Of a DNA stretch of 64,000 nt, positions 1-64,000 are shown in pieces; positions within the stretch are counted from its first letter, which is position 1; the number at the start of each line of letters is the position of its first letter. The stretch lies in NCBI RefSeq assembly GCF_003018255.1, contig NZ_CP027440.1; one strand, given 5' to 3'. The DNA is from Escherichia coli (GTDB lineage Bacteria > Pseudomonadota > Gammaproteobacteria > Enterobacterales > Enterobacteriaceae). Both the position numbers and the translations under genes were made by a program. Below the pieces are notes generated by a model, which saw only the letters and a list, made by a program, of their open reading frames with translations, was not told where the DNA came from and made no database searches.

Positions 1-107
1 TGCTCCTGACTTAAGCTGCGCACCGACGGCAATTTCTCCCCGTGACGATACAGCCCTTGCTCAATCCGCTCGGCAAGTAGAGTCGCCAGATGTTGATAAC
101 GCGTCAT
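1..107 (-). CDS. yjiR: GntR/MocR-family transcriptional regulator, N-terminal 35 codons only (gene continues beyond window start)
   Basis: Minus-strand ATG at 105-107 preceded by AAGGA; translation MTRYQHLATLLAERIEQGLYRHGEKLPSVRSLSQE looks like a GntR-type winged-HTH N-terminus; lies next to yjiS as in K-12. Confidence 0.55.
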   Translation of the reverse strand, partial: MTRYQHLATLLAERIEQGLYRHGEKLPSVRSLSQE

Positions 108-283
108 GCTGTATTCCTTATTTGGACCATACAGAGAGAAAAACCGGTACAGATGAGGCTAAAAAACCGGATGCAGATGCTGTTTTAACCTGTCTGTATG
201 TTAAATAAAACTAATATTTGCATCTGTATTGTGAACTGCCAGAAGACGGATGATGAAGCCTCTGAAAGATGAGGAGGCAGCAG

Positions 284-448
284 ATGGAATTTCACGAAAA
301 CAAAGCTAAAGCACCGTTTATTGGACTTGTGCAACTCTGGCAGGCAGTGAGGCGTTGGCGGCGGCAAATGCAGGCCCGGCGGGTGTTACAGCAGATGAGT
401 GATGAGCGGTTGAGGGATATTGGGTTACGCAGGGAGGATGTGGAGTGA
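284..448 (+). CDS. yjiS: DUF1127-family small protein (54 aa)
   Basis: ATG at 284 preceded by GAGGAGG; hand translation MEFHENKAKAPFIGLVQLWQAVRRWRRQMQARRVLQQMSDERLRDIGLRREDVE; below the 60-aa cut-off of the ORF track. Confidence 0.7.
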   Translation: MEFHENKAKAPFIGLVQLWQAVRRWRRQMQARRVLQQMSDERLRDIGLRREDVE

Positions 449-544
449 TGGGGCAGTTCGTCGCGGATAAACAGGATTTCTCTATAACCTCCACAAGGAA
501 GTGGTTATTATTGCGAAATCATCGCTTCACGGAAAGACGTCAGA

Positions 545-2638
545 ATGAAAGCTACAGAAGCCCGCCTACTCGATTTTTTAAAACGTTCGCAGCAGTTTGT
601 TATTCCCATTTATCAACGGACTTATTCATGGACAGAACAACAATGTCGGCAACTTTGGGACGACATCATTCGTGCCGGAAAGCGTGACGATATATCAGCG
701 CATTTTATCGGTTCGGTTGTTTATATAGAGCAGGGATTGTATCAGGTTTCTGGTATTTCTCCGTTGCTGGTCATTGATGGTCAACAGCGGCTGACGACCG
801 CAATGTTGCTGATTGAGGCTTTATCACGCCATCTTGGCGAAGACGAAGTTTTTGATGGCTTTTCAGCAATGAAATTGCGTAATTATTATTTACTCAATCC
901 TTATGAGTCCGGCGAGAAAGGATTTAAATTACTGCTGACCGAGACTGATAAAGACAGTTTGCTGGCGTTAATAAAACAAAGACCAATGCCAGAAAACTAT
1001 TCCCATCGAATAATGGAAAACTTTACTTTCTTTGATGAACAAATTGCCAAACTCGGTGATGACTTGATCCCCTTATGTCGTGGGTTAGCAAAGTTATTAA
1101 TTGTCGATGTGGCGCTTAATCGTGGTCAGGATAATCCGCAACTGATTTTTGAAAGTATGAACTCCACCGGTAAGGCGTTAAGTCAGGCCGATCTGGTGCG
1201 CAATTTTATTCTGATGGGCCTCGAACCAGAGCATCAAACCCGGTTGTATGAAGATCACTGGCGTCCAATGGAAGTCGCTTTTGGTCAGCAAGGTTACAGC
1301 GAATATTTTGACAGCTTTATGCGTCATTATCTGACGGTAAAAACGGGGGAGATCCCTCGGACAGATGAAGTCTATGAGGCATTTAAACTCCATGCCCGCA
1401 GCCAGAGTGTTGCTGAAAAAGGCGTAGATCGGCTGGTTGAAGATATTCACATCTACGCGGAGTATTACTGTGCAATGGCATTGGGAAAAGAAAGTGACAA
1501 ATCGCTTGCTACGGCTTTTCAGGATTTGCGCGAGTTAAAGGTCGATGTGGCATATCCTTTCTTACTGGCGCTTTATCATGACTATAAAAATGGCGATTTG
1601 CCTCACGAAGATTTCCTGAGCATAATTCGTTTAATTGAATCTTATGTTTTCCGCCGTGCAGTATGTGCGATTCCGACGAATTCTCTTAACAAGACGTTTG
1701 CCACTTTTTATAAAGTCATTAATAAAGAAAAATATCTGGAAAGTATTCAGGTACATTTTCTGAATCTGCCTTCATATCGTCGTTTCCCCAACGATGATGA
1801 ATTTAAACGGGAATTAAAAGTTCGCGATCTCTATAACTTCCGTAGTCGCAGCTACTGGTTACGACGACTGGAAAACGATAAACGCAGAGAGCGCGTGGAA
1901 GAGTTTACGATTGAGCATATTATGCCGCAGAACGAAAATCTGTCGGCTAAATGGCGCGAAGAGTTGGGAAGCGACTGGCAGCGTGTGCATAAAGAATTGT
2001 TACATACGTTGGGGAATCTCACTTTAACGCGCTATAACTCCCGCTACAGTGACAGACCTTTCGCGGAAAAACGCGATATTGAAGACGGCTTTAAGCATAG
2101 CCCGCTTTATTTGAATATCGGTCTTGGACAGTGCGAAAAATGGGATGAAGCCGCCATTCACGCCCGAGCCGATCGTCTGGCCGATCTTGCGGTTCAGGTT
2201 TGGCAAGCGCCTGCTCTTCCTGAAGAGGTTTTAGCTGTTTATCGGGCGCAGCCGGAGAACAAAACCAGTTACAGCCTGAGTGATTATCCTTTTCTTGCTG
2301 ATGGTTCGCATAGCCGGGTGTTATTTGATCATCTTCGCGATGAAGTTATGCGCCTGGACGCAGGGATCACGCAGGAAGTATTGAAGCTCTATATTGCGTT
2401 TAAAGCTGAAACGAATTTTGTTGATGTTGTGCCGCAAAAAAGCCGACTGCGATTGTCGCTTAATATGCAGTTTCATGAACTGGTCGATCCGAAAGGTATT
2501 GCCAAAGATGTGACAAATGTTGGGCGATGGGGCAATGGCGATGTGGAAATTGGTTTCAGTGACCTCGCACAACTTCCTTACATTATGGGATTAATTCGTC
2601 AGGCATTTGAAAAACAGATGGAGAACGCGTTGGTATAA
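545..2638 (+). CDS. GmrSD-like DUF262 (ParB/Srx-like NTPase) + DUF1524 (His-Me finger nuclease) protein; candidate modification-dependent type IV restriction endonuclease, 697 aa
   Basis: N-terminal motifs IPIYQRTYSW and DGQQRLTT typical of DUF262; C-terminal EHIMPQN...H...GNLTLT...N resembles a DUF1524 His-Me nuclease motif; sits where K-12 has yjiT-mcrCB. Confidence 0.75.
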   Translation: MKATEARLLDFLKRSQQFVIPIYQRTYSWTEQQCRQLWDDIIRAGKRDDISAHFIGSVVYIEQGLYQVSGISPLLVIDGQQRLTTAMLLIEALSRHLGEDEVFDGFSAMKLRNYYLLNPYESGEKGFKLLLTETDKDSLLALIKQRPMPENYSHRIMENFTFFDEQIAKLGDDLIPLCRGLAKLLIVDVALNRGQDNPQLIFESMNSTGKALSQADLVRNFILMGLEPEHQTRLYEDHWRPMEVAFGQQGYSEYFDSFMRHYLTVKTGEIPRTDEVYEAFKLHARSQSVAEKGVDRLVEDIHIYAEYYCAMALGKESDKSLATAFQDLRELKVDVAYPFLLALYHDYKNGDLPHEDFLSIIRLIESYVFRRAVCAIPTNSLNKTFATFYKVINKEKYLESIQVHFLNLPSYRRFPNDDEFKRELKVRDLYNFRSRSYWLRRLENDKRRERVEEFTIEHIMPQNENLSAKWREELGSDWQRVHKELLHTLGNLTLTRYNSRYSDRPFAEKRDIEDGFKHSPLYLNIGLGQCEKWDEAAIHARADRLADLAVQVWQAPALPEEVLAVYRAQPENKTSYSLSDYPFLADGSHSRVLFDHLRDEVMRLDAGITQEVLKLYIAFKAETNFVDVVPQKSRLRLSLNMQFHELVDPKGIAKDVTNVGRWGNGDVEIGFSDLAQLPYIMGLIRQAFEKQMENALV

Positions 2639-2684
2639 CGTGGCGAATAATACCCGGTAGCACTGGCGCTACCGGGTCAATGTA

Positions 2685-3026
2685 TCAGGCGACTTTCTGT
2701 TTACCCGCAATCACCCCAATAAATTCCCGCACCTGCTTTTGTTTACGCGCCGACAGCTTGCACACCTGGCGCAGCGACTGCATTAGCTCGCTCTCTTCGG
2801 GGGCGGGTGGTTGGGCGGTGAGGACAATACAGCCTTCCATCACTTTGACAGCTATCGCCGTGCCGGTGGCAAAACCGGCGGCTTCCAGCCACTGACCTTT
2901 CAGGGTGATGGCGGGAATACGGCTGTAATCCGGGTAGCGACTCGCATAACTCACGGTTAATTGACGGTTATTTGCCGGGGAGACTTCTGCTTCGAACGGT
3001 TGTGCAATAGAATGCGTGTCAGTCAT
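2685..3026 (-). CDS. symE: SymE SOS-induced toxin (type I toxin-antitoxin, AbrB-fold RNase-like), 113 aa
   Basis: Translation from ATG at 3024-3026 ([52 protein letters not shown]...) matches SymE; AAGGA Shine-Dalgarno; the ORF-track N-terminal extension is probably not translated. Confidence 0.85.
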
Positions 3027-3097
3027 AACTGCTATTCCTTGAAAATAGTGATTGTGATGAGCGGTGCGGGTGTGTTGGCGCACATCCGCACCGCGCT
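3020..3097 (+). ncRNA. symR: SymR-like cis-antisense sRNA covering the symE start codon and 5' UTR (approximate ends)
   Basis: Plus-strand -10 TAGAAT at 3008-3013 with weak -35 TTCTGC; the start would fall a few nt inside symE, as described for SymR; a 14-bp stem-loop at 3062-3095 could be the 3' end. Boundaries are inferred. Confidence 0.4.
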
Positions 3098-3104
3098 AAA
3101 TACC

Positions 3105-3120
3105 TGGATATATCATCAGT
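3105..3120 (-). promoter_or_regulatory. Candidate LexA box in the symE promoter
   Basis: Minus strand reads CTGATGATATATCCAG, i.e. CTG-N10-CAG with an AT-rich core, about 80 nt upstream of the symE ATG; symE is a known SOS gene. Confidence 0.35.
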
Positions 3121-3197
3121 AAATACAGGGAAAGTCCAGCTAAAAATTAATGAAAATAAGATAGAAGTTAGCGTGAAATATAATTTTTGGTGATGTG

Positions 3198-3234
3198 AAT
3201 AAAGCGGCTATTGAGCCGCTTTATTGGTTTTATG
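3198..3234. terminator. Hairpin terminator between hsdS and the symE promoter
   Basis: Perfect 11-bp stem AATAAAGCGGC/GCCGCTTTATT with 6-nt loop, followed by GGTTTTA on the plus strand; 13 nt downstream of the hsdS stop on the minus strand. Confidence 0.5.
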
Positions 3235-3246
3235 AGGGCGAGAAAA

Positions 3247-4983
3247 TTAGTTTATCGCCGCGTTAGTCAGTGCGTCTGCAAGGTGCAGTTGGGTTTGTTG
3301 GGCGGTTTTTATACGAGTTTTAAGCTTATCGCATAGTTCATGAAGTAAACCTACTTGTGAAAATATTCTATATTGTTCAGTTAATGGTGGGCATGGGAAT
3401 GAATACAACATTACACTATTTGCTGATAGGTTGGGTTGTGCTGAGCCATTATCAAAGCGGTAAATCTGTGAGCGCCCAAATGGACTGGTTAAATAATTAT
3501 AAATATACCCTCCCATTTCTGTGATAAATGGTCTAATGATCATTAGTGATGAGGCAATAGCTCCTGTTTCATAGGGGGTTACAAAGGCAGTTTTACCAAA
3601 AGTTGCTCCTCGTAGGCAATAAACCAAATCACCTTTTTGAATTTTCCCACTTCTTAATTCATTAAATTTTCCTTCGGTTATAAAATTCATTTCTGTAACC
3701 GTAAGTGTACCATTTTTTTCTATATGTCCAGTATTGATCCAAGGAATACCTTGAGAAACATACTCATTTTTATTGGGATAATTACTTCCACGATCGCCAT
3801 TTATAAACTCTGATGTTAAACCAAATTTACACCACTCCCACCCTTCCGGCAGTTCAAACGGTTTTTCCTCATTGCTAATTGGCGGTAGTGGTTTTTGTTT
3901 TTTTATTTTCCCTTCTTTCACCAGTTGAGCTTTTTCCTGCGCAATTCGTTTGAGCAGTTCAGAGGCGGGTTCGTCATTCGGATCCTGCGGCACAAGTTTA
4001 CCCATTACGGCCAGTTGAAGAATGGTCTGTTTTAACGCATCCACGCTGGCTTCGGTGGTAAATAGGGTGTCGAAATGCTCGCTAATACGCGCCCAGTTTT
4101 CAGCCAGTTCCTCGGCGTTTTGGCTGTCTGTAAGCGTTCCCAACAGGGTTTCAACCAGTTGCTGATGTGCGTCCAGACTGGTCAGGGATTGCTGTTCCAG
4201 TTGGTCGCAGAGAACTGTAAGTTCTCTGATTTTTCTGACAATTTGTTGTTGTTCATTTATAGGCGGTAAAGCGATTATCTGTTGTTCCATTTTTTCTTTA
4301 GTCATATGGAGCATTGCAATACCGTTACCTTGCGATTTTATTTTATCTGTAATGGATAAAAGAAAATCATGTATAAAATATTTGTTTGAGTACTCTTCTG
4401 CAAATAAATTTAATTTCCATATATGGTAGTGATAAATTACTTTTTCTCCTGTCCAAATGAATGGCCCAAAAGATGCGGACCAAGCGTATATTAAATCACC
4501 ATTATTTATATATTTGTTTTCGTCTAATTGGAGGTCAGAGTAATACCACTCATTTGATGTGAATAGATTACCAACACGCAGCAAAGGAGTGCCTGTTTGA
4601 AGCATTTCATGTTTTTTATATGCTCGACCGTTAATAACCTCCATGAGATCTGCAACCCGCACCCACTCCCATCCCTCCGGCAATTCAAACGGCTTCTCTT
4701 CCTCGCTAATTCCTGGCAGTGGTTTTTGCTTTTTAATTTTACCTTGCTTCACCAGCTCTGCTTTTTCCGCAGCAATACGCTTCAGCAGCTCCGACGCCGG
4801 TTCATCATTCGGATCCTGCGGCACCAGTTTACCGCGCACCGCCAGTTCCAGAATCAGCTCACGCAATTTCTTAATGCCATACAAATCAATTTTACCGGAA
4901 CTGCCGCGCCCGGCGGTGGAACGGGTTTGCAACGCCGAGGTCCAGGTTTCCATATGATCAACGATCAGCTTTTCCACACTCAT
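3247..4983 (-). CDS. hsdS: Type I restriction-modification specificity subunit HsdS (578 aa)
   Basis: Two AT-rich variable domains separated by duplicated conserved segments (KLVPQDPNDEPASELLKRIA...KPFELPEGWEW twice); start overlaps the hsdM stop (TGATG). Confidence 0.85.
   Translation of the reverse strand: MSVEKLIVDHMETWTSALQTRSTAGRGSSGKIDLYGIKKLRELILELAVRGKLVPQDPNDEPASELLKRIAAEKAELVKQGKIKKQKPLPGISEEEKPFELPEGWEWVRVADLMEVINGRAYKKHEMLQTGTPLLRVGNLFTSNEWYYSDLQLDENKYINNGDLIYAWSASFGPFIWTGEKVIYHYHIWKLNLFAEEYSNKYFIHDFLLSITDKIKSQGNGIAMLHMTKEKMEQQIIALPPINEQQQIVRKIRELTVLCDQLEQQSLTSLDAHQQLVETLLGTLTDSQNAEELAENWARISEHFDTLFTTEASVDALKQTILQLAVMGKLVPQDPNDEPASELLKRIAQEKAQLVKEGKIKKQKPLPPISNEEKPFELPEGWEWCKFGLTSEFINGDRGSNYPNKNEYVSQGIPWINTGHIEKNGTLTVTEMNFITEGKFNELRSGKIQKGDLVYCLRGATFGKTAFVTPYETGAIASSLMIIRPFITEMGGYIYNYLTSPFGRSQIYRFDNGSAQPNLSANSVMLYSFPCPPLTEQYRIFSQVGLLHELCDKLKTRIKTAQQTQLHLADALTNAAIN
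3829..4032. repeat. hsdS internal direct repeat, copy B (central conserved region)
   Basis: About 200 bp, roughly 80-85% identical by eye to 4660-4863; encodes the second GKLVPQDPNDEPASELLKRIA...PFELPEGWEW segment. Confidence 0.7.
4660..4863. repeat. hsdS internal direct repeat, copy A (N-terminal conserved region)
   Basis: Direct repeat partner of 3829-4032 within the same gene. Confidence 0.7.
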
Positions 4984-6452
4984 CAGTTAACCTCCTTGCC
5001 AGACAGCGCAGCGCCAAGAATATCGCGCAGTTGATTACGCAGCGTCTGGATCTCCGCCTGCTGTTTTGCATACTGCGCTAACAGTTCGTCCGGGTCATGG
5101 CTGACGGTTTCCGCCTGATGTGGGTTTTTAATATCCAGATTGAAGTTACGCGCAATCACGTCATCAATGCTGACTTTCCACGCTTGCTCATTCTCGATGC
5201 GGCTGGCAAAACCATCGGCCTCGTTACCCCACCAGTCAATCTCCGCCTGAAACTCTTCGAACTTCATCGGCTTGGTTTTACTGTAATTTTTCACGCCCGC
5301 CGGATACGGATGCTCATAGAACCAAATCTCTTTGGTTGGCTGACCTTTGGTAAAAAACAACAGGTTGGTTTTAATGCCGGTATAGGGGTTAAACACACCA
5401 TTCGGTAAACGCACGATGGTATGCAGATTGCACTCTTCGGTAAGCAGCTTTTTGATTTTGGTTTTAACGCCTTCGCCAAATAGCGTGCCATCCGGCAATA
5501 CCACCGCCGCGCGACCGTTTTTCGCCAGTACTTCCACAATCAGTTGCAGAAACAGATCCGCTGTTTCGCGGGTTTGCATCTCTGCCGGAAAGTTCTTCTC
5601 AATACCGTCTTCTTCCGTGCCACCAAACGGCGGGTTGGTAACAATGACATCCAGTTGCTCATCCCAGGAGGAAAGCGGTTTGTTCAGGGTGTTGTCGTGA
5701 CGAATTTGTACAGGCACTTCAATGCCGTGCAGCAGCATATTGGTGGTCGCCAGCAGGTGCGGAAGCTGTTTTTTCTCGACACCGTGGATCTGTTGTTGCA
5801 GCGTCTGATGATCGGCGACGCTCTTCACGTATTTGTTCTTTACATGATCGAACGCGCAGGCAAGAAAACCGCCCGTACCGCAGGCCGGGTCCATAATGGA
5901 TTCGCCGAGTTTCGGATCAACGCGATCCACCATAAAGCGAGTGACGGCGCGTGGCGTATAGAATTCGCCAGCATTGCCCGCAGATTGCAGATCTTTAAGG
6001 ATCTGTTCGTAAATATCACCAAACAGATGGCGTTCGCTGGCGCTGGTAAAGTCAATTTCGTTCAGCTTGTTGATCACCTGGCGCAGTAGCGTACCGTTTT
6101 TCATATAGTTATAGGCATCGCTGAACGCCTGCTTCACCACGTAGCCGCGTGGGTTTTTATCGATAGGCGCAGTGAGGTTTTTCAACGCCGGGAACAGATC
6201 ATCATTAACGAATTCCAGCAGGGAATCACCGGTAATGCCCTGAGCGTTTGCGGCCCAACTGCGCCATAAATAACGCTGTGGGATCGGATATTGATAGTTA
6301 TCCTGCTCCAGTTCCAGCGCCTCTTCCTGGGCATCGAAGATTTTCAAAAACAGCAGCCAGGAGAGCTGACCGAGACGCTGCGCATCGCCATCCACACCGG
6401 CATCTTTGCGCATAATATCTTGTAATGATTTGATTACTGAACTGATAGACAT
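4983..6452 (-). CDS. hsdM: Type I restriction-modification N6-adenine DNA methyltransferase HsdM
   Basis: SAM-binding motif DPACGTGGFL and catalytic NPPFGG present. Start chosen at ATG 6450-6452 (MSISSVIK...); in-frame alternative ATGs at 6464 and 6488 (longest ORF 4983-6488). Confidence 0.85.
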   Translation of the reverse strand: MSISSVIKSLQDIMRKDAGVDGDAQRLGQLSWLLFLKIFDAQEEALELEQDNYQYPIPQRYLWRSWAANAQGITGDSLLEFVNDDLFPALKNLTAPIDKNPRGYVVKQAFSDAYNYMKNGTLLRQVINKLNEIDFTSASERHLFGDIYEQILKDLQSAGNAGEFYTPRAVTRFMVDRVDPKLGESIMDPACGTGGFLACAFDHVKNKYVKSVADHQTLQQQIHGVEKKQLPHLLATTNMLLHGIEVPVQIRHDNTLNKPLSSWDEQLDVIVTNPPFGGTEEDGIEKNFPAEMQTRETADLFLQLIVEVLAKNGRAAVVLPDGTLFGEGVKTKIKKLLTEECNLHTIVRLPNGVFNPYTGIKTNLLFFTKGQPTKEIWFYEHPYPAGVKNYSKTKPMKFEEFQAEIDWWGNEADGFASRIENEQAWKVSIDDVIARNFNLDIKNPHQAETVSHDPDELLAQYAKQQAEIQTLRNQLRDILGAALSGKEVN

Positions 6453-6518
6453 GTTGTATTCCATGAAAAACAAGGCCTTCTGCAACATGATGGTTGCAGA
6501 AGGCGCAAAAGAGAGTTG

Positions 6519-8951
6519 TTAAGCAGAGCGGGGCGGTAATTGGTAGATTTCGTTTTCCAGCTCGCTGAGCGCCTGATTATACCCGTTACGGTCGCCAAAT
6601 CCGGTTTTAATAATCTCCGGTAAGGTGCCCATGCTGTCGAATGGTTTAAGTTTCAGCACCTGAATACTTTCGATCTCCTGTACGCCCGCATCGGCGTATT
6701 TATCCAGCAGATTATCGAGCACGGCTTGCGCTGCTTCAGAGTATTTTGTGAAGTAGTTCCGCTTGCGCACGTTCTCGGCGCGCTCTTTGCGGGTTAACGG
6801 CGGCTGACCATACACTACGTGGCAAAGCATGTCGAACGGGTCGAGATCTTTACCGACTTCTTCTGCCAGTACTTCCCAGATGATCCCCTGTTGTTCCAGC
6901 TCGTGAATGATCGCTTCTTTGCGATCGGCGTCCTGCCACTTGCGGGTAAAGTCATCCAGCGAGGCATATTCTTTGAGCAGTGTTTTGCGGGTGTAATCTT
7001 TAAAAGATTCGGTAACCAGTTTACCGTCGGCATCGTAATACTGAACACGCTGCGCAATAACGCCCACCGCTACACCGTTGACGTGAAACTTGCGGATTTT
7101 CTTCTCGTCTTCTTCCGGAAGTGGGCCGACATCATCGGTATCGGTAACCTGGTATGGTGGCGCAGGCGGTTCATCAACGCCTGTTACCTGTTCGTCGTCA
7201 TGTTCGCTGATTTCTTCGAGTTTCTCTTCAAAATCAGATTCTGGATCGGCGATATCCTCTGATGTGGTATCCATGACTTTTTCGGGAATGCCATCGAAAC
7301 GCTCATCGGCAAACAGTTCGGTGGCTTTTTTAAAGTCGAGGATGGTAAACCAGAGTTTGCCGTAACGTTCGTCGATGCGTGTACCACGACCGATAATTTG
7401 CTTGAATTTGGTCATCGACTGGATGTTCTGGTCCAGTACTACCAGTTTGCAGGTTTTAGCATCCACACCAGTGGTCATCAGCTCTGAAGTGGTCGCGATA
7501 ACCGGGTACGCTTTTTTCGGGTTGATGAAGTTATCCAACTGAGCTTTGCCAATTTCATCATCGCCGGTGATTTTCATGACGTATTTGTCGTTCTTTTTCA
7601 CCTGCTCCGGGTTGAGATTCACCAGGGCGCGGCGCATACGTTCTGCATGATCGATGTCGTTACAGAAGACGATGGTTTTATCCATCGGGTTGGTGCGCTT
7701 GAGGTAGTCGGTAATGGTTCTGGCAACCAGTTCTGTCCGTTCGTCGATTACCATCGTGCGATCGAAATCTTTCTGGTTATAGATACGATCGTCGATCACT
7801 TCGCCGTTTAAGTCAGTTTGCCCTTTGGTTGGGCGCCAGCCTTGCAGATCAACATCAATATCAACACGGACAACTTTATAAGGGGCGAGGAAGCCGTCTT
7901 CGATCCCTTCTTTTAGCGAGTAGACGTAAACCGGATCGCCGAAGTAATCCGTGCTGGAGACTTCATGCGTCTCTTTTGGCGTGGCGGTTAAGCCAATTTG
8001 GGTGGCGGAACTGAAATAATCAAGGATCTCTCGCCAGGCGCTGTCTTCGGATGCGCTGCCGCGATGGCATTCGTCGATCACGATCAGATCGAAGAAATCT
8101 GGTGCGACTTGTTTAAACGCTTTTTGGTCTTCCTCCGGGCCAGTTATAGCCTGATAGAGCGCGAGGTGAATTTCATAAGCGGGATCAATGGTGCGTCCGC
8201 TGACTTTGGTCATTGCCGTACCAAATGGCTGGAAATCATTATTTTTGGTTTGGTCGACCAGAATGTTGCGATCGGCAAGGAACAAAATGCGTTTTTTATT
8301 TTTTGATTTCCACAGGCGCCAGATGATCTGGAATGCGGTATAGGTTTTCCCTGTTCCGGTCGCCATGACCAGCAGAACGCGGTTTTGCCCGTTGGAGACG
8401 GCTTCAATGGTTTTGTTGATTGCCTGAAGCTGGTAATAACGAGGCGATTTGCCGCTGCCATCGTCGTAATAGTCCTGAGTAATCACCGGAAGCTGAGCTT
8501 GTGTGTATCCTTTCCAGAGGCAGAATTTTTGCCAGAGTTCAGCGGGGGAGGGGAAGTCATCCAGCGTTATTTGCTTTTCAAGGCATTCACCTTCAGCTGC
8601 GGTGGCATCGCGGAAGATAAAGCCATCACCGTTGGTGGCAAAAACAAAAGGAACGTCCAGCAGGCGCGCATATTCAATGCCCTGTTGCATCCCTTTGCCA
8701 ATTTCATGTTTGTTGGCTTTTGCTTCAATCACGGCTAAGGGAATGCCTGGTTTGTGATACAGCACGATGTCAGCAGATTTTACCGTTCTGCGTGCCGCAA
8801 CTTTACCACGTACGATGACTTTACCGTTCCGGAGTTTGACCTCCTGTCTGATTTGCGTTGTGTTGTCCCAGCCTGCATTGAGAATGGCTGGCATAACGCA
8901 TTTGGTAATGATGTCTGCTTCCGTCAGGTTACTTAGGTTCAGTTCCGCCAT
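6519..8951 (-). CDS. hsdR: Type I restriction endonuclease subunit HsdR, 810 aa (EcoAI-like / type IB size class)
   Basis: Helicase motifs [11 protein letters not shown] (Walker A) and VIDECHRG (DECH box); 810 aa is far shorter than EcoKI-type HsdR; gene order hsdR-hsdM-hsdS on the minus strand. Confidence 0.9.
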
Positions 8952-9091
8952 GGGGTGTTCTCATCTAAATGCGATGCGTAAATTCTACACAGAAAAATAG
9001 ATGAATTCATCTGTTCAAAGAGTATTATCAGCGTTAAGTCACTGTTTTAAAGGTATTCTTGAGTTTCATCAATAGCTGGATAAGGATTCAT

Positions 9092-10060
9092 ATGGAGAAT
9101 GTTCGGTTCTTGCAAGGAGTGAAACAATATTTTTGTACTAAGGCATTAGATGTCATTCTGCTAATTTATCTACTCCTTGGTTTTATACTTCTCCCTTATA
9201 AATATCTGTGGAAAGATATTATTTTATCTCTGTACTTTGTTGGTATTCTTCTTTATGCATTAGTGGAAGAAAATCGCATTGCAGAATATATGGGGTATTT
9301 TGTTAAGTTCAGTAATAAAAACAGGTTGAATAGTTGTGCTGCCTGGTGTTCACTTATTGCATGGTTTATATTTTTGTTTTTTGTGCTTTCAATTAATATT
9401 TTTCCAGTCAGTGCCTCTGTATATATTTTTAGTGCTTTTTCATTATTTGTTTTTCTGGGGGGTATTTTTATTATATTAGAGTTAGAGTTTAAAGAAAATA
9501 AAAAATTAATGATTATTAGGTCTGTGACTATAGCAGTCATGCCAATTATATATTTATTCACAAGTAGTTATGCTTCCAGTTTATTTTTAAGTTTGAGTAA
9601 TCTAAACATTACGCTAACTCCATGGGTTGAGTATTTCTGGAAAGGGATGGTTTTTATGTTGCTTTTCTTCATGTTAATGCAACTTATTATCTATTTTGCT
9701 TTTTTAACTCTGGGGACTAAATTAAGTGTGTATAGGTTGTTTATACTTGCCGGAGCATTTGTAGTATCTACTTTTTTAGTGGCTTTTGCTTTAAAAAATG
9801 TAGAAGGTATTTCGTACTACGTTTTAAAAAGCACCATAGATTTTGAATGGCGTAATCAGATTAAATGTGGCCAGTTGAATATTTCACGTTCGAATGAAAA
9901 GTATTTTGGGTTTAATACTGATAAATATACTGTATTTTATTCCGGCAGAGATGGTAAATGGGGCTTTGATGAGTTGAAATGTAAGAAAGGTTCTGACAGG
10001 AGAGATGCATATTCTATTGAGAATGTCTCAGAATATAACGTGCCTGGATGGCTGAAATAA
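9092..10060 (+). CDS. Hypothetical polytopic membrane protein (about 7 TM helices plus 80-aa hydrophilic C-terminal domain), very AT-rich gene
   Basis: Long ORF in AT-rich DNA; ATG at 9092 preceded by AAGGA (the ORF track begins at a TTG at 9059); hydrophobic segments throughout; lies where K-12 has mrr; I recognise no family. Confidence 0.55.
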   Translation: MENVRFLQGVKQYFCTKALDVILLIYLLLGFILLPYKYLWKDIILSLYFVGILLYALVEENRIAEYMGYFVKFSNKNRLNSCAAWCSLIAWFIFLFFVLSINIFPVSASVYIFSAFSLFVFLGGIFIILELEFKENKKLMIIRSVTIAVMPIIYLFTSSYASSLFLSLSNLNITLTPWVEYFWKGMVFMLLFFMLMQLIIYFAFLTLGTKLSVYRLFILAGAFVVSTFLVAFALKNVEGISYYVLKSTIDFEWRNQIKCGQLNISRSNEKYFGFNTDKYTVFYSGRDGKWGFDELKCKKGSDRRDAYSIENVSEYNVPGWLK

Positions 10061-10377
10061 GTCATCTTTATAAATTATATAGTAAAGGTTCTGGTCATAA
10101 ACGAGCATAGTTAAACATAAACGGGGCATACTCCACACACTTGATGTGCAGCAAGAAGTTGAACTCATGGCTTTGGTTAATAAATCTGACGAAGATATTG
10201 ATTACAGCGACATTCCTGCGTCTGGTAGCGAAGCATGGGCTGACGCCACACGCGGCAATTTTTTGCCAGATCCAGGTATTCACGCGCAATAAAACTTAGC
10301 GGAGGGGAGCACGTCGTTCTGTTTCCCCCTCACTGCTAAGTGGGGCATTGGGTTGCTTTACACTCAACCTTTTACGA

Positions 10378-11334
10378 TTATTTCCTCAACCCCGCAAACG
10401 CCGCCCGAATCTTATCCTCCGGCAGCTGAATCCCGATAAACACCATTGTGCTATGCGGTGTTTCATCGCCCCACGGGCGGTCCCAGTCGGCGCTGTAGAG
10501 GCGTTGGACGCCCTGGAACAGCAGGCGGCTAGGTTCGCCGTCAATCCACAGCATCCCTTTGTAACGCAGTAGTTTATCCGCCGATTCCAGCAGCAGGTTT
10601 TCCATCACGCGGGAAACTTCGCTGATATCTACCGGGTAATCCAGTTCCACCACAATCGACGAAATATCGTTTTGTTTATCCGCGATAAAGTGGAAACGCG
10701 GTTTGGTGCTGACGACGTTTTCTTCCAGCATAAAACCGTTGGTGTTGAACAACAGGCCCAGGTCGATGTCACCGTGGGTGACGGTGTAGACCGGTGCGCG
10801 GGCGTTGATGCGCGCCAGGCGTTCACGCAGTTTCTCTACTTCGCCTGCGACGTCGGTTTTAGTCAGCAGAATACGGTCAGCGTAGCCCACCTGGGACTGG
10901 GCGATGGTGAACTGGTTCATCTGCTCATCGGCATGTACCGCATCCACCAGCGCAATCACGCCATCCAGCAGGTAACGCTGGCATAAAATCTCATGGGAGA
11001 AAAAGGTCTGAATAATCGGGCCGGGATCGGCCATGCCGGTGCATTCAATGACCAGACGGTCGAACTGAATATTGCCCTTGTCGAGATTGTCCAGCAGGTC
11101 GAGTAGCGCGTCCTCCAGCTCGTTGGAGCGCGAACAGCAGATGCAGCCGTTGGTCAGCGTTTTGATCTGCGTGGCGCGGTCGCCAATCAGTTGATCATCA
11201 ACGGAGACTTCGCCGAATTCGTTTTCAATCACGGCAATTTTGTAGCCGTGCTGTTCATTAAGAATATGGCGCAGCAGGGTGGTTTTGCCCGCGCCTAAAA
11301 AACCGGTGAGTAGGGTAACTGCAATCGGGTTCAT
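10378..11334 (-). CDS. yjiA: CobW/P47K-family GTPase (zinc chaperone-like) YjiA
   Basis: MNPIAVTLLTGFLGAGKTTLLRHIL (P-loop) from ATG at 11332-11334; the ORF-track N-terminal extension is not used. Confidence 0.9.
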   Translation of the reverse strand: MNPIAVTLLTGFLGAGKTTLLRHILNEQHGYKIAVIENEFGEVSVDDQLIGDRATQIKTLTNGCICCSRSNELEDALLDLLDNLDKGNIQFDRLVIECTGMADPGPIIQTFFSHEILCQRYLLDGVIALVDAVHADEQMNQFTIAQSQVGYADRILLTKTDVAGEVEKLRERLARINARAPVYTVTHGDIDLGLLFNTNGFMLEENVVSTKPRFHFIADKQNDISSIVVELDYPVDISEVSRVMENLLLESADKLLRYKGMLWIDGEPSRLLFQGVQRLYSADWDRPWGDETPHSTMVFIGIQLPEDKIRAAFAGLRK

Positions 11335-11344
11335 GCTCTCTCCA

Positions 11345-11548
11345 TTAACAACAGCGCATACCGCCTTTACCATCGCCGCCGTAGCGCGCGTTCTGGCGTT
11401 CGCGGAAGAATTCTTCATAGCTCATGTACGGCTTGTCGGGATGGTTGGTCTTCATATGCTCGACGTAGTTGTCGTAGTCTGGAATGCCAATCAACATCTT
11501 CGCCGCCTGGCCGAGATATTTTTTTGCCTGTCCTAAGTTACCAAACAT
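11345..11548 (-). CDS. yjiX: DUF466 small protein YjiX
   Basis: 67-aa [51 protein letters not shown]..., conserved partner of btsT. Confidence 0.85.
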
Positions 11549-11597
11549 AGTTCACTCTGATAAGAACAAAGCCCCGCCGAAGCGGGGCTAAACACGG

Positions 11598-13748
11598 TTA
11601 GTGGTGCGAAGAGATCTTCACGCCGCCTTCCGGGATTGGAACGTACGGAGTTTCTTTGTCAGTACGTTTGTCGCTGTTACGCACCGCAAGCCAGGTTTTG
11701 AAACCGTAGAAGATGATGCTGTACACCACAATCAGGAACAGAATACTCAGACCCGCGTTAGTGTAGTTGTTCACAACGATGTGGTTCATGTTGGCAATCT
11801 GCTGTGCCGTCAGGTCAGTACCGTTAGCAATCTTCTCTTTGTACTGGCTTGCCATGTAGAAGAAGCCTTCCATCTGCGGGTTGGTGCTGAACAGTTTCAG
11901 GCCCAGCGCCCAGGTGGTGCAGATAAGCAGCCATACAGCCGGAACAACAGTTACCCAGATGTATTGGGTGCGCTTCATCTTAATCAGCACAACGGTGCCC
12001 AGTACCAGTGCTACGGCTGCCAGCATCTGGTTGGAAATACCGAACAGCGGCCACAGGCTCTTAACGCCGCCCAGCGGATCGACCACGCCCTGATACAGCA
12101 GGTAGCCCCACAGACCCACACAGCCCGCAGTACCGATGATACCAGCAACCAGAGAGTCGGTTTTTTTCAGGAACGGGATGAAGTTACCCAGCAGGTCTTG
12201 CAGCATAAAGCGGCCAGAACGGGTACCCGCATCCAGCGCGGTCAGGATGAACAGGGCTTCGAACAGAATACCGAAGTGATACCAGAAGCCCATGTCAGCC
12301 ATCGGCAGCACTTTGTGGAACACGTGCGCGATACCTACCGCCAGCGTCGGCGCACCACCTGCACGGTTCAGGACAGAAGGTTCACCAATGTCTTTCGCGG
12401 TTTGCAGGATCTGCTCTGGCGAAATCACGAAGCCCCAGGAGCTGACGGTCGCCGCCGCGTGTGCGGTAACGTCTTTCAACTGCGCCATGATGATCGGCGC
12501 GTTCTCGCCACCCATTTCATGCAGGTTAGGCATGGTGATGCCAAGGCCAGCAGGCGGGGTGTTCATCGCGAAGTAAAGACCCGGTTCGATGATGGACGCA
12601 GCAACCAGCGCCATAATCGCCACGAAGGACTCCATCAGCATTGCGCCGTAGCCAATGAAACGCGCGTCGGTTTCGTTAGCCAGCAGTTTCGGCGTCGTAC
12701 CGGAAGAGATCAGCGCGTGGAAGCCAGATACCGCACCACAGGCGATGGTGATGAACAGGAACGGGAACAGAGCGCCTTTCCACAGCGGGCCAGTACCGTC
12801 AATGTACTGGGTCATCGCAGGCATTTTCAGTTCCGGGTTCAGCACCACGATACCCAGCGCCAGGCCGACGATAACGCCGATTTTCAGGAAGGTTGCCAGA
12901 TAGTCGCGTGGTGCGAGGATCAGCCACACCGGCAGCAGCGCGGAAACAAACGCATAGCCAATCAGCGCGAAGGTAATGGTGGTGTCTTTAAAGGTCAGTG
13001 CCGGACCCCAGTACGGATCGTGAGCAATCACGCCACCGAAGTAGATAGAGGCAACCAGCAGCACGATACCAATGACAGAGACTTCACCCACACGCCCCGG
13101 ACGAATAAAGCGCATGTAGATACCCATAAACAGCGCAATCGGTACGGTTGAGCAAACGGTGAAGACACCCCACGGACTTTCGGCCAGGGCTTTAACCACA
13201 ATCAGCGCCAGGACGGCGAGGATGATGATCATGATTAAGAAACAGCCAAACAGCGCGATAGTCCCCGGTACTGGCCCCATCTCTTCTTTGATCATCTCAC
13301 CAAGAGATGCGCCATTACGGCGAGAGGAGATAAACAGCACCATAAAGTCCTGAACCGCACCGGCCAGCACGACCCCCGCCAGCAGCCACAGCGTGCCAGG
13401 CAGGTAGCCCATCTGCGCGGCGAGAACCGGACCCACCAGCGGACCTGCACCGGCGATAGCGGCGAAGTGGTGACCAAACAACACGTAACGGTTGGTCGGA
13501 ACGTAGTTCAGACCGTCGTTGTTAATAACCGCAGGCGTCGCGCGCGTGGGGTCGAGTTTCATCACCTTCTGGGCGATGTACAGACTGTAGTAGCGATAAG
13601 CCACCAGATACACCGACACAGAGGCGACCACGATCCACAGGGCGCTGACGTGCTCCCCCCGACGTAATGCAACTACCGCGAGGCAGAATGCACCGATGAT
13701 TCCGAGAATCACCCAGGGTATGTGCTTGAATATCTTTTTAGTATCCAT
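11598..13748 (-). CDS. btsT: CstA-family pyruvate/H+ symporter BtsT (YjiY), 716 aa
   Basis: MDTKKIFKHIPWVILGIIGAF... from ATG at 13746-13748; polytopic CstA-like protein. Confidence 0.9.
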   Translation of the reverse strand: MDTKKIFKHIPWVILGIIGAFCLAVVALRRGEHVSALWIVVASVSVYLVAYRYYSLYIAQKVMKLDPTRATPAVINNDGLNYVPTNRYVLFGHHFAAIAGAGPLVGPVLAAQMGYLPGTLWLLAGVVLAGAVQDFMVLFISSRRNGASLGEMIKEEMGPVPGTIALFGCFLIMIIILAVLALIVVKALAESPWGVFTVCSTVPIALFMGIYMRFIRPGRVGEVSVIGIVLLVASIYFGGVIAHDPYWGPALTFKDTTITFALIGYAFVSALLPVWLILAPRDYLATFLKIGVIVGLALGIVVLNPELKMPAMTQYIDGTGPLWKGALFPFLFITIACGAVSGFHALISSGTTPKLLANETDARFIGYGAMLMESFVAIMALVAASIIEPGLYFAMNTPPAGLGITMPNLHEMGGENAPIIMAQLKDVTAHAAATVSSWGFVISPEQILQTAKDIGEPSVLNRAGGAPTLAVGIAHVFHKVLPMADMGFWYHFGILFEALFILTALDAGTRSGRFMLQDLLGNFIPFLKKTDSLVAGIIGTAGCVGLWGYLLYQGVVDPLGGVKSLWPLFGISNQMLAAVALVLGTVVLIKMKRTQYIWVTVVPAVWLLICTTWALGLKLFSTNPQMEGFFYMASQYKEKIANGTDLTAQQIANMNHIVVNNYTNAGLSILFLIVVYSIIFYGFKTWLAVRNSDKRTDKETPYVPIPEGGVKISSHH

Positions 13749-13976
13749 AGTAAAACCTGGCATGTATTGATTAATAGTTGGCCGAAGCCGTTCTAGGTTT
13801 GCGTTGCGTTTGAGGAGGTAAATTGACCGCTATCCTGCAGTGATGTTGCCAGAGTTACGCGCGCGTAAAGTAAGGTAAATAACTGAGTGGTTATTTTAGG
13901 GACGTAAGCGGTCAGGAATGGCGGTGAGCGGTTGGGCAAGAATTATTCGTCGGGTGGATATGTGATTGAGATCACA

Positions 13977-14011
13977 ATAAAAATGCCCCTTCGATAATTA
14001 ACCGAAGGGGC
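13977..14011 (-). terminator. Rho-independent terminator after the D-serine-dehydratase-like gene
   Basis: 9-bp GC-rich stem GCCCCTTCG/CGAAGGGGC with 9-nt loop immediately after the stop at 14016, followed on the minus strand by a U-run (plus-strand A-run 13977-13983). Confidence 0.5.
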
Positions 14012-14015
14012 GTTC

Positions 14016-15236
14016 TTAGAAGAGAGTGTCTAATTCTGCCAGTACGTTGTAGTCGTCATCAGTCAATAACAACGTTTTCCATTTGTCGAAGGTCAGGCAC
14101 GGATGCGATGTGCCAAACACCAGAATATCCCCCACTTGCACGTCGCTATTAGCTGACAGTTGCAACATGCAGTGCTGATCCATAATACCTGTACTGCGAA
14201 TCGCCTGTGGATCAAATGCCAGTGATTTGCCGTTGCGGTAGTGGGCGACTGGTTGCGGCAGTCCGGCGTCGAAGGCGCAATCACGCTTACCAAAATTTAC
14301 CACCGCACGATCAGCTTCCGGCACCGATTGCACCATGGCGACCAGTTCCAGCGCAGATGTGAGATCGCCTGCCAGATCGCAGGCCACAGGATCACGGGCA
14401 AGCAACTGTTGTTGTGCCGCGTCGTAGATCCCGGTGTCGTGAGTGATGTAGCAGCCAGGGCGAATAACAATGCGGCAGTTATCAGGCTTTTCTGCCGCCA
14501 GCCAGATATTGCACACCACGTCATACCAGACCGTGCCTGCTCCGGTGAGAATAAACTCGCCATCAACCAGACTTGCCATATCACAGGCCAGTTGTGCGGC
14601 ATCCCGCAGCAGAGCTTCTACCTGCGGTTGTGGATCGTCACCGTGTAAAACGCCTTCATATAACTCAAGCCCCCGCAGGCGTAACCCCGGTAATTGGGCT
14701 GCCTGTTTAGCCAGTGTCAGTGCGGCATCCCTTGAGCGGCAACCACAGCGCCCGCCGGGGACACCCAACTCAATCATCACGTTCAGTGTCTGTTGCTGAC
14801 TGGCAAAAAAGGCAGACAAAGCGCGGGCGTTCTCAATGCTGTCGATACAGCAGATAAAATCGACCGTCGGGTAATGTCGTTGCAACTGGGCAATCAACTG
14901 CATATTCGCCTTGCCGACCAGCTGGTTAACCATCAGCACTCGCTGAATACCGCTCGCCATTGCCGCACCAGCCTGCCATGCGCTACCGACACCTATTGCC
15001 CAGGCGCCTGCCGCCTGCTGCGCCTGAAAAATCCACGGCGTCATGGTGGTTTTACCGTGCGGTGCCAGCGAAACGCCGCGCGCGTCAGCATAACGCTGCA
15101 TCCACGTAATGTTGTTCTCCAGGGCCTGCTTTTTAATGATCGCGGCAGGTAAACAGACATCTTCGGCAAGGAGATTTGCGGGCATTTGCATCAGGGCAGA
15201 TTTATGGGGAACCAGAGGTTCTGAGTGGTATTTCAT
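14016..15236 (-). CDS. PLP-dependent D-serine dehydratase-like enzyme (DSD1 / alanine-racemase-fold; D-Ser/D-Thr dehydratase or aldolase family), 406 aa
   Basis: N-terminal alanine-racemase-like domain with HGKT lysine motif (APHGKTTM), matching the HxKT signature of DSD1-type enzymes; accessory gene between btsT and tsr. Confidence 0.75.
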   Translation of the reverse strand: MKYHSEPLVPHKSALMQMPANLLAEDVCLPAAIIKKQALENNITWMQRYADARGVSLAPHGKTTMTPWIFQAQQAAGAWAIGVGSAWQAGAAMASGIQRVLMVNQLVGKANMQLIAQLQRHYPTVDFICCIDSIENARALSAFFASQQQTLNVMIELGVPGGRCGCRSRDAALTLAKQAAQLPGLRLRGLELYEGVLHGDDPQPQVEALLRDAAQLACDMASLVDGEFILTGAGTVWYDVVCNIWLAAEKPDNCRIVIRPGCYITHDTGIYDAAQQQLLARDPVACDLAGDLTSALELVAMVQSVPEADRAVVNFGKRDCAFDAGLPQPVAHYRNGKSLAFDPQAIRSTGIMDQHCMLQLSANSDVQVGDILVFGTSHPCLTFDKWKTLLLTDDDYNVLAELDTLF

Positions 15237-15436
15237 AACATTTACCTTTTAAGTTTTTCACCGTATCGGATGTGAGTATCACTTGTAACTAAATGAAATA
15301 TAAATATTTAGTTTATTTATCTTATTATTTATGAATAAAAGTATCATAAAATCATCTGGGTTTTGCGTAGTTTTCCACTGTTTTTCGTCCTTGTAAATGG
15401 TTAACTTGTCACCATTGCAGAAATGGAGTGACGAAC

Positions 15437-16879
15437 ATGCAGGTTGACTGGTTAATCAAAAATGTGACCGTTATCGACGGTAGCGGCGGCCCTGAATTTC
15501 GCGGTGACGTGGCAATAACAGGTGATCGGATTGTCGATATTGCCCCTGCGCTTAACGTTACGGCGCAGCAGGTCATTGACGGGGAAGGGCGGGTGCTGGC
15601 ACCCGGGTTTATCGACGTTCATACCCATGACGATATCAACGTTATTCGCATCCCGGAATATCTGCCAAAGATCAGCCAGGGGATCACTACGGTGATTGTC
15701 GGTAACTGCGGGATTAGTGCGGCGTCGGCGAAAATGAAAGGTGAAGTTCCTGACCCGATGAATCTGTTGGGGGAAGCAGAGCACTTTATTTATCCTACCG
15801 TTGAAAGCTATGCCCAGGCAGTGGAAGCAGCCAGGCCGTCACTGAACGTTGGCACGCTGATTGGTCATACGGCGCTGCGTAATAACCATATGGACGACCT
15901 GTTTCGCCCGGCGACGGTGGATGAAATTGCCGCTATGCGTGCCGACTTACGTCTGGCGTTGAGTCAGGGGGCGCTGGGGTTAAGTTCCGGGCTGGCCTAT
16001 GCAACGGCATTTCAGGCGACTACCGAAGAAGTCATGGCGCTGGCGGAAGAATTAGCCGGTGAGAAGGGCGTTTATACCACCCATCTGCGTTCTGAATTTG
16101 AACCGATTCTCGATGCCCTGGATGAGGCGTTTCGTATTGGGCGTCATGGCAAAGTGCCTGTCGTGGTTTCCCACCATAAATGTGCCGGGGCGAAAAACTG
16201 GGGGCGGACAAAAGAAACGTTGGCCTTTTTTGACCAAATGCGTCAACACCAGGAAATTGGCTGCGATGTCTACCCTTACTCAGCCAGCTCTTCAACGCTG
16301 GATCTCAAACAAGTCACCGACGAATTCGATATTGTGATCACCTGGTCACAAACACATCCGCAGCAGGCCGGGAAAACACTGGCGCAAATCGCCATCGACT
16401 GGCAGATGAGTATGCTGGAGGCCGCGAAGCTGCTAATGCCTGCCGGGGCTATCTATTACAACATGGACGAGCGCGACGTCCGCCGAGTGTTGAGTTATCC
16501 GGTCAGTATGATTGGCTCTGACGGCCTGCCCAATGATCCCATGCCGCATCCACGTTTATGGGGCGCCTTCCCTCGCGTGCTGGGCCACTATTGCCGTGAT
16601 GAAGGCTTATTCCCACTGACCACGGCTATCCACAAAATGACCGGGCTTTCTGCCAGCCGTTTTCGCCTGCCCCAGCGTGGACTGGTGAAAGTCGGTTATT
16701 TTGCGGACCTGGTGTTGTTCGATCCACAAACCATTCGTGATGTTGCCAGCTTTTCTGATCCCAAACGCCCGGCAGATGGCATTGAGGCGGTGATGGTGAA
16801 CGGCGTTATGAGCTATGGTCCCGATAAACATATTACAGGCCGTGCGGGACGCTTCCTGCGCCGGCAGACCTCACATTAA
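15437..16879 (+). CDS. N-acyl-D-amino-acid deacylase (D-aminoacylase) family amidohydrolase
   Basis: MQVDWLIKNVTVIDGSGGPEFRGDVAITGDRIVDIA...APGFIDVHTHDD (metal-binding HxH); ATG at 15437 with GGAG upstream (the ORF track starts at a GTG at 15428). Confidence 0.8.
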   Translation: MQVDWLIKNVTVIDGSGGPEFRGDVAITGDRIVDIAPALNVTAQQVIDGEGRVLAPGFIDVHTHDDINVIRIPEYLPKISQGITTVIVGNCGISAASAKMKGEVPDPMNLLGEAEHFIYPTVESYAQAVEAARPSLNVGTLIGHTALRNNHMDDLFRPATVDEIAAMRADLRLALSQGALGLSSGLAYATAFQATTEEVMALAEELAGEKGVYTTHLRSEFEPILDALDEAFRIGRHGKVPVVVSHHKCAGAKNWGRTKETLAFFDQMRQHQEIGCDVYPYSASSSTLDLKQVTDEFDIVITWSQTHPQQAGKTLAQIAIDWQMSMLEAAKLLMPAGAIYYNMDERDVRRVLSYPVSMIGSDGLPNDPMPHPRLWGAFPRVLGHYCRDEGLFPLTTAIHKMTGLSASRFRLPQRGLVKVGYFADLVLFDPQTIRDVASFSDPKRPADGIEAVMVNGVMSYGPDKHITGRAGRFLRRQTSH

Positions 16880-16888
16880 GGAGTGAAT

Positions 16889-17278
16889 ATGAGCATTAAA
16901 CGTTACGGTACGGAAGGTGGAACAGGCACTGGCGGGCAGCATTTGCCTTTTGCCAGGGCGGTTGAGGCGGGCGGCTGGCTGTACGTCTCCGGGCAAACAC
17001 CCATGAAAAACGGTGAAGTGGTAGAAGGCGGAATCGTTGAACAGTCACGACTGGCGATCCAAAACTGTGTCGACATCATGACTGAAGCCGGTTATAGCCT
17101 GGCGGATGTGGTTCACGTGAAAGTGATCCTGACCGACGCCCGCTATTTCCAGTCATTTAATAAAGTATTCAGAGAATTTTTTGGCGAGAATCCGCCTGCA
17201 CGTATTTGTTGTGTGGCTGATCTGGTTGTCGATTGTAAAGTCGAAGTCGATGTGACCTGTTATAACGCGACCCGCTAA
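16889..17278 (+). CDS. RidA/YjgF-family reactive enamine/imine deaminase
   Basis: 129-aa YjgF-like protein; strong TAAGGAG Shine-Dalgarno 5 nt before ATG at 16889; begins 10 nt after the aminoacylase stop. Confidence 0.8.
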   Translation: MSIKRYGTEGGTGTGGQHLPFARAVEAGGWLYVSGQTPMKNGEVVEGGIVEQSRLAIQNCVDIMTEAGYSLADVVHVKVILTDARYFQSFNKVFREFFGENPPARICCVADLVVDCKVEVDVTCYNATR

Positions 17279-17380
17279 TAAATTTAAGAATTAAAAAAAC
17301 AGACCGCAATTGAGTGCTGAATACATTCAGCACTCCGGGAACTCTTACATTAATTTCTCTCTACTGGCAGGATGTGAATT

Positions 17381-18850
17381 ATGAACAGTCATATCTTTTT
17401 AGTCGGCTTTATTATTTATGCCATCGCCATGATTTGGCTTGGTTGGTTTGTTTCTCGTAATCAGAAAAGCGGAGAAGATTTTCTGCTGGGCGGGCGTTCG
17501 CTGCCGCTGTTTCTGACGCTGGGGTCAACCGTTGCCACGATGGTTGGCACGGGTTCCAGTATGGGGGCAGTGGGCTTTGGCTACAGCAATGGCTGGGCCG
17601 GAATGCTTTATGGCGTCGGTGGAGCCGTAGGTATATTGCTGGTGGCGTGGCTGTTTGCACCGGTACGTAAATTACGTTTTATGACCATGAGTGAAGAACT
17701 CTCTTATTATACTGGCGGTAGTCATTTAATTAAAAATATTGTCGGCCTGATGATATTTATTGCCTCTATTGGCTGGCTGGGGGCGCATATATTAGGTGGA
17801 AGTATGTATCTTGCCTGGGCGACGGGTATTGATCTTACTGTGGCAAAATTAATTATCGCCTTAGCTTTTGCGATTTATGTTATTATCGGCGGTTATTCGG
17901 CGGTAGTGTGGACAGATACTATTCAGGCCCTAATTCTGTTCTTTGGCTTTATATTAATGGCTATTCTTGCCGTTGTTCACGTTGGCGGCTGGAGTGCGAT
18001 TGAGCAGGCGATGGACCCAAAAGCGATGAGCCTGTTTGCGATTGATAAAATGGGCGTGCTGCCTGCGCTTTCGCTGGCACTGGTTATTGGCGTAGGTGTG
18101 CTGGCAACACCGTCTTATCGCCAGCGTATTTACTCGGGTAAAGATGTTCCCTCTGTACGCCGTTCGTTTGTTATTACTGGGGTGTTATATCTGTTCTTCT
18201 CGATTTTGCCTGCCATTATCGGCATGGCGGCGTTCACCATGAACCCAAATCTGGAAAACAGCAACTACGCCTTCTTGTTCGCGACCAGTTTCTTACCTGC
18301 CATTCTTGGGCTGGTGGTGCTGATTGCCGGGCTTTCAGCCACCATGTCTTCTGCCAGCTCCGATGCCATCGCGGCGGTGGCGATTATGATGCGCGACGTC
18401 TACACCATGATTACCGGCAGAATGCCGCCGGAGGACAAGGCCATTACTTACTCACGCTGGATGTTGACCTTTGTTATTGGCCTGGCGCTGGTCTTTGCTC
18501 TGACCTCTAATGACATCATCAGCTACATTACCAAAATGATTTCGATGCTGATGTCCGGGCTGTTTATCTGCTCGATTCTCGGTCGCTTCTGGCTACGCTT
18601 TAACTGGCAGGGCGCGCTGGCGGTGTTAGTGAGCGGTATGGTGATGTCAATTGTGGTGCTGATGAATGCCGACTGGCTGGCTTACTGGGGTAACCCGTGT
18701 ATTCCGTCAGTGCTGGGCAGCCTGGTCGCTGGCGTACTGGTGACGTTGGTAACGCCAGCAAGTCAGGTCAGCCGGGAAGAAGCTTTGGCGATTATCACCA
18801 ATGAGCGTGAAAACCAGAGTGTCGTGATCACCAAACCTGAAGAAGCATAA
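17381..18850 (+). CDS. Sodium:solute symporter (SSS) family transporter, 489 aa
   Basis: Polytopic protein with SSS-like motifs (FLLGGRSL, GGYSAVVWTDTIQA); preceded by AGGA. Confidence 0.8.
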   Translation: MNSHIFLVGFIIYAIAMIWLGWFVSRNQKSGEDFLLGGRSLPLFLTLGSTVATMVGTGSSMGAVGFGYSNGWAGMLYGVGGAVGILLVAWLFAPVRKLRFMTMSEELSYYTGGSHLIKNIVGLMIFIASIGWLGAHILGGSMYLAWATGIDLTVAKLIIALAFAIYVIIGGYSAVVWTDTIQALILFFGFILMAILAVVHVGGWSAIEQAMDPKAMSLFAIDKMGVLPALSLALVIGVGVLATPSYRQRIYSGKDVPSVRRSFVITGVLYLFFSILPAIIGMAAFTMNPNLENSNYAFLFATSFLPAILGLVVLIAGLSATMSSASSDAIAAVAIMMRDVYTMITGRMPPEDKAITYSRWMLTFVIGLALVFALTSNDIISYITKMISMLMSGLFICSILGRFWLRFNWQGALAVLVSGMVMSIVVLMNADWLAYWGNPCIPSVLGSLVAGVLVTLVTPASQVSREEALAIITNERENQSVVITKPEEA

Positions 18851-18859
18851 CCAACAATG

Positions 18860-19765
18860 CTAATCGCCAAGTGGCTGGCGGTTAGCGCCCCCACGGTGGC
18901 TGTCTAACACCAGTTTTATCCGCCGCAGGCGATCTTTCGCCTGCGCTTTATTTGCCATTGCCAGTTCTGTTGCCAGTACATCGACCATGGCTAACATCGC
19001 GTAGCGGGAAGGGGTGGGCTTAAAGATGTAATCACTTTCCTGAACCAGTAACGGCAATACCAGATCCACCTGTTCCGCCAGCGGTGTTTGTGCTGGTGTA
19101 ATGGCAATAACACGCGCGCCATACTGACGGGCGATTGCCGCACTTTCGATGATTTCCGGTGTATAACCGCCCAGCGACAGTACAATCACCACATCCTGCG
19201 GCATCACTGCCGAGCACATCATTCTCATCATCAGGGCATCATTCTGACTGACCACCGGTAGCCCCAGACGGAATAAACGGTACTGAATCTCCTGTGAACA
19301 GATGGTGGAACCGCCGCCAGTTCCCAATGCAAGAATTTGCCGCGCCTGACTTAACCAGCTTACAGCCTGGCTGATGGCATTCATATCCAGCGAACGACGA
19401 TGCGTTTCCAGCACGCTAATAATCGCTTCGTAGATCCCCTGAACACCGTCAAGATCCGGTACATCGAGAATAAACCGCTGCCCGACAGCCAGTGACTGCG
19501 CCAGTTTGACTTTCAACTCGCGGACATCTTTGCACCCCAGTGCACGGGCAAAACGCGTCACCGACGCCTGACTGGTTTGCGTTAACCGCGCCAGCTCAGC
19601 AATGGGCAGTTCCACCGCGGCGGGGACATCATCAAGAATAAATTGTGCGATACGCTTTTCAGTGGCGGTTAACGCCATAAACCGTTCGGTAATACAGGAG
19701 ATGATATCGATGCTATAAGCCATAGGAGTATCACTGGTTCGAAGAAGATTGATACTTTGTACCAT
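18860..19765 (-). CDS. RpiR/MurR-family transcriptional regulator (N-terminal HTH + SIS sugar-phosphate-binding domain)
   Basis: LTATEKRIAQFILDD HTH region followed by a SIS-like domain; start uncertain (candidate ATGs at 19765, 19723, 19678). Confidence 0.75.
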   Translation of the reverse strand: MVQSINLLRTSDTPMAYSIDIISCITERFMALTATEKRIAQFILDDVPAAVELPIAELARLTQTSQASVTRFARALGCKDVRELKVKLAQSLAVGQRFILDVPDLDGVQGIYEAIISVLETHRRSLDMNAISQAVSWLSQARQILALGTGGGSTICSQEIQYRLFRLGLPVVSQNDALMMRMMCSAVMPQDVVIVLSLGGYTPEIIESAAIARQYGARVIAITPAQTPLAEQVDLVLPLLVQESDYIFKPTPSRYAMLAMVDVLATELAMANKAQAKDRLRRIKLVLDSHRGGANRQPLGD

Positions 19766-19846
19766 AAACTGCCGCTATAGAGTGTGACCCTCACAAAAAA
19801 CGCAAGTTTGCTGCAACAAAAGCAGTGCCGACGCTTTTCCACAGCA

Positions 19847-19873
19847 TAAAGTTTTCCACCACCAGGCCGACAA
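19847..19873 (+). promoter_or_regulatory. Sigma-28 (FliA) class III flagellar/chemotaxis promoter of tsr
   Basis: TAAAGTTT-N11-GCCGACAA matches the FliA consensus TAAAGTTT-N11-GCCGATAA; about 30 nt upstream of the tsr ATG. Confidence 0.55.
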
Positions 19874-19904
19874 CCAGTGTATCTGTCTAGTGGAAAGAGA
19901 AACC

Positions 19905-21569
19905 ATGTTAAAACGTATCAAGATCGTGACCAGCTTACTGCTGGTTTTGGCCGTTTTTGGCCTTTTACAACTGACATCAGGCGGTCTGTTCTTTAATGCC
20001 TTAAAGAATGACAAAGAAAATTTCACTGTTTTACAAACCATTCGCCAGCAGCAATCCACGCTGAATGGCAGCTGGGTTGCGTTGTTGCAGACGCGTAACA
20101 CCCTCAACCGCGCGGGTATCCGCTACATGATGGATCAGAATAATATTGGTAGCGGTTCAACCGTTGCTGAGCTGATGCAGAGTGCCAGTATTTCGCTGAA
20201 ACAGGCGGAAAAAAACTGGGCGGATTACGAAGCGTTGCCGCGTGACCCGCGTCAGAGCACCGCCGCAGCGTCAGAGATCAAACGTAATTACGATATTTAT
20301 CACAATGCGCTGGCGGAGCTGATCCAACTGTTAGGTGCAGGCAAAATCAACGAGTTCTTTGATCAACCGACCCAGGGATATCAGGACGGTTTCGAGAAGC
20401 AGTATGTGGCTTACATGGAGCAAAACGATCGGCTCTATGATATCGCCGTCAGCGATAACAATGCCTCCTACAGCCAGGCGATGTGGATTCTGGTAGGCGT
20501 GATGATCGTCGTACTGGCGGTCATCCTCGCCGTCTGGTTCGGTATTAAAGCCTCGCTGGTCGCGCCAATGAATCGCCTGATTGACAGCATTCGTCATATT
20601 GCAGGCGGCGATCTGGTGAAACCGATTGAGGTGGATGGCTCTAATGAGATGGGGCAACTGGCAGAGAGTTTGCGCCATATGCAGGGAGAGCTGATGCGTA
20701 CCGTCGGTGATGTGCGCAACGGGGCCAATGCCATCTATAGCGGTGCCAGCGAAATCGCCACCGGCAATAACGATCTCTCTTCGCGCACCGAGCAACAGGC
20801 CGCTTCGCTGGAAGAGACGGCAGCCAGCATGGAGCAACTGACCGCAACGGTGAAGCAGAACGCCGAAAATGCGCGTCAGGCCAGCCACCTGGCGTTAAGT
20901 GCTTCCGAAACGGCGCAACGCGGCGGCAAAGTGGTGGATAACGTGGTGCAGACTATGCGCGATATCTCCACCAGTTCGCAGAAAATCGCCGATATTATCA
21001 GCGTAATTGACGGTATTGCCTTCCAGACCAATATTCTGGCTTTGAACGCGGCGGTTGAAGCAGCGCGCGCGGGTGAGCAAGGGCGCGGTTTTGCGGTGGT
21101 TGCGGGAGAAGTGCGTAATCTGGCCCAGCGTAGCGCTCAGGCTGCTCGTGAAATTAAAAGCCTGATTGAAGACTCGGTGGGGAAAGTGGATGTTGGCTCT
21201 ACGCTGGTCGAAAGCGCCGGGGAAACAATGGCGGAGATTGTCAGTGCCGTGACCCGCGTGACGGACATTATGGGCGAAATTGCTTCTGCTTCTGATGAGC
21301 AGAGCCGTGGTATCGATCAGGTTGGCTTAGCGGTTGCTGAGATGGACCGGGTAACCCAACAAAACGCCGCGCTGGTGGAAGAATCTGCCGCTGCCGCCGC
21401 CGCGCTGGAAGAGCAGGCCAGTCGCCTGACCGAAGCAGTGGCAGTGTTCCGGATTCAGCAACAGCAGCAACAGCAGCGTGAAACATCGGCTGTAGTAAAA
21501 ACCGTGACGCCAGCTACGCCGCGTAAAATGGCCGTGGCAGATAGCGGCGAGAATTGGGAAACGTTTTAA
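19905..21569 (+). CDS. tsr: Methyl-accepting chemotaxis protein I, serine chemoreceptor Tsr (551 aa)
   Basis: [27 protein letters not shown]... with HAMP, methylation helices and C-terminal NWETF pentapeptide. Confidence 0.95.
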
Positions 21570-21574
21570 TCGCC

Positions 21575-21612
21575 ATAAAAATGCCCGATAAGCAAAATGT
21601 TATCGGGCATAG
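21575..21612. terminator. Hairpin terminator between convergent tsr and lgoT
   Basis: Perfect 11-bp stem ATGCCCGATAA/TTATCGGGCAT with 8-nt loop; A-run on plus side (U-run for minus-strand lgoT). Confidence 0.55.
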
Positions 21613-21617
21613 GGAGT

Positions 21618-22979
21618 TTAATCTTTACGCGGGTCGTTGATCGGCTGACGAACCAGGAAGATGTACGCCAGTGCCCCCGCTGCGGTGACGCAACCGCAGA
21701 TGATTAGTGCCAGACGGAATGAGTGGGTGGTATCAACAATAAAACCAGTAATGATCGGCGCGAAAGAGGCGCAGATGAAGCTGGCAAAGTTCTGGATACT
21801 GCCCACCGACGCCGTCATGCGAGAAGCAACTGCGACGTGGATCAAGCCCCAGCAGGATGTTCCGGCAAAGTGAATACAAAACAGTGCCATGCCAATCAGC
21901 AGAACCGCTGTCATGGATGTTGTCGCTTGCGGTACGACCAGCGTAAAGGCGGCAGAACAGAACATCCCGGCAATAATGCAGATCTTACGGCTTTTAATCG
22001 GAGCCATTCCCCCTTTGACCAGCCAGTCGGTAACGTAACCGTTGACCAGCATCCCGGCAGCCCCAAACAGGAAAGGGATAGCCGCCATCAACCCTGTGCT
22101 TTTTAAATCCAGGTTATAGGCTGTTTGCAGGTAACCAGGAAGCCAGGCCAGATACAGCCACGCAGTGTAGTTGATGCCACTGAATCCGATCATCATTCCC
22201 CACATTGTGCGGTTACGGAACAGGCTGCGCCATTCGGCAAAACTGAGCGGATCTCGGCGGGCATTGACGCTACCAGCATTGAGGTAAGCTTGTTCAACGG
22301 CAGTCAGTTCTACGTGCTCGCGGTTGCGATAGAGCATATACCAGCCAATGGCGAGAAAAATCCCCAGCACACCAATGGTAATAAACATCCCACGCCAGCC
22401 CATCACCAGCATCATCGCCGCCAGAATCGGTGGGCTTACGGCAACGCCAATAGTAGAAGCTGCGTTGAAGAAGCCCATCGGGCGTCCGCGCTCTTTGATG
22501 TTGAACCAGTCGTTAATGACTTTTACACCGCATGGGTTCATCGGCGCTTCACCAATCCCCATACCGATACGCACCAACACGAACTGCGTAAAGCTGTGCA
22601 CCATGCCAGACATGGCCTGGAACAGTGACCAGAAGAACATCCCCAGTCCCAGCATCAGGCGTGGGCCTTTACGATCCAATAGTGGGCCGCAAGGAAGTTG
22701 CGCAATCCCGTAAGCGAGTGAAAACACGGAGAGCAAAGCGCCGATTTCGGTAGCACTTAATCCCAATTCTTCACGAATCGTTAAATTTGCAACCGACAGC
22801 GAACTGCGGTCGAGATAATTGATTACCGCCGCAAAAAATAATAACAACATGGCGGTGGTTTGAATGCGTTTAATTCGGGTACTGCGTTGAACTAATCCAT
22901 CTGGTGGCACGGGAATATCTGCCGACGAAGATGGAGTAAATGAAGAACGCGGATCGAGGGTGATATTTTCTTTTTCCAC
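21618..22979 (-). CDS. lgoT: MFS transporter, L-galactonate:H+ symporter LgoT (YjiZ)
   Basis: 453-aa MFS protein; GTG start at 22977-22979 preceded by AGGAG. Confidence 0.9.
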   Translation of the reverse strand: MEKENITLDPRSSFTPSSSADIPVPPDGLVQRSTRIKRIQTTAMLLLFFAAVINYLDRSSLSVANLTIREELGLSATEIGALLSVFSLAYGIAQLPCGPLLDRKGPRLMLGLGMFFWSLFQAMSGMVHSFTQFVLVRIGMGIGEAPMNPCGVKVINDWFNIKERGRPMGFFNAASTIGVAVSPPILAAMMLVMGWRGMFITIGVLGIFLAIGWYMLYRNREHVELTAVEQAYLNAGSVNARRDPLSFAEWRSLFRNRTMWGMMIGFSGINYTAWLYLAWLPGYLQTAYNLDLKSTGLMAAIPFLFGAAGMLVNGYVTDWLVKGGMAPIKSRKICIIAGMFCSAAFTLVVPQATTSMTAVLLIGMALFCIHFAGTSCWGLIHVAVASRMTASVGSIQNFASFICASFAPIITGFIVDTTHSFRLALIICGCVTAAGALAYIFLVRQPINDPRKD

Positions 22980-23193
22980 GCCGGACTCCTGTATTTATAA
23001 TTTTAATTGTTTACGTAATTGTGCATTACGCAAGGTTGACATTAACGGCAGGTTAAAGTTTTAGGACTTTACTACCGCTCACAAAAACATTTTTAGTCGA
23101 CTGATTGTGAGCATAGGTAAGCGGGAATTTCCCGGTATTTATCTTTTGATAAAACCGTGCACCCGCTAATAGTTTGCTGTTTTTAATCCGTAC

Positions 23194-24108
23194 TTAATGA
23201 GCATAACGCGTGTTCTCATTAATGGATCGAATCATTGATTGTTTAGCTGAATTCAAATGGTTACGGAGCGCAAGGGTGGCATCAAGGTCACTGCGGCAAA
23301 TCAGAGCACTGAGAATGGTCATATGCTCATCGACGGCAATGATATTGCGCTGTTTAAGATCGCTTTCGTCCCATTGATAGTGAAAATGAAAGATGACTGA
23401 GATGATCTCAAGCGATTGATCAAAAAAGATATTGTCGGCAGCTGAAAGCAGTAAGGAGTGAAAATCTCTGTCAAGTTGCGAGAACATGCGAAAGCTATTG
23501 CCGATGTTGTCACGCAGTAGCCGATGACGTTCGAGCATGGTTTTCGCCTGCAGCCAGCGGGGATCATGATCAGGCAGGTTGAGAAAGTGCTGAAGTGAAT
23601 GTGTTTCGAGCATTTCGCGTAGCTCAAACAGCTGCTCGGCGTAGGATTGATCGAATTGCTTCATGCTCCACTGGCCGCGCTTTTCGCTTTGAATAAGATT
23701 ATAACGGCCGAATTTTAAAAGATATTCTCTTACAACCACCGGGCTGACACCCGCGGCCCGCGCCAGTTGCAGTTCAGAAAAAGTTTCCCCAGGGCGTAAC
23801 TGACGCTGGTTTATCATCGTGAAAAAAGCCTGCTCAAACACTTTGTTTTGTTCACTCATTGAAGCGGTAGTACAGGCGAAACCGTCATCATGGTCAGGTT
23901 TACGCGCAATAACATAGTCGTTTCCAACCTGCGTTAAGACGCCGCATTCGCGTAAGTGGCTGAGAATATGACGCACTGTAGTGCGGCTGATGTTGTACAT
24001 TTCCGCCAGCGCACTTTGCGATGGAAGTGGGGAAGGGATATGACCCCGCGCCATATCATCAATGACCTGGTTAATCACATTGTGGCGTAAATTTTGTGAA
24101 CGACTCAT
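23194..24108 (-). CDS. lgoR: GntR-family regulator of L-galactonate catabolism LgoR (YjjM)
   Basis: 304 aa with N-terminal HTH; ATG preceded by AAGGAGGA. Confidence 0.9.
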   Translation of the reverse strand: MSRSQNLRHNVINQVIDDMARGHIPSPLPSQSALAEMYNISRTTVRHILSHLRECGVLTQVGNDYVIARKPDHDDGFACTTASMSEQNKVFEQAFFTMINQRQLRPGETFSELQLARAAGVSPVVVREYLLKFGRYNLIQSEKRGQWSMKQFDQSYAEQLFELREMLETHSLQHFLNLPDHDPRWLQAKTMLERHRLLRDNIGNSFRMFSQLDRDFHSLLLSAADNIFFDQSLEIISVIFHFHYQWDESDLKQRNIIAVDEHMTILSALICRSDLDATLALRNHLNSAKQSMIRSINENTRYAH

Positions 24109-24246
24109 ATTTTCCTCCTTGTGAGTCCATTAAAACCCGATTTAAAACATTTTTATGCGTGTGTTTTCACAAAACAGATTTTCCGTTCCGCTGCCATTTT
24201 TCATTTTCATTGATATCTAAGGCAACAAAAAATGGAGAGCCGAATC

Positions 24247-25269
24247 ATGTCTACGATGAATGTTTTAATTTGCCAGCAGCCGAAAGAATTAGTCTGGAAA
24301 CAACGCGAGATACCTATTCCGGGTGACAATGAAGCATTAATAAAAATTAAGTCTGTCGGGATTTGCGGTACCGATATACATGCCTGGGGTGGAAATCAAC
24401 CATTTTTTAGTTATCCACGTGTTTTAGGCCATGAAATATGTGGGGAGATTGTTGGGCTGGGTAAAAATATTGCTGATCTTAAAAATGGTCAGCAAGTTGC
24501 TGTGATCCCTTATGTTGCCTGTCAGCAATGCCCTGCATGTAAAAGCGGTCGTACCAATTGCTGTGAAAAAATTTCAGTTATTGGCGTGCATCAGGATGGT
24601 GGTTTTAGTGAGTATTTGAGCGTGCCGGTGGAGAACATTTTGCCCGCAGACGGTATTGACCCGCAGGCGGCAGCATTGATTGAACCTTTCGCTATTAGCG
24701 CTCATGCGGTGCGTCGCGCAGCCATTGCTCCCGGCGAGCAGGTGCTGGTGGTCGGGGCGGGGCCAATCGGTCTGGGCGCGGCGGCAATCGCTAAAGCCGA
24801 TGGCGCACAGGTGGTAGTGGCGGATACCAGTCCGGCGCGCCGTGAACATGTGGCAACGCGTCTGGAATTACCTGTACTGGACCCGTCAGCCGAAGATTTT
24901 GACGCGCAGCTGCGGGCGCAGTTTGGTGGTTCGCTGGCGCAGAAAGTGATCGACGCGACAGGTAATCAACATGCGATGAATAACACCGTAAATCTGATTC
25001 GTCACGGCGGCACGGTGGTATTTGTCGGTCTGTTTAAAGGTGAGTTGCAGTTCTCCGATCCGGAATTCCATAAAAAAGAAACGACGATGATGGGCAGCCG
25101 CAACGCCACGCCGGAAGATTTCGCTAAAGTCGGTCGATTGATGGCGGAAGGGAAAATCACTGCCGACATGATGTTAACCCATCGCTACCCGTTCGCCACG
25201 CTGGCAGAAACCTACGAACGTGATGTGATTAACAATCGTGAGTTGATTAAGGGTGTAATTACTTTCTGA
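24247..25269 (+). CDS. lgoD: L-galactonate-5-dehydrogenase LgoD (YjjN), zinc-type alcohol dehydrogenase
   Basis: MSTMNVLICQQPKELVWKQREIPIPG...GICGTDIHAW; 340 aa from ATG at 24247 (an in-frame ATG at 24232 is also possible). Confidence 0.9.
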   Translation: MSTMNVLICQQPKELVWKQREIPIPGDNEALIKIKSVGICGTDIHAWGGNQPFFSYPRVLGHEICGEIVGLGKNIADLKNGQQVAVIPYVACQQCPACKSGRTNCCEKISVIGVHQDGGFSEYLSVPVENILPADGIDPQAAALIEPFAISAHAVRRAAIAPGEQVLVVGAGPIGLGAAAIAKADGAQVVVADTSPARREHVATRLELPVLDPSAEDFDAQLRAQFGGSLAQKVIDATGNQHAMNNTVNLIRHGGTVVFVGLFKGELQFSDPEFHKKETTMMGSRNATPEDFAKVGRLMAEGKITADMMLTHRYPFATLAETYERDVINNRELIKGVITF

Positions 25270-25296
25270 TAAGGCGAGATTATTAAAGTTGCCATG

Positions 25297-25331
25297 CAGC
25301 GTCCGGGGAAGTGTTGGGCGCTGTTTTTTTT
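25297..25331 (+). terminator. Rho-independent terminator after lgoD
   Basis: Stem CAGCG...CGCTG followed by T8. Confidence 0.6.
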
Positions 25332-25355
25332 GTTTCTTAATAGTGTGTTGTAAGC

Positions 25356-25395
25356 CGGAGAAGGCGTGTAGGCCGCACCTTATGCGACCTACACA
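25356..25395. repeat. REP-like palindromic unit(s)
   Basis: CCGGAGAAGGCGTGTAGGCCGCACCTTATGCGACCTACAC resembles REP palindromic units. Confidence 0.4.
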
Positions 25396-25406
25396 TCAGT
25401 CAGGAA

Positions 25407-27698
25407 TTACCCTTCACGTTCTACCACTTTAATCTCCACCATGCCGATCCCGAGCTTACGCGGCGAGTGTCCGAGGATATTCCCTTCGTTGGTTGAGACA
25501 GGTTCCGGCGGCACAATTACCAGCGTGTCGGCATCGGTTGGGTTATCGAAATGCAGCGTGGTGGTGGTCACTTCATTGCCCAGCACAAGAGTTTGTTCTT
25601 CATTGCCTACGCGTACCGGAATAGGACGGCTGGCGTTATTGCCGTATGCTTTGGCGGTAATCACCAGGTCAAATTTCTTCGGCAGCGGATGCTTGTACTC
25701 GATTTTTACTTCGTCGCCCAGTTGCGCGTTGGACCAGCGGCCCCACGACTCCGGACGGGAAATTCCGCTAAACTGTTTCACCTCTTCTGGCGCACCGGCG
25801 ACGTTAAAGATGAAACTGTCGGCTTTGTAGCGAATATCGTTATCAACAATCTTCAGCGTATCGACATTGCCTTTGTAACGCGCCATGTCGATGACCGTAT
25901 CTTTAAATGCCGTTTTGCCCTTCCATGTTGTTTTGTCAACATGCTGGACAATTTGCTGACCGCCAAGCTGCCCTTGCGAGACACACCAGTCGGTGGAAAG
26001 TGCCAGTTCCGGAGCCCAGAGTTGTGCCATCTTATAGCAACGGTCAACCCAGACGAAATTGTCGCGTGGAGCGAAATCGGCCAGCTGGAAACGCAGCGGT
26101 GCTGAGTATTCGCTTTCCGGCAGCGGTTCCACGCGTTTGTCTGAAACCCGCAACAGCAGCGGCAAACGGAAATGGCTACCCGAGAAGGCAATCATGTTTT
26201 TCTGCTGGTCGATGGTGAACTCTTTCATCTCTTTAGGGAATTTCCACAGGCGGATGATATCTGGCTTCCACGCCAATGTTTTCTCTTTGATATTGAGGAA
26301 GATTTCCGACATCGACTGCCCGGATAAACTGCTACGACCAAGTCCGAGATAGTTATCGCCACCGAGAATGTCCAGCACCGTCGCGCCGTTATCCATCGTG
26401 TTACGCTTCACTGCCAGCGTCTCTTGCTGCGGCTTGTCGCCACGGATGACAAAAAACAGGTTATTGCGATCCTGCTTATTGAGGTATTTCCACGCCGTGT
26501 TGTTCATCGCTAAATGGTCAGAAGAGACGACGATGACGGTATCTTTAAACCACGGTGACGCTTTGATTTTGTTGATAAACGTCGCGATATTCTCCTGACT
26601 GCAACTTACCGCGCTGAATGACTGATTCGGCTTACCGTCAAAATCATATTTTTTGCGGTTACAGGTACGCGAGATAAAACCATCCGGGTGATGGGTATCG
26701 ACTGTCAGGGTAAACAGTGAGAATCGCTGACCTGAGCGGGAAAGCTCTTCAAACTTTTTCCACGCTTCATCGAGAACGGTATCGTCGTAGAATCCCCAGT
26801 CGTTGCGATAGTGCGGGTCGGCCACCACGCTTTTCAGCTCTTCTGAGCCGTATAAGTTGTCGAAGCCGTGCGATTTCAGGAACACATCTTTACCGGCAAA
26901 ACGCAGATTCGCGCCCTGCACGAAATAGTTCTGATAACCCGAGTTTTTCAGGATATCGCCCAGACAGATGTTCTGCGGGAAGAAGCTGGAGACAGAGGCG
27001 GAGGCGTTGCCTTCAAAGGGGGCAAACAGCGGTATGCCACACTGAGAAGCCACCATGCCTGCAATCGTGTAATCCGTTCCCGGCAGCTGCTGCGTGTGGC
27101 TGAAATCCAGGCCTTCATTTTTCAACGCGCCCAGTTCAGGCGTGAGATCCGGGAAAGCTTCGTTATCAAAATAGGTCCGCTCGAGACTTTCGCCGTAGAT
27201 ATAAACCAGGTTGAGTTTCGGGTCAGGGATAGTTTTCGACGGCTCTTTATAATAAGCCGCAAAGTCCGGGTCGCCGTCGCGTGACTGGGATTTCACCAGT
27301 TCCGTTATCTGACGAAATGCCGGGCTGGCATCCACTGAACCCAGCGCCAGTAAGAGTGCCAGCAGGCTGTAACCAAAATGGTGCGGATGATGACGACGAC
27401 GGCGCAGGATCCAGCCCAGCGCACCGAACACTGCCGTCAGCCCCAGCACAATGCCGATACCAGGCAGGATGTATTTGCTGACACCAGCACCGGTCAGGCT
27501 GTTGGTTAAGGTATAGAGAACCGCGTCGTTAATACCATCGCCAGTAAAATAGTCGCTGGCAAACAGGGTGATATTTAAAACGACAAATAGCCCCAGTACC
27601 GTTAATGTGGCTGCAAACCACCAGGTGTTACGTCCCGCTTTCCATGCGTAAATCAGCACAGAGGCGAGAAAAAGGGCGAAAGAGAGTAGTTCTGACAA
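25407..27698 (-). CDS. opgB: Phosphoglycerol transferase I OpgB (MdoB), 763 aa
   Basis: [28 protein letters not shown]... sulfatase-like domain; TTG start at 27696-27698 preceded by GAGGA. Confidence 0.9.
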
Positions 27699-27951
27699 CG
27701 GGCGATCCTCACTAAACCGGGCCGTTTAGCCAACGTTTAAGCTTTTTGAGAAGCACAATGTAATGGCGTCGCCATATTGCTGCAATTCTAGTGTCAAAAA
27801 AATGCGATGTTGTTAGGAATTAGTTTATAAACAGACTTTTTTGATTACGGTCGCTTCCCGTGTAACAGGGGGAAAACCGTCCAGGAGCAGGGAAAAGGGC
27901 AGGAGAGAGCCGCGTCAGCCGGGTAACAGCTAAAACGCGGCATTTCGCGGT

Positions 27952-28449
27952 TCAGGAAATGAAGTTCAGCCCCTGCTTTAACACCAGATCGCAGGCTTTG
28001 GTTTTCACCTTTTCTGCCAGCGGAGTCGTTCCAATATTATCCAGATTGAGTTGCTGACCATCTTTGGTTTTCAGCAAACCCTGAATGCCATCCAGATAGT
28101 TGGTGTCTTCTTTTTGCTCTTCACTGTTCAGGCCCAGTTTTTCCAGTACCTGATTCTTGATGTTTTCGACATCGGTTACCGAAGCCAGCTTTTGCTTCGC
28201 GCAGTATTGCAGAATGCCTGCGGCATTGTTCATGTTATCTGCGCTTAAGGCCTGGTTTCCGCTGCTAAGCAAGTTAGTTAATGACGCGAGCGACCAACCG
28301 CCTTCCTGTGTCGTGCTGTTTTGGTTGCCAAGTTCGCTGGCGGCGCTGGAGAGCGCATCTTTCCAGGACGCAGCATGCACCCCGGTGGAAATTAATGCGC
28401 TGGCGGCAATGGCACAGCACAGAAGATGTTTAATAGTTTTCATCATCAT
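27952..28449 (-). CDS. yjjA: DUF2501 secreted protein YjjA
   Basis: Signal-peptide-like N-terminus MMMKTIKHLLCCAIAASALISTGVHA; conserved position upstream of dnaC. Confidence 0.8.
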   Translation of the reverse strand: MMMKTIKHLLCCAIAASALISTGVHAASWKDALSSAASELGNQNSTTQEGGWSLASLTNLLSSGNQALSADNMNNAAGILQYCAKQKLASVTDVENIKNQVLEKLGLNSEEQKEDTNYLDGIQGLLKTKDGQQLNLDNIGTTPLAEKVKTKACDLVLKQGLNFIS

Positions 28450-28494
28450 TACTCAAGGTGGAATTGTGTCGCAGTATACCGCCAGAAACGGGGA

Positions 28495-29232
28495 TTAATA
28501 CTCTTTACCCGTTACCCGGCTACGGTAGCTATCCCAGTTGAAGATCACCCACAAACTGTTACCCAGGCGCATACGGTCCATCACGCGTTCGCCCAGCAAC
28601 TTGGTCATCTCTTCCATATTACTGTTGGTCAGCATCCCGGTTGGGCGTTTGGAAGAAGAGCGGCGATCGACGATCTGGTTGATGATCACTTTTTCGTATT
28701 TCGATTCGGTCTGCACGCCGATCTCATCGATCACCAGCAGATCAACGTTGCTCAGATCGTTAAGCAGTTGTTCTTCGCTGGTACCGCTATTCCTGAAGGT
28801 ATCTTTCATCGCCGACATAATATCGGCCACGGTGATGATCAATACGGATTTACCGCGTAGCAGCAGCTCGTTGCAGATTGCCGCCGCCAGATGGTTTTTG
28901 CCGGTTCCGGGCTTGCCAGAAAAGATGAAGCTGGCGATGTTGCCGTCAAACTCTTCGACATACTGGCGCGCTTTGCTTAACGCATTCATCTGCCCTTCAC
29001 ACTCAACGCGATAGTTCTCAAAGGAGCAGTTCTGATGCAGTGGACGAATACCGGAGCGGTTAAAGGTGCGCTGCATTTTCATCGCCCGATTTTCACGTTC
29101 GAGAGCGGCGGAGCGGATCGCTCCTTGTTCTTTCTGCCAGGCCAGTAGTTCTTCACCCGTTTTGAACGCAGGTTTGATATGGGCAGGCATCATTTTTTGC
29201 AGGCGTTGCATCAGGTCGCCAACGTTTTTCAT
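28495..29232 (-). CDS. dnaC: DNA replication helicase loader DnaC
   Basis: 245 aa, AAA+ Walker A GKPGTGKNHLAAAI. Confidence 0.95.
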   Translation of the reverse strand: MKNVGDLMQRLQKMMPAHIKPAFKTGEELLAWQKEQGAIRSAALERENRAMKMQRTFNRSGIRPLHQNCSFENYRVECEGQMNALSKARQYVEEFDGNIASFIFSGKPGTGKNHLAAAICNELLLRGKSVLIITVADIMSAMKDTFRNSGTSEEQLLNDLSNVDLLVIDEIGVQTESKYEKVIINQIVDRRSSSKRPTGMLTNSNMEEMTKLLGERVMDRMRLGNSLWVIFNWDSYRSRVTGKEY

Positions 29233-29234
29233 CG

Positions 29235-29774
29235 TTACCCTCTGAATCCTGGTGGAATTTGGCTGTCAGGTTCGCTGACCGTATTCACATCTCGTTTCGG
29301 CAGTCCGCCGTTGCTGGCACGGCCGATTTGCAGGCTGCGCGCCAGTTTTTGTTGCCACTGTACATGGTGAAAGACTTTACCTTCCGCCTGCCAGTAGGCA
29401 ATGAATGAGGCCAGTTCTTCGGTGGTCACCGGCTCTCTTAGCGCCACGCCCCATAGCGCCGCCAGGCGGATAAAGTCGGCATCGGGTTGCCAGTCCGGAT
29501 ACATGGCGAATTTCCCCATGGGTACAGCAACGGGAGCGGCTTGCGGTTCCTGATAGAGTTGATCGTCCAGAGCGACATCGCTTCCCGGACGCGCCAGCTT
29601 TTCTTCCAGCGCCAGCAGTTCAGCCAGGCGTGCAGGCGTGACGGCATAAAACGCCGGGGCGTTGTTGTCAAATACGGCAACCACACCGCCTTCAGCTTTT
29701 GCCAGAACGGTTTGGTGATCGTGTACCAGGGCGTCAATACCAACGACGTCCGGGGTCAAAACTCTGGAAGACAT
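29235..29774 (-). CDS. dnaT: Primosomal protein DnaT
   Basis: [32 protein letters not shown]... 179 aa from ATG at 29772-29774. Confidence 0.9.
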
Positions 29775-29881
29775 ACTGTTTCTCAAATATGGAACGATGA
29801 ACGAGAAGGGAGATAACTTTTATAGTAACACACGGAGGAGAGGAGGCTGTCTCTCATCCGCGTGCTTTAAGTGAGGCAATT

Positions 29882-30355
29882 TTATACGCGAGGGCGCTTG
29901 CGGTACAACCATAATCCAGGAATGGAAAGACCGATGGATAACGCACCAACAATTGATGAAGCTGTAAGAAAGTTGGTTAACAGGGTAATCATCAACGGTT
30001 CGCTGTAACCTAGCTGGCTGATTTTTACCGCCGAAATCATTGCGGTATAAGCCGATATGCCAGGGAACATAGGAATAACAGCCGCCACGGTAAACACTTT
30101 CGGATGCGCCAGATACCAGCGCGACCATTGAATACCAATGGTGCCGACCAGCATAGAAGCCATAAAAGTTGACCACTCAATATTCAGCCCGCTGGTCATT
30201 AAGATCATTCGGGAACCATGACCTATCGAGCCAAGCAGCGCACACCAGCGTAACGCCCGCACGGGAACGTTGAACACCATCGCAAAGCCGACCGCAGGAA
30301 TGGCGGCGAGGATCATATCCTGCGCCAACGCTAACAGAAATTCGATCACACCCAT
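29882..30355 (-). CDS. yjjB: ThrE-family (DUF3815) inner membrane protein YjjB
   Basis: [24 protein letters not shown]... 157 aa; overlaps the yjjP stop by 10 nt. Confidence 0.8.
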
Positions 30356-31116
30356 CCGCGTAGCCCCCAAATCGTCAGTGCCATCACCACGCCGACGCAG
30401 GTAGCCAGTGTCAGCAGACTGGCGATCGCCCAGCGTGCCAGTCCGGTATTGATGTGGCCTTTAAACATATCGGCGACGGCATTAATCAACGGAAAACCCG
30501 GCACCAGCAGCAGAACGCTGGCGGCCATCGCGATAGTGGGTGTATTGCTGAAAGTGGGAAGTTGCAAAAGCAAACCGGAAATGGTGGTGGCGGCGAAAGC
30601 GGTGAGGCAAAAGTTGATCTGTGGATGAAGATGACGTTGTGCCAGCAGCTGGCGGATATACATCGCGACCGTACTGGCAAAGAAGGTGATGACGGCACCA
30701 TCCCAGCCACCTTTATTGAGTTTACAGAAACAGGCGCAAGAAAGGCCGACCATTAAGGCTACCAGCCATCTCGGGTAACGTAATGGCTGAATTTGGCTAA
30801 ATCGTTTCTCTACACCTTTGTAATCCAGCAGATGATGCTCCGCCAGAATCACAATGTGCTGGACTTCAGTCACCACATGCATATTAATGCCGCGATCGTG
30901 ATTTTTTCGTGTCGATGTCAGGCATTGCCCATCTTTAATGGTTGTCAGCACTATGGCGTTCGAAGAGATAGAACTTTCGACGCTGTCCATTCCCAACGCC
31001 CGACCCAGTCGTGAGGAAAGCTCATCAACCAACGCGCTTTCCGCACCATGTTGCAAAAGAAATAATCCACACTGGATACAAAGCCGTGTTACGGCTCGCT
31101 GTTGCTCAGTTTGCAT
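30346..31116 (-). CDS. yjjP: ThrE-family (DUF1212) inner membrane protein YjjP
   Basis: [30 protein letters not shown]... 256 aa. Confidence 0.8.
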
Positions 31117-31734
31117 AACTCGCCCTTTGTCATAGACGTGCTGCGTATTGTTCAGATAATGAGAATCCATTTGTATCATGAAGCACGGTTGTTTTGCGGC
31201 AGGTTAAGATCAAAATTGCGCTGATTAATCCTGGTTATCGGGAGAAGCTCGGTGTTAAAAAGCGAATTATCTCTCGTCGCAAACAAATTATCGCATGAAT
31301 ATTATCACTATAATGAATTTATTGTTTAGCCCTTACGAATCAGGATAAAAGATAACTGGGCGCGTTTTTTAATTTTTACAAGTTAAAACTATCAGATTTT
31401 ATTGAATAAATATTGATTGTGTGATTTTGCATTCTGCTGGAAGGGATATCAGTTAATTATAAATTAAATGAATGAGAATTCTGTTTTTCATTAAGTATTT
31501 CTAACAACTTAATGTAGATATTTTAAATGTCTCCAGGCTATTTCACCAGGTTATCATTTGATGCTAACCTTCTGACACATGCAGTGGAGTTGTTGTGCAG
31601 CAGGAGTATGCTGATATGAAAGTGAATGCTAAGGATAATTTATTCGCTTAATCTATTAATTTGCTGGAAACATTTAAGGAATGAATATCCTGAATAAACC
31701 ATCATGATTTTTAGACAGTGGATGTGGAGGAAAT

Positions 31735-32460
31735 ATGTTGCCAGGATGCTGCAAAAATGGAATTGTTATCAGTAAAATACCTGTTATGCAAGCAGGGTTA
31801 AAAGAGGTCATGAGGACTCACTTCCCTGAATATGAAATAATATCCAGCGCCTCTGCGGAGGACCTTACCTTATTACAATTACGTCGTTCCGGATTAGTCA
31901 TTGCTGATTTAGCCGGTGAAAGTGAAGATCCACGTTCTGTTTGTGAACATTATTATTCTTTAATCTCACAATATCGGGAAATTCACTGGGTTTTCATGGT
32001 GTCACGCTCCTGGTATTCCCAGGCAGTAGAACTGCTTATGTGCCCTACGGCGACGTTATTGTCTGATGTTGAACCCATTGAGAATCTGGTCAAGACCGTA
32101 CGTTCCGGCAATACGCACGCAGAGCGTATCAGCGCCATGCTGACCTCTCCGGCAATGACTGAAACTCATGATTTTAGCTATCGCTCCGTCATTCTCACTC
32201 TTTCAGAGCGCAAGGTACTGCGGCTATTAGGTAAAGGATGGGGCATCAACCAGATAGCTTCATTGCTTAAGAAAAGTAATAAAACTATCAGCGCCCAAAA
32301 AAACAGTGCGATGCGTCGACTGGCAATTCACAGCAACGCTGAAATGTATGCATGGATAAATAGCGCGCAGGGTGCAAGAGAACTTAACTTGCCTTCTGTT
32401 TATGGAGATGCCGCAGAATGGAACACAGCCGAATTAAGAAGAGAAATGTCGCACTCATAG
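31735..32460 (+). CDS. yjjQ: LuxR/FixJ-type transcriptional regulator YjjQ
   Basis: 241 aa with C-terminal LuxR HTH; GGAGG Shine-Dalgarno; preceded by a roughly 620-bp AT-rich intergenic region. Confidence 0.85.
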
Positions 32461-33095
32461 AAAAATGCGTCATGAGCAGTATCGGTATTGAGAGTTTATT
32501 CAGAAAGTTTGCGGGTAACCCTTATAAGCTCCATACCTATACCAGTCAGGAGTCATTTCAGGATGCCATGTCGCGGATCTCGTTTGCGGCGGTCATTTTT
32601 TCTTTTTCTGCCATGAGAAGTGAGCGCAGAGAGGGATTATCTTGCCTGACTGAACTGGCGATTAAGTTTCCGCGTACCCGGCGTTTAGTTATTGCGGATG
32701 ATGATATTGAAGCTCGGCTGATTGGTTCATTGTCGCCATCACCGTTGGACGGTGTATTAAGTAAAGCGTCAACGCTGGAGATTTTTCATCAGGAACTCTT
32801 TTTGTCATTAAATGGTGTACGTCAGGCGACCGACCGACTGAACAATCAGTGGTACATTAATCAAAGCCGAACGCTAAGCCCGACGGAGAGAGAAATATTG
32901 CGCTTTATGTCGCGTGGCTACTCAATGACACAAATTGCCGAGCAGCTTAAACGCAATATCAAAACGATCCGTGCACATAAATTTAATGTGATGTCGAAAC
33001 TGGGCGTCAGTTCTGATGCAGGGTTGTTGGAGGCCGCAGATATTCTGTTATGTATGCGGCATTGCGAAGCAAGTAATGTGTTGCATCCCTATTAA
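32418..33095 (+). CDS. bglJ: LuxR/FixJ-type transcriptional activator BglJ
   Basis: [31 protein letters not shown]... 225 aa; overlaps yjjQ by 43 nt. Confidence 0.9.
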
Positions 33096-33131
33096 TCCAC
33101 ATGATGCCGGGTTTACTTCCCCGGCAGTGCT

Positions 33132-33920
33132 TCATTTCAGCGTACAATCGCCACATTGCTGCACATCCGGTAAGCGATAACGCTGGCAGCAAGTGCGGCG
33201 CACCAGCAGGCCGTCGCGCAGTACCACGGTACGCCAGAGTGGATTATCTTCACCGTTCGTGAGCATTTTCTCAAAAAAGAGGGCATGGCGCAGCGATTCA
33301 ACCGTCGCCTCGCCAAGCAGCTGTTTCATCTCAGTCAGATACCAGTTGATCAAATAACCGGTATTGCTCCAGATAAGTTTGCCGTTGATCTCTCCCGTCG
33401 CTTCTAATGCCTGCACTACCGGAACAAGCGCCTGGCTGATTAACGTTTCCATTCGCTGCTGCGGCGAATGTAGTGTTGCGTTTTTATCTTCACACACATC
33501 GACCCAGAAACAGGCGGCGCGTCCGGTTTCGTGAAACTCAACGTGGAAATGTTCCGGCGACACATCTAATGCTTTTTCCTGCGTCAGCAGCGCCAACATT
33601 AATGGTGGCACCATCAGGCCGATATACCATTGTGCCCATAGTGAGATCAGCGGTTTGTTCTCGCGGATCATCAAGGGTTGGTTGCGGTAGATATGATCGG
33701 AATAGACCGCCAGTTGAGAACTTAGCGTATTCGGTGATGACCATTGCGCCAGCGTCATGGCACGGAGCGGTGCGGGTTCATCCAGACGGATAAACTCCAG
33801 CAAATGTTCACGATGTTCGGCGATCGTCGCCCGTACGGCTTGTGCAAGCCCAGCATCCTGCGGCTGGAGATGCGTTCGCCAGATAACATCTTCATAGAGC
33901 GGTGCGGAACGATAGGCCAT
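33132..33920 (-). CDS. fhuF: Ferric-siderophore reductase FhuF (2Fe-2S, C-terminal CC-x10-C-x2-C)
   Basis: 262 aa ending ...RRTCCQRYRLPDVQQCGDCTLK. Confidence 0.9.
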   Translation of the reverse strand: MAYRSAPLYEDVIWRTHLQPQDAGLAQAVRATIAEHREHLLEFIRLDEPAPLRAMTLAQWSSPNTLSSQLAVYSDHIYRNQPLMIRENKPLISLWAQWYIGLMVPPLMLALLTQEKALDVSPEHFHVEFHETGRAACFWVDVCEDKNATLHSPQQRMETLISQALVPVVQALEATGEINGKLIWSNTGYLINWYLTEMKQLLGEATVESLRHALFFEKMLTNGEDNPLWRTVVLRDGLLVRRTCCQRYRLPDVQQCGDCTLK

Positions 33921-33924
33921 AATC

Positions 33925-33958
33925 GTGATAGTAATCTAAATGATAATGATTGCTAATC
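33925..33958. promoter_or_regulatory. Candidate Fur box in the fhuF promoter
   Basis: GTGATAGTAATCTAAATGATAATGATTGCTAATC contains GATAAT-type hexamer repeats immediately upstream of fhuF. Confidence 0.45.
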
Positions 33959-34060
33959 CTAGCGATAGGTTTACCCGATAGCAAGGGATTTCTCTGGCTT
34001 GCAAATGATAAAGATTATCATATGATATTGGTTATCATTATCAATGAAAGAGATGAAACC

Positions 34061-34297
34061 ATGTTGCAACGTACGCTGGGCAGTGGCTGGGGAGTGTTGC
34101 TGCCGGGATTGCTGATTGCAGGGCTGATGTATGCGGATTTATCGCCGGATCAATGGCGGATTATCATTCTGATGGGATTAGTATTGACGCCGGCGATGCT
34201 GTATCACAAACAGTTGCGGCATTACGTTTTGCTGCCATCGTGCCTGGCGCTTATTGCTGGCATCATGCTGATGATAATGAATTTGAAGCAGGGATGA
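34061..34297 (+). CDS. yjjZ: Small inner-membrane protein YjjZ (78 aa)
   Basis: MLQRTLGSGWGVLLPGLLIAGLMYADLSPDQWRIIILMGL... from ATG at 34061; the ORF-track upstream extension is not used. Confidence 0.7.
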   Translation: MLQRTLGSGWGVLLPGLLIAGLMYADLSPDQWRIIILMGLVLTPAMLYHKQLRHYVLLPSCLALIAGIMLMIMNLKQG

Positions 34298-34335
34298 TAA
34301 AACAGGGAAGAAACAAGAAAGGAAGTAAAGATAAT

Positions 34336-34422
34336 TGGTGCGAGGGGGGGGACTTGAACCCCCACGTCCGTAAGGACACTAACACCTGAAGCTAGCGCGT
34401 CTACCAATTCCGCCACCTTCGC
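34336..34422 (-). tRNA. leuV: tRNA-Leu (anticodon CAG), third gene of the leuQPV operon
   Basis: Reverse complement reads GCGAAGGTGGCGGAATTGGTAGACGCGCTAGCTTCAGGTGTTAGTGTCCTTACGGACGTGGGGGTTCAAGTCCCCCCCCTCGCACCA (87 nt, encoded CCA). Confidence 0.95.
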
Positions 34423-34456
34423 ACAGTCATCTTACTTTTTTTGATATTGCCTCGTT

Positions 34457-34543
34457 TGGTGCGAGGGGGGGGACTTGAACCCCCACGTCCGTAAGAACAC
34501 TAACACCTGAAGCTAGCGCGTCTACCAATTCCGCCACCTTCGC
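34457..34543 (-). tRNA. leuP: tRNA-Leu (anticodon CAG), middle copy; variable-arm C-to-T variant relative to the flanking copies
   Basis: Same 87-nt sequence except plus-strand A at 34496 (tRNA sense GTGTTCTTAC instead of GTGTCCTTAC). Confidence 0.95.
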
Positions 34544-34571
34544 CCAGTGCGAGCAATATCAACGTGGTTTT

Positions 34572-34658
34572 TGGTGCGAGGGGGGGGACTTGAACCCCCA
34601 CGTCCGTAAGGACACTAACACCTGAAGCTAGCGCGTCTACCAATTCCGCCACCTTCGC
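34572..34658 (-). tRNA. leuQ: tRNA-Leu (anticodon CAG), promoter-proximal copy
   Basis: Identical 87-nt tRNA-Leu sequence. Confidence 0.95.
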
Positions 34659-34692
34659 ATACCGTCAATTCTTAAAAAGAATTGCTACCACG

Positions 34693-34727
34693 GAGGCGCA
34701 TTCTAGTGGTTTTCAGCTTTTCGTCAA
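34693..34727 (-). promoter_or_regulatory. Sigma-70 promoter of the leuQPV tRNA operon with GC-rich discriminator
   Basis: Minus strand: -35 TTGACG (34722-34727), 16-nt spacer, -10 TAGAAT (34700-34705), then GCGCCTCC discriminator; AT-rich UP-like sequence upstream. Confidence 0.5.
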
Positions 34728-34802
34728 TAGTTAATTATCGACAGAGGTGTAATTGCTGGAAAAATGTCCATCAGCGGATTGTGGATAATTCGTTTGTCGG
34801 TC

Positions 34803-34842
34803 AGATAAGGCGTGTACGCCGCATCCGACACGGTATGCGGCG
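34803..34842. repeat. REP element
   Basis: GATAAGGCGTGTACGCCGCATCCGACACGGTATGCGGCG palindromic unit between rsmC and leuQ. Confidence 0.5.
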
Positions 34843-34857
34843 ATATATATCAGATAC

Positions 34858-35889
34858 TCAACCTTTCTTCGCCTGGCGGGTCATAATGGCGCGATACACC
34901 TTGAAGCGCCCGGTTTGCGCGATCACTTCGTGGAAGCCAAATGTCTCATCCAGCACGTCCGGATAAGGCAGGAAGGCGTTCGCTACAATTCGCAGCTCGC
35001 CGCCGCTATTAAGATGACGCACCGCGCCGCGAATCAGCGTTTGCGCGGCATCCAGGCTGGTTTGCATCCCATCGTGGAACGGCGGGTTGGAGATGATCAT
35101 ATCAAAACGACCTTTCACCTCGGAAAAGACGTTACTGGCAAAGACTTCACCTTCAACACCGTTGGCCGCAAGTGTTGCGCGGCTGGCTTCTACCGCTGGT
35201 GCAGAGACATCGCACAGAGTGAGACGAATTTTCGGCGAATGGCGCGCAAAGGCAACCGAAAGTACGCCCGCGCCACAGCCGACATCCAGCACTTTACCTT
35301 TCGTGTGCGGGGTTAACGTCGAGAGCAGCAACTGGCTACCGACATCCAGACCGTCGCGGCTAAACACGCCAGGCAGCGTTTTGACCGTCAGGCCATCGAC
35401 GCTGTATTCGCCCCAGAATTTATCGGCATCAAATACTGGCTGTTTTTCCAGACGACCAAAATAGAGGCCACAGCGACGAGCGCTGTCCATTTTATTCAAC
35501 GGCGCATAATCTGACAGCATCTGCTCGGCGCTGCGCACGCCGCTGCGGTTCTCGCCAACGACAAAAATATCCGTGCCCACTGGCAGCAGAGAAAGTAAAT
35601 TCATCAACTGGAACTGGGCTTCCGGTTTGTTCTTCGGCCAGTAGTAAATCAGCGTATCGCAATCTGCGACATCATCCGCCGTGGCGACCAGACTAAAACG
35701 GGCGTTATCCCCCATCTGGCGGCTTAACACCTGCCAGTGGTGGAATTGCTGGGTATGAGCACGGCTGGCCGCGGTATCTAAACGCGCGGGCAGGTCATCC
35801 TGTAAGTCTCCGGCAAAAAGAATACGGCTTTGTTCGAAATCATCACTGTGACGCAGCAAGACTTCACTTGCCGGGGTAAATGCAGACAT
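34858..35889 (-). CDS. rsmC: 16S rRNA (guanine1207-N2)-methyltransferase RsmC
   Basis: 343 aa, SAM-MTase motifs [11 protein letters not shown] and NPPFH. Confidence 0.9.
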
Positions 35890-35991
35890 GGAATGCTCCT
35901 CAATTAATACTGGCGGCGATTATAGCCATATGTTGGCGCGGTATCGACGAATTTGCTATATTTGCGCCCCTGACAACAGGAGCGATTCGCT

Positions 35992-36405
35992 ATGACATCC
36001 CGACGAGACTGGCAGTTACAGCAACTGGGCATTACCCAGTGGTCGCTGCGTCGCCCTGGCGCGTTGCAGGGGGAGATTGCCATTGCGATCCCGGCACACG
36101 TCCGTCTGGTGATGGTGGCAAACGATCTTCCCGCCCTGACCGATCCTATAGTGAGCGATGTTCTGCGCGCGTTAACCGTCAGCCCCGATCAAGTGCTGCA
36201 ACTGACGCCAGAAAAAATCGCGATGCTGCCGCAAGGCAGTCGCTGCAACAGCTGGCGGTTGGGTACTGACGAACCGCTATCACTGGAAGGCGCTCAGGTG
36301 GCATCACCGGCGCTCACCGAATTACGGGCAAACCCAACGGCACGCGCCGCGTTATGGCAACAAATTTGCACATATGAACACGATTTCTTCCCTCGAAACG
36401 ACTGA
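35992..36405 (+). CDS. holD: DNA polymerase III psi subunit HolD
   Basis: MTSRRDWQLQQLGITQWSLRRPGALQGEIAIAIPAHVRLVMVANDLPAL... 137 aa. Confidence 0.9.
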   Translation: MTSRRDWQLQQLGITQWSLRRPGALQGEIAIAIPAHVRLVMVANDLPALTDPIVSDVLRALTVSPDQVLQLTPEKIAMLPQGSRCNSWRLGTDEPLSLEGAQVASPALTELRANPTARAALWQQICTYEHDFFPRND

Positions 36406-36820
36406 TTTACCAGCGGCTTACCACATTGAACAACGCGCCCACGCCTTTCCGTGGAGTGAAAAAACCTTTGCCAGCAACCAGGGCGAGCGTTATCTCAACT
36501 TTCAGTTAACGCAAAACGGCAAAATGGCGGCGTTTGCGATTACGCAAGTGGTGCTGGATGAAGCTACATTGTTCAATATTGCGGTCGATCCTGACTATCA
36601 GCGTCAGGGATTGGGAAGGGCGCTGCTGGAACATCTGATCGACGAACTGGAAAAACGCGGCGTGGCGACGCTATGGCTGGAAGTCCGTGCTTCAAACGCT
36701 GCCGCCATTGCCCTGTACGAAAGTTTAGGCTTTAACGAGGCGACAATTCGCCGCAATTACTACCCCACCACGGACGGTCGCGAAGACGCCATCATCATGG
36801 CGTTGCCAATCAGTATGTAA
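36374..36820 (+). CDS. rimI: Ribosomal protein S18 alanine N-acetyltransferase RimI
   Basis: 148-aa GNAT protein ([14 protein letters not shown]); overlaps holD by 32 nt. Confidence 0.9.
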
Positions 36821-36834
36821 GACAAGGTGGAATA

Positions 36835-37512
36835 ATGAAGTGGGACTGGATTTTCTTTGATGCCGATGAAACGCTGTTTACCTTTGACTCATTCACCGGC
36901 TTGCAGCGGATGTTTCTTGATTACAGCGTCACCTTTACCGCTGAAGATTTTCAGGACTATCAGGCCGTTAACAAGCCACTGTGGGTGGATTATCAAAACG
37001 GCGCGATCACTTCATTACAGCTTCAGCACGGGCGGTTTGAGAGCTGGGCCGAACGGCTGAACGTCGAGCCGGGTAAACTCAACGAAGCCTTTATTAATGC
37101 GATGGCGGAAATCTGTACGCCACTGCCGGGCGCGGTTTCTCTGCTTAACGCCATTCGTGGCAACGCTAAAATTGGCATCATCACCAACGGCTTTAGCGCC
37201 TTGCAGCAAGTGCGTCTGGAACGCACGGGCCTGCGTGATTATTTCGATTTGCTGGTGATTTCCGAAGAAGTTGGCGTTGCCAAACCGAATAAGAAAATTT
37301 TCGATTATGCGCTGGAACAGGCAGGCAATCCTGACCGTTCACGTGTGCTGATGGTTGGCGACACAGCTGAGTCCGATATTCTCGGTGGCATCAACGCCGG
37401 GCTTGCGACCTGCTGGCTGAATGCGCACAATCGCGAGCAACCAGAAGGCATCGCGCCCACCTGGACCGTTTCTTCGTTGCACGAACTGGAGCAGCTCCTG
37501 TGTAAACACTGA
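36835..37512 (+). CDS. yjjG: HAD-superfamily pyrimidine 5'-nucleotidase YjjG
   Basis: [15 protein letters not shown] (HAD motif I DxDxT); 225 aa. Confidence 0.9.
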
Positions 37513-37602
37513 TTGCCTCCCCCCCGTTGATGGGTAAAATAGCCGCAATTTTTCGTTTTCAACAAGCGCGGCGCGATGCCGCTTACTCAAGAAGAAAGAA
37601 TT

Positions 37603-39192
37603 ATGACGTTGTCTCCTTATTTGCAAGAGGTGGCGAAGCGCCGCACTTTTGCCATTATTTCTCACCCGGACGCCGGTAAGACTACCATCACCGAGAAGGT
37701 GCTGCTGTTCGGACAGGCCATTCAGACCGCCGGTACAGTAAAAGGCCGTGGTTCCAACCAGCACGCTAAGTCGGACTGGATGGAGATGGAAAAGCAGCGT
37801 GGGATCTCCATTACTACGTCTGTGATGCAGTTTCCGTATCACGATTGCCTGGTTAACCTGCTCGACACCCCGGGGCACGAAGACTTCTCGGAAGATACCT
37901 ATCGTACCCTGACGGCGGTGGACTGCTGCCTGATGGTTATCGACGCCGCAAAAGGTGTTGAAGATCGTACCCGTAAGCTGATGGAAGTTACCCGTCTGCG
38001 CGACACGCCGATCCTCACCTTTATGAACAAACTTGACCGTGATATCCGCGACCCGATGGAGCTGCTCGATGAAGTTGAGAACGAGCTGAAAATCGGCTGC
38101 GCACCGATCACCTGGCCGATTGGCTGCGGCAAGCTGTTTAAAGGCGTTTACCACCTTTATAAAGATGAAACCTATCTCTATCAGAGCGGTAAAGGCCACA
38201 CGATTCAGGAAGTCCGCATTGTTAAAGGGCTGAATAACCCGGATCTCGACGCTGCGGTTGGTGAAGATCTGGCACAGCAGCTACGTGACGAACTGGAGCT
38301 GGTGAAAGGCGCGTCTAACGAGTTCGACAAAGAGCTGTTCCTTGCGGGCGAAATCACTCCGGTATTCTTCGGTACTGCGCTGGGTAACTTCGGCGTTGAT
38401 CATATGCTGGATGGCCTGGTGGAGTGGGCTCCTGCGCCGATGCCGCGTCAGACTGATACCCGTACCGTAGAGGCGAGCGAAGACAAATTTACCGGCTTCG
38501 TATTTAAAATTCAGGCCAACATGGACCCGAAACACCGCGACCGCGTGGCGTTTATGCGTGTGGTGTCCGGTAAATATGAAAAAGGCATGAAGCTGCGCCA
38601 GGTGCGTACTGCGAAAGATGTGGTGATCTCCGACGCGCTGACCTTTATGGCGGGTGACCGTTCGCACGTTGAAGAAGCGTATCCTGGCGATATCCTTGGT
38701 CTGCACAACCACGGCACCATTCAGATCGGCGACACCTTTACCCAGGGTGAGATGATGAAGTTCACCGGTATTCCGAACTTCGCGCCAGAACTGTTCCGTC
38801 GTATCCGCCTGAAAGATCCGCTGAAGCAAAAACAGCTGCTTAAAGGGCTGGTACAGCTTTCCGAAGAGGGCGCGGTGCAGGTGTTCCGTCCGATCTCCAA
38901 CAACGATCTGATCGTTGGTGCGGTTGGTGTGCTGCAGTTTGATGTGGTGGTAGCGCGTCTGAAGAGCGAATACAACGTTGAAGCAGTGTATGAGTCAGTC
39001 AACGTTGCCACTGCCCGCTGGGTAGAATGTGCGGACGCGAAGAAATTCGAAGAGTTCAAGCGTAAGAACGAAAGCCAACTGGCGCTTGATGGCGGCGATA
39101 ACCTCGCTTACATCGCTACCAGCATGGTCAACCTGCGCCTGGCGCAGGAACGTTATCCAGACGTTCAGTTCCACCAGACCCGCGAGCATTAA
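37603..39192 (+). CDS. prfC: Peptide chain release factor 3 (RF3)
   Basis: [41 protein letters not shown]... translational GTPase; ATG at 37603. Confidence 0.95.
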
Positions 39193-39202
39193 TTCTTGCC
39201 TC

Positions 39203-39236
39203 CAGGGCGCGGTAGCCGCTGCGCCCTGTCAATTTC
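39203..39236 (+). terminator. Hairpin terminator after prfC
   Basis: 8-bp GC stem CAGGGCGC/GCGCCCTG with 10-nt loop, followed by a weak T-tract. Confidence 0.45.
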
Positions 39237-39584
39237 CCTTCCTTATTAGCCGCTTACGGAATGTTCTTAAAACATTCACTTTTGCTTATGTTTTCGCTGA
39301 TATCCCGAGCGGTTTCAAAATTGTGATCTATATTTAACAAAGTAATGACATTTCTGACGGCGTTAAATACCGTTCAATGCGTAGATATCAGTATCTAAAG
39401 CCGTCGATTGTCATTCTACCGATATTAATAACTGATTCAGAGGCTGTAATGGTCGTTATTCATCACCCATCGCTTTTGTGATGGCGGCCATTGACTTCTG
39501 TAGAGGGTGAAGTCTCTCCCTATTCAGCAATGCAACCTCGTGTTGCCAGGCTCAAATTACGAGCAAACATACAGGAATAAATCG

Positions 39585-40191
39585 ATGACTATGACAAGAC
39601 TGAAGATTTCGAAAACTCTGCTGGCTGTAATGTTGACCTCTGCCGTCGCGACCGGCTCTGCCTACGCGGAAAACAACGCACAGACTACCAATGAAAGCGC
39701 AGGGCAAAAAGTCGATAGCTCTATGAATAAAGTCGGTAATTTCATGGATGACAGCGCCATCACCGCGAAAGTGAAGGCGGCGCTGGTGGATCATGACAAC
39801 ATCAAGAGCACCGATATCTCTGTCAAAACCGATCAAAAAGTCGTGACCCTGAGCGGTTTCGTTGAAAGCCAGGCTCAGGCCGAAGAGGCAGTGAAAGTGG
39901 CGAAAGGCGTTGAAGGGGTGACCTCTGTCAGCGACAAACTGCACGTTCGCGACGCTAAAGAAGGCTCGGTGAAGGGCTACGCGGGTGACACCGCCACCAC
40001 CAGTGAAATCAAAGCCAAACATGCTGGCGGACGATATCGTCCCTTCCCGTCATGTGAAAGTTGAAACCACCGACGGCGTGGTTCAGCTCTCCGGTACCGT
40101 CGATTCCCAGGCACAGAGCGACCGTGCTGAAAGTATCGCCAAAGCGGTAGATGGTGTGAAAAGCGTTAAAAATGATCTGAAAACTAAGTAA
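39585..40191 (+). pseudogene. osmY: osmY (periplasmic BON-domain osmotic-stress protein) disrupted by a +1 frameshift near 40020-40021
   Basis: Frame 1 (39585-40064) gives signal peptide and first BON domain, then terminates early (...[20 protein letters not shown]); the second BON domain (...[52 protein letters not shown]) continues in the +1 frame to 40191; one extra A in AAAC-A-TGCTGGCGGAC. Confidence 0.7.
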
Positions 40192-40317
40192 TTCGTCGTA
40201 ATTCGTCCTCCCGAACTTTGTCGGGAGGCGCGATGTGCACCACACTAAAAATATCGCATTGAGTGATTTTCACGCTCATATCAAGCGGTGACATTAACTA
40301 TGGTAAAGGAGACGCTT

Positions 40318-40479
40318 ATGTTTCGTTGGGGCATCATATTTCTGGTTATCGCGTTAATCGCCGCCGCACTTGGGTTTGGTGGTCTGGCCGGTACCGCTGC
40401 AGGCGCAGCTAAAATTGTCTTTGTCGTCGGGATTATTCTGTTCCTGGTGAGTTTGTTCATGGGCCGAAAACGACCCTAG
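40318..40479 (+). CDS. ytjA: Small membrane protein YtjA (DUF1328), 53 aa
   Basis: [53 protein letters not shown]. Confidence 0.75.
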
Positions 40480-40600
40480 ATTTCAGACCATTAAGAAAAT
40501 TTTATCCAAAGCCAGTCCAGCGGACTGGCTTTTGCGGTTTTAGCGAATAATAAATTGCGTTACTTTGTCATTCTTTCACAACAAAAACAGGAAGGCAGAG

Positions 40601-41674
40601 GTGGGGCAGCGAATACCTGTAACGCTTGGTAATATTGCGCCGTTGTCGCTAAGGCCGTTCCAGCCTGGACGAATAGCTCTGGTGTGCGAAGGCGGCGGAC
40701 AGCGTGGAATTTTCACGGCTGGCGTGCTGGATGAGTTTATGCGCGCGCAGTTTAATCCTTTCGATCTTTATCTCGGCACATCTGCCGGGGCGCAGAACCT
40801 CTCGGCGTATATCTGCAATCAGCCCGGTTACGCGCGCAAAGTCATCATGCGCTATACCACAAAACGCGAATTTTTCGATCCATTGCGCTTTGTCCGTGGA
40901 GGAAATCTTATCGATCTCGACTGGCTGGTGGAGGCCACTGCAAGCCAGATGCCGTTGCAAATGGATACCGCCGCGCGGTTGTTTGACAGCGGCAAATCGT
41001 TTTATATGTGCGCCTGTCGTCAGGATGACTATGCGCCGAATTACTTTTTACCAACCAAACAAAACTGGCTGGATGTGATTCGCGCCTCCAGTGCGATACC
41101 TGGCTTTTATCGTAGCGGAGTGTCGCTGGAAGGCATTAACTACCTGGATGGCGGGATCAGTGATGCGATTCCGGTTAAAGAGGCGGCAAGGCAGGGAGCA
41201 AAAACCTTGGTCGTCATCCGCACCGTGCCGTCGCAAATGTACTACACGCCGCAGTGGTTCAAACGCATGGAACGCTGGCTGGGTGACAGTAGCCTGCAGC
41301 CGCTGGTCAATCTGGTGCAGCATCATGAAACCAGCTATCGTGACATTCAGCAATTTATTGAGAAACCACCGGGCCAGCTGCGGATATTCGAAATTTATCC
41401 GCCGAAGCCGTTGCATAGTATCGCGCTTGGCAGTCGGATTCCGGCGCTGCGTGAAGACTATAAACTTGGGCGTTTATGCGGTCGTTATTTTCTGGCAACG
41501 GTCGGTAAGTTATTGACTGAAAAAGCGCCGCTTACCCGCCATCTGGTGCCGGTGGTGACGCCGGAATCGATTGTCATTCCGCCTGCGCCAGTCGCCAACG
41601 ATACGCTGGTTGCCGAAGTGATCGACGCTCCGCAGGCGAACGACCCGACATTTAACAATGAGGATCTGGCTTGA
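40601..41674 (+). CDS. yjjU: Patatin-like phospholipase YjjU
   Basis: GxGxxG (CEGGGQRG) and GTSAG serine-hydrolase motif; GTG start at 40601. Confidence 0.85.
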   Translation: MGQRIPVTLGNIAPLSLRPFQPGRIALVCEGGGQRGIFTAGVLDEFMRAQFNPFDLYLGTSAGAQNLSAYICNQPGYARKVIMRYTTKREFFDPLRFVRGGNLIDLDWLVEATASQMPLQMDTAARLFDSGKSFYMCACRQDDYAPNYFLPTKQNWLDVIRASSAIPGFYRSGVSLEGINYLDGGISDAIPVKEAARQGAKTLVVIRTVPSQMYYTPQWFKRMERWLGDSSLQPLVNLVQHHETSYRDIQQFIEKPPGQLRIFEIYPPKPLHSIALGSRIPALREDYKLGRLCGRYFLATVGKLLTEKAPLTRHLVPVVTPESIVIPPAPVANDTLVAEVIDAPQANDPTFNNEDLA

Positions 41675-42450
41675 TTTGCCGTTTTATCGACACCCACTGC
41701 CATTTTGATTTCCCGCCTTTTAGTGGTGATGAAGAGGCCAGCCTGCAACGCGCGGCACAAGCGGGCGTAGGCAAGATCATTGTTCCGGCGACAGAGGCGG
41801 AAAATTTTGCCCGCGTGCAGGCGTTAGCGGAAAAATATCAACCGCTGTATGCCGCATTGGGCTTGCATCCTGGTATGTTGAAAAAACATAGCGATGTGTC
41901 TCTTGATCAGCTACAGCAGGCGCTGGAAAGGCGTCCGGCGAAGGTGGTGGCGGTGGGGGAGATCGGTCTGGATCTCTTCGGCGACGATCCGCAATTTGAG
42001 AGGCAGCAGTGGTTACTCGACGAACAACTGAAACTGGCGAAACGCTACGATCTGCCGGTGATCCTGCATTCACGGCGCACACACGACAAACTGGCGATGC
42101 ATCTTAAACGCCACGATTTGCCACGCACTGGCGTGGTTCACGGTTTTTCCGGCAGCCTGCAACAGGCCGAAAGGTTTGTACTGCTGGGCTACAAAATCGG
42201 CGTAGGCGGTACTATCACCTATCCACGCGCCAGTAAAACCCGCGATGTCATCGCAAAATTACCGCTGGCATCGTTGTTGCTGGAAACCGACGCGCCGGAT
42301 ATGCCGCTCAACGGCTTTCAGGGGCAGCCTAACCGCCCGGAACAGGCTGCGCGGGTGTTTGACGTACTTTGCGAGTTACGCCCGGAACCAGAAGATGAGA
42401 TTGCCGAAGTGTTGCTAAATAATACGTATACGTTGTTTAACGTGCCGTAG
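41671..42450 (+). CDS. yjjV: TatD-family metal-dependent hydrolase/DNase YjjV
   Basis: (M)ICRFIDTHCHFDFPPF... TatD motifs; TTG start overlapping the yjjU stop. Confidence 0.85.
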   Translation: MICRFIDTHCHFDFPPFSGDEEASLQRAAQAGVGKIIVPATEAENFARVQALAEKYQPLYAALGLHPGMLKKHSDVSLDQLQQALERRPAKVVAVGEIGLDLFGDDPQFERQQWLLDEQLKLAKRYDLPVILHSRRTHDKLAMHLKRHDLPRTGVVHGFSGSLQQAERFVLLGYKIGVGGTITYPRASKTRDVIAKLPLASLLLETDAPDMPLNGFQGQPNRPEQAARVFDVLCELRPEPEDEIAEVLLNNTYTLFNVP

Positions 42451-42667
42451 GCCGGATAAGGCGTTCACGCCGCATCCGGCAGTTGGCGCACAATGCCTGA
42501 TGCGACGCTTGACGCGTCTTATCATGCCTACAAGTCTGTGCCGAACCGTAGGCCGGATAAGGCGTTCACGCCGCATCCGGCAGCTGGCGCACAATGCCTG
42601 ATGCGACGCTTGACGCATCTTATCATGCCTACAGGTCTGTGCCGATCCGTAGGCCGTATCCGGCATG
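42447..42667. repeat. BIME-type tandem array: two ~100-bp units (each carrying two REP palindromes) plus a partial third unit
   Basis: Units 42447-42547 and 42548-42645 are near-identical (GTAGGCCGGATAAGGCGTTCACGCCGCATCCGGCAG...TGCCTGATGCGACGCTTGACGC...) followed by GTAGGCCGTATCCGGCATG. Confidence 0.65.
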
Positions 42668-43531
42668 TCACAAATATAGCGCCGGAAATATTAACCGGCT
42701 CACCCCGCGCTCCCATAACGCATCAGCCAGTTGTTCCACATCCTCCGGCGTGGCGCTCGGCCAGCTTTGCGCCTCGCCATACACGCCGTGGGCATGAAAC
42801 GCGTTCAGGCGTACCGGAACATCGCCAAGTCCCTTGATTAACGCCGCCAGTTCTTCGATGTGTTGCAAATAATCCACCTGGCCAGGGATTACCAGCAAAC
42901 GCAGTTCCGCCAGCTTACCGCGCTCTGCCAGCAAACAGATGCTGCGCTTGATCTGCTGATTATCGCGTCCGGTTAATTGCTGATGACATTCGCTCCCCCA
43001 CGCTTTGAGATCGAGCATTGCGCCGTCGCACACCGGAAGCAATTTTTCCCAGCCGGTTTCGCTCAACATGCCATTACTGTCCACCAGACAGGTGAGGTGG
43101 CGCAGTTGCGGATCGTTTTTGATAGCAGTAAACAGCGCCACCACAAACGGTAGCTGGGTCGTGGCTTCGCCGCCGCTTACCGTTATCCCTTCGATAAACA
43201 GCACTGCTTTGCGGATATGGCTAAGCACCTCATCCACGCTCATGGACTGCGCCATTGGCGTGGCATGTTGCGGACACATCTTCAGGCAGGTATCACATTG
43301 CTCGCAGACCACAGCGTTCCACACCACTTTGCCGTCGACAATCTGCAACGCCTGATGCGGACACTGCGGCACGCACTCTCCGCAATCATTACAGCGCCCC
43401 ATCGTCCACGGATTGTGACAGTTTTTGCAGCGCAGATTGCAGCCCTGCAAAAACAGAGCCAGACGACTGCCTGGCCCGTCAACGCAGGAGAAGGGGATAA
43501 TCTTACTGACTAAAGCGCATCTGCTGTTCAT
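42668..43531 (-). CDS. yjjW: Glycyl-radical-enzyme activating enzyme (radical SAM) YjjW
   Basis: CxxxCxxC cluster motif ([12 protein letters not shown]) plus additional Cys-rich ferredoxin-like motifs; 287 aa. Confidence 0.85.
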
Positions 43532-45053
43532 GGCTTATCACGCGCGGCTGGCGTTCCAGAATACGAGTGTTGCGTGCGGCTTCTTCTCCCAGCCAGGTGG
43601 TGTTGGTGCGTGAACCTTCGGCGCGATATTTTTCTAAATCCGACAAACGCACCATATAACCGGTAACGCGAACCAGATCGTTACCGCTGACATTGGCGGT
43701 AAATTCACGCATTCCGGCTTTAAAGGCACCGAGGCAAAGCTGTACCAGCGCCTGCGGATTACGTTTGATGGTTTCGTCGAGCGTCAGAATGTCGCTGATG
43801 CCGGAATAATAATAAGCATGATGCGGGGCGACAGTTTGCAGATGGGTAATCGGATCTGGCTCATCACCATACGGCAAGCGTGCGCCAGGCGTGGTGCCGA
43901 TATCGGAACTGATCCCCGACTGTGCGTGTAGCATGGCGCGTTTTTGCCAGCCATATTTCACGGGGGTATTGGCGACAAACTCCGCCAGTTGTGCGCTGAT
44001 GCGATAACCCACTTCATTTGCGGCGGCTTCTTTACCGTAGCGCGCGGCAATCCCTTCTTTCTCACACAGCAAGTTAACTGCTTCCGCCAATCCGTACATG
44101 CCAAACATTGGCACAAAACGTTCAGGGTTAATCAGCCCTTCTTTCACCAGGAAGCTATTCTCAAAGAAGTGTGATTGTTGATAGAGGAATTCACACCGCG
44201 CATCGATGATGGCGATCTGCTGCTGGCAGTAGTGCGGTAGAGTGCGTGTAAAGAAGTCATCCAGCGATTCACTGCGCTCGGCAATGGCTTTCAGGTTAAG
44301 GCGTACCAGCGTGCTGCCACCACCCGCCAGCGGCAGTGAGTTGTAACAGCTCACAATCCCGTAGCCCCCTTTTGTGAAAATTTTATCATGCACCGGACCG
44401 TTGGCGATGTGCGGTTTGCTACATTCACAGAGGTTCTTCGCCACTTCCAGCAGTAGGTCATCAGGGGTGATTTCAGGATCGTAGATAAAGGTCAGGTTCG
44501 GTGAAACCTGCTTCAACTCTGCGTCTGCACGTAAGATCGCGCGGGTAATGGGCGAATCAGACGGGCCGATATTGGCGTGCATAAAGGCGTCTGGCAGGGT
44601 TCTGTCGAGGTAACGCCAGAAACGTTTTATTCGAATATCGATCTCGTCTTGTGTTAGAATTCTAACATACGGTTGCAACAACGCATCCAGTTGCCCCAGG
44701 TAGACCGGCATCGATGTGACCGATGGTACGTGGTGGTAAAGAATGGTCAGCAGAGAGAGTGCATCATCAAGATCTTTCGCGCCTTCCAGCTCCAGCCATT
44801 CGGAACCGTTCGCCAGAAAACGGGCGTAATCGGGTAAGACATAGCGCGGTTTGTACGGCGCATGACCTTCAAACATATCGCAGATTACACCTTCATCCAG
44901 CGCGCGGCGGGCTTCGGCAGGAAGCTGTGGGTAAGGCAGATTGTTTTCTGCTTCCAGTGCCAGAAAATGGCGCTTCTGCTCCGGGCTAAGTACCGGGCTG
45001 GTGACAATTTGCTGGCAACGTTGTTGCAGTGCATTTTCATGAGAAGTGGGCAT
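43503..45053 (-). CDS. yjjI: Glycyl radical enzyme-like protein YjjI (DUF3029)
   Basis: 516 aa with C-terminal glycyl-radical-like motif (VRVTGYMV); overlaps yjjW by 29 nt. Confidence 0.85.
44373..44388. promoter_or_regulatory. Candidate DeoR operator O_E (degenerate)
   Basis: TGTGAAAATTTTATCA, a degenerate palindrome 279 bp upstream of O1, matching the reported O_E-O1 spacing. Confidence 0.4.
44652..44667. promoter_or_regulatory. DeoR operator O1 (deoP1), embedded in the yjjI coding sequence
   Basis: Perfect palindrome TGTTAGAATTCTAACA; 599 bp upstream of O2, matching the reported deoP1-deoP2 spacing. Confidence 0.6.
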
Positions 45054-45250
45054 CTTCTTTTCCTTTTATGCCGAAGGTGATGCGCCATTGTAAGAAGTTT
45101 CGTGATGTTCACTTTGATCCTGATGCGTTTGCCACCACTGACGCATTCATTTGAAAGTGAATTATTTGAACCAGATCGCATTACAGTGATGCAAACTTGT
45201 AAGTAGATTTCCTTAATTGTGATGTATATCGAAGTGTGTTGCGGAGTAGA

Positions 45251-45266
45251 TGTTAGAATACTAACA
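45251..45266. promoter_or_regulatory. DeoR operator O2 (deoP2; CRP/CytR-dependent promoter region lies in 45150-45240)
   Basis: TGTTAGAATACTAACA 45 nt upstream of the deoC ATG; upstream TGTGA-like CRP half-sites at about 45158 and 45218. Confidence 0.6.
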
Positions 45267-45310
45267 AACTCGCAAGGTGAATTTTATTGGCGACAAGCCA
45301 GGAGAATGAA

Positions 45311-46090
45311 ATGACTGATCTGAAAGCAAGCAGCCTGCGTGCACTGAAATTGATGGACCTGACCACCCTGAATGACGACGACACCGACGAGAAAGTAATT
45401 GCTCTGTGTCATCAGGCCAAAACTCCGGTCGGCAATACCGCCGCTATCTGTATCTATCCTCGCTTTATCCCAATTGCTCGCAAAACGCTGAAAGAGCAGG
45501 GTACCCCGGAAATCCGTATCGCTACGGTAACCAACTTCCCACACGGTAACGACGACATCGAAATCGCGCTGGCAGAAACCCGTGCGGCAATCGCCTACGG
45601 TGCTGATGAAGTTGACGTTGTGTTCCCGTACCGCGCGCTGATGGCGGGTAACGAGCAGGTTGGTTTTGACCTGGTGAAAGCCTGTAAAGAGGCTTGCGCG
45701 GCAGCGAATGTACTGCTGAAAGTGATCATCGAAACCGGCGAACTAAAAGACGAAGCGCTGATCCGTAAAGCGTCTGAAATCTCCATCAAAGCGGGTGCGG
45801 ACTTCATCAAAACCTCTACCGGTAAAGTGGCTGTGAACGCGACGCCGGAAAGCGCGCGCATCATGATGGAAGTGATCCGTGATATGGGCGTAGAAAAAAC
45901 CGTTGGTTTCAAACCGGCGGGCGGCGTGCGTACTGCGGAAGATGCGCAGAAATATCTCGCCATCGCCGATGAACTGTTCGGTGCTGACTGGGCTGATGCG
46001 CGTCACTACCGCTTTGGTGCTTCCAGCCTGCTGGCAAGCCTGCTGAAAGCTCTGGGCCACGGCGACGGTAAGAGCGCCAGCAGCTACTAA
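45311..46090 (+). CDS. deoC: Deoxyribose-phosphate aldolase
   Basis: [33 protein letters not shown]... 259 aa; AGGAG Shine-Dalgarno. Confidence 0.95.
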
Positions 46091-46167
46091 GGCTTGATTT
46101 GCCGGATGATGCAGCGATGCTCATCCGGTTCCCCGATTACCTCGTCTCTTTTCCACGGGAGGTTACC

Positions 46168-47490
46168 TTGTTTCTCGCACAAGAAATTATTCGTAAAAAA
46201 CGTGATGGTCATGCGCTGAGCGATGAAGAAATTCGTTTCTTTATCAACGGTATTCGCGACAACACTATCTCCGAAGGGCAGATTGCCGCCCTCGCGATGA
46301 CCATTTTCTTCCACGATATGACAATGCCTGAGCGTGTCTCGCTGACCATGGCTATGCGAGATTCAGGAACCGTTCTCGACTGGAAAAGCCTGCATCTGAA
46401 TGGCCCGATTGTTGATAAACACTCGACCGGCGGCGTCGGCGATGTCACTTCGCTGATGTTGGGGCCGATGGTCGCAGCCTGCGGCGGCTATATTCCGATG
46501 ATCTCCGGTCGCGGCCTCGGTCATACTGGCGGTACGCTCGACAAACTGGAATCCATCCCTGGCTTCGACATTTTCCCGGATGACAACCGTTTCCGCGAAA
46601 TTATTAAAGACGTCGGCGTGGCGATTATCGGCCAGACCAGCTCACTGGCTCCGGCGGATAAACGTTTCTACGCGACCCGTGATATTACCGCAACCGTGGA
46701 CTCCATCCCGCTGATCACTGCCTCTATTCTGGCGAAGAAACTGGCGGAAGGTCTGGACGCGCTGGTGATGGACGTGAAAGTAGGTAGCGGCGCGTTTATG
46801 CCGACCTACGAACTCTCTGAAGCCCTTGCCGAAGCGATTGTTGGCGTGGCTAACGGCGCTGGCGTGCGCACCACCGCGCTGCTCACCGATATGAATCAGG
46901 TACTGGCCTCCAGTGCAGGTAACGCGGTTGAAGTTCGTGAAGCGGTGCAGTTCCTGACGGGTGAATATCGTAACCCGCGTCTGTTTGATGTCACGATGGC
47001 ACTGTGCGTGGAGATGCTGATCTCCGGCAAACTGGCGAAAAATGACGCCGAAGCGCGCGCGAAATTGCAGGCGGTGCTGGACAACGGTAAAGCGGCAGAA
47101 GTCTTTGGTCGTATGGTCGCGGCACAAAAAGGCCCGACCGACTTCGTTGAGAACTACGCGAAGTATCTGCCGACAGCGATGCTGACGAAAGCAGTCTATG
47201 CTGATACCGAAGGGTTTGTCAGTGAAATGGATACCCGCGCACTGGGGATGGCAGTGGTTGCAATGGGCGGCGGACGCCGTCAGGCATCTGACACCATCGA
47301 TTACAGCGTCGGCTTTACTGATATGGCGCGTCTGGGCGACCAGGTAGACGGTCAGCGTCCGCTGGCAGTTATCCACGCGAAAGACGAAAACAGCTGGCAG
47401 GAAGCGGCGAAAGCGGTGAAAGCGGCAATTAAACTTGCCGATAAAGCACCGGAAAGCACACCAACTGTCTATCGCCGTATCAGCGAATAA
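46168..47490 (+). CDS. deoA: Thymidine phosphorylase
   Basis: (M)[31 protein letters not shown]... 440 aa; TTG start at 46168 preceded by GGGAGG. Confidence 0.9.
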
Positions 47491-47520
47491 CGGTATACTG
47501 ATCTGATCATTTAAATTTGA

Positions 47521-48765
<1,245 letters not shown>

Positions 48766-48821
48766 TGGATTTGGGCGGAGCAGTGACTCCGCCTTTAATA
48801 TGTCACAAAAAGGATAAAACG

Positions 48822-49541
48822 ATGGCTACTCCACACATTAATGCAGAAATGGGCGATTTTGCTGACGTAGTTTTGATGCCAGGCGACCCGCTGCGTGCGA
48901 AGTATATTGCTGAAACTTTCCTTGAAGATGCCCGTGAAGTGAACAACGTTCGCGGTATGCTGGGCTTCACCGGTACTTATAAAGGCCGCAAAATTTCCGT
49001 AATGGGTCACGGTATGGGTATCCCGTCCTGCTCCATCTACACCAAAGAACTGATCACCGATTTCGGCGTGAAGAAAATTATCCGCGTAGGTTCCTGTGGT
49101 GCTGTTCTGCCGCACGTAAAACTGCGTGACGTCGTTATCGGTATGGGTGCCTGCACCGATTCCAAAGTTAACCGCATCCGTTTTAAAGACCATGACTTTG
49201 CCGCTATCGCTGACTTCGACATGGTGCGTAACGCGGTAGACGCGGCAAAAGCACTGGGCGTTGATGCTCGCGTTGGTAACCTGTTCTCCGCTGACCTGTT
49301 CTACTCTCCGGACGGCGAAATGTTCGACGTGATGGAAAAATACGGCATCCTCGGCGTGGAAATGGAAGCGGCTGGTATCTACGGCGTCGCTGCAGAATTT
49401 GGCGCGAAAGCCCTGACCATCTGCACCGTGTCTGACCACATCCGCACTCACGAGCAGACCACTGCCGCTGAGCGTCAGACCACCTTCAACGACATGATCA
49501 AAATCGCGCTGGAATCCGTTCTGCTGGGCGATAAAGAGTAA
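48822..49541 (+). CDS. deoD: Purine nucleoside phosphorylase DeoD-type
   Basis: [33 protein letters not shown]... 239 aa from ATG at 48822. Confidence 0.95.
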
Positions 49542-49573
49542 TTGTGTTTTGCTGAAAGGCGATTGTCGTGTGA

Positions 49574-49603
49574 AGCCGGAGTGGGAGACTGCTCCGGCTT
49601 TTT
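49574..49603 (+). terminator. Rho-independent terminator of the deo operon
   Basis: 8-bp stem AGCCGGAG/CTCCGGCT with 10-nt loop, followed by TTTTT. Confidence 0.7.
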
Positions 49604-49701
49604 AGTATTTATTCATCAATAGCAACTGATTTATAGATTTACTATTATTTTTCATATGGATAGAAAATAAAATCCATTCAAGTATCTATTCACGAATCTA
49701 T

Positions 49702-49965
49702 TCATTTATGTTCAGCCGTCATCCAGGAAGGGCATATCAGCAACTCTGGTGGACAACCATAAATTCCTGCCATTTTGCTTTTGATGTTTGAACTAAGCCG
49801 TTCCGTCTTTTCGATCTGTTTTAGAGAATTAATGGAGATACCTAACATTTTACTTACTTCAGCAAGTGATAGTTTATGCCTGATACGCACGGCGGTTAGC
49901 CAGGATATACCCTGGCTGAACATTAAATTGATAATCTCCCGTTCCTGGTTTTCCAGATCGATCAT
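49702..49965 (-). CDS. Small XRE-type helix-turn-helix protein (87 aa), hypothetical
   Basis: ATG at 49963-49965 preceded by GGAAGGA; HTH-like segment KLSLAEVSKMLGISINSLKQIEKTER; AT-rich DNA; lies where K-12 has yjjJ. Confidence 0.5.
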   Translation of the reverse strand: MIDLENQEREIINLMFSQGISWLTAVRIRHKLSLAEVSKMLGISINSLKQIEKTERLSSNIKSKMAGIYGCPPELLICPSWMTAEHK

Positions 49966-49996
49966 ATTTCCTTCCCTGGATATTTTAATCAGCGAG

Positions 49997-51013
49997 TTAC
50001 CTTACCGCCCCTGCCATCCACGCTGACAACTCCCGTAGCTCTTTTTCCTGTTCCGGGAAGTCAACCAGCAGCGCTTCGCACTCCTGTTGCAGCATATCCG
50101 CGCGGTACAGACAGCCTTGCAGTCGCCCGGCGAGGGCTTCCAGCGGCGCGGGGTTGAGACTGTCGGTAAACACCTGGGCGCGGGTGATATGGCCTTTTTC
50201 AACGTCGAAATGCAGTTCCACGCCGCCCCAGGTAAAGCGTTCATCCAGCAGATGCGAGAATGCCGGAGCCTGACCGAAGTTCCATTCCCAGCTACTCTGG
50301 CGGGCAAAGGTTTCGGCGAAGTTTGGCAAGTCTGGCGTTTTGTCCGGGGAGATGATTTCCGCTTCCACGCGCTCGCCATAATGGGCGAAAAAGGCCTCGG
50401 TTATGGCCTCGCAAACCTGCTCATGGGTGATCCCCGGTAGCAATTCGGTCAGATTGGTCACGCGGGAACGCACTGAGGTAATGCCTTTCGCCGCCAGTTT
50501 CTTTTTATCCGGATTGAGATAGTTTGCCAGGCGGCTAAGGTCGGAATTGAGCAGCAAAGTGCCGTGGTGGAAGCCACGATCTTTGGTTTCGCGATAGGCC
50601 GAGCCTGAGACTTTGCGATCGCCTTCGGCGGTTTTCACCACCAGATCGTTACGCCCGGAAGCTTCGGCGCTGACGCCGAGCGCGTTCAGCGCATTGAGCA
50701 CAATCGACGTGGAGATGGTTTTATCGTACTCCGGCTTGCCAGCCATAAAGGTAAAACAGGTATTGCCGAGATCGTGGAACACTGCGCCGCCACCGCTACT
50801 GCGCCGCGCCAGGCGGACGTTATCTTCTTCCATCCGCCGGGTATTACACTCTTTCCACGGGTTCTGCGCGCGACCAATCACTACCGTGTCGGCATTGCGC
50901 CAGAGAAACAGAACGCGCTGCGTAGCCGGCATCTGGCGAAAAATACACTCCTCTACCGCCAGGTTAAACCACGGGTCGTAAGAGTCAGAGATGAGCAGGC
51001 GTAATGTGGACAT
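49997..51013 (-). CDS. lplA: Lipoate-protein ligase A
   Basis: [57 protein letters not shown]... 338 aa. Confidence 0.95.
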
Positions 51014-51040
51014 AACGATTTCCTTTCTTGTAGTAATGGG

Positions 51041-51685
51041 TCACTCTTTTTTCTCGCTTTCTTCCTCTTCCGGCACCGGTTTACTGGCGGTTAACAGGAA
51101 GGGCGATTGCTGCCAGCGGGTGCGTTTACCCTGTAGCAGCGTGCGGGTCAGCACTACGCCGATTGCCAGTGAGAGCAGCAACATCAGGCGTAAAATGTTA
51201 GTGGTGTTATCCACCTGTTGGGCTTCGGTGGCGAGCGTATGGGTGTCGAGCGTAAGGCGCAGATAGCCGAGCGGTCCGTTTTTCCCGGCAATAGGTTCGA
51301 CAATCTGCTGGTTAAAATAGCCGCCCGCTTTTTTGCCGTCGAGCGCCAACCGGTCGCGCACTTCGACGCTTTCGCCAGAACGGGCGATAAGATCGCCTTG
51401 TTCGTCATACACGCCCGCGTCGAGGATACGGCCTTCATCCGTTAACTGATCAAGGATCGCCTGAATGCGTTTTTCATCCGGTGAGTCGGTACGCATCAGC
51501 GGTGCAACGTTCAGCGTCACCTGACGCGCCAGGGTGCGGGCCAGTTCTTCCAGCTGTGGATTACGCTGTCGCTGGTGGTTTTGACTAAACCATGACGCTC
51601 CCTGCATCAGCGCCACTAACAAGGCAAGACAGAACAGGACAATCACTGCCCGATGCAGCCGGAATTTCAGTTTTGTGCGAGCCAT
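51041..51685 (-). CDS. ytjB: Inner membrane protein YtjB (Smp)
   Basis: 214 aa with N-terminal TM helix; conserved position between lplA and serB. Confidence 0.85.
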   Translation of the reverse strand: MARTKLKFRLHRAVIVLFCLALLVALMQGASWFSQNHQRQRNPQLEELARTLARQVTLNVAPLMRTDSPDEKRIQAILDQLTDEGRILDAGVYDEQGDLIARSGESVEVRDRLALDGKKAGGYFNQQIVEPIAGKNGPLGYLRLTLDTHTLATEAQQVDNTTNILRLMLLLSLAIGVVLTRTLLQGKRTRWQQSPFLLTASKPVPEEEESEKKE

Positions 51686-51790
51686 CTTCCACCCTTTGAA
51701 AATTTGAGACTTAATGTTGCCAGAAGCAATGGATACAAGGTAGCCTCATGCGTTATTTTCCCTGCTTCGAACGATTTTACAGGAGCCTTA

Positions 51791-52759
51791 ATGCCTAACA
51801 TTACCTGGTGCGACCTGCCTGAAGATGTCTCTTTATGGCCGGGTCTGCCTCTTTCATTAAGTGGTGATGAAGTGATGCCACTGGATTACCACGCAGGTCG
51901 TAGCGGCTGGCTGCTGTATGGTCGTGGACTGGATAAACAACGTCTGACCCAATACCAGAGCAAACTGGGCGCGGCGATGGTGATTGTTGCCGCCTGGTGC
52001 GTGGAAGATTATCAGGTGATTCGTCTGGCAGGTTCACTCACCGCGCGGGCTACGCGCCTGGCCCACGAAGCGCAGCTGGATGTCGCGCCGCTGGGGAAAA
52101 TCCCGCACCTGCGCACGCCGGGTTTGCTGGTGATGGACATGGATTCCACCGCCATCCAGATTGAATGTATTGATGAAATTGCCAAACTGGCCGGAACGGG
52201 CGAGAGGGTGGCGGAGGTAACCGAACGGGCGATGCGCGGCGAACTCGATTTTACCGCCAGCCTGCGCAGCCGCGTGGCGACGCTGAAAGGCGCTGACGCC
52301 AATATTCTGCAACAGGTGCGTGAAAATCTGCCGCTGATGCCAGGCTTAACGCAGCTGGTACTCAAGCTGGAAACGCTGGGCTGGAAAGTGGCGATTGCCT
52401 CCGGCGGCTTTACTTTCTTTGCTGAATACCTGCGCGACAAGCTGCGCCTGACAGCAGTGGTAGCCAATGAACTGGAGATCATGGACGGTAAATTTACCGG
52501 CAATGTGATCGGCGACATCGTTGACGCGCAATATAAAGCGAAAACCCTGACCCGCCTCGCGCAGGAGTATGAAATCCCGCTGGCGCAGACCGTGGCGATT
52601 GGCGATGGAGCCAATGACCTGCCGATGATCAAAGCGGCAGGGCTGGGGATTGCCTACCATGCCAAGCCAAAAGTGAATGAAAAGACGGAAGTCACCATCC
52701 GTCACGCTGACCTGATGGGGGTATTCTGCATCCTCTCTGGCAGCCTGAATCAGAAGTAA
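51791..52759 (+). CDS. serB: Phosphoserine phosphatase
   Basis: MPNITWCDLPEDVSLWPGLPLSLSGDEVMPLDYHAGRSGWLLYGRGLDKQ...; HAD motif DMDST; AGGAG Shine-Dalgarno. Confidence 0.95.
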   Translation: MPNITWCDLPEDVSLWPGLPLSLSGDEVMPLDYHAGRSGWLLYGRGLDKQRLTQYQSKLGAAMVIVAAWCVEDYQVIRLAGSLTARATRLAHEAQLDVAPLGKIPHLRTPGLLVMDMDSTAIQIECIDEIAKLAGTGERVAEVTERAMRGELDFTASLRSRVATLKGADANILQQVRENLPLMPGLTQLVLKLETLGWKVAIASGGFTFFAEYLRDKLRLTAVVANELEIMDGKFTGNVIGDIVDAQYKAKTLTRLAQEYEIPLAQTVAIGDGANDLPMIKAAGLGIAYHAKPKVNEKTEVTIRHADLMGVFCILSGSLNQK

Positions 52760-52807
52760 TTGCCTGCCCGTCATCCTGCGGGCGGCACAGCATTAACGAG
52801 GTACACC

Positions 52808-54190
52808 GTGGCAAAAGCTCCAAAACGCGCCTTTGTTTGTAATGAATGCGGGGCCGATTATCCGCGCTGGCAGGGGCAGTGCAGCGCCTGTCATGCCTGG
52901 AACACCATCACCGAGGTGCGTCTTGCTGCGTCGCCAACGGTGGCGCGTAACGAGCGTCTCAGTGGCTATGCCGGTAGCGCCGGAGTGGCAAAAGTCCAGA
53001 AACTTTCCGACATCAGCCTTGAGGAGCTGCCGCGTTTTTCCACCGGATTTAAAGAGTTCGACCGCGTATTAGGCGGCGGGGTGGTGCCGGGAAGCGCCAT
53101 TCTGATTGGCGGTAACCCAGGTGCGGGGAAATCCACGCTGTTGCTGCAAACGCTGTGCAAACTGGCGCAGCAGATGAAAACGCTGTATGTCACTGGCGAA
53201 GAGTCGCTGCAACAGGTGGCAATGCGCGCTCATCGCCTTGGCCTGCCGACTGACAATCTTAATATGCTGTCGGAAACCAGCATCGAGCAGATCTGCCTGA
53301 TTGCCGAAGAAGAGCAACCGAAGCTGATGGTAATTGACTCCATCCAGGTGATGCATATGGCGGATGTTCAGTCATCGCCTGGCAGCGTGGCGCAGGTGCG
53401 TGAAACGGCGGCTTATCTGACGCGCTTCGCCAAAACGCGCGGCGTGGCGATTGTCATGGTTGGGCACGTAACCAAAGATGGCTCGCTGGCTGGCCCTAAA
53501 GTGCTGGAACACTGTATCGACTGTTCGGTGCTTCTGGATGGCGATGCCGACTCTCGTTTTCGCACCTTACGCAGCCATAAAAACCGCTTCGGCGCGGTGA
53601 ATGAGCTGGGCGTCTTCGCGATGACCGAACAGGGGCTGCGTGAAGTTAGCAACCCTTCCGCCATCTTTTTAAGCCGCGGTGATGAAGTGACCTCCGGTAG
53701 CTCAGTGATGGTAGTGTGGGAAGGAACGCGTCCACTGTTGGTGGAGATCCAGGCGCTGGTCGATCACTCGATGATGGCGAACCCACGCCGCGTCGCAGTA
53801 GGGCTGGAGCAAAACCGTCTGGCAATCCTGCTGGCGGTGCTGCACCGTCACGGTGGGTTGCAAATGGCCGATCAGGATGTATTTGTTAACGTGGTCGGCG
53901 GCGTGAAGGTAACGGAAACCAGCGCCGACTTAGCGTTACTGCTGGCGATGGTTTCCAGCCTGCGCGACAGACCGCTGCCGCAGGATCTGGTGGTGTTTGG
54001 TGAAGTCGGGCTGGCAGGGGAGATCCGCCCGGTGCCCAGCGGCCAGGAACGAATTTCTGAAGCGGCGAAACACGGTTTTCGCCGGGCGATTGTTCCGGCG
54101 GCTAACGTGCCGAAAAAAGCGCCGGAAGGGATGCAGATTTTTGGCGTTAAAAAACTCTCCGACGCGCTTAGCGTGTTCGACGACTTATAA
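52808..54190 (+). CDS. radA: DNA repair protein RadA (Sms)
   Basis: (M)AKAPKRAFVCNECGADYPRWQGQCSACHAWNTI (zinc finger), Walker A GNPGAGKST, Lon-like C-terminus; GTG start at 52808. Confidence 0.95.
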   Translation: MAKAPKRAFVCNECGADYPRWQGQCSACHAWNTITEVRLAASPTVARNERLSGYAGSAGVAKVQKLSDISLEELPRFSTGFKEFDRVLGGGVVPGSAILIGGNPGAGKSTLLLQTLCKLAQQMKTLYVTGEESLQQVAMRAHRLGLPTDNLNMLSETSIEQICLIAEEEQPKLMVIDSIQVMHMADVQSSPGSVAQVRETAAYLTRFAKTRGVAIVMVGHVTKDGSLAGPKVLEHCIDCSVLLDGDADSRFRTLRSHKNRFGAVNELGVFAMTEQGLREVSNPSAIFLSRGDEVTSGSSVMVVWEGTRPLLVEIQALVDHSMMANPRRVAVGLEQNRLAILLAVLHRHGGLQMADQDVFVNVVGGVKVTETSADLALLLAMVSSLRDRPLPQDLVVFGEVGLAGEIRPVPSGQERISEAAKHGFRRAIVPAANVPKKAPEGMQIFGVKKLSDALSVFDDL

Positions 54191-54210
54191 TGAGAGATAC
54201 GGAGGGAGAT

Positions 54211-55443
54211 ATGTCGTCATTTGATTACCTGAAAACTGCCATCAAGCAACAGGGCTGCACGCTACAGCAGGTCGCTGATGCCAGCGGTATGACCAAAGGG
54301 TATTTAAGCCAGTTACTGAATGCCAAAATTAAAAGCCCCAGCGCGCAAAAGCTGGAGGCGTTGCACCGTTTTTTGGGGCTTGAATTTCCCCGACAGAAGA
54401 AAACCATTGGTGTCGTATTCGGTAAGTTCTACCCGCTGCATACCGGACATATCTACCTTATCCAGCGCGCCTGTAGCCAGGTTGACGAGCTGCATATCAT
54501 TATGGGCTTTGACGATACCCGCGACCGCGCGTTGTTCGAAGACAGCGCCATGTCGCAGCAGCCCACGGTGCCGGATCGTCTGCGCTGGTTATTGCAAACC
54601 TTTAAATATCAGAAAAATATCCGTATTCATGCTTTCAATGAAGAGGGCATGGAGCCATATCCGCACGGCTGGGATGTATGGAGCAACGGCATCAAAAAGT
54701 TTATGGCTGAAAAGGGGATCCAGCCGGACCTGATCTACACCTCGGAAGAAGCCGATGCGCCACAGTATATGGAACATCTGGGGATCGAAACGGTGCTGGT
54801 CGATCCGAAACGCACCTTTATGAGTATCAGCGGTGCGCAGATCCGCGAAAACCCGTTCCGCTACTGGGAATATATCCCCACTGAAGTGAAGCCGTTTTTT
54901 GTGCGTACCGTGGCGATCCTTGGCGGCGAGTCGAGCGGTAAATCCACCCTGGTAAACAAACTTGCCAATATCTTCAATACCACCAGTGCGTGGGAATATG
55001 GTCGCGATTATGTCTTTTCACACCTCGGCGGTGATGAGATCGCATTGCAGTATTCCGACTACGATAAAATCGCGCTGGGACACGCACAATACATTGATTT
55101 TGCAGTGAAATATGCCAATAAAGTGGCGTTTATCGACACTGATTTTGTCACTACCCAGGCGTTCTGCAAAAAGTACGAAGGGCGGGAGCATCCGTTCGTG
55201 CAGGCGCTGATCGATGAATACCGTTTTGATCTGGTTATCTTGCTGGAGAACAACACCCCTTGGGTGGCGGATGGTTTACGCAGCCTCGGCAGTTCGGTGG
55301 ATCGCAAAGAGTTCCAGAACTTGCTGGTGGAGATGCTGGAAGAGAACAATATCGAATTTGTGCGGGTTGAAGAAGACGATTATGACAGCCGTTTCCTGCG
55401 CTGCGTGGAGCTGGTGCGGGAGATGATGGGGGAGCAAAGATAA
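54211..55443 (+). CDS. nadR: Trifunctional NAD biosynthesis/regulator protein NadR
   Basis: MSSFDYLKTAIKQQGCTLQQVADASGMTKGYLSQLLN (HTH), NMN adenylyltransferase domain (GKFYPLHTGH) and kinase P-loop (GGESSGKST). Confidence 0.95.
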   Translation: MSSFDYLKTAIKQQGCTLQQVADASGMTKGYLSQLLNAKIKSPSAQKLEALHRFLGLEFPRQKKTIGVVFGKFYPLHTGHIYLIQRACSQVDELHIIMGFDDTRDRALFEDSAMSQQPTVPDRLRWLLQTFKYQKNIRIHAFNEEGMEPYPHGWDVWSNGIKKFMAEKGIQPDLIYTSEEADAPQYMEHLGIETVLVDPKRTFMSISGAQIRENPFRYWEYIPTEVKPFFVRTVAILGGESSGKSTLVNKLANIFNTTSAWEYGRDYVFSHLGGDEIALQYSDYDKIALGHAQYIDFAVKYANKVAFIDTDFVTTQAFCKKYEGREHPFVQALIDEYRFDLVILLENNTPWVADGLRSLGSSVDRKEFQNLLVEMLEENNIEFVRVEEDDYDSRFLRCVELVREMMGEQR

Positions 55444-55485
55444 TCATCTTTATAAGATGTTGAGTGGGATTACTGATTCAAAAGT

Positions 55486-55518
55486 GTACTTAGTACTCCA
55501 TTTTGGTGTACAATGTAC
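55486..55518. promoter_or_regulatory. Two palindromic operator-like sites overlapping the putative toxin-antitoxin promoter
   Basis: GTACTTAGTAC (55486-55496) and GTACAATGTAC (55508-55518), perfect 5-1-5 inverted repeats 22 bp apart centre to centre; TACAAT (55509-55514) is a candidate -10. Confidence 0.4.
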
Positions 55519-55534
55519 CTTCCAGGGAGGGGTA

Positions 55535-55867
55535 ATGGGTAAGGCGATAATATTTATAGAGACGCCAATGTTTACGCGTCAGATCAAGCAGATTGCAACC
55601 GATGATGAATTAAAGGAATTACAAAAAGAACTCATCGGAACTCCCGATAAAGGTGATCTCATTCAGCAGACTGGTGGATTGCGTAAAGTCCGAATGGCTG
55701 CGGGTTCACAGGGAAAAAGTGGCAGTGTCAGAATAATTTACTTTCTGGCGACGGAAGAGATTATTTATTTGATTATGGCCTATCCGAAAAATGCCAAAGA
55801 TAGTCTGACAGATACGGAAAAAGCTCAACTAAAGAAGTTGACGAAACTGCTCAAAGGCGAGATATAA
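55535..55867 (+). CDS. RelE/ParE-superfamily toxin (HigB-/Gp49-like 'addiction module killer'), 110 aa
   Basis: ATG at 55535 preceded by GGGAGGGG; MGKAIIFIETPMFTRQIKQI...GGLRKVRMAAGSQGKSGSVRIIYFLATEEIIYLIMAYPKNAKDSL resembles RelE/HigB-type toxins; toxin-first gene order. Confidence 0.6.
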   Translation: MGKAIIFIETPMFTRQIKQIATDDELKELQKELIGTPDKGDLIQQTGGLRKVRMAAGSQGKSGSVRIIYFLATEEIIYLIMAYPKNAKDSLTDTEKAQLKKLTKLLKGEI

Positions 55868-55868
55868 A

Positions 55869-56153
55869 ATGAGTTTTTTTGATGAGTTGAAAACCTCTCT
55901 GGAAGAGGCTGTCGAGATTAAACAAGGTTTAAAAGAACCTGCACGGGTGACCCGCTACGAAATTGCGGATGTTAAAGCTATTCGTGAGCAACTCAACGTT
56001 TCGCAAAGTGAGATGGCAAAAGCTCTGGGAACCAGTGTGGATACCATTAAAAGCTGGGAATCGAAGCGAAGAAATCCTACGGGATTGGCTGCAAAAGTAC
56101 TTGCCACAATTAAAGAAAATCCTGACTTTTTCCGGGAACTTGCCTCCCATTAA
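55869..56153 (+). CDS. XRE-family HTH antitoxin (HigA-like), 94 aa
   Basis: ATG 1 nt after the toxin stop; HTH segment QSEMAKALGTSVDTIKSWESKRRNP. Confidence 0.6.
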   Translation: MSFFDELKTSLEEAVEIKQGLKEPARVTRYEIADVKAIREQLNVSQSEMAKALGTSVDTIKSWESKRRNPTGLAAKVLATIKENPDFFRELASH

Positions 56154-56166
56154 TCATTTAACTAAT

Positions 56167-56196
56167 ACCGGATGCGATGCTGGCGCGCCGCATCCG
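56167..56196. repeat. REP element
   Basis: CCGGATGCGATGCTGGCGCGCCGCATCCGG palindrome between the antitoxin gene and the ettA 3' end. Confidence 0.5.
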
Positions 56197-56208
56197 GCAT
56201 TTTACGCA

Positions 56209-57876
56209 TTACTTCGCAATACGCTTGTACTTGATACGCTTCGGCTCCAGCGCGTCTGCGCCCAGCGTGCGTTTCTTGTACTCTTCGTACTCGGTAAAGT
56301 TACCTTCGAAGAACTCAACTTTACCCTCATCCTGGTAATCCAGGATGTGCGTGGCGATACGGTCGAGGAACCAACGGTCGTGCGAGATAACCATCGCGCA
56401 GCCCGGGAACTCCAGCAGGGCGTTTTCCAGCGCGCGCAGGGTTTCGATATCCAGGTCGTTGGTTGGTTCGTCGAGCAGCAGCATGTTGCCGCCAACTTGC
56501 AGCAACTTCGCCAGATGCAGACGACCGCGCTCACCGCCGGAGAGTTCGCCAACGCGTTTACCCTGATCAACCCCTTTAAAGTTAAAGCGGCCAACGTAGG
56601 CGCGGCTTGGCATCTCGGTGTTGCCGATTTTCATGATATCCAGCCCGCCGGAAACTTCTTCCCAAACGGTTTTGCTGTTATCCATTGAGTCACGGAACTG
56701 ATCAACCGATGCCAGTTTCACCGTTTCACCCAAAGTGATGGTGCCGCTGTCCGGCTGTTCCTGACCAGAGATCATACGGAACAGCGTCGATTTACCCGCA
56801 CCGTTCGGACCGATGATCCCGACGATCGCCCCTTTCGGGATCGAGAAACTCAGGGAGTCAATCAGCAGACGATCGCCATAGGATTTACGCAGATTGCTGA
56901 CTTCCAGCACTTTGTCGCCCAGACGCGGTCCAGGTGGAATAAACAGTTCGTTGGTTTCGTTACGTTTCTGATATTCGGTGCTGTTCAGTTCTTCAAAGCG
57001 CGCCAGACGTGCTTTACCTTTCGACTGACGGCCTTTAGTACCTTGACGTACCCACTCCAGCTCTTTCTCAATCGACTTACGACGCGCAGCTTCTTGTGAA
57101 GCTTCCTGCGCCAGACGCTGATCTTTCTGCTCCAGCCAGGAGGAGTAGTTACCTTCCCACGGAATACCTTCACCGCGGTCCAGTTCGAGGATCCAGCCCG
57201 CAACGTTATCGAGGAAGTAACGGTCGTGGGTAATCGCCACAACGGTGCCTTCGAAGTCGTGCAGGAAGCGTTCCAGCCAGGCCACGGATTCGGCATCCAG
57301 GTGGTTGGTCGGTTCGTCGAGCAGCAGCATGTCTGGTTTTTCCAGCAGCAGGCGGCACAACGCCACGCGACGACGCTCACCACCGGAGAGGTTAGCGATT
57401 TTCGCGTCCCAATCCGGCAGACGCAGCGCATCCGCCGCACGCTCCAGCTGAACGTTCAGGTTGTGACCGTCGTGAGCCTGAATGATCTCTTCCAGACGGC
57501 CCTGTTCAGCGGCCAGTTTGTCAAAATCGGCATCCGGATCGGCGTACAGTGCATACACTTCATCCAGGCGTTTCAGGGCGTTAACCACTTCAGAAACCGC
57601 TTCTTCAATGGACTCACGCACGGTGTGTTCCGGGTTCAACTGCGGTTCCTGCGGCAGATAACCAATCTTGATATCCGGTTGCGGACGCGCTTCGCCTTCG
57701 ATGTCTTTATCAATGCCCGCCATAATGCGCAGCAGGGTGGACTTACCCGCGCCGTTCAGACCCAGGACACCAATTTTTGCCCCAGGGAAGAAACTCAGAG
57801 AGATGTTTTTCAAAATATGACGTTTCGGCGGAACAACTTTGCCGACACGATGCATGGTATAAACGAATTGAGCCAC
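56209..57876 (-). CDS. ettA: Energy-dependent translational throttle protein EttA (YjjK), ABC-F ATPase
   Basis: 555 aa with two ABC cassettes (GLNGAGKST, GPNGAGKST); GTG start preceded by GAGG. Confidence 0.95.
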   Translation of the reverse strand: MAQFVYTMHRVGKVVPPKRHILKNISLSFFPGAKIGVLGLNGAGKSTLLRIMAGIDKDIEGEARPQPDIKIGYLPQEPQLNPEHTVRESIEEAVSEVVNALKRLDEVYALYADPDADFDKLAAEQGRLEEIIQAHDGHNLNVQLERAADALRLPDWDAKIANLSGGERRRVALCRLLLEKPDMLLLDEPTNHLDAESVAWLERFLHDFEGTVVAITHDRYFLDNVAGWILELDRGEGIPWEGNYSSWLEQKDQRLAQEASQEAARRKSIEKELEWVRQGTKGRQSKGKARLARFEELNSTEYQKRNETNELFIPPGPRLGDKVLEVSNLRKSYGDRLLIDSLSFSIPKGAIVGIIGPNGAGKSTLFRMISGQEQPDSGTITLGETVKLASVDQFRDSMDNSKTVWEEVSGGLDIMKIGNTEMPSRAYVGRFNFKGVDQGKRVGELSGGERGRLHLAKLLQVGGNMLLLDEPTNDLDIETLRALENALLEFPGCAMVISHDRWFLDRIATHILDYQDEGKVEFFEGNFTEYEEYKKRTLGADALEPKRIKYKRIAK

Positions 57877-57965
57877 GTTGGACTTCGCCTCTATGTTTAT
57901 CGTGATGATGAGTTTTCAAAGGCGAAGTGTAGCCTGTTTCCTTATCTAATCCCAGCCGGTCGATC

Positions 57966-58075
57966 ACCCTCGCAGTATACTCGTCATACTTCAAGTTGCA
58001 TGTGCTGCGCTTACGCTCGCTCACCCCAGTCACTTACTTCTGTAAGCTCCTGGGGACTCACTCACTTATCGCCTT
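57966..58075 (-). repeat. ERIC (IRU) element
   Basis: Reverse complement contains GTGAGTCCCCAGGAGCTTACAGAAGTAAGTGACTGGGGTGAGCGAGCG, matching the ERIC core inverted repeats. Confidence 0.55.
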
Positions 58076-58211
58076 CCTGCAACTCGAATTATTTAGAGTA
58101 TAAAAGTAAAAAAGTGTCCGTAACGTGGCGTAAACGGCAATGACTGGTTAGCATAAATCTATTACGCGGCATGACGCTGCATTGATGTATTTACACTTAG
58201 AGGATGCGCTT

Positions 58212-60149
58212 GTGGAAAAAGCCAAACAAGTTACCTGGCGGCTGTTGGCTGCCGGTGTCTGTCTGCTGACGGTCAGCAGCGTGGCGCGAGCCGACTCACT
58301 GGATGAGCAGCGTAGCCGCTACGCCCAAATCAAGCAGGCCTGGGATAATCGACAAATGGATGTGGTCGAACAAATGATGCCTGGACTGAAAGATTATCCG
58401 CTTTATCCCTACCTGGAATACCGTCAGATCACCGATGACCTGATGAATCAACCGGCGGTGACGGTCACTAACTTTGTTCGCGCTAACCCCACGCTTCCTC
58501 CCGCTCGCACGCTGCAATCTCGTTTCGTCAATGAACTGGCGCGGCGTGAAGACTGGCGTGGCTTGTTAGCCTTTAGCCCGGAAAAGCCCGGAACTACCGA
58601 AGCGCAATGTAATTACTACTATGCGAAATGGAACACCGGGCAGAGTGAAGAAGCCTGGCAAGGGGCGAAAGAGCTGTGGCTAACCGGCAAGAGCCAGCCT
58701 AACGCCTGTGACAAGTTATTTAGCGTCTGGCGTGCGTCAGGTAAACAAGATCCGCTGGCGTATTTAGAGCGTATCCGTCTGGCGATGAAAGCGGGTAACA
58801 CTGGACTCGTAACAGTGCTGGCAGGGCAGATGCCTGCCGATTACCAGACTATCGCCTCGGCAATCATTTCACTGGCGAACAACCCTAATACGGTACTGAC
58901 CTTCGCGCGTACAACCGGAGCGACCGATTTTACCCGTCAAATGGCGGCGGTGGCGTTTGCCAGTGTGGCGCGGCAGGATGCTGAAAATGCACGGCTGATG
59001 ATCCCGTCGCTTGCCCAGGCGCAGCAGCTTAATGAAGATCAGATTCAGGAGCTGCGCGATATCGTCGCCTGGCGTTTGATGGGCAATGATGTCACCGATG
59101 AGCAGGCGAAATGGCGCGATGACGCCATTATGCGTTCGCAATCTACTTCGCTTATTGAACGGCGCGTGCGAATGGCGCTTGGCACCGGCGATCGTCGCGG
59201 CCTGAATACCTGGCTGGCGCGTTTGCCGATGGAGGCGAAAGAGAAAGATGAATGGCGTTACTGGCAGGCGGATTTACTGCTGGAACGCGGACGTGAAGCT
59301 GAAGCAAAAGAGATTTTGCATCAACTCATGCAACAGCGTGGTTTCTACCCGATGGTTGCAGCACAACGCATCGGTGAAGAGTATGAGCTGAAGATTGATA
59401 AAGCGCCGCAGAATGTTGACAGCGCCCTGACTCAGGGGCCGGAGATGGCGCGCGTGCGCGAGTTGATGTACTGGAATCTCGATAATACCGCGCGTAGCGA
59501 GTGGGCCAATCTGGTGAAGAGCAAGTCAAAAACAGAGCAGGCGCAACTGGCTCGGTATGCTTTCAATAACCAATGGTGGGAACTTAGCGTTCAGGCAACG
59601 ATCGCCGGGAAGCTTTGGGATCATCTGGAAGAGAGATTCCCGCTGGCCTACAACGATCTTTTCAAACGTTACACCAGTGGGAAGGAGATCCCGCAAAGCT
59701 ATGCGATGGCGATTGCCCGTCAGGAGAGCGCCTGGAATCCGAAAGTGAAATCACCGGTAGGGGCCAGCGGCCTGATGCAGATTATGCCGGGCACGGCGAC
59801 CCATACGGTGAAGATGTTCTCTATTCCTGGTTATAGCAGCCCTGGGCAATTGCTGGATCCGGAAACGAACATCAACATTGGCACCAGTTACCTGCAATAT
59901 GTTTATCAGCAGTTTGGCAATAACCGTATTTTCTCCTCAGCAGCTTATAACGCCGGACCTGGACGGGTGCGAACCTGGCTTGGCAACAGCGCCGGGCGTA
60001 TCGACGCTGTGGCATTTGTCGAGAGTATTCCGTTCTCCGAGACGCGCGGTTATGTGAAGAACGTGCTGGCTTATGACGCTTACTACCGCTATTTCATGGG
60101 GGATAAACCGACGTTGATGAGCGCCACGGAATGGGGACGTCGTTACTGA
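58212..60149 (+). CDS. slt: Soluble lytic murein transglycosylase Slt70
   Basis: (M)EKAKQVTWRLLAAGVCLLTVSSVARA signal peptide, superhelical domain, C-terminal lysozyme-like ES-GLMQ motif; GTG start at 58212. Confidence 0.9.
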   Translation: MEKAKQVTWRLLAAGVCLLTVSSVARADSLDEQRSRYAQIKQAWDNRQMDVVEQMMPGLKDYPLYPYLEYRQITDDLMNQPAVTVTNFVRANPTLPPARTLQSRFVNELARREDWRGLLAFSPEKPGTTEAQCNYYYAKWNTGQSEEAWQGAKELWLTGKSQPNACDKLFSVWRASGKQDPLAYLERIRLAMKAGNTGLVTVLAGQMPADYQTIASAIISLANNPNTVLTFARTTGATDFTRQMAAVAFASVARQDAENARLMIPSLAQAQQLNEDQIQELRDIVAWRLMGNDVTDEQAKWRDDAIMRSQSTSLIERRVRMALGTGDRRGLNTWLARLPMEAKEKDEWRYWQADLLLERGREAEAKEILHQLMQQRGFYPMVAAQRIGEEYELKIDKAPQNVDSALTQGPEMARVRELMYWNLDNTARSEWANLVKSKSKTEQAQLARYAFNNQWWELSVQATIAGKLWDHLEERFPLAYNDLFKRYTSGKEIPQSYAMAIARQESAWNPKVKSPVGASGLMQIMPGTATHTVKMFSIPGYSSPGQLLDPETNINIGTSYLQYVYQQFGNNRIFSSAAYNAGPGRVRTWLGNSAGRIDAVAFVESIPFSETRGYVKNVLAYDAYYRYFMGDKPTLMSATEWGRRY

Positions 60150-60173
60150 TCCGCACGTTTATGATATGCTATC

Positions 60174-60191
60174 GTACTCTTTAGCGAGTAC
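60174..60191. promoter_or_regulatory. TrpR operator in the trpR promoter (autoregulation)
   Basis: Palindrome GTACTCTTTAGCGAGTAC about 50 nt upstream of the trpR ATG. Confidence 0.6.
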
Positions 60192-60223
60192 AACCGGGGG
60201 AGGCATTTTGCTTCCCCCGCTAA

Positions 60224-60565
<342 letters not shown>

Positions 60566-60570
60566 TTTTG

Positions 60571-61177
<607 letters not shown>

Positions 61178-61216
61178 TCAGAAAATTAACGTTACAGCAG
61201 TATACGGAAAAAAAGC

Positions 61217-61864
61217 ATGTTACAGGTATACCTAGTCCGCCACGGTGAAACGCAGTGGAACGCCGAGCGACGTATTCAGGGCCAGTCTGACAGCCCGCTG
61301 ACAGCCAAAGGTGAGCAACAGGCGATGCAGGTGGCAACCCGTGCCAAAGAGCTTGGCATTACGCATATCATCAGTAGCGATTTAGGACGGACCCGGCGCA
61401 CGGCGGAAATCATCGCCCAGGCCTGCGGCTGTGACATCATCTTTGATTCTCGCCTGCGTGAATTAAATATGGGTGTACTGGAAACAAGAAATATCGATTC
61501 ACTCACCGAAGAAGAAGAGAACTGGCGTCGGCAACTGGTCAATGGCACCGTTGACGGGCGTATTCCTGAAGGCGAGTCAATGCAGGAGCTCAGCGATCGC
61601 GTTAATGCGGCACTGGAATCTTGCCGGGACTTACCGCAGGGAAGCCGACCGCTACTGGTGAGCCATGGTATTGCACTGGGATGCCTGGTGAGTACGATTC
61701 TCGGATTACCAGCATGGGCAGAGCGCCGCTTACGTCTGCGTAACTGTTCTATTTCGCGCGTGGATTATCAGGAAAGCTTGTGGCTGGCGTCTGGCTGGGT
61801 GGTTGAAACCGCAGGGGACATCTCGCATCTGGACGCCCCTGCATTAGATGAGCTGCAGCGTTAA
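61217..61864 (+). CDS. gpmB: Probable phosphoglycerate mutase GpmB (YtjC), histidine phosphatase family
   Basis: MLQVYLVRHGETQWNAERRIQGQSDSPLT (RHGE catalytic motif); 215 aa. Confidence 0.9.
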   Translation: MLQVYLVRHGETQWNAERRIQGQSDSPLTAKGEQQAMQVATRAKELGITHIISSDLGRTRRTAEIIAQACGCDIIFDSRLRELNMGVLETRNIDSLTEEEENWRRQLVNGTVDGRIPEGESMQELSDRVNAALESCRDLPQGSRPLLVSHGIALGCLVSTILGLPAWAERRLRLRNCSISRVDYQESLWLASGWVVETAGDISHLDAPALDELQR

Positions 61865-62730
61865 CGACGGATCGGAATCAGCAGTTCACAGCGCAGATTA
61901 ATTGGGCGATCTCCCGCTTTGGCATCTTCTGCCGGGTAGTATCGCTCAATATCCTGACCTTTACGGCGCGTCAAGTTAAGCATTGGCATGCACGTTCCGT
62001 ATACCGTCAGGATAAACTCCTGCACGCCGGTTCCCAGACCTTCATAGGTAAACATCACATATTCGCCGCCCTGCAACATCACCGGATGCCCAGTCAGTAC
62101 ATAGCCATCTGCCTGATCCTGAGCTAACGCGGTGGTGTAGAACACCTCTTGTTCGTCGTCTTTATCCTGGCTCGGACGTGTTTCGTTCAAACCGTAAAGC
62201 ACTGGTGGAATGGTTGGCGAGTTGCCGAGAAAATCGTGCCAGAACTGGTAGCGCATTTCATGGCGGAAATCAGAGATTTGCTCCAGCGAACAGGAGTAGC
62301 TCTGGGTAACACCAATCAGCGGCGTATCTTCCAGGGTGACAAATTTGTGCTCTGGCATAGTGAATTCACCCAGACGCAGCGGCGGGCGAATACCAAAGGC
62401 GCTCCATTCAGGAGAACGGCGGTAAAGTGCAGGAGTCTGGGCAAACTGCTTCTTGAAAGCGCGGGTAAATGTCTGTTGAGAGTCGAAGCGGTATTGCAGC
62501 GCGATGTCCAGAATCGGACGCGCAGTCAGGCGTAGTGCGACCGCCGATTTCGACAAACGACGAGCACGAATATACGCGCCAATAGCATGGCCAGTGACAT
62601 CTTTAAACATTCTCTGTAAGTGCCACTTGGAATAACCTGCTTTCGCCGCTACATTGTCGAGCGACAGGGGCTGATCCAGATGACCTTCCAGCCAGATTAA
62701 AAGGTCGCGAATAATGCCGGCCTGATCCAT
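61861..62730 (-). CDS. rob: AraC/XylS-family right-origin-binding protein Rob
   Basis: MDQAGIIRDLLIWLEGHLDQPLSLDNVAAKAGYSKWHLQRMFKDVTGHAIGAYIRARRL... 289 aa; overlaps the gpmB stop. Confidence 0.95.
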   Translation of the reverse strand: MDQAGIIRDLLIWLEGHLDQPLSLDNVAAKAGYSKWHLQRMFKDVTGHAIGAYIRARRLSKSAVALRLTARPILDIALQYRFDSQQTFTRAFKKQFAQTPALYRRSPEWSAFGIRPPLRLGEFTMPEHKFVTLEDTPLIGVTQSYSCSLEQISDFRHEMRYQFWHDFLGNSPTIPPVLYGLNETRPSQDKDDEQEVFYTTALAQDQADGYVLTGHPVMLQGGEYVMFTYEGLGTGVQEFILTVYGTCMPMLNLTRRKGQDIERYYPAEDAKAGDRPINLRCELLIPIRR

Positions 62731-62940
62731 AAAATATCCTCATCCTTTCAACAACGAGCACCTGACATCAGGTAATTGGATAATAGCATTTTTTGCTGTT
62801 TTAGCATTCAGTGTTTTTTTCTTAGTAGAGTATGTTTTAGGGCTTGACGGAAATAAAAGTATTGAGATTTTGTTCTTAATCAATATGTTATTTACCGTGA
62901 CGAACTAATTGCTCGTGTAATAGATAAAAATGGTAACAAT

Positions 62941-63414
62941 ATGAAATACAAGCATTTGATCCTGTCTTTAAGCCTGATAATGCTGGGGCCATTGGCTCAT
63001 GCAGAAGAGATTGGTTCGGTCGACACCGTATTTAAAATGATCGGCCCGGATCACAAAATTGTTGTGGAAGCCTTTGACGATCCCGATGTGAAAAATGTCA
63101 CCTGTTATGTGAGTCGGGCGAAAACCGGTGGTATTAAAGGGGGATTGGGCCTGGCAGAAGATACCTCCGATGCGGCCATTTCTTGTCAACAAGTCGGGCC
63201 GATTGAACTGTCGGATCGTATTAAAAACGGCAAAGCTCAGGGCGAGGTAGTATTCAAAAAACGCACGTCCCTGGTCTTTAAGTCGTTACAGGTCGTGCGC
63301 TTTTATGACGCTAAACGCAACGCGCTCGCTTATCTGGCTTACTCCGACAAAGTTGTAGAAGGTTCGCCGAAAAACGCGATTAGCGCGGTTCCTGTCATGC
63401 CGTGGCGGCAATAA
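62941..63414 (+). CDS. creA: Periplasmic protein CreA
   Basis: [50 protein letters not shown]... 157 aa with signal peptide. Confidence 0.9.
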
Positions 63415-63426
63415 CAGAGGCGATTT

Positions 63427-64000
63427 ATGCAACGGGAAACGGTCTGGTTAGTCGAAGACGAGCAAGGGATAGCCGATACGCTGGTCTACATGTTGCAACA
63501 GGAAGGTTTTGACGTCGAGGTCTTTGAGCGAGGCTTGCCAGTGCTGGATAAAGCTCGCCAGCAGGTTCCCGATGTCATGATTCTCGATGTTGGTTTGCCT
63601 GATATCAGCGGCTTTGAATTGTGCCGCCAGTTACTGGCGCTCCATCCGGCGTTACCTGTACTGTTCCTGACGGCCCGAAGTGAAGAGGTCGATCGCCTGC
63701 TTGGGCTGGAAATTGGCGCTGACGACTACGTGGCTAAACCGTTTTCACCTCGCGAAGTGTGCGCCAGAGTGCGCACCTTACTGCGTCGGGTGAAGAAGTT
63801 CTCGACGCCGTCTCCCGTTATCCGTATTGGTCATTTTGAATTGAATGAACCTGCGGCGCAGATCAGCTGGTTTGACACGCCATTAACGCTGACGCGGTAT
63901 GAGTTTTTATTGCTGAAGACGTTACTCAAGTCGCCGGGCCGCGTCTGGTCCCGCCAGCAACTGATGGATAGCGTGTGGGAAGATGCGCAGGACACCTACG
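63427..64000 (+). CDS. creB: Two-component response regulator CreB (partial; 3' end beyond window)
   Basis: ATG at 63427; hand translation MQRETVWLVEDEQGIADTLVYMLQQEGFDVEVFERGLPVLDKARQQVPDVMILDVGLPDISGFELCRQL... (receiver domain); no stop before the window end. Confidence 0.9.
   Translation, partial: MQRETVWLVEDEQGIADTLVYMLQQEGFDVEVFERGLPVLDKARQQVPDVMILDVGLPDISGFELCRQLLALHPALPVLFLTARSEEVDRLLGLEIGADDYVAKPFSPREVCARVRTLLRRVKKFSTPSPVIRIGHFELNEPAAQISWFDTPLTLTRYEFLLLKTLLKSPGRVWSRQQLMDSVWEDAQDTY

Follow-up and report, generated by a model that had tools for sequence, protein, structure and literature searches.

The three tandem tRNA-Leu(CAG) genes in the window, by which we mean the whole 64-kb stretch of DNA analyzed here, are almost certainly the canonical Escherichia coli leuQ-leuP-leuV operon. 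The middle gene, leuP, deviates from the two outer copies at one base only, and that base is the one carried by leuP of the reference strain K-12 MG1655 and by the majority of complete E. coli genomes. Both the operon and the single-base difference of leuP are already known and are not a novelty of this strain.

Identity and anatomy of the tRNA-Leu(CAG) array

Using ARAGORN, exactly three tRNA genes were detected in the window, all of them tRNA-Leu(CAG) genes on the minus strand. With the Rfam model RF00005, each gene obtained a score of 48.5 bits (gathering score 29, E = 3.7e-8). A scan at the Rfam gathering thresholds from 30000 to 39000 yielded no family over threshold apart from the three tRNAs, by which a further known RNA family in this region was ruled out. 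Every gene is 87 nt in length, carries the CAG anticodon at positions 35-37, and ends in GCACCA, the 3' CCA being encoded. The long variable arm possesses its own 4-bp stem (46-49/54-57), as is characteristic of a class II tRNA-Leu. The features of the locus are compiled in Table 1.

Table 1. Features of the leuQ-leuP-leuV locus, ordered by position in the window
Feature	Position	Strand	Remarks
yjjZ	34061..34297	+	encodes a DUF1435 protein; located past leuV (opposite the rsmC side) and convergent with it
Trailer	34256..34335	-	unstructured, C-rich, G-poor; presumed Rho-dependent terminator region
leuV, tRNA-Leu(CAG)	34336..34422	-	distal, C48 form; ARAGORN, Rfam; 100% identical to K-12 leuV
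leuP-leuV spacer	34423..34456	-	34 nt; one SNP compared to K-12 (A for G)
leuP, tRNA-Leu(CAG)	34457..34543	-	middle, U48 isodecoder; ARAGORN, Rfam; 100% identical to K-12 leuP
leuQ-leuP spacer	34544..34571	-	28 nt; identical to K-12
leuQ, tRNA-Leu(CAG)	34572..34658	-	promoter-proximal, C48 form; ARAGORN, Rfam; 100% identical to K-12 leuQ
Precursor 5' leader	34659..34691	-	about 33 nt; transcription start inferred
Candidate sigma-70 promoter	34692..34727	-	consensus scan, 10/12 matches; identical to K-12
-35 hexamer	34727-34722	-	TTGACG; followed by a 16-nt spacer
-10 hexamer	34705-34700	-	TAGAAT
Discriminator	34699-34692	-	GCGCCTCC
REP element	34796..34842	-	single element with upstream complementary arm, between rsmC stop and promoter
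rsmC	34858..35889	-	343-aa ORF; upstream same-strand neighbour; named as in K-12 and E04

In K-12 MG1655, leuQ-leuP-leuV corresponds to b4370-b4369-b4368 (NC_000913.3, 4606079-4606401). The three genes of the window, including U48 of leuP, are 100% identical to those of K-12, as are the 28-nt spacer, the promoter, and the discriminator, and both genomes share the synteny fhuF / yjjZ / leuV-leuP-leuQ / rsmC / holD. The two loci differ by one SNP in the 34-nt spacer and another in the leader. In addition, the intergenic region between rsmC and leuQ has a length of 199 nt with one REP in the window but of 267 nt in K-12, where the extra sequence of about 68 nt constitutes an additional REP in inverted orientation. 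rsmC ends with TGA in the window and with TAA in K-12, and 9 nt (TGATATATA) are inserted directly behind the stop codon. A region of 1.1 kb around the array matched 5,425 of 5,426 complete E. coli genomes at identities of up to 99.8%. According to RefSeq, the gene order in K-12 MG1655 and in the best hit, strain E04, is bglJ, fhuF(-), yjjZ(+), three tRNA-Leu(-), rsmC(-), holD, rimI. The preliminary description of this DNA had listed three 87-nt genes on the minus strand with spacers of 34 and 28 nt, which proved exact by ARAGORN and Rfam. It had also named them the leuQPV triplet; the name is justified by the three Leu-CAG calls, and no fewer, returned by ARAGORN, by the copy-by-copy identity to K-12, and by the synteny.

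leuQPV are three of the cell's four tRNA-Leu1 genes (anticodon CAG, reading CUG). From the 100% identity to the K-12 genes, their products would be expected to be charged with leucine and to decode CUG. The fourth tRNA-Leu(CAG) gene, leuT, belongs to another operon (argX-hisR-leuT-proM) outside the window and in K-12 has C48, the same sequence as leuQ and leuV. All three genes of the window display an A-C mismatch at the acceptor-stem pair 5:79, as do other Enterobacteriaceae; Morganellaceae have G-U at this pair, and variant copies from Lelliottia and Enterobacter have A-U or C-C.

Base 48 of leuP is the reference allele

Alignment of the three copies revealed a single difference at tRNA position 48, where leuQ and leuV have C and leuP has T; U48 of leuP corresponds to the plus-strand A at 34496. 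As free folding is uninformative for unmodified tRNA sequences, the cloverleaf was imposed on both variants. In this imposed structure, the variable-arm stem is formed by G46-C57, U47-A56, C48-G55, and C49-G54. Position 48 thus pairs with G55, and C48U turns the C-G pair into U-G, changing the model energy from -30.0 to -27.1 kcal/mol at a cost of 2.9 kcal/mol. The variable-arm hairpin also formed when the C48 copy was folded freely. The full cloverleaf occurred in the free MFE folds of neither variant, and the z-scores were weak (-1.4 and -0.6). Unmodified tRNA transcripts commonly miss the cloverleaf as their MFE structure, which has no bearing on function. Alignment and imposed cloverleaf together confirm the conversion of a C-G into a U-G pair that the preliminary description had ascribed to A at 34496. 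In calling leuP a "variant middle copy", it was right about the difference but overstated its status, since U48 is the majority state in E. coli and that of the reference leuP.

Copy-by-copy alignment showed that leuP of K-12 MG1655 likewise has T at position 48. Hence, in the comparison with K-12 leuP suggested by the preliminary description, A at 34496 turned out to be the reference leuP allele. As identity bands of long queries cannot resolve a one-base difference, we determined the frequency of both forms with queries of 55 and 88 nt. The 55-nt queries were centred on base 48, so that every 28-mer megablast seed spans the variant. These queries yield numbers of genomes rather than the joint distribution per genome: of the 5,426 complete E. 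coli genomes, 4,852 contained the U48 form (median of 1 copy, 4,978 places) and 5,425 the C48 form (median of 3 copies, 16,164 places). Accordingly, about 10% of the E. coli genomes are without U48 by the 55-nt query. A spacer-anchored 88-mer was covered by at least 80% in 4,976 of 5,426 genomes, leaving about 450 without the context of spacer 1. An additional mismatch within the U48 55-mer occurred in 65 E. coli records.

It is exceedingly improbable that A at 34496 arose by a sequencing or assembly error or as a private mutation of the strain. Such an origin would agree with the prior expectation, taken by itself, that tandem identical tRNA genes are homogenised, and with the work of Mohanty and Kushner, who drew the three genes as "identical" (PMC2190699). 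However, the same base in K-12 leuP and its presence in 4,852 of 5,426 genomes, found by a 55-mer that is unable to seed on C48 copies, exclude both an error and a private mutation, and U48 also occurs in the middle copy of many other genera. Moreover, the one-base difference in the variable arm of leuP is already in print (PMC12472396), and a tRNA-seq preprint separates (leuP) from (leuQ leuT leuV) (bioRxiv 10.1101/2020.02.21.958157).

Variation of the array in E. coli and other Enterobacterales

Within E. coli, the array is not invariant. In O157:H7 (NZ_CP101522.1, locus 1287-1373), it has shrunk to one C48 gene, with loss of leuP. Promoter, leader, trailer, and neighbouring genes are like those of the window, but one tRNA gene is present instead of three. 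The collapse probably arose via recombination between identical copies. In O111:H- 11128 (locus 1229-1315), the middle copy keeps U48 and has acquired C26U, leading to a G-U pair in the D-stem. Similarly, the middle copy of E. albertii combines U48 with C24U, again resulting in a D-stem G-U pair. The outer copies of both are unchanged. Every extra change in the middle copy is a sense-strand C-to-U transition by which pairing is kept as G-U, a pattern that would fit transcription-associated deamination at a gene of very high expression.

Beyond the species, representative genomes were scanned with a 31-mer carrying U48, and the fetched loci were typed by local ARAGORN and tblastn. At least 120 loci across the Enterobacterales were obtained, all of them U48-bearing; a sample ascertained in this way demonstrates a wide distribution and gives no frequency of C-U-C relative to C-C-C. 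Among the matches listed, the order rsmC, Leu(CAG) array, convergent yjjZ is conserved through the Enterobacteriaceae. The exact C-U-C triplet downstream of rsmC, with copies differing at position 48 only, was found at no fewer than 26 loci from at least 12 named genera. Its holders among the matches listed are Escherichia, Salmonella, Citrobacter, Klebsiella, Raoultella, Enterobacter, Kosakonia, Phytobacter, Pseudocitrobacter, Pseudenterobacter, Intestinirhabdus, and a MAG. The same matches include other orders, namely C-C-U in Pluralibacter and Trabulsiella, U-U-C in one Kosakonia, and x-x-U in Lelliottia and some Enterobacter. In Lelliottia and Enterobacter, again among the matches listed, a C-to-U wobble also occurs at position 49 of the same stem (U49).

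The Morganellaceae among the matches listed harbor a doublet behind rsmC consisting of one U48 and one C48 copy, in the order U-C in at least 14 Xenorhabdus species and Photorhabdus and in the order C-U in Proteus and Morganella. Singleton U48 genes among the matches listed represent leuT within argX-hisR-leuT-proM of many genera other than E. coli, including Citrobacter, Klebsiella, Raoultella, Enterobacter, Escherichia whittamii, Morganella, Xenorhabdus, and Pantoea. Some of the genomes listed, e.g. K. pneumoniae, E. cloacae, and E. whittamii, gave a U48 leuT but no U48 array. These sequences speak for a great age and a wide distribution of U48 rather than for its universality. U48 is the ordinary allele of leuP and makes it an isodecoder whose variable-arm stem has a U-G wobble in place of C-G; the allele is inherited vertically and old, being common to many Enterobacteriaceae.

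Some of the fetched Leu(CAG) genes had a length of 85, 86, 88, or 89 nt. These lengths could be due to homopolymer sequencing errors or to an indel hot spot at the 8-C run; an indel hot spot in a run of 8 C has been described in mismatch-repair-defective lines (PMC8510543).

Promoter and 5' leader

Upstream of leuQ, a candidate promoter was identified by consensus scan, with the 5' end of the tRNA located 41 nt past the -10 hexamer. Both hexamers and the sequence from -10 through GCGCCTCCGTGGT were invariant in 17 taxa (at least 12 genera) chosen for C-U-C. The strong promoter with a GC-rich discriminator mentioned in the preliminary description was thereby borne out, as TTGACG-16-TAGAAT is followed by the GC-rich octamer, agrees with the consensus at 10 of 12 positions, and is invariant across genera. 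A GC-rich discriminator is a hallmark of stringently controlled stable-RNA promoters. The hexamers in combination with the discriminator therefore point to a stringently controlled sigma-70 promoter of the stable-RNA type, and a single promoter of this kind would drive the whole operon. The conserved A/T-rich blocks AATTAACTA and CATTTTT farther upstream are at most suggestive of activation via Fis or an UP element. In the literature collection searched, nothing relevant on the leuV promoter was found.

An inverted-repeat search revealed a perfect 8-bp hairpin in the leader, formed by CAATTCTT/AAGAATTG at 34666-34684 on the minus strand. Across 34 Enterobacteriaceae leaders, 94.9% of the cells of this hairpin were paired, compared to 29-55% in slid controls. 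Two of the pairs showed compensatory changes, with A-U replaced by U-A in 13 of the 34 leaders. Morganellaceae have a hairpin of other sequence at the same position of the leader.

Spacers, trailer, and predicted processing of the precursor

In the 17 taxa chosen for C-U-C, the 28-nt spacer displayed a mean pairwise identity of 90% with 20 of 28 columns invariant, and the 34-nt spacer one of 82%. The trailer after leuV (34276-34335) was far below both spacers, with a mean pairwise identity of 47% in the 17 taxa. The conservation of the spacers suggests that they are under constraint, perhaps imposed by processing through RNase P alone.

A minus-strand intrinsic terminator was looked for after leuV and none was found, and over the first 40-60 nt of the trailer, C outnumbers G by a factor of 5.0-5.3. 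The lack of an intrinsic terminator together with the C-rich trailer fits the published mode of termination, as transcription has been demonstrated to end Rho-dependently after leuV, with PNPase and RNase II removing the terminator sequence (PMC2190699). The same study showed that RNase P suffices for separating the leuQ leuP leuV transcript, with no need for RNase E, and that neither internal CCA is followed by U (PMC2190699). The CCA-proximal sequences of the window, CCAAAAACC and CCAAACGAG, are as published, and no U directly follows the internal CCAs. Because these sequences are shared with the published operon, we take the pathway to apply here as well. The two-gene operon valV-valW, which encodes another tRNA, is likewise separated by RNase P only and possesses a Rho-dependent, unstructured terminator that is removed by PNPase and RNase II; processing of the leuT operon, in contrast, depends on RNase E (PMC2190699).

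The tricistronic precursor would thus consist of a hairpin leader of about 33 nt, leuQ, the 28-nt spacer, leuP, the 34-nt spacer, leuV, and the C-rich trailer. Transcription would end Rho-dependently within the trailer, and RNase P alone would cut at each mature 5' end and thereby separate the three tRNAs. PNPase and RNase II would strip off the trailer, and 3' exonucleases would trim the ends to the encoded CCA.

Neighbouring genes and REP element

The yjjZ stop codon is located 38 nt from the 3' end of leuV, and the tRNA trailer overlaps the final codons of yjjZ in antisense orientation. Read-through past leuV would hence yield an antisense RNA to yjjZ. On the opposite side of the array, the rsmC stop codon is found at 34858-34860, and the intervening REP element contains an exact match to the degenerate REP consensus at 34804-34826 (4 copies in the window compared to 0 expected) as well as palindrome arms at 34817-34824 and 34835-34842. 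Both yjjZ and a REP element had previously been placed between the operon and rsmC. This holds true for the REP element only; our analysis corrects the placement of yjjZ, which lies beyond leuV. At about 34005-34044, the promoter region between the divergent genes fhuF and yjjZ contains an AT-rich GATAAT/ATCAT repeat (GATAATGATAACCAATATCAT...) that may resemble a Fur box.

Discussion

Since A at 34496 is no error, it leaves no anomaly to pursue, and a textbook operon such as this one has little discovery value in itself. The question that bears on the biology of the array is whether U48 is neutral. Most likely, U48 is functionally near-equivalent to C48, given that the variable arm is not among the elements read by E. 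coli LeuRS. Retention of U48 at the same position of the array could instead mean that it is selected. Selection would hold the C48/U48 isodecoder pair at fixed array positions if the two tRNAs differed in some property; this could be stability, modification, order of processing, or susceptibility to tRNA-targeting nucleases. Alternatively, the mismatch could reduce recombination between adjacent repeats. Selection of this kind would explain why C-U-C is kept in at least 12 named genera although the adjoining trailer has dropped to 47% identity, why the rsmC-linked doublet of the Morganellaceae likewise retains both forms, and why leuT carries U48 in many other genera. We nevertheless consider it unlikely. 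All fetched loci were U48-bearing, which introduces an ascertainment bias, and several genomes among the matches listed gave a U48 leuT yet no U48 array. The C-U-C order is broken in these matches by C-C-U, U-U-C, and x-x-U arrays. In addition, the entire operon including its spacers evolves slowly, so that stasis at one site is not special. leuP is gone in O157:H7, and about 10% of the E. coli genomes do without U48. Finally, U49 in Lelliottia and Enterobacter suggests that a wobble in this stem is tolerated rather than specifically needed.

It is also conceivable, if quite improbable, that leuP is the least constrained and partly redundant member of the array and is slowly degenerating, with U48 opening a series of mildly deleterious C-to-U changes. 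The second C-to-U change in the middle copy of O111:H- 11128 (C26U) and of E. albertii (C24U), the 65 E. coli records with an extra mismatch in the U48 55-mer, and the fact that O157:H7 tolerates collapse to one gene would be in line with such a decay. However, position 48 apart, leuP shares 100% identity with the adjoining tRNA genes in E. coli as well as in 16 of the 17 taxa chosen for C-U-C, which is not how a decaying gene would look, and the extra changes are all wobble-preserving. Near-equivalence of U48 and C48 thus remains our preferred reading.

The retention of C-U-C, the higher conservation of the spacers relative to the trailer, and the leader hairpin maintained by compensatory changes may be of interest for work on tRNA processing or on the concerted evolution of tandem tRNA genes; none of them alters the identification of the operon. 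A farther-reaching proposal, to which we assign only a small chance, is that an ancient C48/U48 pair is under selection, as C-U-C in the Enterobacteriaceae and as U-C or C-U in the Morganellaceae, and that the spacers and the leader hairpin act as cis-elements of a maturation carried out by RNase P only. If the pair were indeed selected, leuP would encode a functionally distinct tRNA and not a harmless variant.

Follow-up and report, generated by a model that had tools for sequence, protein, structure and literature searches.

The osmY locus of the Escherichia coli isolate considered here carries one extra A at position 40021 of the window (the whole 64,000-nt stretch of DNA that was analysed), and this base is read, with high confidence, as a genuine, strain-private +1 frameshift that makes osmY a pseudogene. 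The evidence comprises the exact localization of the inserted base, its recovery in an assembly of raw reads, its position outside any homopolymer, the unbroken state of the other coding sequences in the window, and the anatomy of the two open reading frames (ORFs) that the insertion leaves behind.

The osmY locus and its lesion

Pairwise alignment with the E. coli E04 reference revealed a single-base insertion in the window at 40021, where the window reads AAAGCCAAACATGCTGG and E04 reads AAAGCCAAAC-TGCTGG; written around the inserted base, the window is AAAGCCAAAC-A-TGCTGGCGGA and the reference AAAGCCAAACTGCTGGCGGA. The wild type at 40015-40025 reads AAACTGCTG, and the form with the extra A reads AAACATGCTG. 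The insertion lies at nt 436/437 of osmY in the context AAAC^TGC, which contains no homopolymer, and the alignment showed no indel relative to E04 in the upstream osmY region. Removal of A40021 yields a 606-nt ORF encoding the canonical 201-aa OsmY, residues 29-201 of which are identical to PDB chain 8rjx_A. When the bases from 39960 to 40069 were deleted one at a time and each product was translated, A40021 proved to be the only single-base deletion that restores the exact canonical protein. Relative to its full-length orthologues, the osmY ORF is thus broken by an indel whose length is not divisible by three, as is characteristic of a frameshift pseudogene.

These results bear directly on a preceding sequence-only reading of the same DNA, which has held up in all its sequence claims but for one small imprecision. 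Its description of a first frame closing at 40064 after a nonsense tail agrees with the ORF from ATG 39585, which stops at TGA 40062-40064, and its assignment of the C-terminal half to the +1 frame agrees with the translation, in which the offset frame runs to 40191. Its proposal that one extra A at about 40021 explains the split, and that a single 201-aa ORF returns once this base is taken out, is confirmed and sharpened by the alignment and the deletion scan, which place the insertion exactly at 40021. The features of the locus are collected in Table 1.

Table 1. Features of the frameshifted osmY locus (positions in the window)
Feature	Position	Strand	Basis or remark
osmY locus, read as a frameshifted pseudogene	39585..40191	+	607 nt vs 606 nt
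Inserted A, between C and T of wild-type codon 146 (CTG, Leu)	40021	+	Pairwise alignment with E04
Upstream ORF, 159 aa: signal peptide (1-28), linker, BON1, 11 BON2 residues, 14 out-of-frame residues, TGA	39585..40064	+	
BON domain 1 coding region, intact (residues 55-122)	39747..39950	+	Pfam PF04972, E=2.1e-20
BON domain 2 coding region (wild-type residues 135-200), broken at 40021	39987..40185	+	Pfam PF04972, E=1.4e-19 (restored protein)
Downstream ORF from the new ATG, 56 aa = wild-type residues 146-201 with L146M, without signal peptide	40021..40191	+	
Native osmY Shine-Dalgarno AGGA, 8 nt 5' of ATG	39573..39576	+	Read from sequence; duplex -4.3 kcal/mol

At the level of domains, Pfam places the BON domains of the restored protein at residues 55-122 and 135-200, both being found only with A40021 removed; the limits given in the literature are 55-123 and 134-201 (PMC7935960). 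The sequence-only reading had put the two BON domains in different frames. The frame split is real, but the break falls inside BON2 rather than between the domains, at codon 146 and about 12 positions into the 69-position Pfam BON model; since BON2 starts at residue 135, its first 11 residues stay in the upstream frame.

Membership in the OsmY family was assessed with the equivalog model NF007858 of NCBIfam ('molecular chaperone OsmY'), which has 206 positions and a curated cutoff of 174 bits. Against this model the restored 201-aa protein scored 366.8 bits over profile positions 1-205 of 206, the 159-aa fragment 248.1 bits, covering positions 1-149 only, and the 56-aa fragment 109.4 bits, under the cutoff. 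The Sec signal peptide of OsmY is present (residues 1-28; the solved chain 8rjx_A starts at E29), and the chromosomal position is kept, with the synteny prfC-osmY-ytjA-yjjU; as encoded, however, the two BON domains no longer share one polypeptide. Because the encoded form departs from this dual-BON, single-polypeptide architecture, the locus, whose sequence, signal peptide and chromosomal position identify it as OsmY, is on sequence grounds an osmY pseudogene and not an intact member of the family.

The insertion also creates ATG 40021-40023 in frame with the downstream half, as had been pointed out in the sequence-only reading, and an independent gene caller called the resulting 56-aa ORF, along with the 159-aa ORF, in the contig of the public Logan assembly discussed below. 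Pairing of this start with the anti-Shine-Dalgarno sequence of the 16S 3' tail amounts to -2.3 kcal/mol, which is weaker than at 88% of 60 annotated starts in the window and also weaker than the median of all window ATG triplets (-2.85), and the ORF is nested within the translated upstream ORF. The new ATG is probably of no consequence, because it lacks Shine-Dalgarno pairing and its product lacks a signal peptide. Another potential start in the BON2 frame, GTG 39985 on the plus strand, opens a 68-aa ORF and has an SD-like GAAGG 8 nt on its 5' side (-6.0 kcal/mol). This signal is probably fortuitous, because the identical bases occur in wild-type osmY, and the objections to the product of ATG 40021 hold for GTG 39985 as well. 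A minus-strand ORF at 39552-40022 (156 aa) was taken as a shadow ORF of osmY, as nothing points to a gene.

Distribution of the allele

A 41-mer centred on the insertion, which is unable to seed a megablast match on the wild-type sequence, was found by megablast in none of 5,426 complete RefSeq E. coli genomes. As a control, the wild-type 40-mer matched 4,759 of the same 5,426 complete genomes, and the full osmY locus matched 5,423 of them, the best matches being a 606-nt osmY at 99.8% identity. The insertion allele was likewise absent from the GTDB species representative genomes, scanned with an exact 35-mer, and from JGI metagenome contigs, scanned with an exact 22-mer. Judged by these collections, the allele appears private to a single isolate. 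Only the allele itself, absent from the collections compared, is new; single-base frameshifts of dispensable stress genes are a well-known kind of event.

Authenticity of the insertion and alternative explanations

Both the 159-aa and the 56-aa product are recorded in identical form twice, from an NCBI contig (4,892,666 bp), presumably the chromosome to which the window belongs, and from the Logan assembly of run SRR8931299. In the latter, a contig of 7,844 bp is 100% identical to window positions 34631-42474, without gaps and with the extra A included. Read-based k-mer assembly breaks at repeats, and this contig ends in repeated sequence on either side, within one of three tandem tRNA-Leu(CAG) genes and within an intergenic repeat element; it was therefore rebuilt independently from the raw reads rather than copied from the deposited sequence. 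The three tRNA-Leu(CAG) genes occupy 34336-34658 on the minus strand, and the contig stops within the third. Furthermore, it runs unbranched through the insertion site, which argues against an appreciable wild-type subpopulation. For a broader view of sequence quality, the translations of 61 reference CDSs, drawn from two annotated genomes of close relatives, were compared with the window. Sixty of the 61 align in one frame without gaps, nearly all of them end to end (the exceptions being trpR, whose last two residues are missing at a polymorphic junction, and creB, which runs past the window end), and only osmY splits between frames. The other three 1-bp indels relative to E04, within the 31 kb that are collinear around osmY, are all intergenic. 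A further sign of a clean window is the GmrSD-type gene described below, which is whole here but annotated as broken in the closest complete genome.

The sequence-only reading had left the choice between an inactivating mutation and a sequencing error; the Logan contig, the non-homopolymer site and the 60 unbroken genes now favour a genuine mutation, and the extra A is held with very high confidence to be present in the sequenced DNA. An error of sequencing, polishing or assembly, whereby the isolate would have an intact 201-aa osmY and the extra A would exist in the deposited sequence only, is considered unlikely. Such an error would sit well with the uniqueness of the allele to one source, and the NCBI record and the Logan contig may derive from the same reads, as SRR8931299 may be the NCBI assembly's own run. 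It is also true that many annotated bacterial pseudogenes are assembly artefacts, although the spurious ones cluster in poor assemblies (Cooley and Wright 2024, PMC11017572). The window does not look like a poor assembly of this type: all 60 other CDSs are clean, with none of the scattered frameshifts of an error-prone assembly, and a second assembler working on raw reads arrived at the identical base in an unbranched contig of 7.8 kb. Homopolymer extension is, moreover, the usual context of platform indel errors, and the present insertion lies outside any homopolymer. The insertion may be a natural mutation or one acquired in laboratory culture, and its absence from all other genomes scanned gives it no lineage-level support.

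Given a real insertion, full-length OsmY might still be produced through programmed or efficient spontaneous +1 ribosomal frameshifting, or through transcriptional slippage, in the overlap of the two frames (39970-40062), since skipping any one base within it opens a frame of 201 codons without a stop; disrupted genes of Salmonella have been reported to be expressed at a low level (PMC9122581). A shift elsewhere than at 40021, however, would leave wrong residues at the start of BON2, and a reading of 39970-40064 for recoding signals found neither a CUU-UGA motif of the prfB type preceded by an SD, nor an X XXY YYZ slippery heptamer, nor a run of at least 8 A/T on which the polymerase could slip, so that the overlap is devoid of any recognised slippery or stall motif and of long A/T runs. 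Programmed frameshift sites are also conserved, whereas the site in question recurs in 0 of 5,426 genomes, and recoding is accordingly regarded as highly improbable. The same very low probability is given to a functional split gene, in which each of the two ORFs would give a BON polypeptide and the two products would act on their own or come together again. Both ORFs do retain a Pfam BON match, the gene caller reported both, and the SD-like GAAGG precedes GTG 39985 in the downstream frame; yet the downstream piece has no signal peptide, and hence no route to the periplasm, it is without the first 11 residues of BON2, ATG 40021 has no SD, the start sites lie inside a translated ORF, and the arrangement is conserved in no other genome. 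Nothing supports programmed frameshifting or a functional split gene.

Predicted consequences of the frameshift

If the insertion is, as preferred here, a genuine pseudogenizing frameshift, osmY would still be transcribed from its sigma-S-dependent promoter and translated from the native start, and the 159-aa precursor would be exported through the Sec pathway and cleaved to about 131 aa. The truncated product would consist of BON1 followed by a 14-residue aberrant tail with one cysteine and would contain no foldable BON2, so that the cell would be left without dual-BON OsmY of full length. If a C-terminal fragment were initiated at ATG 40021, it would be expected to be poorly made and cytoplasmic, away from the periplasmic site of OsmY action. 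The disruption of the domain suggests that OsmY function would be lost or at best strongly impaired, with the phenotype expected of an osmY null or hypomorph, that is, a mild and conditional one.

The osmY gene is a dispensable stationary-phase and hyperosmotic stress gene, and its product is reported to act in the periplasm as a chaperone for self-associating autotransporters such as Ag43 and to contribute modestly to hyperosmotic tolerance. Because the gene is dispensable, osmY alleles of this kind can arise and persist sporadically. OsmY is a Sec-exported periplasmic dual-BON protein whose signal sequence is cleaved by LepB (PMC7806268), and it was originally identified as a periplasmic protein inducible by hyperosmotic conditions (Yim and Villarejo 1992, cited in PMC7935960). 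In a review (PMC8151025, citing Yan et al. 2019), OsmY is further reported to interact with TamB and to be required for the biogenesis of three self-associating autotransporters, Ag43, TibA and EhaA. The strain is accordingly predicted to be without full-length OsmY, possibly with reduced biogenesis of Ag43, TibA and EhaA and a slightly lower hyperosmotic tolerance. In practical terms, osmY promoter and protein reporters, as well as secretion tools based on OsmY fusions, would behave differently in such a mutant background. As regards annotation, the value of the finding is that the locus should be labelled an osmY pseudogene and not two small BON genes, as called on the Logan contig of SRR8931299.

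Other frameshifts in osmY

Additional frameshifted forms of OsmY were gathered as members of the 90%-identity protein cluster that holds the truncated product. One of them, a T added after nt 361 (GTT to GTTT), shortens the product to 124 aa and was seen in several read sets as well as in at least two complete chromosomes, CP027484.1 and CP027672.1; another, a G added in the GGGG run at nt 330 of osmY, is found in five read sets. Each of these two insertions occurs on two osmY sequence backgrounds, a pattern that suggests recurrence or recombination. In loci L004-L013 of other E. coli, the frameshifted osmY lies at 1501-2107 of each; in L004, L005, L006 and L009 the calls likewise divide the upstream prfC in two, and some of these assemblies may therefore be error-prone.

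Sporadic +1 frameshifts in osmY are a recurring and unremarkable event that fits a dispensable gene, and their recurrence alone is no evidence of selection, given the number of sequenced E. coli genomes. That the loss or truncation of osmY is adaptive rather than neutral, or that the exported BON1 fragment has a partial or altered function, is a notion prompted by at least three different +1 osmY insertions in unrelated E. coli backgrounds, and it is judged decidedly unlikely. If it were true, in the form of a stable BON1 with an aberrant tail and altered or partial chaperone activity, the allele would amount to a natural separation-of-function allele for the two BON domains. The insertion adds one allele to the set of recurrent osmY frameshifts and opens no new question.

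Genomic context

The window is an ordinary E. coli chromosomal segment that extends from yjiS and the hsd genes to creB and is 98.6-99.5% identical to the nearest complete genomes. A Shigella origin, which would raise the prior for pseudogenes, is unsupported: all 64 kb are collinear with E. coli at that level of identity, and no IS element was found in the 64-kb window.

Around the lesion itself, a 4-bp inverted repeat flanks the insertion, with GCCA at 40014-40017 and TGGC at 40026-40029. An origin of the insertion by quasi-palindrome or template-switch mutagenesis was nevertheless rejected, as the insertion does not improve the palindrome. A terminator scan returned a 5-pair minus-strand hairpin at the insertion site, which is a chance consensus match inside a coding region, and a scan for plus-strand sigma-70-like promoters, uninformative for a sigma-S promoter, gave none above the shuffled expectation. 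Downstream, 16 nt past the osmY stop, a perfect 8-bp inverted repeat, CCTCCCGA-ACTTTG-TCGGGAGG, occupies 40207-40228 on the plus strand; it lacks a T tract, and the terminator scan did not call it. Presumably it marks where the osmY transcript ends or serves as a binding site for a protein.

Elsewhere in the window, an intact 697-aa ORF for a DUF262/GmrSD-type restriction endonuclease lies at 545-2638 on the plus strand; in the closest complete genome, 2014C-3338, the corresponding region is annotated as a truncated DUF262 pseudogene and a separate 387-aa GmrSD protein. Adjoining this gene on the minus strand, at 2688-8951, are symE and a type I restriction-modification system (hsdS, hsdM and an hsdR of the EcoAI/FtnUII family), the proteins of which are 99.4-100% identical to their 2014C-3338 counterparts; together with the GmrSD gene, symE and this system form a small defence or 'immigration control' cluster. 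Between the convergent genes trpR and yjjX, the window has about 97 bp (60556-60653), whereas E04 has only about 6 bp and overlapping genes. It is at this junction that the trpR alignment loses its last two residues, and the difference is probably a polymorphism of an intergenic repeat element. The deoB-deoD and deoC-deoA intergenic regions (48768-48810 and 46091-46140) are likewise shorter than, and diverged from, those of E04, which contain an extra GC-rich, REP-like segment.

Comparison with known systems

Among known proteins with a similar domain composition, DolP (YraP; PDB 7A2D), a paralogous lipoprotein, shares the two-BON architecture of OsmY (PMC7806268). Unlike OsmY, it belongs to a different family (about 29.5% identity), is a lipoprotein and is not functionally interchangeable with OsmY, and its relevance here is confined to showing, at the level of structure, what losing BON2 entails.

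With regard to recoding, the programmed +1 frameshift of prfB (RF2) resembles the present case in that a +1 shift would be required for read-through of osmY. It differs in having a conserved shift site, an in-frame stop at the shift point, an upstream SD stimulator and conservation across strains, all of which osmY is without.

Parallels are also provided by the other frameshifted osmY genes (e.g., STG52611.1, 124 aa; runs DRR472191-3 and ERR10608950), which likewise combine a single-base +1 insertion and a 607-nt gene with one ORF for the N-terminal BON and another for the C-terminal BON. Their insertions, however, extend short homopolymers, from GGGG to GGGGG at nt 330 and from TT to TTT after nt 361, and are common to several genomes or read sets, whereas the present allele occurs in one isolate only.

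A further counterpart is E. coli OsmY itself (P0AFH8; structure PDB 8RJX). Apart from one base, the window gene is the commonest E. coli osmY allele, and it has the same neighbours, with prfC upstream and ytjA and yjjU downstream; it differs in the extra A at codon 146, which breaks BON2, so that the dual-BON protein is no longer encoded as one ORF.

Follow-up and report, generated by a model that had tools for sequence, protein, structure and literature searches.

The spacer between the convergent genes yjjV and yjjW of Escherichia coli is occupied by an ordinary BIME-2, already catalogued as EcoCyc REP352 in K-12. In the window, the 64,000-nucleotide stretch of contig NZ_CP027440.1 analyzed here, the array is laid out as two repeats of a Y REP, 12 nt, an inverted Z2 REP, and 16 nt, followed by a terminal Y. 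We have high confidence in the explanation as a whole, namely that the locus carries an allele of REP352 that entered in the Escherichia lineage, has expanded and contracted in steps of 101 bp and, by analogy, would exert modest local effects. The parts of the array and the flanking genes are as follows, in window coordinates.

41671-42450, + strand: yjjV, TatD-family metal-dependent hydrolase, 259 aa (ORF and RefSeq annotation).
42447-42481, + strand: Y REP of unit 1, with GTAG on the + strand; the stem starts at 42451.
42482-42493: inner linker of unit 1 between Y and Z2, 12 nt, GTTGGCGCACAA, locus-specific.
42494-42531, - strand: Z2 REP of unit 1, with GTAG on the - strand and CTAC on the + strand; a CATGCC foot variant breaks one pair.
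42532-42547: outer linker of unit 1 from CTAC to the next GTAG, 16 nt, AAGTCTGTGCCGAACC, locus-specific.
42548-42582, + strand: Y REP of unit 2, identical to the Y REP of unit 1.
42583-42594: inner linker of unit 2, 12 nt, GCTGGCGCACAA, one difference from unit 1.
42595-42632, - strand: Z2 REP of unit 2, in which one stem pair is lost to a G-to-A change (GCGTC to GCATC).
42633-42648: outer linker of unit 2, 16 nt, AGGTCTGTGCCGATCC.
42649-42665, + strand: terminal Y REP remnant, 17 nt, GTAGGCCGTATCCGGCA, with an 18-nt internal deletion.
42668-43531, - strand: yjjW, glycine radical enzyme activase, 287 aa, with the stop codon TGA at 42670-42668.

Tandem Repeats Finder reports a single array at 42445-42656 with a period of 101, 2.1 copies, 96% matches, no indels, and a score of 396. 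A repeat search resolves it into two 101-nt copies (42445-42545 and 42546-42646, 96% identical) and the 18-nt start of a third (42647-42664, 83%). The two units differ at four positions. The exact 35-nt Y REP is present twice in the array, and so is the exact 38-nt Z2 REP, with 0.00 matches expected from dinucleotide shuffles of the window. The original prediction had placed a tandem BIME unit, with two REP palindromes per copy, at 42447-42667; the element is indeed seen there, these limits running from the first GTAG to the base preceding the yjjW stop codon. The near-identity of the pair also held, whereas the predicted unit length of 98-101 bp is corrected to exactly 101 bp. The stop-to-stop spacer between yjjV and yjjW measures 217 bp in the window. 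The convergent orientation of the two genes, likewise predicted, is found both in the ORFs and in the annotation of NZ_AP025214.2, a record 100% identical to the window in this region.

The Rfam model RF02564 (naRNA4) matches both units end to end on the + strand, at 76.6 and 70.9 bits, above the gathering score of 59.5; the scores on the - strand, 54.2 and 48.2 bits, lie under the 59.5-bit threshold. Since this model was derived from the Y-l-Z2 unit of REP325, the match independently types one palindrome as Y and the other as Z2. In the alignment to the model, its Y hairpin is matched by the Y-type REPs at 42447-42481 and 42548-42582, with 11/11 stem pairs, and its Z2 hairpin by the Z2-type REPs at 42494-42531 and 42595-42632. 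REP and inverted REP alternate, Y carrying its GTAG on the + strand and Z2 on the - strand, and are separated by linkers of 12 and 16 nt. By definition, a BIME-2 repeats z2 and y REPs several times in tandem with short linkers between them, and a BIME-1 combines y and z1 REPs with a long L linker that bears an IHF site (Ton-Hoang et al. 2012). A Z1-like pattern has no match anywhere in the window, the array included, at up to five mismatches.

The array is extragenic, lying between the stop codons of yjjV and yjjW, save for the GTAG that overlaps the yjjV stop. Its predicted position downstream of yjjV is therefore mostly right and strictly wrong, since the stop codon of yjjV, a TAG at 42448-42450, belongs to the first Y REP as part of its GTAG. 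The first Y stem begins at 42451, 0 nt past this codon, and thus lies on the yjjV side within the 15-nt limit of stop-codon proximity. On the yjjW side, only the weak hairpin of the deleted Y is close, and the first full REP is 35 nt off. The 3' end of yjjV is dimorphic in E. coli. An NVP* allele, which takes its stop from the GTAG of the Y REP, is carried by the window, K-12, KOr021, and M22546. An NVRG* allele, followed by the 10 nt TTTACCCTTC and an internally deleted first Y, is found in O157:H7 and many other E. coli, as well as in E. albertii and in one divergent Escherichia lineage. Citrobacter has a GTG valine codon in common with the NVP* allele, and NCTC86 shows a third yjjV junction, GGGTAG-AACC-GTAGG.

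A partial third unit had also been predicted. The third element is incomplete, as proposed; it is not a truncated unit, and the strain alignment identifies it as an internally deleted terminal Y REP. The sequence GTAGGCCGTATCCGGCA at 42649-42665 corresponds to a Y REP whose interior has lost 18 bases between a pair of GCCG direct repeats; in strains KOr021 and M22546, as in E. albertii, the terminal Y keeps its full length. As read from this alignment, the true architecture is n x (Y-Z2) plus a terminal Y. The remnant keeps only a 4-bp hairpin, with -5.9 and -6.8 kcal/mol as + and - RNA, respectively.

The number of units differs among strains, as had been predicted. For this comparison, the coding flanks only (594 nt) served as the BLAST query, and the span of the joined place gave the spacer length. 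The flanks were joined into one place with at least 80% query coverage in 5,389 of 5,423 genomes, joining being possible only for gaps up to ~800 bp. We sampled 59 complete E. coli genomes in even steps down the match ranking, across which the span of the joined place is distributed over classes ~101 bp apart, corresponding to about 0-6 units:

633 bp: 0 units, 2/59 genomes.
715-716 bp: 1 unit, 13/59 genomes.
816-834 bp: 2 units, 11/59 genomes.
916-917 bp: 3 units, 3/59 genomes.
1017-1019 bp: 4 units, 12/59 genomes.
1118-1122 bp: 5 units, 17/59 genomes.
1220 bp: 6 units, 1/59 genomes.

A base-by-base dissection of ten strains revealed that the 0-unit strain keeps a single intact Y REP. K-12 (EPI300) carries 4.1 copies of the 101-bp unit at the same site, with a spacer of 419 bp as compared with 217 bp in the window. 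In NZ_CM148325.1, which belongs to the sample, only the yjjW half of the flank query was matched. The ~34 genomes with no joined full-length place may hold longer arrays, insertions, or deletions at the junction.

A collapsed or falsely duplicated repeat was named by the original prediction as the case that would overturn it, and tandem repeats of 101 bp, shorter than long reads, could be mis-resolved by short-read assemblers. Independent assemblies, however, agree within each lineage. A span of 817 bp is shared by four complete assemblies that are independent of one another and whose flanks are ~100% identical; E2348/69 (four records) and LF82 (two records) give 816 bp, as do the O157:H7 records; and the span is 1019 bp in DH1 and C600, both derived from K-12, with EPI300, dissected directly, also showing four units. 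Furthermore, the four differing positions between the two units anchor them. The concordance of spans within lineages rules out an assembly artefact, to which we assign a negligible probability, and shows that the locus changes slowly relative to clonal spread.

The whole unit occurs at a median of 39 places per genome, REPs being ubiquitous, and the linker junctions at 1-6 places (median 2). The linkers are thus specific to the yjjV-yjjW locus, and the unit was accordingly amplified in place. Orthologous loci in other species were located by a degenerate pattern from the coding end of yjjV. No spacer exists in Enterobacter cloacae, Leclercia, Superficieibacter, and related genomes, where the stops of yjjV and yjjW are contiguous or overlap; one example of overlapping stops is CTATAG, read on both strands. 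Citrobacter species have other REP-like palindromes or none at this locus, and E. albertii has Y-Z2-Y. The spacer-free relatives mark the array as an insertion of the Escherichia lineage. Judging from these relatives and from the E. coli strains with a single REP, the array is dispensable for yjjV and yjjW. In our reading, the element came into the yjjV/yjjW junction within the Escherichia lineage, and the array has since grown and shrunk by whole 101-bp steps, presumably through unequal recombination or replication slippage between near-identical units, possibly with the help of a REP-associated transposase.

For core genes, the sequence around the array shows uncommon diversity. Over the 200 bp of coding sequence that adjoin the array, identity to K-12 is 91% on the yjjV side (42251-42450) and 92.5% on the yjjW side (42668-42867), and it is ~96-99% further out. 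Identity of at least 99% over the 594-nt flanks is reached in only ~10 of 5,423 E. coli genomes, most genomes lying at 90-95%. Elsewhere in the window, a single, non-amplified BIME is located at 60570-60647, between ORFs 60239-60565 (+) and 60638-61174 (-). It is composed of a Z-like REP, GTAGGCCTGATAAGACATGGCGCATCAGGCA, a 13-nt linker, and an inverted Y-like REP with a degraded tail in which CCTGC replaces CCTAC. Degenerate REP-like matches, with 2-3 mismatches to the Y tail, are present at 25350-25392 and 34796-34812. The second of these adjoins a tRNA-Leu cluster, where three tandem tRNA-Leu(CAG) genes lie at 34336-34658 (-) with a spacing of 115-121 bp. A SymR antitoxin RNA at 3021-3097 (+) (RF01809, 91.7 bits) implies a symE/symR toxin-antitoxin locus.

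Local folding gives the Y hairpin of unit 1 an energy of -20.9 kcal/mol as + RNA and -21.3 kcal/mol as - RNA. The Z2 hairpin reaches -14.7/-15.2 kcal/mol in unit 1 and is weakened to -9.2/-13.4 kcal/mol in unit 2 by the G-to-A change, a stem mismatch that is uncompensated. Folding of the whole region yields z-scores of -5.3 (+) and -7.3 (-). The minimum-free-energy structure of the whole region is a long duplex in which Y pairs with the Z2 of a neighboring unit; this was taken as a global-folding artefact of inverted repeats, and the local hairpins were used. Similarly, the ORFs that run through the array (83 aa on the - strand; 114 and 67 aa on the + strand) were dismissed as read-through of palindromes. 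Among 22 full units, 14 of them distinct, variation is found mainly in loops and linkers, and the few stem changes are pair-breaking. The 14 distinct units contain no compensatory changes, and 94.9% of cells are paired, no better than in shuffles, the stems barely varying. The variation between units neither supports nor refutes selection on structure.

Transcripts from either gene would carry strong REP hairpins in both 3' UTRs. By analogy with REP325, which acts as a stabilizer and a partly Rho-dependent attenuator according to a 2026 preprint, these hairpins would block 3'-5' exonucleases and so protect the upstream mRNA, and would attenuate read-through into the opposing gene, partly via Rho. 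REPs between convergent genes have been correlated with higher expression of both genes. The Y hairpin directly past the yjjV stop occupies a position reported to slow translation termination, and REPs at most 15 nt from a stop codon reportedly stall ribosomes and down-regulate translation (Liang et al. 2015, as described by others). The preprint of Nielsen and Hansen places REP352 within this 15-nt limit, with an overlap of 2 nt with yjjV, and counts it among the eight REP regions that showed exonuclease-protected coverage upon stress with SDS or copper. In the supplements of the REP325 preprint, yjjV is absent and yjjW appears once, as a row of a gene-level statistics table. By this analogy, stabilizer and attenuator roles in the 3' UTRs, as the original prediction had them in part, are plausible, and the effects are likely local and modest. 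At the DNA level, a gyrase map found cleavage enriched in a subset of BIME-2 with a preference for y REPs, which would make the Y REPs of the array candidate gyrase sites. Binding of gyrase, also proposed originally, is plausible on the same kind of analogy; yjjV and yjjW were not found in the supplements of that map.

Other functions can be proposed for the array. Because the hairpins are GC-rich and lie between convergent genes, and because ~40% of REPs between convergent genes fall in previously predicted bidirectional terminators, the array might be taken for a bidirectional terminator of the classical intrinsic (Rho-independent) kind. On neither strand, however, does a T-run follow any hairpin of the spacer, and a terminator scan of 42451-42667 is empty. 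The terminator role of the original prediction therefore fails as far as intrinsic termination is concerned, and we regard this reading as very unlikely; with no intrinsic terminator signature, any termination would be attenuation of the REP type, partly Rho-dependent as in REP325. Alternatively, each unit could be a small RNA gene resembling naRNA4, whose product would bind HU and help condense the nucleoid. The original model of REP325 proposes such a role, and on the + strand both units score above the Rfam gathering threshold. The Rfam model is nevertheless essentially the Y-linker-Z2 REP pair, such that a match to it shows sequence and structure only, and the linker of the array is unlike that of naRNA4. 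Apart from one weak match inside yjjV, there is no promoter-like site in or just upstream of the array, and the 2026 preprint, which counts the senior author of the earlier work among its authors, reports no measurable compaction of the nucleoid by REP325 or naRNA4. Taken together, these observations render a small RNA gene highly improbable. General statements that BIMEs bind IHF would favor an element of the BIME-1 (RIB-RIP) type, and the original prediction had named IHF as a ligand. The array instead combines Y and Z2 REPs with linkers of 12 and 16 nt, as against the y and z1 REPs and the long L linker of BIME-1, and the IHF consensus WATCAANNNNTTR is missing from both strands of 42441-42670 at 0-2 mismatches. 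Since an IHF site is a feature of the BIME-1 L linker and the array, a BIME-2, lacks a Z1 REP, a long L linker, and the consensus, IHF binding is not expected, and that assignment is extremely improbable.

Two further readings concern what the array does for its host. It may be purely neutral selfish DNA, with no host consequence beyond filling the spacer, as would agree with the relatives devoid of any spacer, with the tolerance of E. coli for about 0 to 6 units, and with the hairpin-breaking substitutions and internal deletions of Y REPs that pile up at both ends of the array. On the other hand, stable hairpins located 0 nt past a stop codon and in the 3' UTRs of two convergent genes will have a physical effect on ribosomes, RNases, and polymerases, and the sister array REP325 has measured effects. 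We therefore consider strict neutrality possible but on the whole doubtful. At the opposite end, the array could be a strain-specific expression dial, in which the number of units and two decay events at its ends tune the output of YjjV and YjjW/YjjI. One of these events is the yjjV stop that the REP donates in the NVP* allele; the other is the 18-nt deletion, through which a strong Y hairpin 3 nt away from the stop of yjjW is lost. The means may be hairpins proximal to stop codons together with bidirectional attenuation. We put this forward as a speculative and rather unlikely proposal; if it were true, the near-universal deletion of the terminal Y in E. coli would be adaptive and not simple decay. 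Our preferred reading remains an REP352 allele with probably modest local effects.

The array has little importance beyond its correct annotation. No repeat family is more abundant in E. coli than the one to which REP352 belongs, and differences between strains in the copy number of BIME-2 elements have already been published. Rfam naRNA4 matches at REP352 should be read as a Y-Z2 REP pair and not as evidence of a functional small RNA gene. The spacer is a clean length polymorphism in 101-bp steps that is stable within clones, and it could be a minor typing marker. As a natural allelic series at a convergent gene pair, it also offers a convenient test bed for the terminator/stabilizer and stop-codon-proximity models of REP function.

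Several known systems resemble the array to different degrees. BIME-1 elements, the IHF-binding RIB/RIP elements, have inverted REP pairs and the Y REP in common with it, but they are single-copy, contain Z1, and possess an L linker that is long and conserved and carries an IHF site, none of which is found in the window array. REPINs are REP doublets of ~100 bp, as are the units described here. Binding of TnpA_REP requires the GTAG tetranucleotide and a stem mismatch (Ton-Hoang et al. 2012), and both features of these RAYT targets are present in the Y REPs of the window; REP352 is nonetheless the sole one of the eight stress-responsive REP regions not predicted by RAREFAN to be a RAYT-associated REPIN (Nielsen and Hansen preprint). 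The tandem Y-linker-Z2 pairs are shared with REP325 (naRNA1-6, the yjdM-yjdN BIME-2 behind RF02564), which is the best experimental model for the function of the array. REP325 differs in its locus, its linkers, and its six units, and it is positioned between co-directional genes of one operon, in contrast to the convergent genes considered here. The closest counterpart is REP352a-h of K-12 in EcoCyc. It contains four units (419-bp spacer) as opposed to the two (217 bp) of the window, and its unit variants differ from those of the window at a few loop, linker, and stem positions, while the locus, the 101-bp unit, the yjjV 3' allele, and the internally deleted terminal Y are the same.

Follow-up and report, generated by a model that had tools for sequence, protein, structure and literature searches.

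The DNA upstream of deoC in the window (the whole 64-kb stretch of Escherichia coli DNA that was analyzed) is almost certainly the canonical control region of deoCABD, in which DeoR would bridge the operators OE, O1, and O2 and thereby repress the promoters deoP1 and deoP2. Two of these operators lie inside the codons of the divergent gene yjjI, where their conservation points strongly to selection on the DNA itself. The operators, their spacing, and their overlap with yjjI are already known, and to this extent the analysis has recovered a textbook system anew. The layout itself is not new: it can be read from the annotation of strain K-12, and Choe et al. (2019) placed a deoCABD promoter "in an upstream gene, yjjI." The sequence features, geometry, orthology, and purifying selection described below were computed here, while DeoR binding and looping are taken from the literature.

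In the mechanism that this literature supports, DeoR, a multimeric repressor, would bind three 16-bp palindromic operators: O2 on the −10 region of deoP2, O1 on the −10 region of deoP1 599 bp upstream, and OE 279 bp farther. DNA loops held between the operators by DeoR would lock both promoters, the inducer deoxyribose-5-phosphate would release DeoR, and CRP and CytR would add control at deoP2. Published accounts place deoP1 and deoP2 599 bp from each other under the lock of a single DeoR loop, with O1 and O2 separated by ~600 bp and OE lying ~300 bp farther upstream. They also describe electron microscopy of loops between all three sites, an estimate of ~72% looping in vivo, and a natural DeoR looping range of up to ~900 bp. 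Because yjjI is divergent from deoC and starts only 257 bp away from it, deoP1, O1, and OE fall within the coding sequence of yjjI. Coordinates are collected in Table 1.

TABLE 1 Features of the yjjW-yjjI/deoC region (positions in the window; a period marks an unstranded site)
Feature	Position	Strand	Description
yjjW, glycyl-radical activase	42668..43531	-	TIGR04041, 399.5 bits; overlaps the yjjI 3' end by 29 nt
yjjI, YjjI-family glycyl radical enzyme	43503..45053	-	516 codons, ATG start, intact open reading frame
OE, distal DeoR operator	44373-44388	.	TGTGAAAATTTTATCA, 4 mismatches to TGTTAGAAWWCTAACA
deoP1 core promoter block	44612..44669	+	Inside yjjI codons 129-148; near-continuous conservation
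O1, DeoR operator	44652-44667	.	TGTTAGAATTCTAACA, perfect palindrome
Predicted yjjI promoter	45087..45127	-	Between O1 and O2; invariant blocks in 12-species alignment
deoP2 upstream control region	45165..45233	+	CRP-CytR-CRP layout, conserved blocks
O2, DeoR operator	45251-45266	.	TGTTAGAATACTAACA, differs from the perfect site at one central base
deoC, first gene of deoCABD	45311..46090	+	Neighbor divergent from yjjI

RESULTS

Three operator sequences stand 599 and 279 bp apart upstream of deoC

We defined the DeoR operator as the 16-bp palindrome TGTTAGAA.TTCTAACA, a consensus reportedly drawn from earlier work on DeoR operators. The original prediction had named three 16-mers in this region, and all three are present exactly where it put them. 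The consensus fits O1 perfectly and also accommodates O2, whose single differing central base falls inside the W positions, so that both qualify as perfect sites. OE retains TGTnAnAA in both halves despite its mismatches, which leave its affinity unreadable from sequence. Measured from start to start, O1 and O2 are 599 bp apart and OE and O1 are 279 bp apart, and 44 nt separate the end of O2 from the deoC ATG. These spacings had been predicted to equal those in the literature. For 599 bp the papers agree; for OE they give only the approximate upstream distance quoted above, and the exact figure of 279 bp is said to derive from early studies of the operator. A literature search for 279 bp (or 878 bp) in connection with DeoR returned nothing relevant, and a search for genome-wide DeoR binding data (ChIP-exo, SELEX, or DAP-seq) covering the deo region found none.

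The exact sequence TGTTAGAAWWCTAACA gives three strand-matches in the window, compared with none in 100 dinucleotide-preserving shuffles. When up to 4 mismatches are allowed, the 64 kb contain 10 positions that qualify (~1.6e-4 per position), the three deo sites among them. That a degenerate site should fall at exactly −279 by chance is very unlikely (probability, ~1e-4). Elsewhere in the window, three tandem tRNA-Leu(CAG) genes form a leuVPQ-like cluster (34336-34658); operator-like matches with 3 to 4 mismatches at 34369, 34490, and 34605 arise because these genes share the segment CGTAAGGACACTAACA / CGTAAGAACACTAACA.

O1 and OE lie within genuine yjjI codons

YjjI matches TIGR04040 with 786.8 bits (cut-off, 498.3), profile positions 1-497 aligning with residues 11-504. 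This full-length match to the YjjI family (TIGR04040 / PF11230) is accompanied by a C-terminal RVxG motif and by an adjoining radical-SAM activase gene, and R462 and G465 of the glycyl-radical motif RVTGY are invariant in the family alignment. O1 occupies codons 129-134 (TAT GTT AGA ATT CTA ACA) and OE codons 222-227 (CAT GAT AAA ATT TTC ACA), bearing out the expectation that both would fall within the first 230 codons. The broader claim that the deo control region and yjjI share DNA holds as well, since deoP1, O1, and OE are all inside the coding sequence. A yjjI start downstream of 44373 would place the operators outside the gene. The start does not lie there, because the family profile and the orthologues from 80 species cover the N terminus, together spanning residues 1-516, and because codons 1-230 evolve as coding sequence, with a synonymous difference of 0.446 and an amino-acid difference of 0.147, resembling the remainder of the gene.

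The locus is orthologous to yjjW-yjjI / deoCABD of K-12, in which the operators, the 599- and 279-bp spacings, the 257-bp intergenic region, and the positions within yjjI are identical. In K-12 MG1655, yjjW is followed by yjjI (b4380) at 4615515-4617065 on the minus strand and deoC begins at 4617323; the two YjjI proteins are 99.6% identical. Counting from the annotated start of yjjI puts the K-12 operators at 4617263-4617278 (O2), 4616664-4616679 (O1), and 4616385-4616400 (OE). We found no structural difference from K-12, although the window comes from a non-K-12 E. coli lineage; it is 99.9% identical to strain DETEC-S792 and 95-99% identical to most genomes. A 1.3-kb region was matched in 5423 of 5426 complete E. 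coli genomes at 95-99.9% identity, and the matches were always annotated as yjjI (YjjI family glycine radical enzyme) beside deoC.

Two further observations concern the neighborhood of the gene. Two copies of naRNA4 (CssrE, a REP-type nucleoid-associated RNA) lie between yjjV and yjjW at 42450-42528 and 42551-42629, both on the plus strand and above the Rfam gathering score. A 574-aa protein (P0004) encoded on a 2.9-kb contig combines Pfam matches to YjjI (PF11230) and to a DeoC-type aldolase (PF01791); over 91% of the query, its identity to YjjI is 100%. An error of gene calling or assembly across the divergent pair is the probable origin of this protein.

Promoter elements on both strands

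Upstream of deoC, O1 and O2 each overlap a −10 region, as expected of tandem promoters, and OE lies farther upstream. The extended −10 element TGtTAGAAT is contained in both O1 and O2. At deoP1 its hexamer lies at 44655-44660; at deoP2, where O2 overlaps the extended −10, TAGAAT lies at 45254-45259. The near-continuous nucleotide conservation of the deoP1 block takes in third codon positions, and yjjI codons 136-145 within it have a synonymous diversity of 0.177. Transcription from deoP1 would be expected to start near 44667, set 599 bp upstream of the deoP2 start. The predicted leader, of 644 nt, would cross yjjI codons 1-129 and the yjjI promoter in the antisense direction. A search of 42000-47000 against Rfam yielded no RNA family for this leader or for the strand opposite yjjI.

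In the known arrangement at deoP2, two CRP sites ~53 bp apart flank a CytR site upstream of the −10 region. The window matches this arrangement: a distal CRP core, TTTGA-N6-TCGCA (45165-45180), and a proximal core, TGTGA-N6-TCGAA (45218-45233), have centers 53 bp apart, which correspond to −93.5 and −40.5 if deoP2 starts near 45266. The TGCAA-containing region between them we take to be the CytR site, from the known arrangement of deoP2. The CRP, CytR, and O2 blocks are conserved in a 12-species intergenic alignment. CRP ChIP-seq in enterotoxigenic E. coli (ETEC) placed one site between yjjI and deoC and another inside yjjI; the proximal CRP site, TGTGATGTATATCGAA, is identical to the first of these. 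The counterpart of the intra-yjjI peak of ETEC H10407 is TGTGACCGATGGTACG at 44715-44730, one base different. No sign of selective constraint was seen at 44715-44730, where synonymous diversity is 0.55-0.60, and the nearness of deoP1, or looping, may account for the intra-yjjI peak better than a selected site would.

On the yjjI strand, a −10-like TACAAT (45092 to 45087; ATTGTA on the plus strand) and the element TTTGATCC (45113-45120) are both invariant in 12 species, and the latter contains the FNR-type half-site TTGAT (45114-45118). These elements suggest an FNR-dependent yjjI promoter with a predicted start near 45080, a reading in keeping with the FNR-activated expression of yjjI and with an FNR ChIP peak that has been mapped to the start of the gene.

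A simple sigma-70 scan called none of deoP1, deoP2, and the yjjI promoter. The scan is uninformative for the deo promoters because both are extended −10 promoters with a poor −35. Its sole sigma-70-like match lies on the minus strand at 44380-44407 and uses OE as an extended −10 (TGaTAAAAT). The O1 palindrome (44652-44667) also reads TGtTAGAAT on the yjjI strand. Since the DeoR half-site doubles as an extended −10 element, sense-strand transcription starts inside yjjI are conceivable.

Intragenic operators are conserved where yjjI adjoins deoC

We scanned one genome per species and recovered 80 yjjI loci, from Escherichia to Proteus. In 75 of these loci, each from a different species of Enterobacteriaceae or Hafniaceae, yjjI and deoC are divergent neighbors; the codon alignment comprised 78 sequences. 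The O1 16-mer is present at yjjI nucleotide +386 with 0-2 mismatches in all 75 deoC-adjoining loci, including those of Hafnia and Edwardsiella. O2 is found with 0-3 mismatches in 71 of the 75, and two Edwardsiella loci carry a 4-mismatch site. The O1-O2 spacing ranges from 567 to 675 bp, and the OE-O1 distance is exactly 279 bp, retained even in Hafnia and Edwardsiella.

Pairwise synonymous difference, 0.449 across the gene, falls to 0.04 at O1 and to 0.004 at OE, where codons 222-228 hardly vary. Among 511 six-codon windows in yjjI, the six with the least synonymous diversity are all at OE or O1, with OE the lowest in the entire gene, and the conserved nucleotide block at OE extends over ~44369-44390. 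In the operator codons the amino-acid difference (0.09-0.10) exceeds the synonymous difference, opposite to the remaining gene. Two other stretches of low diversity were seen. The next-lowest synonymous diversity after the operators, ~0.10, belongs to codons 295-300 (FFENSF; 44154-44171), and codons 507-516 owe their low diversity to the 29 nt that the end of yjjI shares with the start of yjjW.

These data bear on two other readings, in which the OE-like site arose by chance or an error in the yjjI start makes intergenic sites look intragenic. It is true that OE carries four mismatches and that sites as degenerate as this are scattered at 10 positions through the window. The match nevertheless stands precisely where it was expected, in the six-codon window with the least diversity, at a distance that even Hafnia and Edwardsiella preserve, and within a reading frame whose N terminus is accounted for as described above. 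The diversity rank of the window, the TIGR04040 match, and the coding-type evolution together rule out chance and mis-annotation, to which we assign a negligible probability.

Loci that lack deoC provide a contrast. In Proteus, yjjI adjoins smp-serB without deoC, and the O1 codons vary freely (GTG GGT GAG CTC ACC and others). No operator-like sites were found at these codons in Proteus, Providencia, Moellerella, or four further homologues whose yjjI does not adjoin deoC. Another four yjjI homologues, more distant, are also without a deoC neighbor. The O1 and OE stretches prove hypervariable and indel-prone when yjjI is aligned with family members of 33-57% identity; one variable segment follows the LLxPFV motif, and the other lies between the ANxx and YGIV motifs.

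A different reading of the conservation is that it reflects needs of the YjjI protein or the yjjI mRNA, such as a rare-codon pause or an mRNA hairpin, and not DeoR. The O1 palindrome could indeed form an RNA hairpin, and two rare codons lie within it: AGA131 is one of only two AGA codons among 33 for Arg, and CTA133 is one of four CTA codons among 57 for Leu. A requirement of the protein or mRNA, however, is hard to reconcile with stretches that differ in both sequence and length across the YjjI family and with codons that drift in the scanned yjjI genes that do not adjoin deoC. Residue 131, moreover, may be R (AGA), K (AAA), or G (GGA), each of which leaves the operator nearly intact, and the frozen coding sequence equals the operator consensus of the noncoding site O2. 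The contrast with Proteus and other Morganellaceae effectively refutes the protein or mRNA explanation, which we regard as highly improbable.

We therefore favor operator-based conservation: because synonymous sites are frozen and the scanned yjjI genes without a neighboring deoC have no such operators, the comparison argues strongly that O1 and OE are kept by selection at the DNA level. The operators appear to have been placed where YjjI tolerates arbitrary residues, and operator DNA would dictate both codon choice and amino acids (VRILT and HDKIFTK) in segments that resemble surface loops. At O1, conservation for operator function is not separable from conservation for the −10 function of deoP1.

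In Proteus (L079 to L081, ~950-2730), serB and smp precede yjjI; in E. coli, serB/smp lie just beyond deoCABD-yjjJ-lplA. The presence of serB/smp beside yjjI in Proteus thus indicates that the neighborhood is syntenic and that the deo block is missing at that site. Either the block was inserted in an ancestor of Enterobacteriaceae/Hafniaceae, or it was lost or moved in Morganellaceae.

Possible coupling of yjjI to DeoR

Compatible with the role of the operators in deoCABD repression is a further proposal, that they also regulate yjjI-yjjW and make yjjI a de facto member of the DeoR regulon. This could happen in three ways: DeoR sitting on O1 and OE, ~+420 and ~+700 relative to the predicted yjjI start, might form a roadblock; the yjjI promoter might be shut off inside a loop between O1 and O2 or between OE and O2; or deoP1, once induced, could be transcribed antisense through the first 129 codons of yjjI and through its promoter. 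The geometry makes such coupling plausible, with the predicted yjjI promoter inside the O1-O2 interval and O1 and OE inside the yjjI transcription unit. A weak hint comes from gene order, in that yjjI-yjjW is found beside nucleoside genes in differing arrangements. In Enterobacteriaceae and Hafniaceae the neighbor is the divergent deoCABD; in Moellerella (L082, 2647-3921) and one other genome (L086, 3681-4931), yjjI-yjjW follows, at 70-80 bp, a nupC-family transporter gene of the same orientation; and in Edwardsiella (L075, 5447-6847), a nupC-like gene is convergent with yjjW and just downstream of it.

Against this, our literature search did not link yjjI to DeoR. The control reported for yjjI consists of FNR activation, co-expression with nitrate/nitrite genes, and HU dependence; an FNR ChIP peak has been placed at the yjjI start, and in a hupA mutant the expression of yjjI and yjjW is down to 0.03-0.05. 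Nor is the association with nucleoside genes general among distant homologues, being absent from the eight other yjjI contexts that we examined (Proteus, Providencia, and six more distant homologues). The sign of any coupling is also ambiguous, since a loop would co-repress the two units and induction of deoP1 would interfere with yjjI. On balance we consider regulation of yjjI by the intragenic operators unlikely.

A more far-reaching version would tie yjjI-yjjW to (deoxy)nucleoside catabolism: DeoR loops or roadblocks, together with antisense transcription from deoP1, would gate the FNR-dependent yjjI promoter, and the orphan enzyme would act in anaerobic nucleoside or deoxyribose metabolism. 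The divergent yjjI-deoC unit with its shared DNA in 75 species and the independent nupC-yjjI-yjjW arrangements in Moellerella-like genomes speak for this idea, which we nonetheless judge to be decidedly improbable and offer as speculation.

DISCUSSION

Secondary operators within coding sequences are familiar from other loop-forming systems. An auxiliary operator, lacO2, lies within lacZ, and galOI lies within galE; as at deo, each loops with a promoter-proximal operator. In lac and gal, however, the intragenic operator sits in the first gene of the regulated operon itself, whereas at deo a whole promoter and two operators sit in another, oppositely oriented gene that is not a known DeoR target. 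For a loop acting on both of two divergent units, the best precedent is araO2-araI, whose repression loop spans the divergent araBAD/araC promoter region, with araO2 in the transcribed region of araC. The likeness is partial: araO2 lies in the araC leader and not in codons, unlike O1 and OE in yjjI, and araC encodes the looping protein itself.

Taken alone, finding a textbook system of long-range repression where it is known to be matters little. What is added is comparative evidence, which makes the locus a clean natural case of a regulatory code overriding a coding code. Two YjjI loops and their rare codons appear to have been fixed across two bacterial families by the DNA requirement of a repressor, and OE, the weakest-looking of the sites, is the most strongly conserved. 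If DeoR control of yjjI were true, it would provide the first functional lead for an uncharacterized glycyl radical enzyme.

Follow-up and report, generated by a model that had tools for sequence, protein, structure and literature searches.

HipH is a HipA-family Ser/Thr kinase toxin with an N-terminal helix-turn-helix (HTH) domain (Gerdes et al. 2021, PMC8262856). Published work on HipH states that this HTH 'may function to bind DNA' and places c-di-GMP control 'at the promoter region' (PMC8262856, PMC11452175). In E. coli K-12 MG1655, hipH (yjjJ) is a 1332 bp gene on the plus strand that occupies the interval between deoD and lplA, with the hipH stop codon abutting the lplA stop codon. Orphan antitoxins form a second relevant group, as they are abundant in E. 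coli and an anti-addiction role has been proposed for them generally (PMC10790755). Here we compare these systems with the deoD-lplA site in the window, the whole 64,000-nucleotide stretch of E. coli DNA (contig NZ_CP027440.1) that was analysed.

The first-pass annotation of the window had reported that yjjJ was missing from a deoD-lplA gap of only 455 bp, and both points held. The gap spans 49542-49996, between the end of deoD at 49541 and the lplA stop codon at 49997-49999, and it contains a single substantial ORF in the ORF list and no HipA_C kinase coding sequence (Table 1). Alignment to K-12, which had been proposed as a way to define the end points, showed by blastn that window positions 48001-49710 match through the hipH ATG and that positions 49998-52000 match from lplA on, which puts the left junction at the retained start codon and makes the third base of the lplA stop codon the right one. 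The 287 bp between these junctions (49711-49997) take the place of the 1330 bp that run from codon 2 of hipH to its stop in K-12. The gene was to be dismissed as an ordinary intergenic relic if K-12 had the same sequence here, but no K-12 similarity to this segment was found at the DNA or protein level by blastn, BLASTP or alignments. When read on the minus strand, the retained hipH ATG encodes His86 of the HTH ORF. At the right junction, lplA ends in TAA in all ten sampled genomes with the HTH allele and in TAG in all five with hipH. The gap region is AT-rich as first described, with a GC content of 0.32-0.41 versus 0.54-0.62 in the flanking genes, and a non-coding RNA search of the gap gave zero matches to Rfam families at E <= 1.

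Table 1. Features of the deoD-lplA site and its flanks, in window coordinates.
Feature	Position	Strand	Basis
deoD (purine nucleoside phosphorylase), left flank of the variable site	48822-49541	+	ORF list; RefSeq annotation of the identical locus L002
deoD intrinsic terminator hairpin, common to both haplotypes	49572-49601	+	terminator scan, inverted repeat, alignment
Distal motif copy ATTTATTCA, one mismatch to ATCTATTCA	49607-49615	+	motif scan, alignment
Haplotype-specific segment between distal and proximal motif copies, site of the core promoter where hipH is present	49616-49671	+	alignments, ~50% identity to K-12
Three tandem motif copies, 12-bp period: ATCCATTCA, ATCTATTCA, ATCTATTCA	49672-49704	+	motif scan, alignment
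87-aa XRE-type HTH protein gene, intact in the window, RefSeq WP_000566145.1	49702-49965	-	ORF list, RefSeq, Pfam, PHROG, dN/dS, model
Retained hipH start codon ATG, the left junction	49708-49710	+	blastn end points, alignment
AT-rich replacement segment, 287 bp, without K-12 counterpart	49711-49997		blastn, alignment, GC
Spacer, 31 nt, lplA stop to HTH start	49966-49996	-	promoter and terminator scan
Shine-Dalgarno GGAAGGA, 3 nt before the HTH ATG	49969-49975	-	direct sequence reading
lplA (lipoate-protein ligase A), right flank, probable upstream cistron	49997-51013	-	ORF list, RefSeq annotation

We lean towards reading this site as a derived allele in which hipH was replaced by foreign DNA coding for a solitary antitoxin-like XRE protein, which is dispensable and lies beside an orphaned hipH array; we rate this explanation as slightly better than an even bet. 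The ancestral arrangement would have had deoD and hipH facing a converging lplA, and in the Escherichia lineage hipH codon 2 to stop would have been swapped for 287 bp of AT-rich foreign DNA with an ORF on the opposite strand. The 87-aa product would be a solitary, toxin-less homologue of the C-terminal DNA-binding half of ~120-aa antitoxins, with a fold predicted to consist of a five-helix XRE domain and one extra N-terminal helix. Its translation would start at a Shine-Dalgarno of its own, on a read-through ytjB-lplA mRNA in which its gene is the final cistron, and its intact form may serve as a small stand-alone repressor. The ATCTATTCA copies would represent the orphaned regulatory array of the lost hipH, separate from the new gene.

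Both alleles are common in E. coli. The HTH allele, scored in any genome with at least 80% of the 455 bp gap sequence, was present in 4036 of 5426 complete E. coli genomes (~74%), and hipH was present in 1348 of 5426 (~25%). These counts come from two separate lists, together account for 99% of the genomes, and fit mutual exclusivity of the alleles; among the loci inspected there were zero cases of hipH and the HTH gene together at the site. Strains with the HTH allele include O157:H7, BL21, O104:H4, O111 and C122, and the RefSeq protein is WP_000566145.1 in the window and WP_000566150.1 in O157 and BL21. Strains with hipH include K-12, NGF1 and APEC O1:K1:H7, and UPEC16, the strain given a hipH deletion in PMC11452175, is evidently a carrier too. 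The left junction is identical in all sampled HTH-allele carriers, including Escherichia sp. E1V33 and the divergent 'E. coli' GTDB species representative. The HTH protein is also present in E. marmotae and Shigella, and a scan of GTDB species representatives found the gene in two Escherichia genomes only. Thus, the proposal of an alternative cassette at a variable site was well supported in the form of a dimorphism, ~74% HTH versus ~25% hipH, with identical junctions in the sampled carriers. Apart from this dimorphism, TB354 has IS200C inserted in its hipH leader, WB61 has an independent internal deletion of hipH, and hipH is frameshifted in E302.

HipH orthologues with 49-70% identity are found across Enterobacterales. 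The order deoA-deoB-deoD-hipH-(lplA)-ytjB-serB-radA is present in Salmonella enterica, Citrobacter freundii and one more enterobacterium, and the same deoA-to-radA order with hipH also occurs in Cedecea and Kosakonia as well as in Erwinia tasmaniensis, which has no lplA there. Because deoD-hipH synteny is kept across these genera, hipH is the ancestral state and the HTH allele the derived one. Neither deoD distances nor lplA sequences group by haplotype, and since the flanks do not cluster by allele, recombination has uncoupled them from the polymorphism. A haplotype-linked divergence tract in lplA would have pointed to an imported donor segment or to homology-facilitated illegitimate recombination, but none was found: the haplotypes have a single fixed difference in lplA, at the third base of its stop codon. 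Both haplotypes are hyper-polymorphic over the final ~40 nt of the gene.

One locus outside Escherichia complicates this picture. A homologue of the HTH protein, P0081, is encoded by 87 intact codons on a short contig (L006), flanked by lplA and the 3' end of deoD and oriented as in E. coli. The lplA of this contig has only ~80% DNA identity to E. coli, Citrobacter and Salmonella alike, and this equal distance from all three genera places L006 in a separate genus-level lineage; a protein search with its LplA fragment returned nothing above 90% identity. In all other genera examined, the equivalent site is occupied by hipH. A short form at the same site in a lineage with ~80% identical lplA is hard to reconcile with a simple single replacement inside Escherichia. 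It also bears on a different reading, in which hipH and the HTH gene exclude one another as functionally linked alleles, with the protein acting on the ATCTATTCA array or on HipH-controlled targets. If this were true, acquiring the HTH gene would permit loss of the HipH toxin kinase, and the two alleles would form a long-lived polymorphism across genus boundaries, as suggested by the ~40-44% identical homologue at the same site; we regard such a link as very unlikely.

The 87-codon minus-strand ORF with a GGAAGGA Shine-Dalgarno was found as first described. It had been said to end 32 nt upstream of lplA, which was incorrect, as the ORF lies downstream of lplA on the same strand with its ATG 31 nt past the lplA stop. 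An in-frame stop 12 codons before the ATG rules out a longer ORF. The call of an XRE HTH agreed with the profile searches: the peptide includes LSLAEVSKMLGISINSLKQIEKTER, and Pfam matches were HTH_3 (PF01381) at 2.5e-5 over residues 25-76 and Sigma70_r4 at 1.7e-5, with PF01381 precomputed for most homologues. An NCBIfam scan gave only sub-threshold generic HTH and sigma-factor matches, a PADLOC scan gave only HTH_VI at 1e-5, and a sequence search of the PDB gave only a marginal match to CylR2 (E 0.5). The structure of the protein was then modeled with AlphaFold2 from a 16-sequence alignment (mean pLDDT 88.9). The model predicts an XRE core at residues 22-76, with helices at 22-29, 34-41, 45-54, 59-69 and 73-76, plus an extra N-terminal helix at residues 4-18 and a short C-terminal helix, and Foldseek matched it to CylR2, C.BclI, SinR, P22 c2, DdrO and 434 Cro. 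The HTH_3 profile match and the predicted five-helix fold together assign the protein to the XRE/Cro-C1 class. We also asked about membership in the HipB/HipH-type HTH group, and neither a sequence relationship nor a neighbouring Hip kinase was found.

A consensus scan of the interval between lplA and the HTH ORF found no terminator and no credible sigma-70 promoter, its single match overlapping the start codon. The lack of either element in the spacer suggests co-transcription with lplA. This arrangement raises the alternative that the protein is a dedicated regulator of lipoate metabolism or of the ytjB-lplA operon, expressed as its last cistron, since it is encoded on the same strand as lplA at 31-nt spacing with no terminator found between, and since the adjacency of lplA and the HTH gene is repeated in the outgroup contig. 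However, K-12, Salmonella, Citrobacter and others have a working lplA with hipH next to it and no HTH gene, and nonsense alleles of the HTH gene are common. The adjacency in Escherichia can be attributed to the replacement event itself, and we consider a dedicated lplA regulator highly unlikely. No candidate operator for the HTH protein was found in the region, as the single notable palindrome (49898-49917) falls inside the ORF.

Homology searches, another step that the first-pass annotation had proposed, recovered relatives in Escherichia, Shigella, L006, phages and plasmids. A word-indexed search found close homologues in Escherichia and Shigella only, and an exhaustive search added P0081 as the sole comparable short form, plus weak matches to larger proteins. 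The distant relatives, with 23-37% identity (29-37% for tblastn matches), are ~120-aa 'transcriptional regulators' of phages and plasmids, with long forms carried by Pasteurella phage Pmp14, Enterobacteria phage PPyecE_EH1910 and plasmids of Leclercia, Serratia, Ewingella and Xenorhabdus. The HTH protein matches PHROG 7241 with an E value of 2.1e-9 over profile positions 54-121 of 122 (the C-terminal 68 positions), and full-length ~120-aa homologues match this profile end to end. In five of six annotated phage or plasmid contexts, the gene for the long form directly follows a gene for an ~86-aa toxin that matches PHROG 1213 'RelE-like toxin' and Pfam ParE_toxin. A scan of IMG/VR, queried with an alignment of the long forms only, found an ORF matching a toxin profile on the same strand in 78 of 80 loci, ending 31-202 nt upstream (median 72 nt). 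Taken together, these comparisons show that the HTH protein and the antitoxins share a homologous DNA-binding domain.

No toxin gene or toxin remnant was found beside the HTH gene, which has lplA and the spacer upstream and the hipH leader relic and deoD downstream. The protein begins at residue ~45-50 of the long forms, so that the N-terminal ~45 aa of the toxin-paired proteins, presumed to be the partner-binding part, is missing. Because both the adjacent toxin and this N-terminal region are missing, the gene should not be filed as a toxin-antitoxin system. A neighbour-joining tree built on the shared domain joined the two chromosomal 87-aa forms, both long-branched, into a sister group of the mobile forms that is not nested among them, whereas a toxin-less 88-aa truncated form on phage contig L072 is nested among the long forms and is a precedent for the short solo architecture. 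Given this sister position, derivation from an antitoxin by truncation would be only one possible direction. The suggestion that the ORF is a relic of a toxin-antitoxin or phage regulatory module thus draws its support from homology to PHROG 7241 only.

This homology to the DNA-binding domain of antitoxins on enterobacterial phages and plasmids, and the anti-addiction role proposed for E. coli orphan antitoxins in general (PMC10790755), would be consistent with an immunity factor that represses or interferes with incoming phage or plasmid ParE/RelE-HTH modules. Several features make this reading unlikely. Identity to the mobile antitoxins is only 23-37%, toxin neutralisation is not expected because the antitoxin-specific N-terminal part is missing, and frequent nonsense alleles argue against strong selection.

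Pairwise Nei-Gojobori comparisons with the window allele within Escherichia gave dN/dS of 0.15-0.37, based on only 3-12 changes per class, and comparison with the 87-codon homologue P0081, at ~40-44% amino acid identity depending on method, gave 0.28. Exact 48-mer matches in genomes were used to count alleles of codon 50, which lies inside the recognition helix: a stop (CAG->TAG, Q50 stop) occurs in 1692 genomes and the CAG version in 2181, meaning that ~42% of HTH-allele carriers have a nonsense allele. The stop allele differs by only 2 nt from an intact allele, indicating that inactivation was recent and a single event. RefSeq also annotates frameshift and internal-stop pseudogenes of the gene, and there are many truncated protein clusters. 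With ~42% nonsense carriers and 25% of E. coli without the gene, the HTH gene is dispensable.

These decayed alleles raise the possibility that the gene is a neutral, functionless leftover of an old insertion that survives for lack of erosion time. The Q50 stop in 1692 of ~4036 carriers, the frameshift and internal-stop alleles with their many truncated clusters, the lack of the gene in 25% of E. coli and in other genera, and the failure of a consensus scan to find a promoter of its own all fit such a relic. In contrast, every comparison gave a dN/dS below 1 (0.15-0.37), a genus-level outgroup has an intact ORF of the same length with ~40-44% identity at dN/dS 0.28, the fold is predicted confidently, and the Q50 stop, only 2 nt from an intact allele, points to one recent event rather than long decay. 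We therefore view the neutral relic as a possible but doubtful account. In the interpretation with most support, the gene is weakly constrained and foreign in origin, the latter in view of its GC content of 0.32-0.41 versus ~0.57 in the flanks.

The first-pass annotation had also noted a short direct repeat just beyond the 3' end of the ORF. Two exact copies of ATCTATTCA were indeed found (49684-49692 and 49696-49704), but the repeat is not a two-copy element: the second overlaps the stop codon of the HTH ORF, and both belong to a four-copy hipH array together with one-mismatch copies at 49672-49680 (ATCCATTCA) and 49607-49615 (ATTTATTCA). Across the whole window, ATCTATTCA with up to one mismatch had 14 matches versus 12.2 expected, showing no enrichment; what makes the motif significant is that four copies cluster within 98 bp and that they are conserved across genera. 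The array layout is found upstream of hipH in seven lineages, namely K-12, Salmonella, Citrobacter, Cedecea, Kosakonia, Erwinia and one more enterobacterium (L023). In these seven, the distal copy is exact and precedes the first tandem position by 64-66 bp (65 bp in the window); the tandem part has three positions at a 12-bp period, of which the first is degenerate in Citrobacter and L023, and its last copy ends 0-6 nt before the hipH ATG. The hipH lineages show no conservation between the distal and proximal copies, and the intervening sequence contains a promoter with TTGACA-N18-TTAAAT in Salmonella and TAAATT in place of TTAAAT in L023. Comparing the two E. coli alleles showed near identical proximal copies and only ~50% identity over the ~56 bp between distal and proximal copies. 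The window thus has the hipH-type leader of one distal and three proximal copies before an ATG, with a mismatch in two of the four copies. This conservation suggests that the ATCTATTCA array is probably the hipH operator, and HipH's own N-terminal HTH would plausibly be its binder.

In HTH-allele genomes the array is eroding. A 12-bp unit was lost in 3 of 10 sampled genomes, a 77-bp deletion between copies was present in one, and most had point changes, while four perfect copies were present in all four assessable hipH genomes; the fifth, TB354, was unreadable owing to IS200C. Because the array is eroding in the former and perfect in the latter, it appears to be a relic of the lost hipH in HTH-allele genomes.

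An array and ATG kept right beside the new gene could instead mean that the HTH protein has taken over in the hipH circuit, binding the ATCTATTCA copies to silence an orphaned hipH promoter that would otherwise be antisense to the HTH gene and lplA. The near identity of the proximal copies between haplotypes, despite ~50% identity across the ~56 bp between copies, is compatible with such a successor. However, XRE dimers typically bind palindromes, and direct repeats with a 12-bp period are untypical of their binding sites. The array is eroding where the HTH gene is present and perfect in 4 of 4 assessable hipH genomes, and the outgroup contig L006 carries the HTH gene without a ATCTATTCA array. 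The HTH of HipH is also unrelated to the new protein, with no BLASTP match and an hhalign probability of 13% over 28 generic HTH columns. Succession in the hipH circuit is quite unlikely on this evidence. An inverted remnant of the HipH HTH was rejected as the source of the gene on the same protein comparisons and on the lack of DNA similarity by blastn at word size 7.

Returning to the favored reading of a replaced hipH, the HTH gene is a common, already annotated accessory allele that codes for an ordinary orphan antitoxin-like regulator present in thousands of RefSeq genomes. RefSeq already annotates it as a 'helix-turn-helix domain-containing protein'. It represents a widespread polymorphism in gene content rather than a new system, and a search of the literature on the HTH protein accessions, the deoD-lplA site and the 9-mer motif found nothing relevant. 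Beyond the first-pass annotation, whose cautious interpretation was largely right, the analysis added that hipH is ancestral, that its leader and ATG survive, that the repeat belongs to the hipH array, and that ~42% of carriers have a nonsense codon. The distribution of alleles means that HipH studies of persistence, c-di-GMP and genotoxicity that used K-12 and some UPEC strains are not transferable to ~75% of the complete E. coli examined, as O157:H7, BL21, O104:H4 and O111 are without hipH and have a different small regulator in its place. The conserved operator-like array of hipH is a more useful lead than the HTH gene, because the four ATCTATTCA copies on either side of the hipH promoter hardly vary from Erwinia to Escherichia and offer a testable candidate operator for regulation of the 'antitoxin-less' HipH.

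Among known systems, the K-12 hipH locus shares its chromosomal site with the window and has the same leader with ATCTATTCA array and ATG, but in the window the hipH coding sequence is gone and the new gene on the other strand encodes an HTH of another class, unrelated in sequence. The PHROG 7241 antitoxins, including Pmp14 gp33, PPyecE_EH1910 gp290 and Leclercia plasmid pZ96-1_2 WP_225988006, have an XRE-type HTH homologous to the window protein, with the common pattern A-x-R ... IEK ... Y-x-C ... L. In known modules they are partnered with PHROG 1213 / Pfam PF05016 ParE-RelE toxins on mobile elements, whereas the window protein, 87 aa long and extended at its C-terminus by 'CPSWMTAEHK', is encoded at a fixed chromosomal site. 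Among solved structures, CylR2 (2xiu/1utx), the SinR N-domain (3zkc), P22 c2 (3jxb) and 434 Cro (2cro) superimpose on the model with rmsd 1.5-2.1 A over 53-60 residues at Foldseek probability 1.0. Small XRE repressors, including C.BclI (2b5a), have 16-30% identity to the window protein at E 0.02-0.1, and the predicted protein differs from the solved repressors in its extra N-terminal helix (4-18) and short C-terminal helix. Finally, the orphan antitoxins of E. coli (PMC10790755) are likewise antitoxin-like, without cognate toxin and widespread across sequence types; the deoD-lplA locus does not appear in the main text of that study, and its protein differs from that class in that the N-terminal part of its toxin-paired homologues is missing as well.

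In the K-12 locus and in the hipH loci of other enterobacteria, the hipH promoter is flanked on both sides by copies of the 9-mer ATCTATTCA in a 1+3 layout. One exact distal copy lies 64-66 bp ahead of the first position of a proximal array, which consists of three tandem positions with a period of 12 bp, and the hipH ATG follows the end of the last copy by 0-6 nt. From Erwinia to Escherichia this array is almost unchanged; the intervening sequence is not conserved. The array is likely an autoregulatory operator of HipH, and a literature search found no description of it.

The array was also found in the window, where the HTH gene occupies the hipH site. Between its distal and proximal copies lies an allele-specific segment: E. 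coli with the HTH allele and E. coli with hipH are ~50% identical there, while the ATCTATTCA copies flanking this segment are near identical across alleles. Genomes with the HTH allele differ in their number of ATCTATTCA copies (L011, L007, L008 and L012): one 12-bp unit is missing in E1V33, SCPM-O-B-8794 and VTB96959v, and THO-010 (L011) carries a 77-bp deletion between the distal copy and the last one. This variation is consistent with slippage or recombination among the copies once hipH was lost.

Features at the deoD-lplA site and at loci of HTH relatives
Feature	Location	Remark
ATCTATTCA array	window 49607-49704; L001 2169-2266	also upstream of hipH in L025, L026, L023, L030, L031, L032
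Allele-specific segment	window 49616-49671; L001 2178-2233	
ATCTATTCA copies in THO-010	L011 1439-1521	
ORF MFSRHPGRAYQQLWWTTINSCHFAFDV	window 49708-49788 (+)	26 codons
Codon 50, CAG to TAG in the nonsense allele	window 49818-49820; L015 1661-1924	HTH ORF
Palindrome AGCCAGGATA/TACCCTGGCT	window 49898-49917	HTH ORF codons 17-23
Polymorphic lplA 3' end	window 49997-50040	
Damaged hipH	L009 6206-6664; L010 2501-2692; L018 3167-4497	
REP/BIME-like units	L023 2856-3340	enterobacterium, deoD-hipH interval
HTH homologue, 87 aa	L006 864-1127	Logan contig DRR526040_81833
Solo HTH, 88 aa	L072 1507-1773	N-terminally truncated
HTH, 124 aa	L046 1492-1866	full-length form

Within E. coli, hipH has been damaged repeatedly: its leader is interrupted by IS200C in TB354, an internal deletion has cut it to 140 bp in WB61, E302 carries a frameshift, and the database also holds several truncated HipH protein clusters. 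In another enterobacterium (L023), four or more tandem REP/BIME-like units, each ~89 bp long, lie in the deoD-hipH interval together with an additional 163-aa ORF that had no Pfam matches. These units and the extra ORF show the interval to be a general hotspot for insertions. On the other side of the site, polymorphism is unusually high over the final ~40 nt of lplA, whichever allele is present: differences per site reach 0.17-0.20 within the last 17 nt compared to 0.02-0.06 elsewhere, and the variation includes A/T and M/I amino acid changes in the C-terminal peptide.

The HTH gene itself exists in a nonsense form. Of the 5426 complete E. coli genomes, 1692 carry the TAG-50 allele as an exact 48-mer, O104:H4 2009EL-2050 among them. 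Since it is just 2 nt apart from the intact TO73 allele, this suggests a single recent origin in a clade that is now very abundant. Two other small features were observed in this region. On the strand opposite the HTH gene, ORF MFSRHPGRAYQQLWWTTINSCHFAFDV starts at the kept hipH ATG and is probably meaningless; should the orphaned promoter of hipH still be active, this ORF would be translated. The near-perfect 20-bp palindrome AGCCAGGATA/TACCCTGGCT within the HTH ORF may be due to chance.

An HTH homologue in an outgroup contig (L006), with about 40-44% identity to the window protein, likewise sits between the deoD 3' end and lplA. The lplA of this contig has ~80% DNA identity to those of E. 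coli, Citrobacter and Salmonella, and no higher to any of them. Among viral relatives of the HTH protein, the ParE/RelE-like toxin is absent at 2 of 80 loci, both from IMG/VR: the solo HTH of L072 follows a long ORF and has other ORFs of the phage on its far side, and the HTH gene of L046 is preceded by a DNA methylase gene.

Follow-up and report, generated by a model that had tools for sequence, protein, structure and literature searches.

A probable HigB2/HigA2-kind toxin-antitoxin operon at the nadR-ettA junction of Escherichia coli, and its apparent decay in K-12-type genomes

The DNA analyzed here, referred to as the window, is a stretch of 64,000 nucleotides from Escherichia coli (contig NZ_CP027440.1 of assembly GCF_003018255.1). 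Positions 55444-56208 of the window are the exact gap between the stop codon of nadR (55443) and that of the convergent gene ettA (56209, minus strand), and the wider neighborhood consists of radA, nadR, ettA and slt. Two ORFs of 110 and 94 codons lie in this gap on the same strand, separated by a single nucleotide (TAA-A-ATG), which confirms the tightly coupled pair described in an earlier note made from the sequence alone (Table 1). The strong homologs of each ORF indicate that both are real genes and not chance reading frames. The region is 100% identical to that of E. coli JNE23-011, where PGAP annotates the first ORF as a "type II toxin-antitoxin system RelE/ParE family toxin" (WP_000513550.1) and the second as a "NadS family protein". 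The RefSeq annotation of both genes is already correct. A longer, 136-aa reading of the toxin, which a mechanical ORF call begins at an ATG at 55457, was rejected. Its homologs are 110 aa long, the Shine-Dalgarno sequence precedes position 55535, the 26 additional codons overlap the operator-like repeats, and PGAP/RefSeq choose the 110-aa form.

Table 1. Genes and sequence features at and around the nadR-ettA junction (positions in the window).
Feature	Position	Strand	Basis or comment
nadR	54211..55443	+	left flank, context
O1 operator-like repeat GTGTACTTAGTAC, contains palindrome GTAC-N3-GTAC	55484..55496	+	occupies expected -35 position
O2 operator-like repeat GTGTACAATGTAC	55506..55518	+	overlaps -10-like hexamer TACAAT (55509-55514)
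Shine-Dalgarno GGAGG of toxin gene	55526..55530	+	direct sequence reading
higB2-like toxin gene, 110 aa, WP_000513550.1	55535..55867	+	Pfam, VcHigB2 homology, RefSeq annotation
higA2-like antitoxin gene nadS, 94 aa	55869..56153	+	NCBIfam NF041265, HTH_3, HigA-2 homology
REP-like palindromic hairpin	56168..56197	.	between convergent nadS and ettA
ettA (yjjK)	56209..57876	-	right flank, convergent, context

The earlier note had placed a REP element just downstream of the pair, and a REP-like hairpin was found there. It is 30 nt long with a folding energy of -20.9 kcal/mol (z = -3.55), and none of 200 shuffled sequences was equally stable. Its right arm is identical or homologous to the final REP between nadR and ettA in K-12, further REP copies are present within the window, and in strain Z30 an IS1397 element is inserted in the REP unit at the nadR-ettA site. 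The hairpin is described here as a REP-like element of the REP/BIME type, that is, an imperfect GC-rich intergenic palindrome homologous to other REPs. An Rfam search over 55300-56400 (E up to 1) returned no family, for the hairpin or for any other part of the region.

The Pfam search that the earlier note had proposed as a check assigned the toxin to the toxin family PF06296 (E 5.9e-10), and close homologs of the toxin carry the same family as a precomputed assignment. PF06296 is confusingly named "RelE", and was formerly DUF1044. In a review of the superfamily it is the HigB2 family, whose systems are toxin-first and whose toxins carry out ribosome-dependent mRNA degradation (PMC11980606). 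Among solved structures, residues 6-102 of the toxin match V. cholerae HigB-2 alone (E 8e-17). The Pfam search of the toxin gave neither PF05015 nor PF09907, the classical HigBA families, nor PF05016 (RelBE). The NCBIfam search gave no toxin model; its single match, to Crn1, is noise, with 16.9 bits where the cutoff is 125.

Activity of V. cholerae HigB2 (VcHigB2) requires Arg51, Arg64, Tyr82 and Lys84, as reported by Hadzi et al. (PMC5416850). The corresponding aligned residues of the E. coli toxin are R53, R66, Y83 and K85, and all four are invariant in 20 of 20 homologs from different genera. An AlphaFold model of the pair was calculated as a toxin-linker-antitoxin fusion, with an alignment of naturally paired proteins as input (mean pLDDT 77, linker below 40). 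The toxin part of this fused model, with pLDDT mostly 73-92, has a RelE-like (BECR) fold. The top Foldseek matches of the toxin model are HigB2 chains, with TM scores of 0.74-0.85, and it superposes on HigB2 of the HigBA2 complex (5jaa_D) with a TM score of 0.85.

The second protein, NadS, scores 182.5 bits against the NCBIfam model NF041265 "NadS" (cutoff 60) over its full length, residues 1-94. Residues 35-79 match Pfam HTH_3 (E 6e-10), and HigA-2 is the nearest relative with a solved structure (E 9e-7, residues 33-92). These matches identify residues ~33-94 as a C-terminal XRE helix-turn-helix domain. Together with the PF06296 assignment of its partner they support the view of the earlier note that a RelE-superfamily toxin is followed by an XRE antitoxin. 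The remaining N-terminal residues, ~1-32, are predicted to be a toxin-binding segment that folds only beside the toxin. In the fused model this segment forms a helix (residues 3-18) and a strand (residues 26-31), in a block with pLDDT of ~77-94. When NadS was modeled by itself as a control, the pLDDT of the N-terminus was 53-69 and dropped below 50 at residues 26-32, and there was no strand; the two models were compared by confidence scores and secondary structure only. The disordered N-terminus of V. cholerae HigA2 (VcHigA2) folds on its toxin into a helix (3-22) and a strand (28-37) (PMC5416850). Sequence comparison of NadS with HigA-2 detected no match to the VcHigA2 N-terminus in the N-terminus of NadS.

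The name NadS appears to reflect only the position of the gene beside nadR, and no evidence for a link of NadS to NAD was found. Literature searches on NadS and toxin-antitoxin, on DUF1044 in E. coli, on the protein accessions and on nadR-yjjK found no study of the locus.

The motif GTGTAC-N3-GTAC occurs twice upstream of the toxin gene, as a direct repeat family with 22-nt spacing, and the hexamer TACAAT inside the second copy lies 21 nt before the toxin start codon. Of 64 homologous operons, which range from Kosakonia to Pseudomonas, 57 have GTAC-N3-GTAC in the 100 nt that precede the toxin gene; the motif has a background of 0.0008 per 100 nt in the same 64 loci. The proposed promoter at TACAAT was not called by a consensus promoter/terminator scan because its -35 element is poor. 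The two promoter-like matches that the scan did return lie within the toxin ORF, and are no more numerous than those in shuffled sequences. The footprinted operator of VcHigA2, TGTACGC-N5-GCGTACA, starts beyond the -35 element and runs across the -10 element (PMC11006873). The E. coli repeats resemble it in their TGTAC/GTACA half-sites and in extending over the -10 element, but differ in spacing, since GTAC-N3-GTAC occurs twice, 22 nt apart, and V. cholerae has one site. We infer that NadS autorepresses the operon by binding over the -10 element, the operator binding being a prediction from these repeats.

Among known systems, the pair is nearest to V. cholerae HigB2/HigA2 (VCA0468/0469; PDB 5JAA, 5J9I and 8A0X). 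Both systems are toxin-first, with proteins of about 110 and 100 aa and a toxin of PF06296, the catalytic Arg/Arg/Tyr/Lys set is conserved in the E. coli toxin, and a C-terminal XRE helix-turn-helix domain follows an N-terminal neutralizing helix and strand, which in NadS are predicted. The layout of 110 aa, 1 nt and 94 aa recurs in most of the 64 homologous loci. The two systems differ in that identity is only ~35% for the toxin and ~30% for the helix-turn-helix domain of the antitoxin, and in that the E. coli pair lies at a junction of core genes whereas the V. cholerae pair lies in the Vibrio superintegron. HigBA2 of Acinetobacter baumannii (pAB120) and pairs on small enterobacterial plasmids belong to the same family. 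Unlike these plasmid pairs, the E. coli copy occupies a constant site on the chromosome, with no replicon or mobilization genes near it.

The relationship to classical HigBA (Rts1; YgjNM in K-12) is more distant. Classical HigBA is likewise toxin-first, with a RelE-superfamily ribosome-dependent mRNase and a helix-turn-helix antitoxin, but its toxins belong to PF05015/PF09907, neither of which is matched by the toxin of the nadR-ettA pair, and P. vulgaris HigBA is a weak structural match (4mct: E 0.37, TM 0.42). The earlier note had called the locus a HigBA-type module; this holds in so far as the pair is a toxin-first type II system, and its kind is HigB2/HigA2, not classical Rts1 HigBA. Identity with E. 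coli RelBE was considered and rejected: there is no PF05016 match, RelBE has its antitoxin gene first, and the antitoxin here is of the XRE type and not the RelB type.

The assignment to HigB2/HigA2 is based on the homology of toxin and antitoxin to their V. cholerae counterparts, the retention of the four catalytic residues, the conserved operon layout and the conserved upstream palindrome. It is highly likely that this chromosomal locus is an intact type II toxin-antitoxin operon of that kind, with a mechanism inferred from the family and a history of acquisition followed by decay. The function of the family has been demonstrated in V. cholerae (PMC5416850), and for HigBA2 of A. baumannii plasmid stabilization, RNase activity and autorepression have been demonstrated (PMC5906591). 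By analogy, the E. coli toxin would enter the ribosomal A site and cleave mRNA under translation. The antitoxin would act as a dimer, its disordered N-terminus folding into a helix and a strand on the toxin and so switching the toxin off, and the helix-turn-helix domains of NadS would repress the operon, giving self-repression. Failure to replenish the labile antitoxin would free the toxin.

The distribution of the module was determined in 5426 complete E. coli genomes. The toxin gene is present in 672 of them (12.4%), on the chromosome every time, and the full nadR-to-ettA query matches at a single place in 673 genomes. The pair is thus accessory, as the earlier note held, and K-12 has only a remnant. 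Intergenic sequence of the K-12 type is present in 3781 genomes (69.7%), and 809 genomes have no match to it. The carriers include known strains of phylogroup B2 such as UM146. A published survey found no Pfam RelE hits in phylogroups A, C and B1 (PMC10790755), which fits the carriers seen here, UM146 among them. The 'UNKW (6P)' antitoxin of an mBio 2023 survey (paired in 12% of isolates, orphan in 88%) was considered as NadS for its similar proportions, yet full-length NadS has a Pfam domain and the two are not equated here.

K-12-type genomes do not have a clean, empty junction. In these genomes the nadR stop codon is followed by 3 bases, the 3'-terminal ~28 nt of the toxin ORF, the start and 38 codons of nadS, and then REP sequence. 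The ORF so formed is 55 aa long and is named "nadS" by PGAP. It shares its locus, its first 38 codons and the ~28 nt of toxin gene with the intact module, and differs from it in lacking the toxin, the promoter, the operators and the entire helix-turn-helix domain; its C-terminal 17 residues come from REP sequence. The statement of the earlier note that nadR and ettA are immediate neighbors in K-12 does not stand, since this truncated gene is annotated between them. Nor is the module an insert of ~750 bp relative to K-12, K-12-type genomes carrying a scar of the same module. A comparison of the junction across the pangenome, also proposed in that note, shows the variable presence that was expected (672 of 5426 genomes) and a scar, in 3781 genomes, where an empty K-12 junction was expected.

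The alleles at this junction form a graded series. K-12, NCTC10444, WP3-W18-ESBL-08 and Z30 have a common left junction. Z30 combines this K-12-type left junction with a full-length nadS and is an intermediate. The commonest scar allele, which includes that of an O6:K2:H1 strain, has ATA in place of ATG as well as a 1-nt deletion, and PGAP flags it as partial. The scar of NCTC10444 has a 10-bp deletion, and in GN04096 the REP sequence alone remains at the junction. In a scan of species-representative genomes, the only one outside E. coli with the order nadR-nadS-ettA was Escherichia sp. MOD1-EC7003. There the toxin has been removed by a different deletion, with other junctions, which leaves ~90 nt of the toxin 3' end and a full-length nadS.

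Two independent deletions at the same site, together with the graded alleles, show that the intact pair came first and that the K-12 state arose from it. The difference from K-12, as read from the alleles, is a loss in K-12 and not a gain in the strain of the window. Decay would have begun with deletion of the toxin from the intact pair, leaving full-length nadS; the 3' half of nadS would then have been replaced by REP sequence, giving the K-12 type, loss of the start codon with a frameshift would have come next, and in the last step no trace of the module would remain. The K-12 "nadS" ORF is by this comparison a stub of the decayed antitoxin consisting of its toxin-binding part, with toxin binding itself a prediction from the models.

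The composition and distribution of the module suggest that it came from outside. Its GC content of 41-43% is below that of the flanks (50-57%). The pair is found in unrelated contexts, often on contigs of 3-7 kb, in about 60 other species (of Kosakonia, Serratia, Pantoea, Photorhabdus, Rheinheimera and other genera), and plasmids of 4-7 kb in Yersinia, Citrobacter, Hafnia, Shigella, Enterobacter and Klebsiella carry ~80%-identical toxins. Phage records gave only seven weak matches. The module was probably acquired by horizontal transfer. It would have entered the nadR-ettA site in an ancestor of Escherichia, would be older than the species, and would since have been lost repeatedly.

The low GC content, the close relatives on small plasmids and in unrelated contexts of other genera, and E. 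coli junctions such as that of GN04096, which hold REP sequence with no remnant, would also be expected if a mobile toxin-antitoxin cassette had recently inserted into an empty nadR-ettA junction in the lineage of this strain. That reading is largely refuted, and we regard it as extremely improbable. Remnants of the toxin 3' end and the nadS 5' end occur at the same site with one common junction in 3781 genomes, and are ~93-100% identical over the common segments. The full-length orphan nadS of Z30 has that same junction, and an independent deletion is found in another Escherichia lineage at the species level. The window's copy of the module contains no transposase or integrase, in agreement with the earlier note, and no flanking repeats, integrase or att-like sites were found around it.

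The persistence of orphan nadS, full length or truncated, in E. coli and in several genera raises a different possibility, namely that the toxin is inactive or silent and that NadS is an ordinary transcription factor, perhaps for the neighboring NAD or translation genes. Loss of the toxin is evidently tolerated, and a PIRT-seq study has reported the first expression evidence for the K-12 nadS remnant (PMC12350097). This explanation is nevertheless quite unlikely. The toxin keeps all four catalytic residues, which do not vary across genera, and its annotation is that of an ordinary coding sequence in 40 of 40 sampled carrier genomes. The toxin protein is identical in four fetched carriers (the window, JNE23-011, UM146 and Z1323HEC0355); in a fifth, Eco-15, the gene has 7 nucleotide differences, of which 2 are non-synonymous, so that 2 of 110 residues are changed. 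The predicted operators sit in the promoter of the operon itself, the name NadS is seemingly positional with no NAD link found, and the majority scar allele has no start codon. A working HigB2/HigA2 pair in the carriers remains the preferred reading.

The 55-aa K-12 remnant keeps the entire predicted neutralizing segment (helix 3-18 and strand 26-31) and has no DNA-binding domain, and the V. cholerae toxin can be neutralized by a peptide that comprises only residues 3-22 of HigA2 (PMC5416850). The remnant might accordingly be imagined as a free-standing anti-addiction peptide against the ~80%-identical HigB2-type toxins of small enterobacterial plasmids. This is very unlikely, because the majority scar allele is pseudogenized.

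The chromosomal copy itself could be a selfish remnant, a local stabilizer, an anti-addiction module or a phage defense. The frequent and repeated loss of the toxin argues that the module is dispensable. A role in abortive-infection phage defense or in anti-addiction, rather than as a purely selfish or stabilizing element, concerns the role and not the mechanism, and is compatible with the HigB2/HigA2 explanation. RelE/ParE-superfamily toxins are known in defense contexts (PMC11980606), the related toxins of small plasmids could cross-react, and both proteins have PHROGs families (phrog_5869 and phrog_2104). We consider such a role unlikely, given that PADLOC found no defense model above noise (CARF at E 0.0025-0.0047 for the toxin, generic helix-turn-helix matches for the antitoxin), that the neighboring genes are not those of a defense island, and that the phage matches are few and weak.

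The pair in the window, very probably of the HigB2/HigA2 kind, is one more chromosomal toxin-antitoxin system in the accessory genome of E. coli. It leaves the understanding of toxin-antitoxin systems unchallenged. The structure and biochemistry of its family are well established. What the locus offers is one junction of the core genome at which decay appears in graded steps, from an intact pair through orphan antitoxin, truncated antitoxin and pseudogene to nothing, and this series would explain the origin of the enigmatic "nadS" ORF of K-12.

The 1.1-kb gene annotated as "integrase core domain" (an IS) in E. coli Z1323HEC0355 separates nadR from the higB2-like toxin gene. It lies immediately upstream of O1, the first of two predicted operators, and the toxin-antitoxin pair, O1 and O2 are all intact despite the IS. 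Extra DNA is present at the nadR-ettA junction in both WP3-W18-ESBL-08 and JSWP021. In one of these the nadS remnant is cut by an island carrying DUF1471, SRPBCC, SDR and aldo/keto reductase genes; in the other, IS26 and integrating-conjugative-element genes lie immediately 3' of nadR. DNA has been inserted repeatedly at the nadR-ettA junction.

REP/BIME palindromes are a known target of IS1397. In E. coli Z30 this IS3-family element interrupts the REP-like hairpin 3' of nadS, and the window sequence ...CCGGATGCGATGCTGGC gives way to IS sequence at that point. Three canonical REP copies elsewhere in the window were found when the earlier note's claim of a REP element was checked.

Insertions near nadR-ettA and canonical REP copies (L numbers denote comparison loci with their own coordinates)
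Feature	Window position	Position in comparison locus
IS, E. coli Z1323HEC0355	~55475	L007, 1963-3063
Extra DNA, WP3-W18-ESBL-08		L005, 2915-5291
Extra DNA, JSWP021		L006, 2776-5144
IS1397, E. coli Z30 (NZ_CP066844.1)	~56185	L089, 982-1347
Canonical REP copy	42451-42480	
Canonical REP copy	42552-42581	
Canonical REP copy	60614-60643	

The sole high-identity "plasmid" match to the locus (99% identity) is PLSDB record NZ_CP134663.1, a 4.9-Mb E. coli sequence. This record is almost certainly a chromosome wrongly labelled as a plasmid, and the match should therefore be disregarded.

The toxin (55535-55867) shows weak, sub-threshold similarity over residues ~15-96 to CARF/Crn1 ring-nuclease models (NCBIfam CARF/Crn1, E 0.004; PADLOC CARF, E 0.0025-0.0047; SSO2081 in the PDB, E 0.14). 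Cami1, a CARF-RelE protein, is among the low-ranked Foldseek matches of its predicted model. These similarities probably reflect noise or a common RelE-like fold.

NadS homologues in a sub-group from Enterobacter, Lelliottia, Trabulsiella and relatives (L053, L056, L057, L061, L062, L067, L068) have longer partner toxin ORFs (~123-174 aa, lengths as read). The C-terminal tail and the intergenic gap both differ, and the operator-like motif GTAC-N3-GTAC is absent upstream at these seven loci. The sub-group may form a separate variant of the family, distinct in its regulation.

Orphan nadS genes, with the toxin missing or reduced to fragments, occur in Kosakonia, Buttiauxella, Cedecea, Trabulsiella, Reinekea and Rheinheimera (L009, L012, L016, L024, L058, L080, L084 and others); in Cedecea the toxin has an internal deletion. 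Toxin loss with antitoxin retention is therefore recurrent beyond Escherichia.
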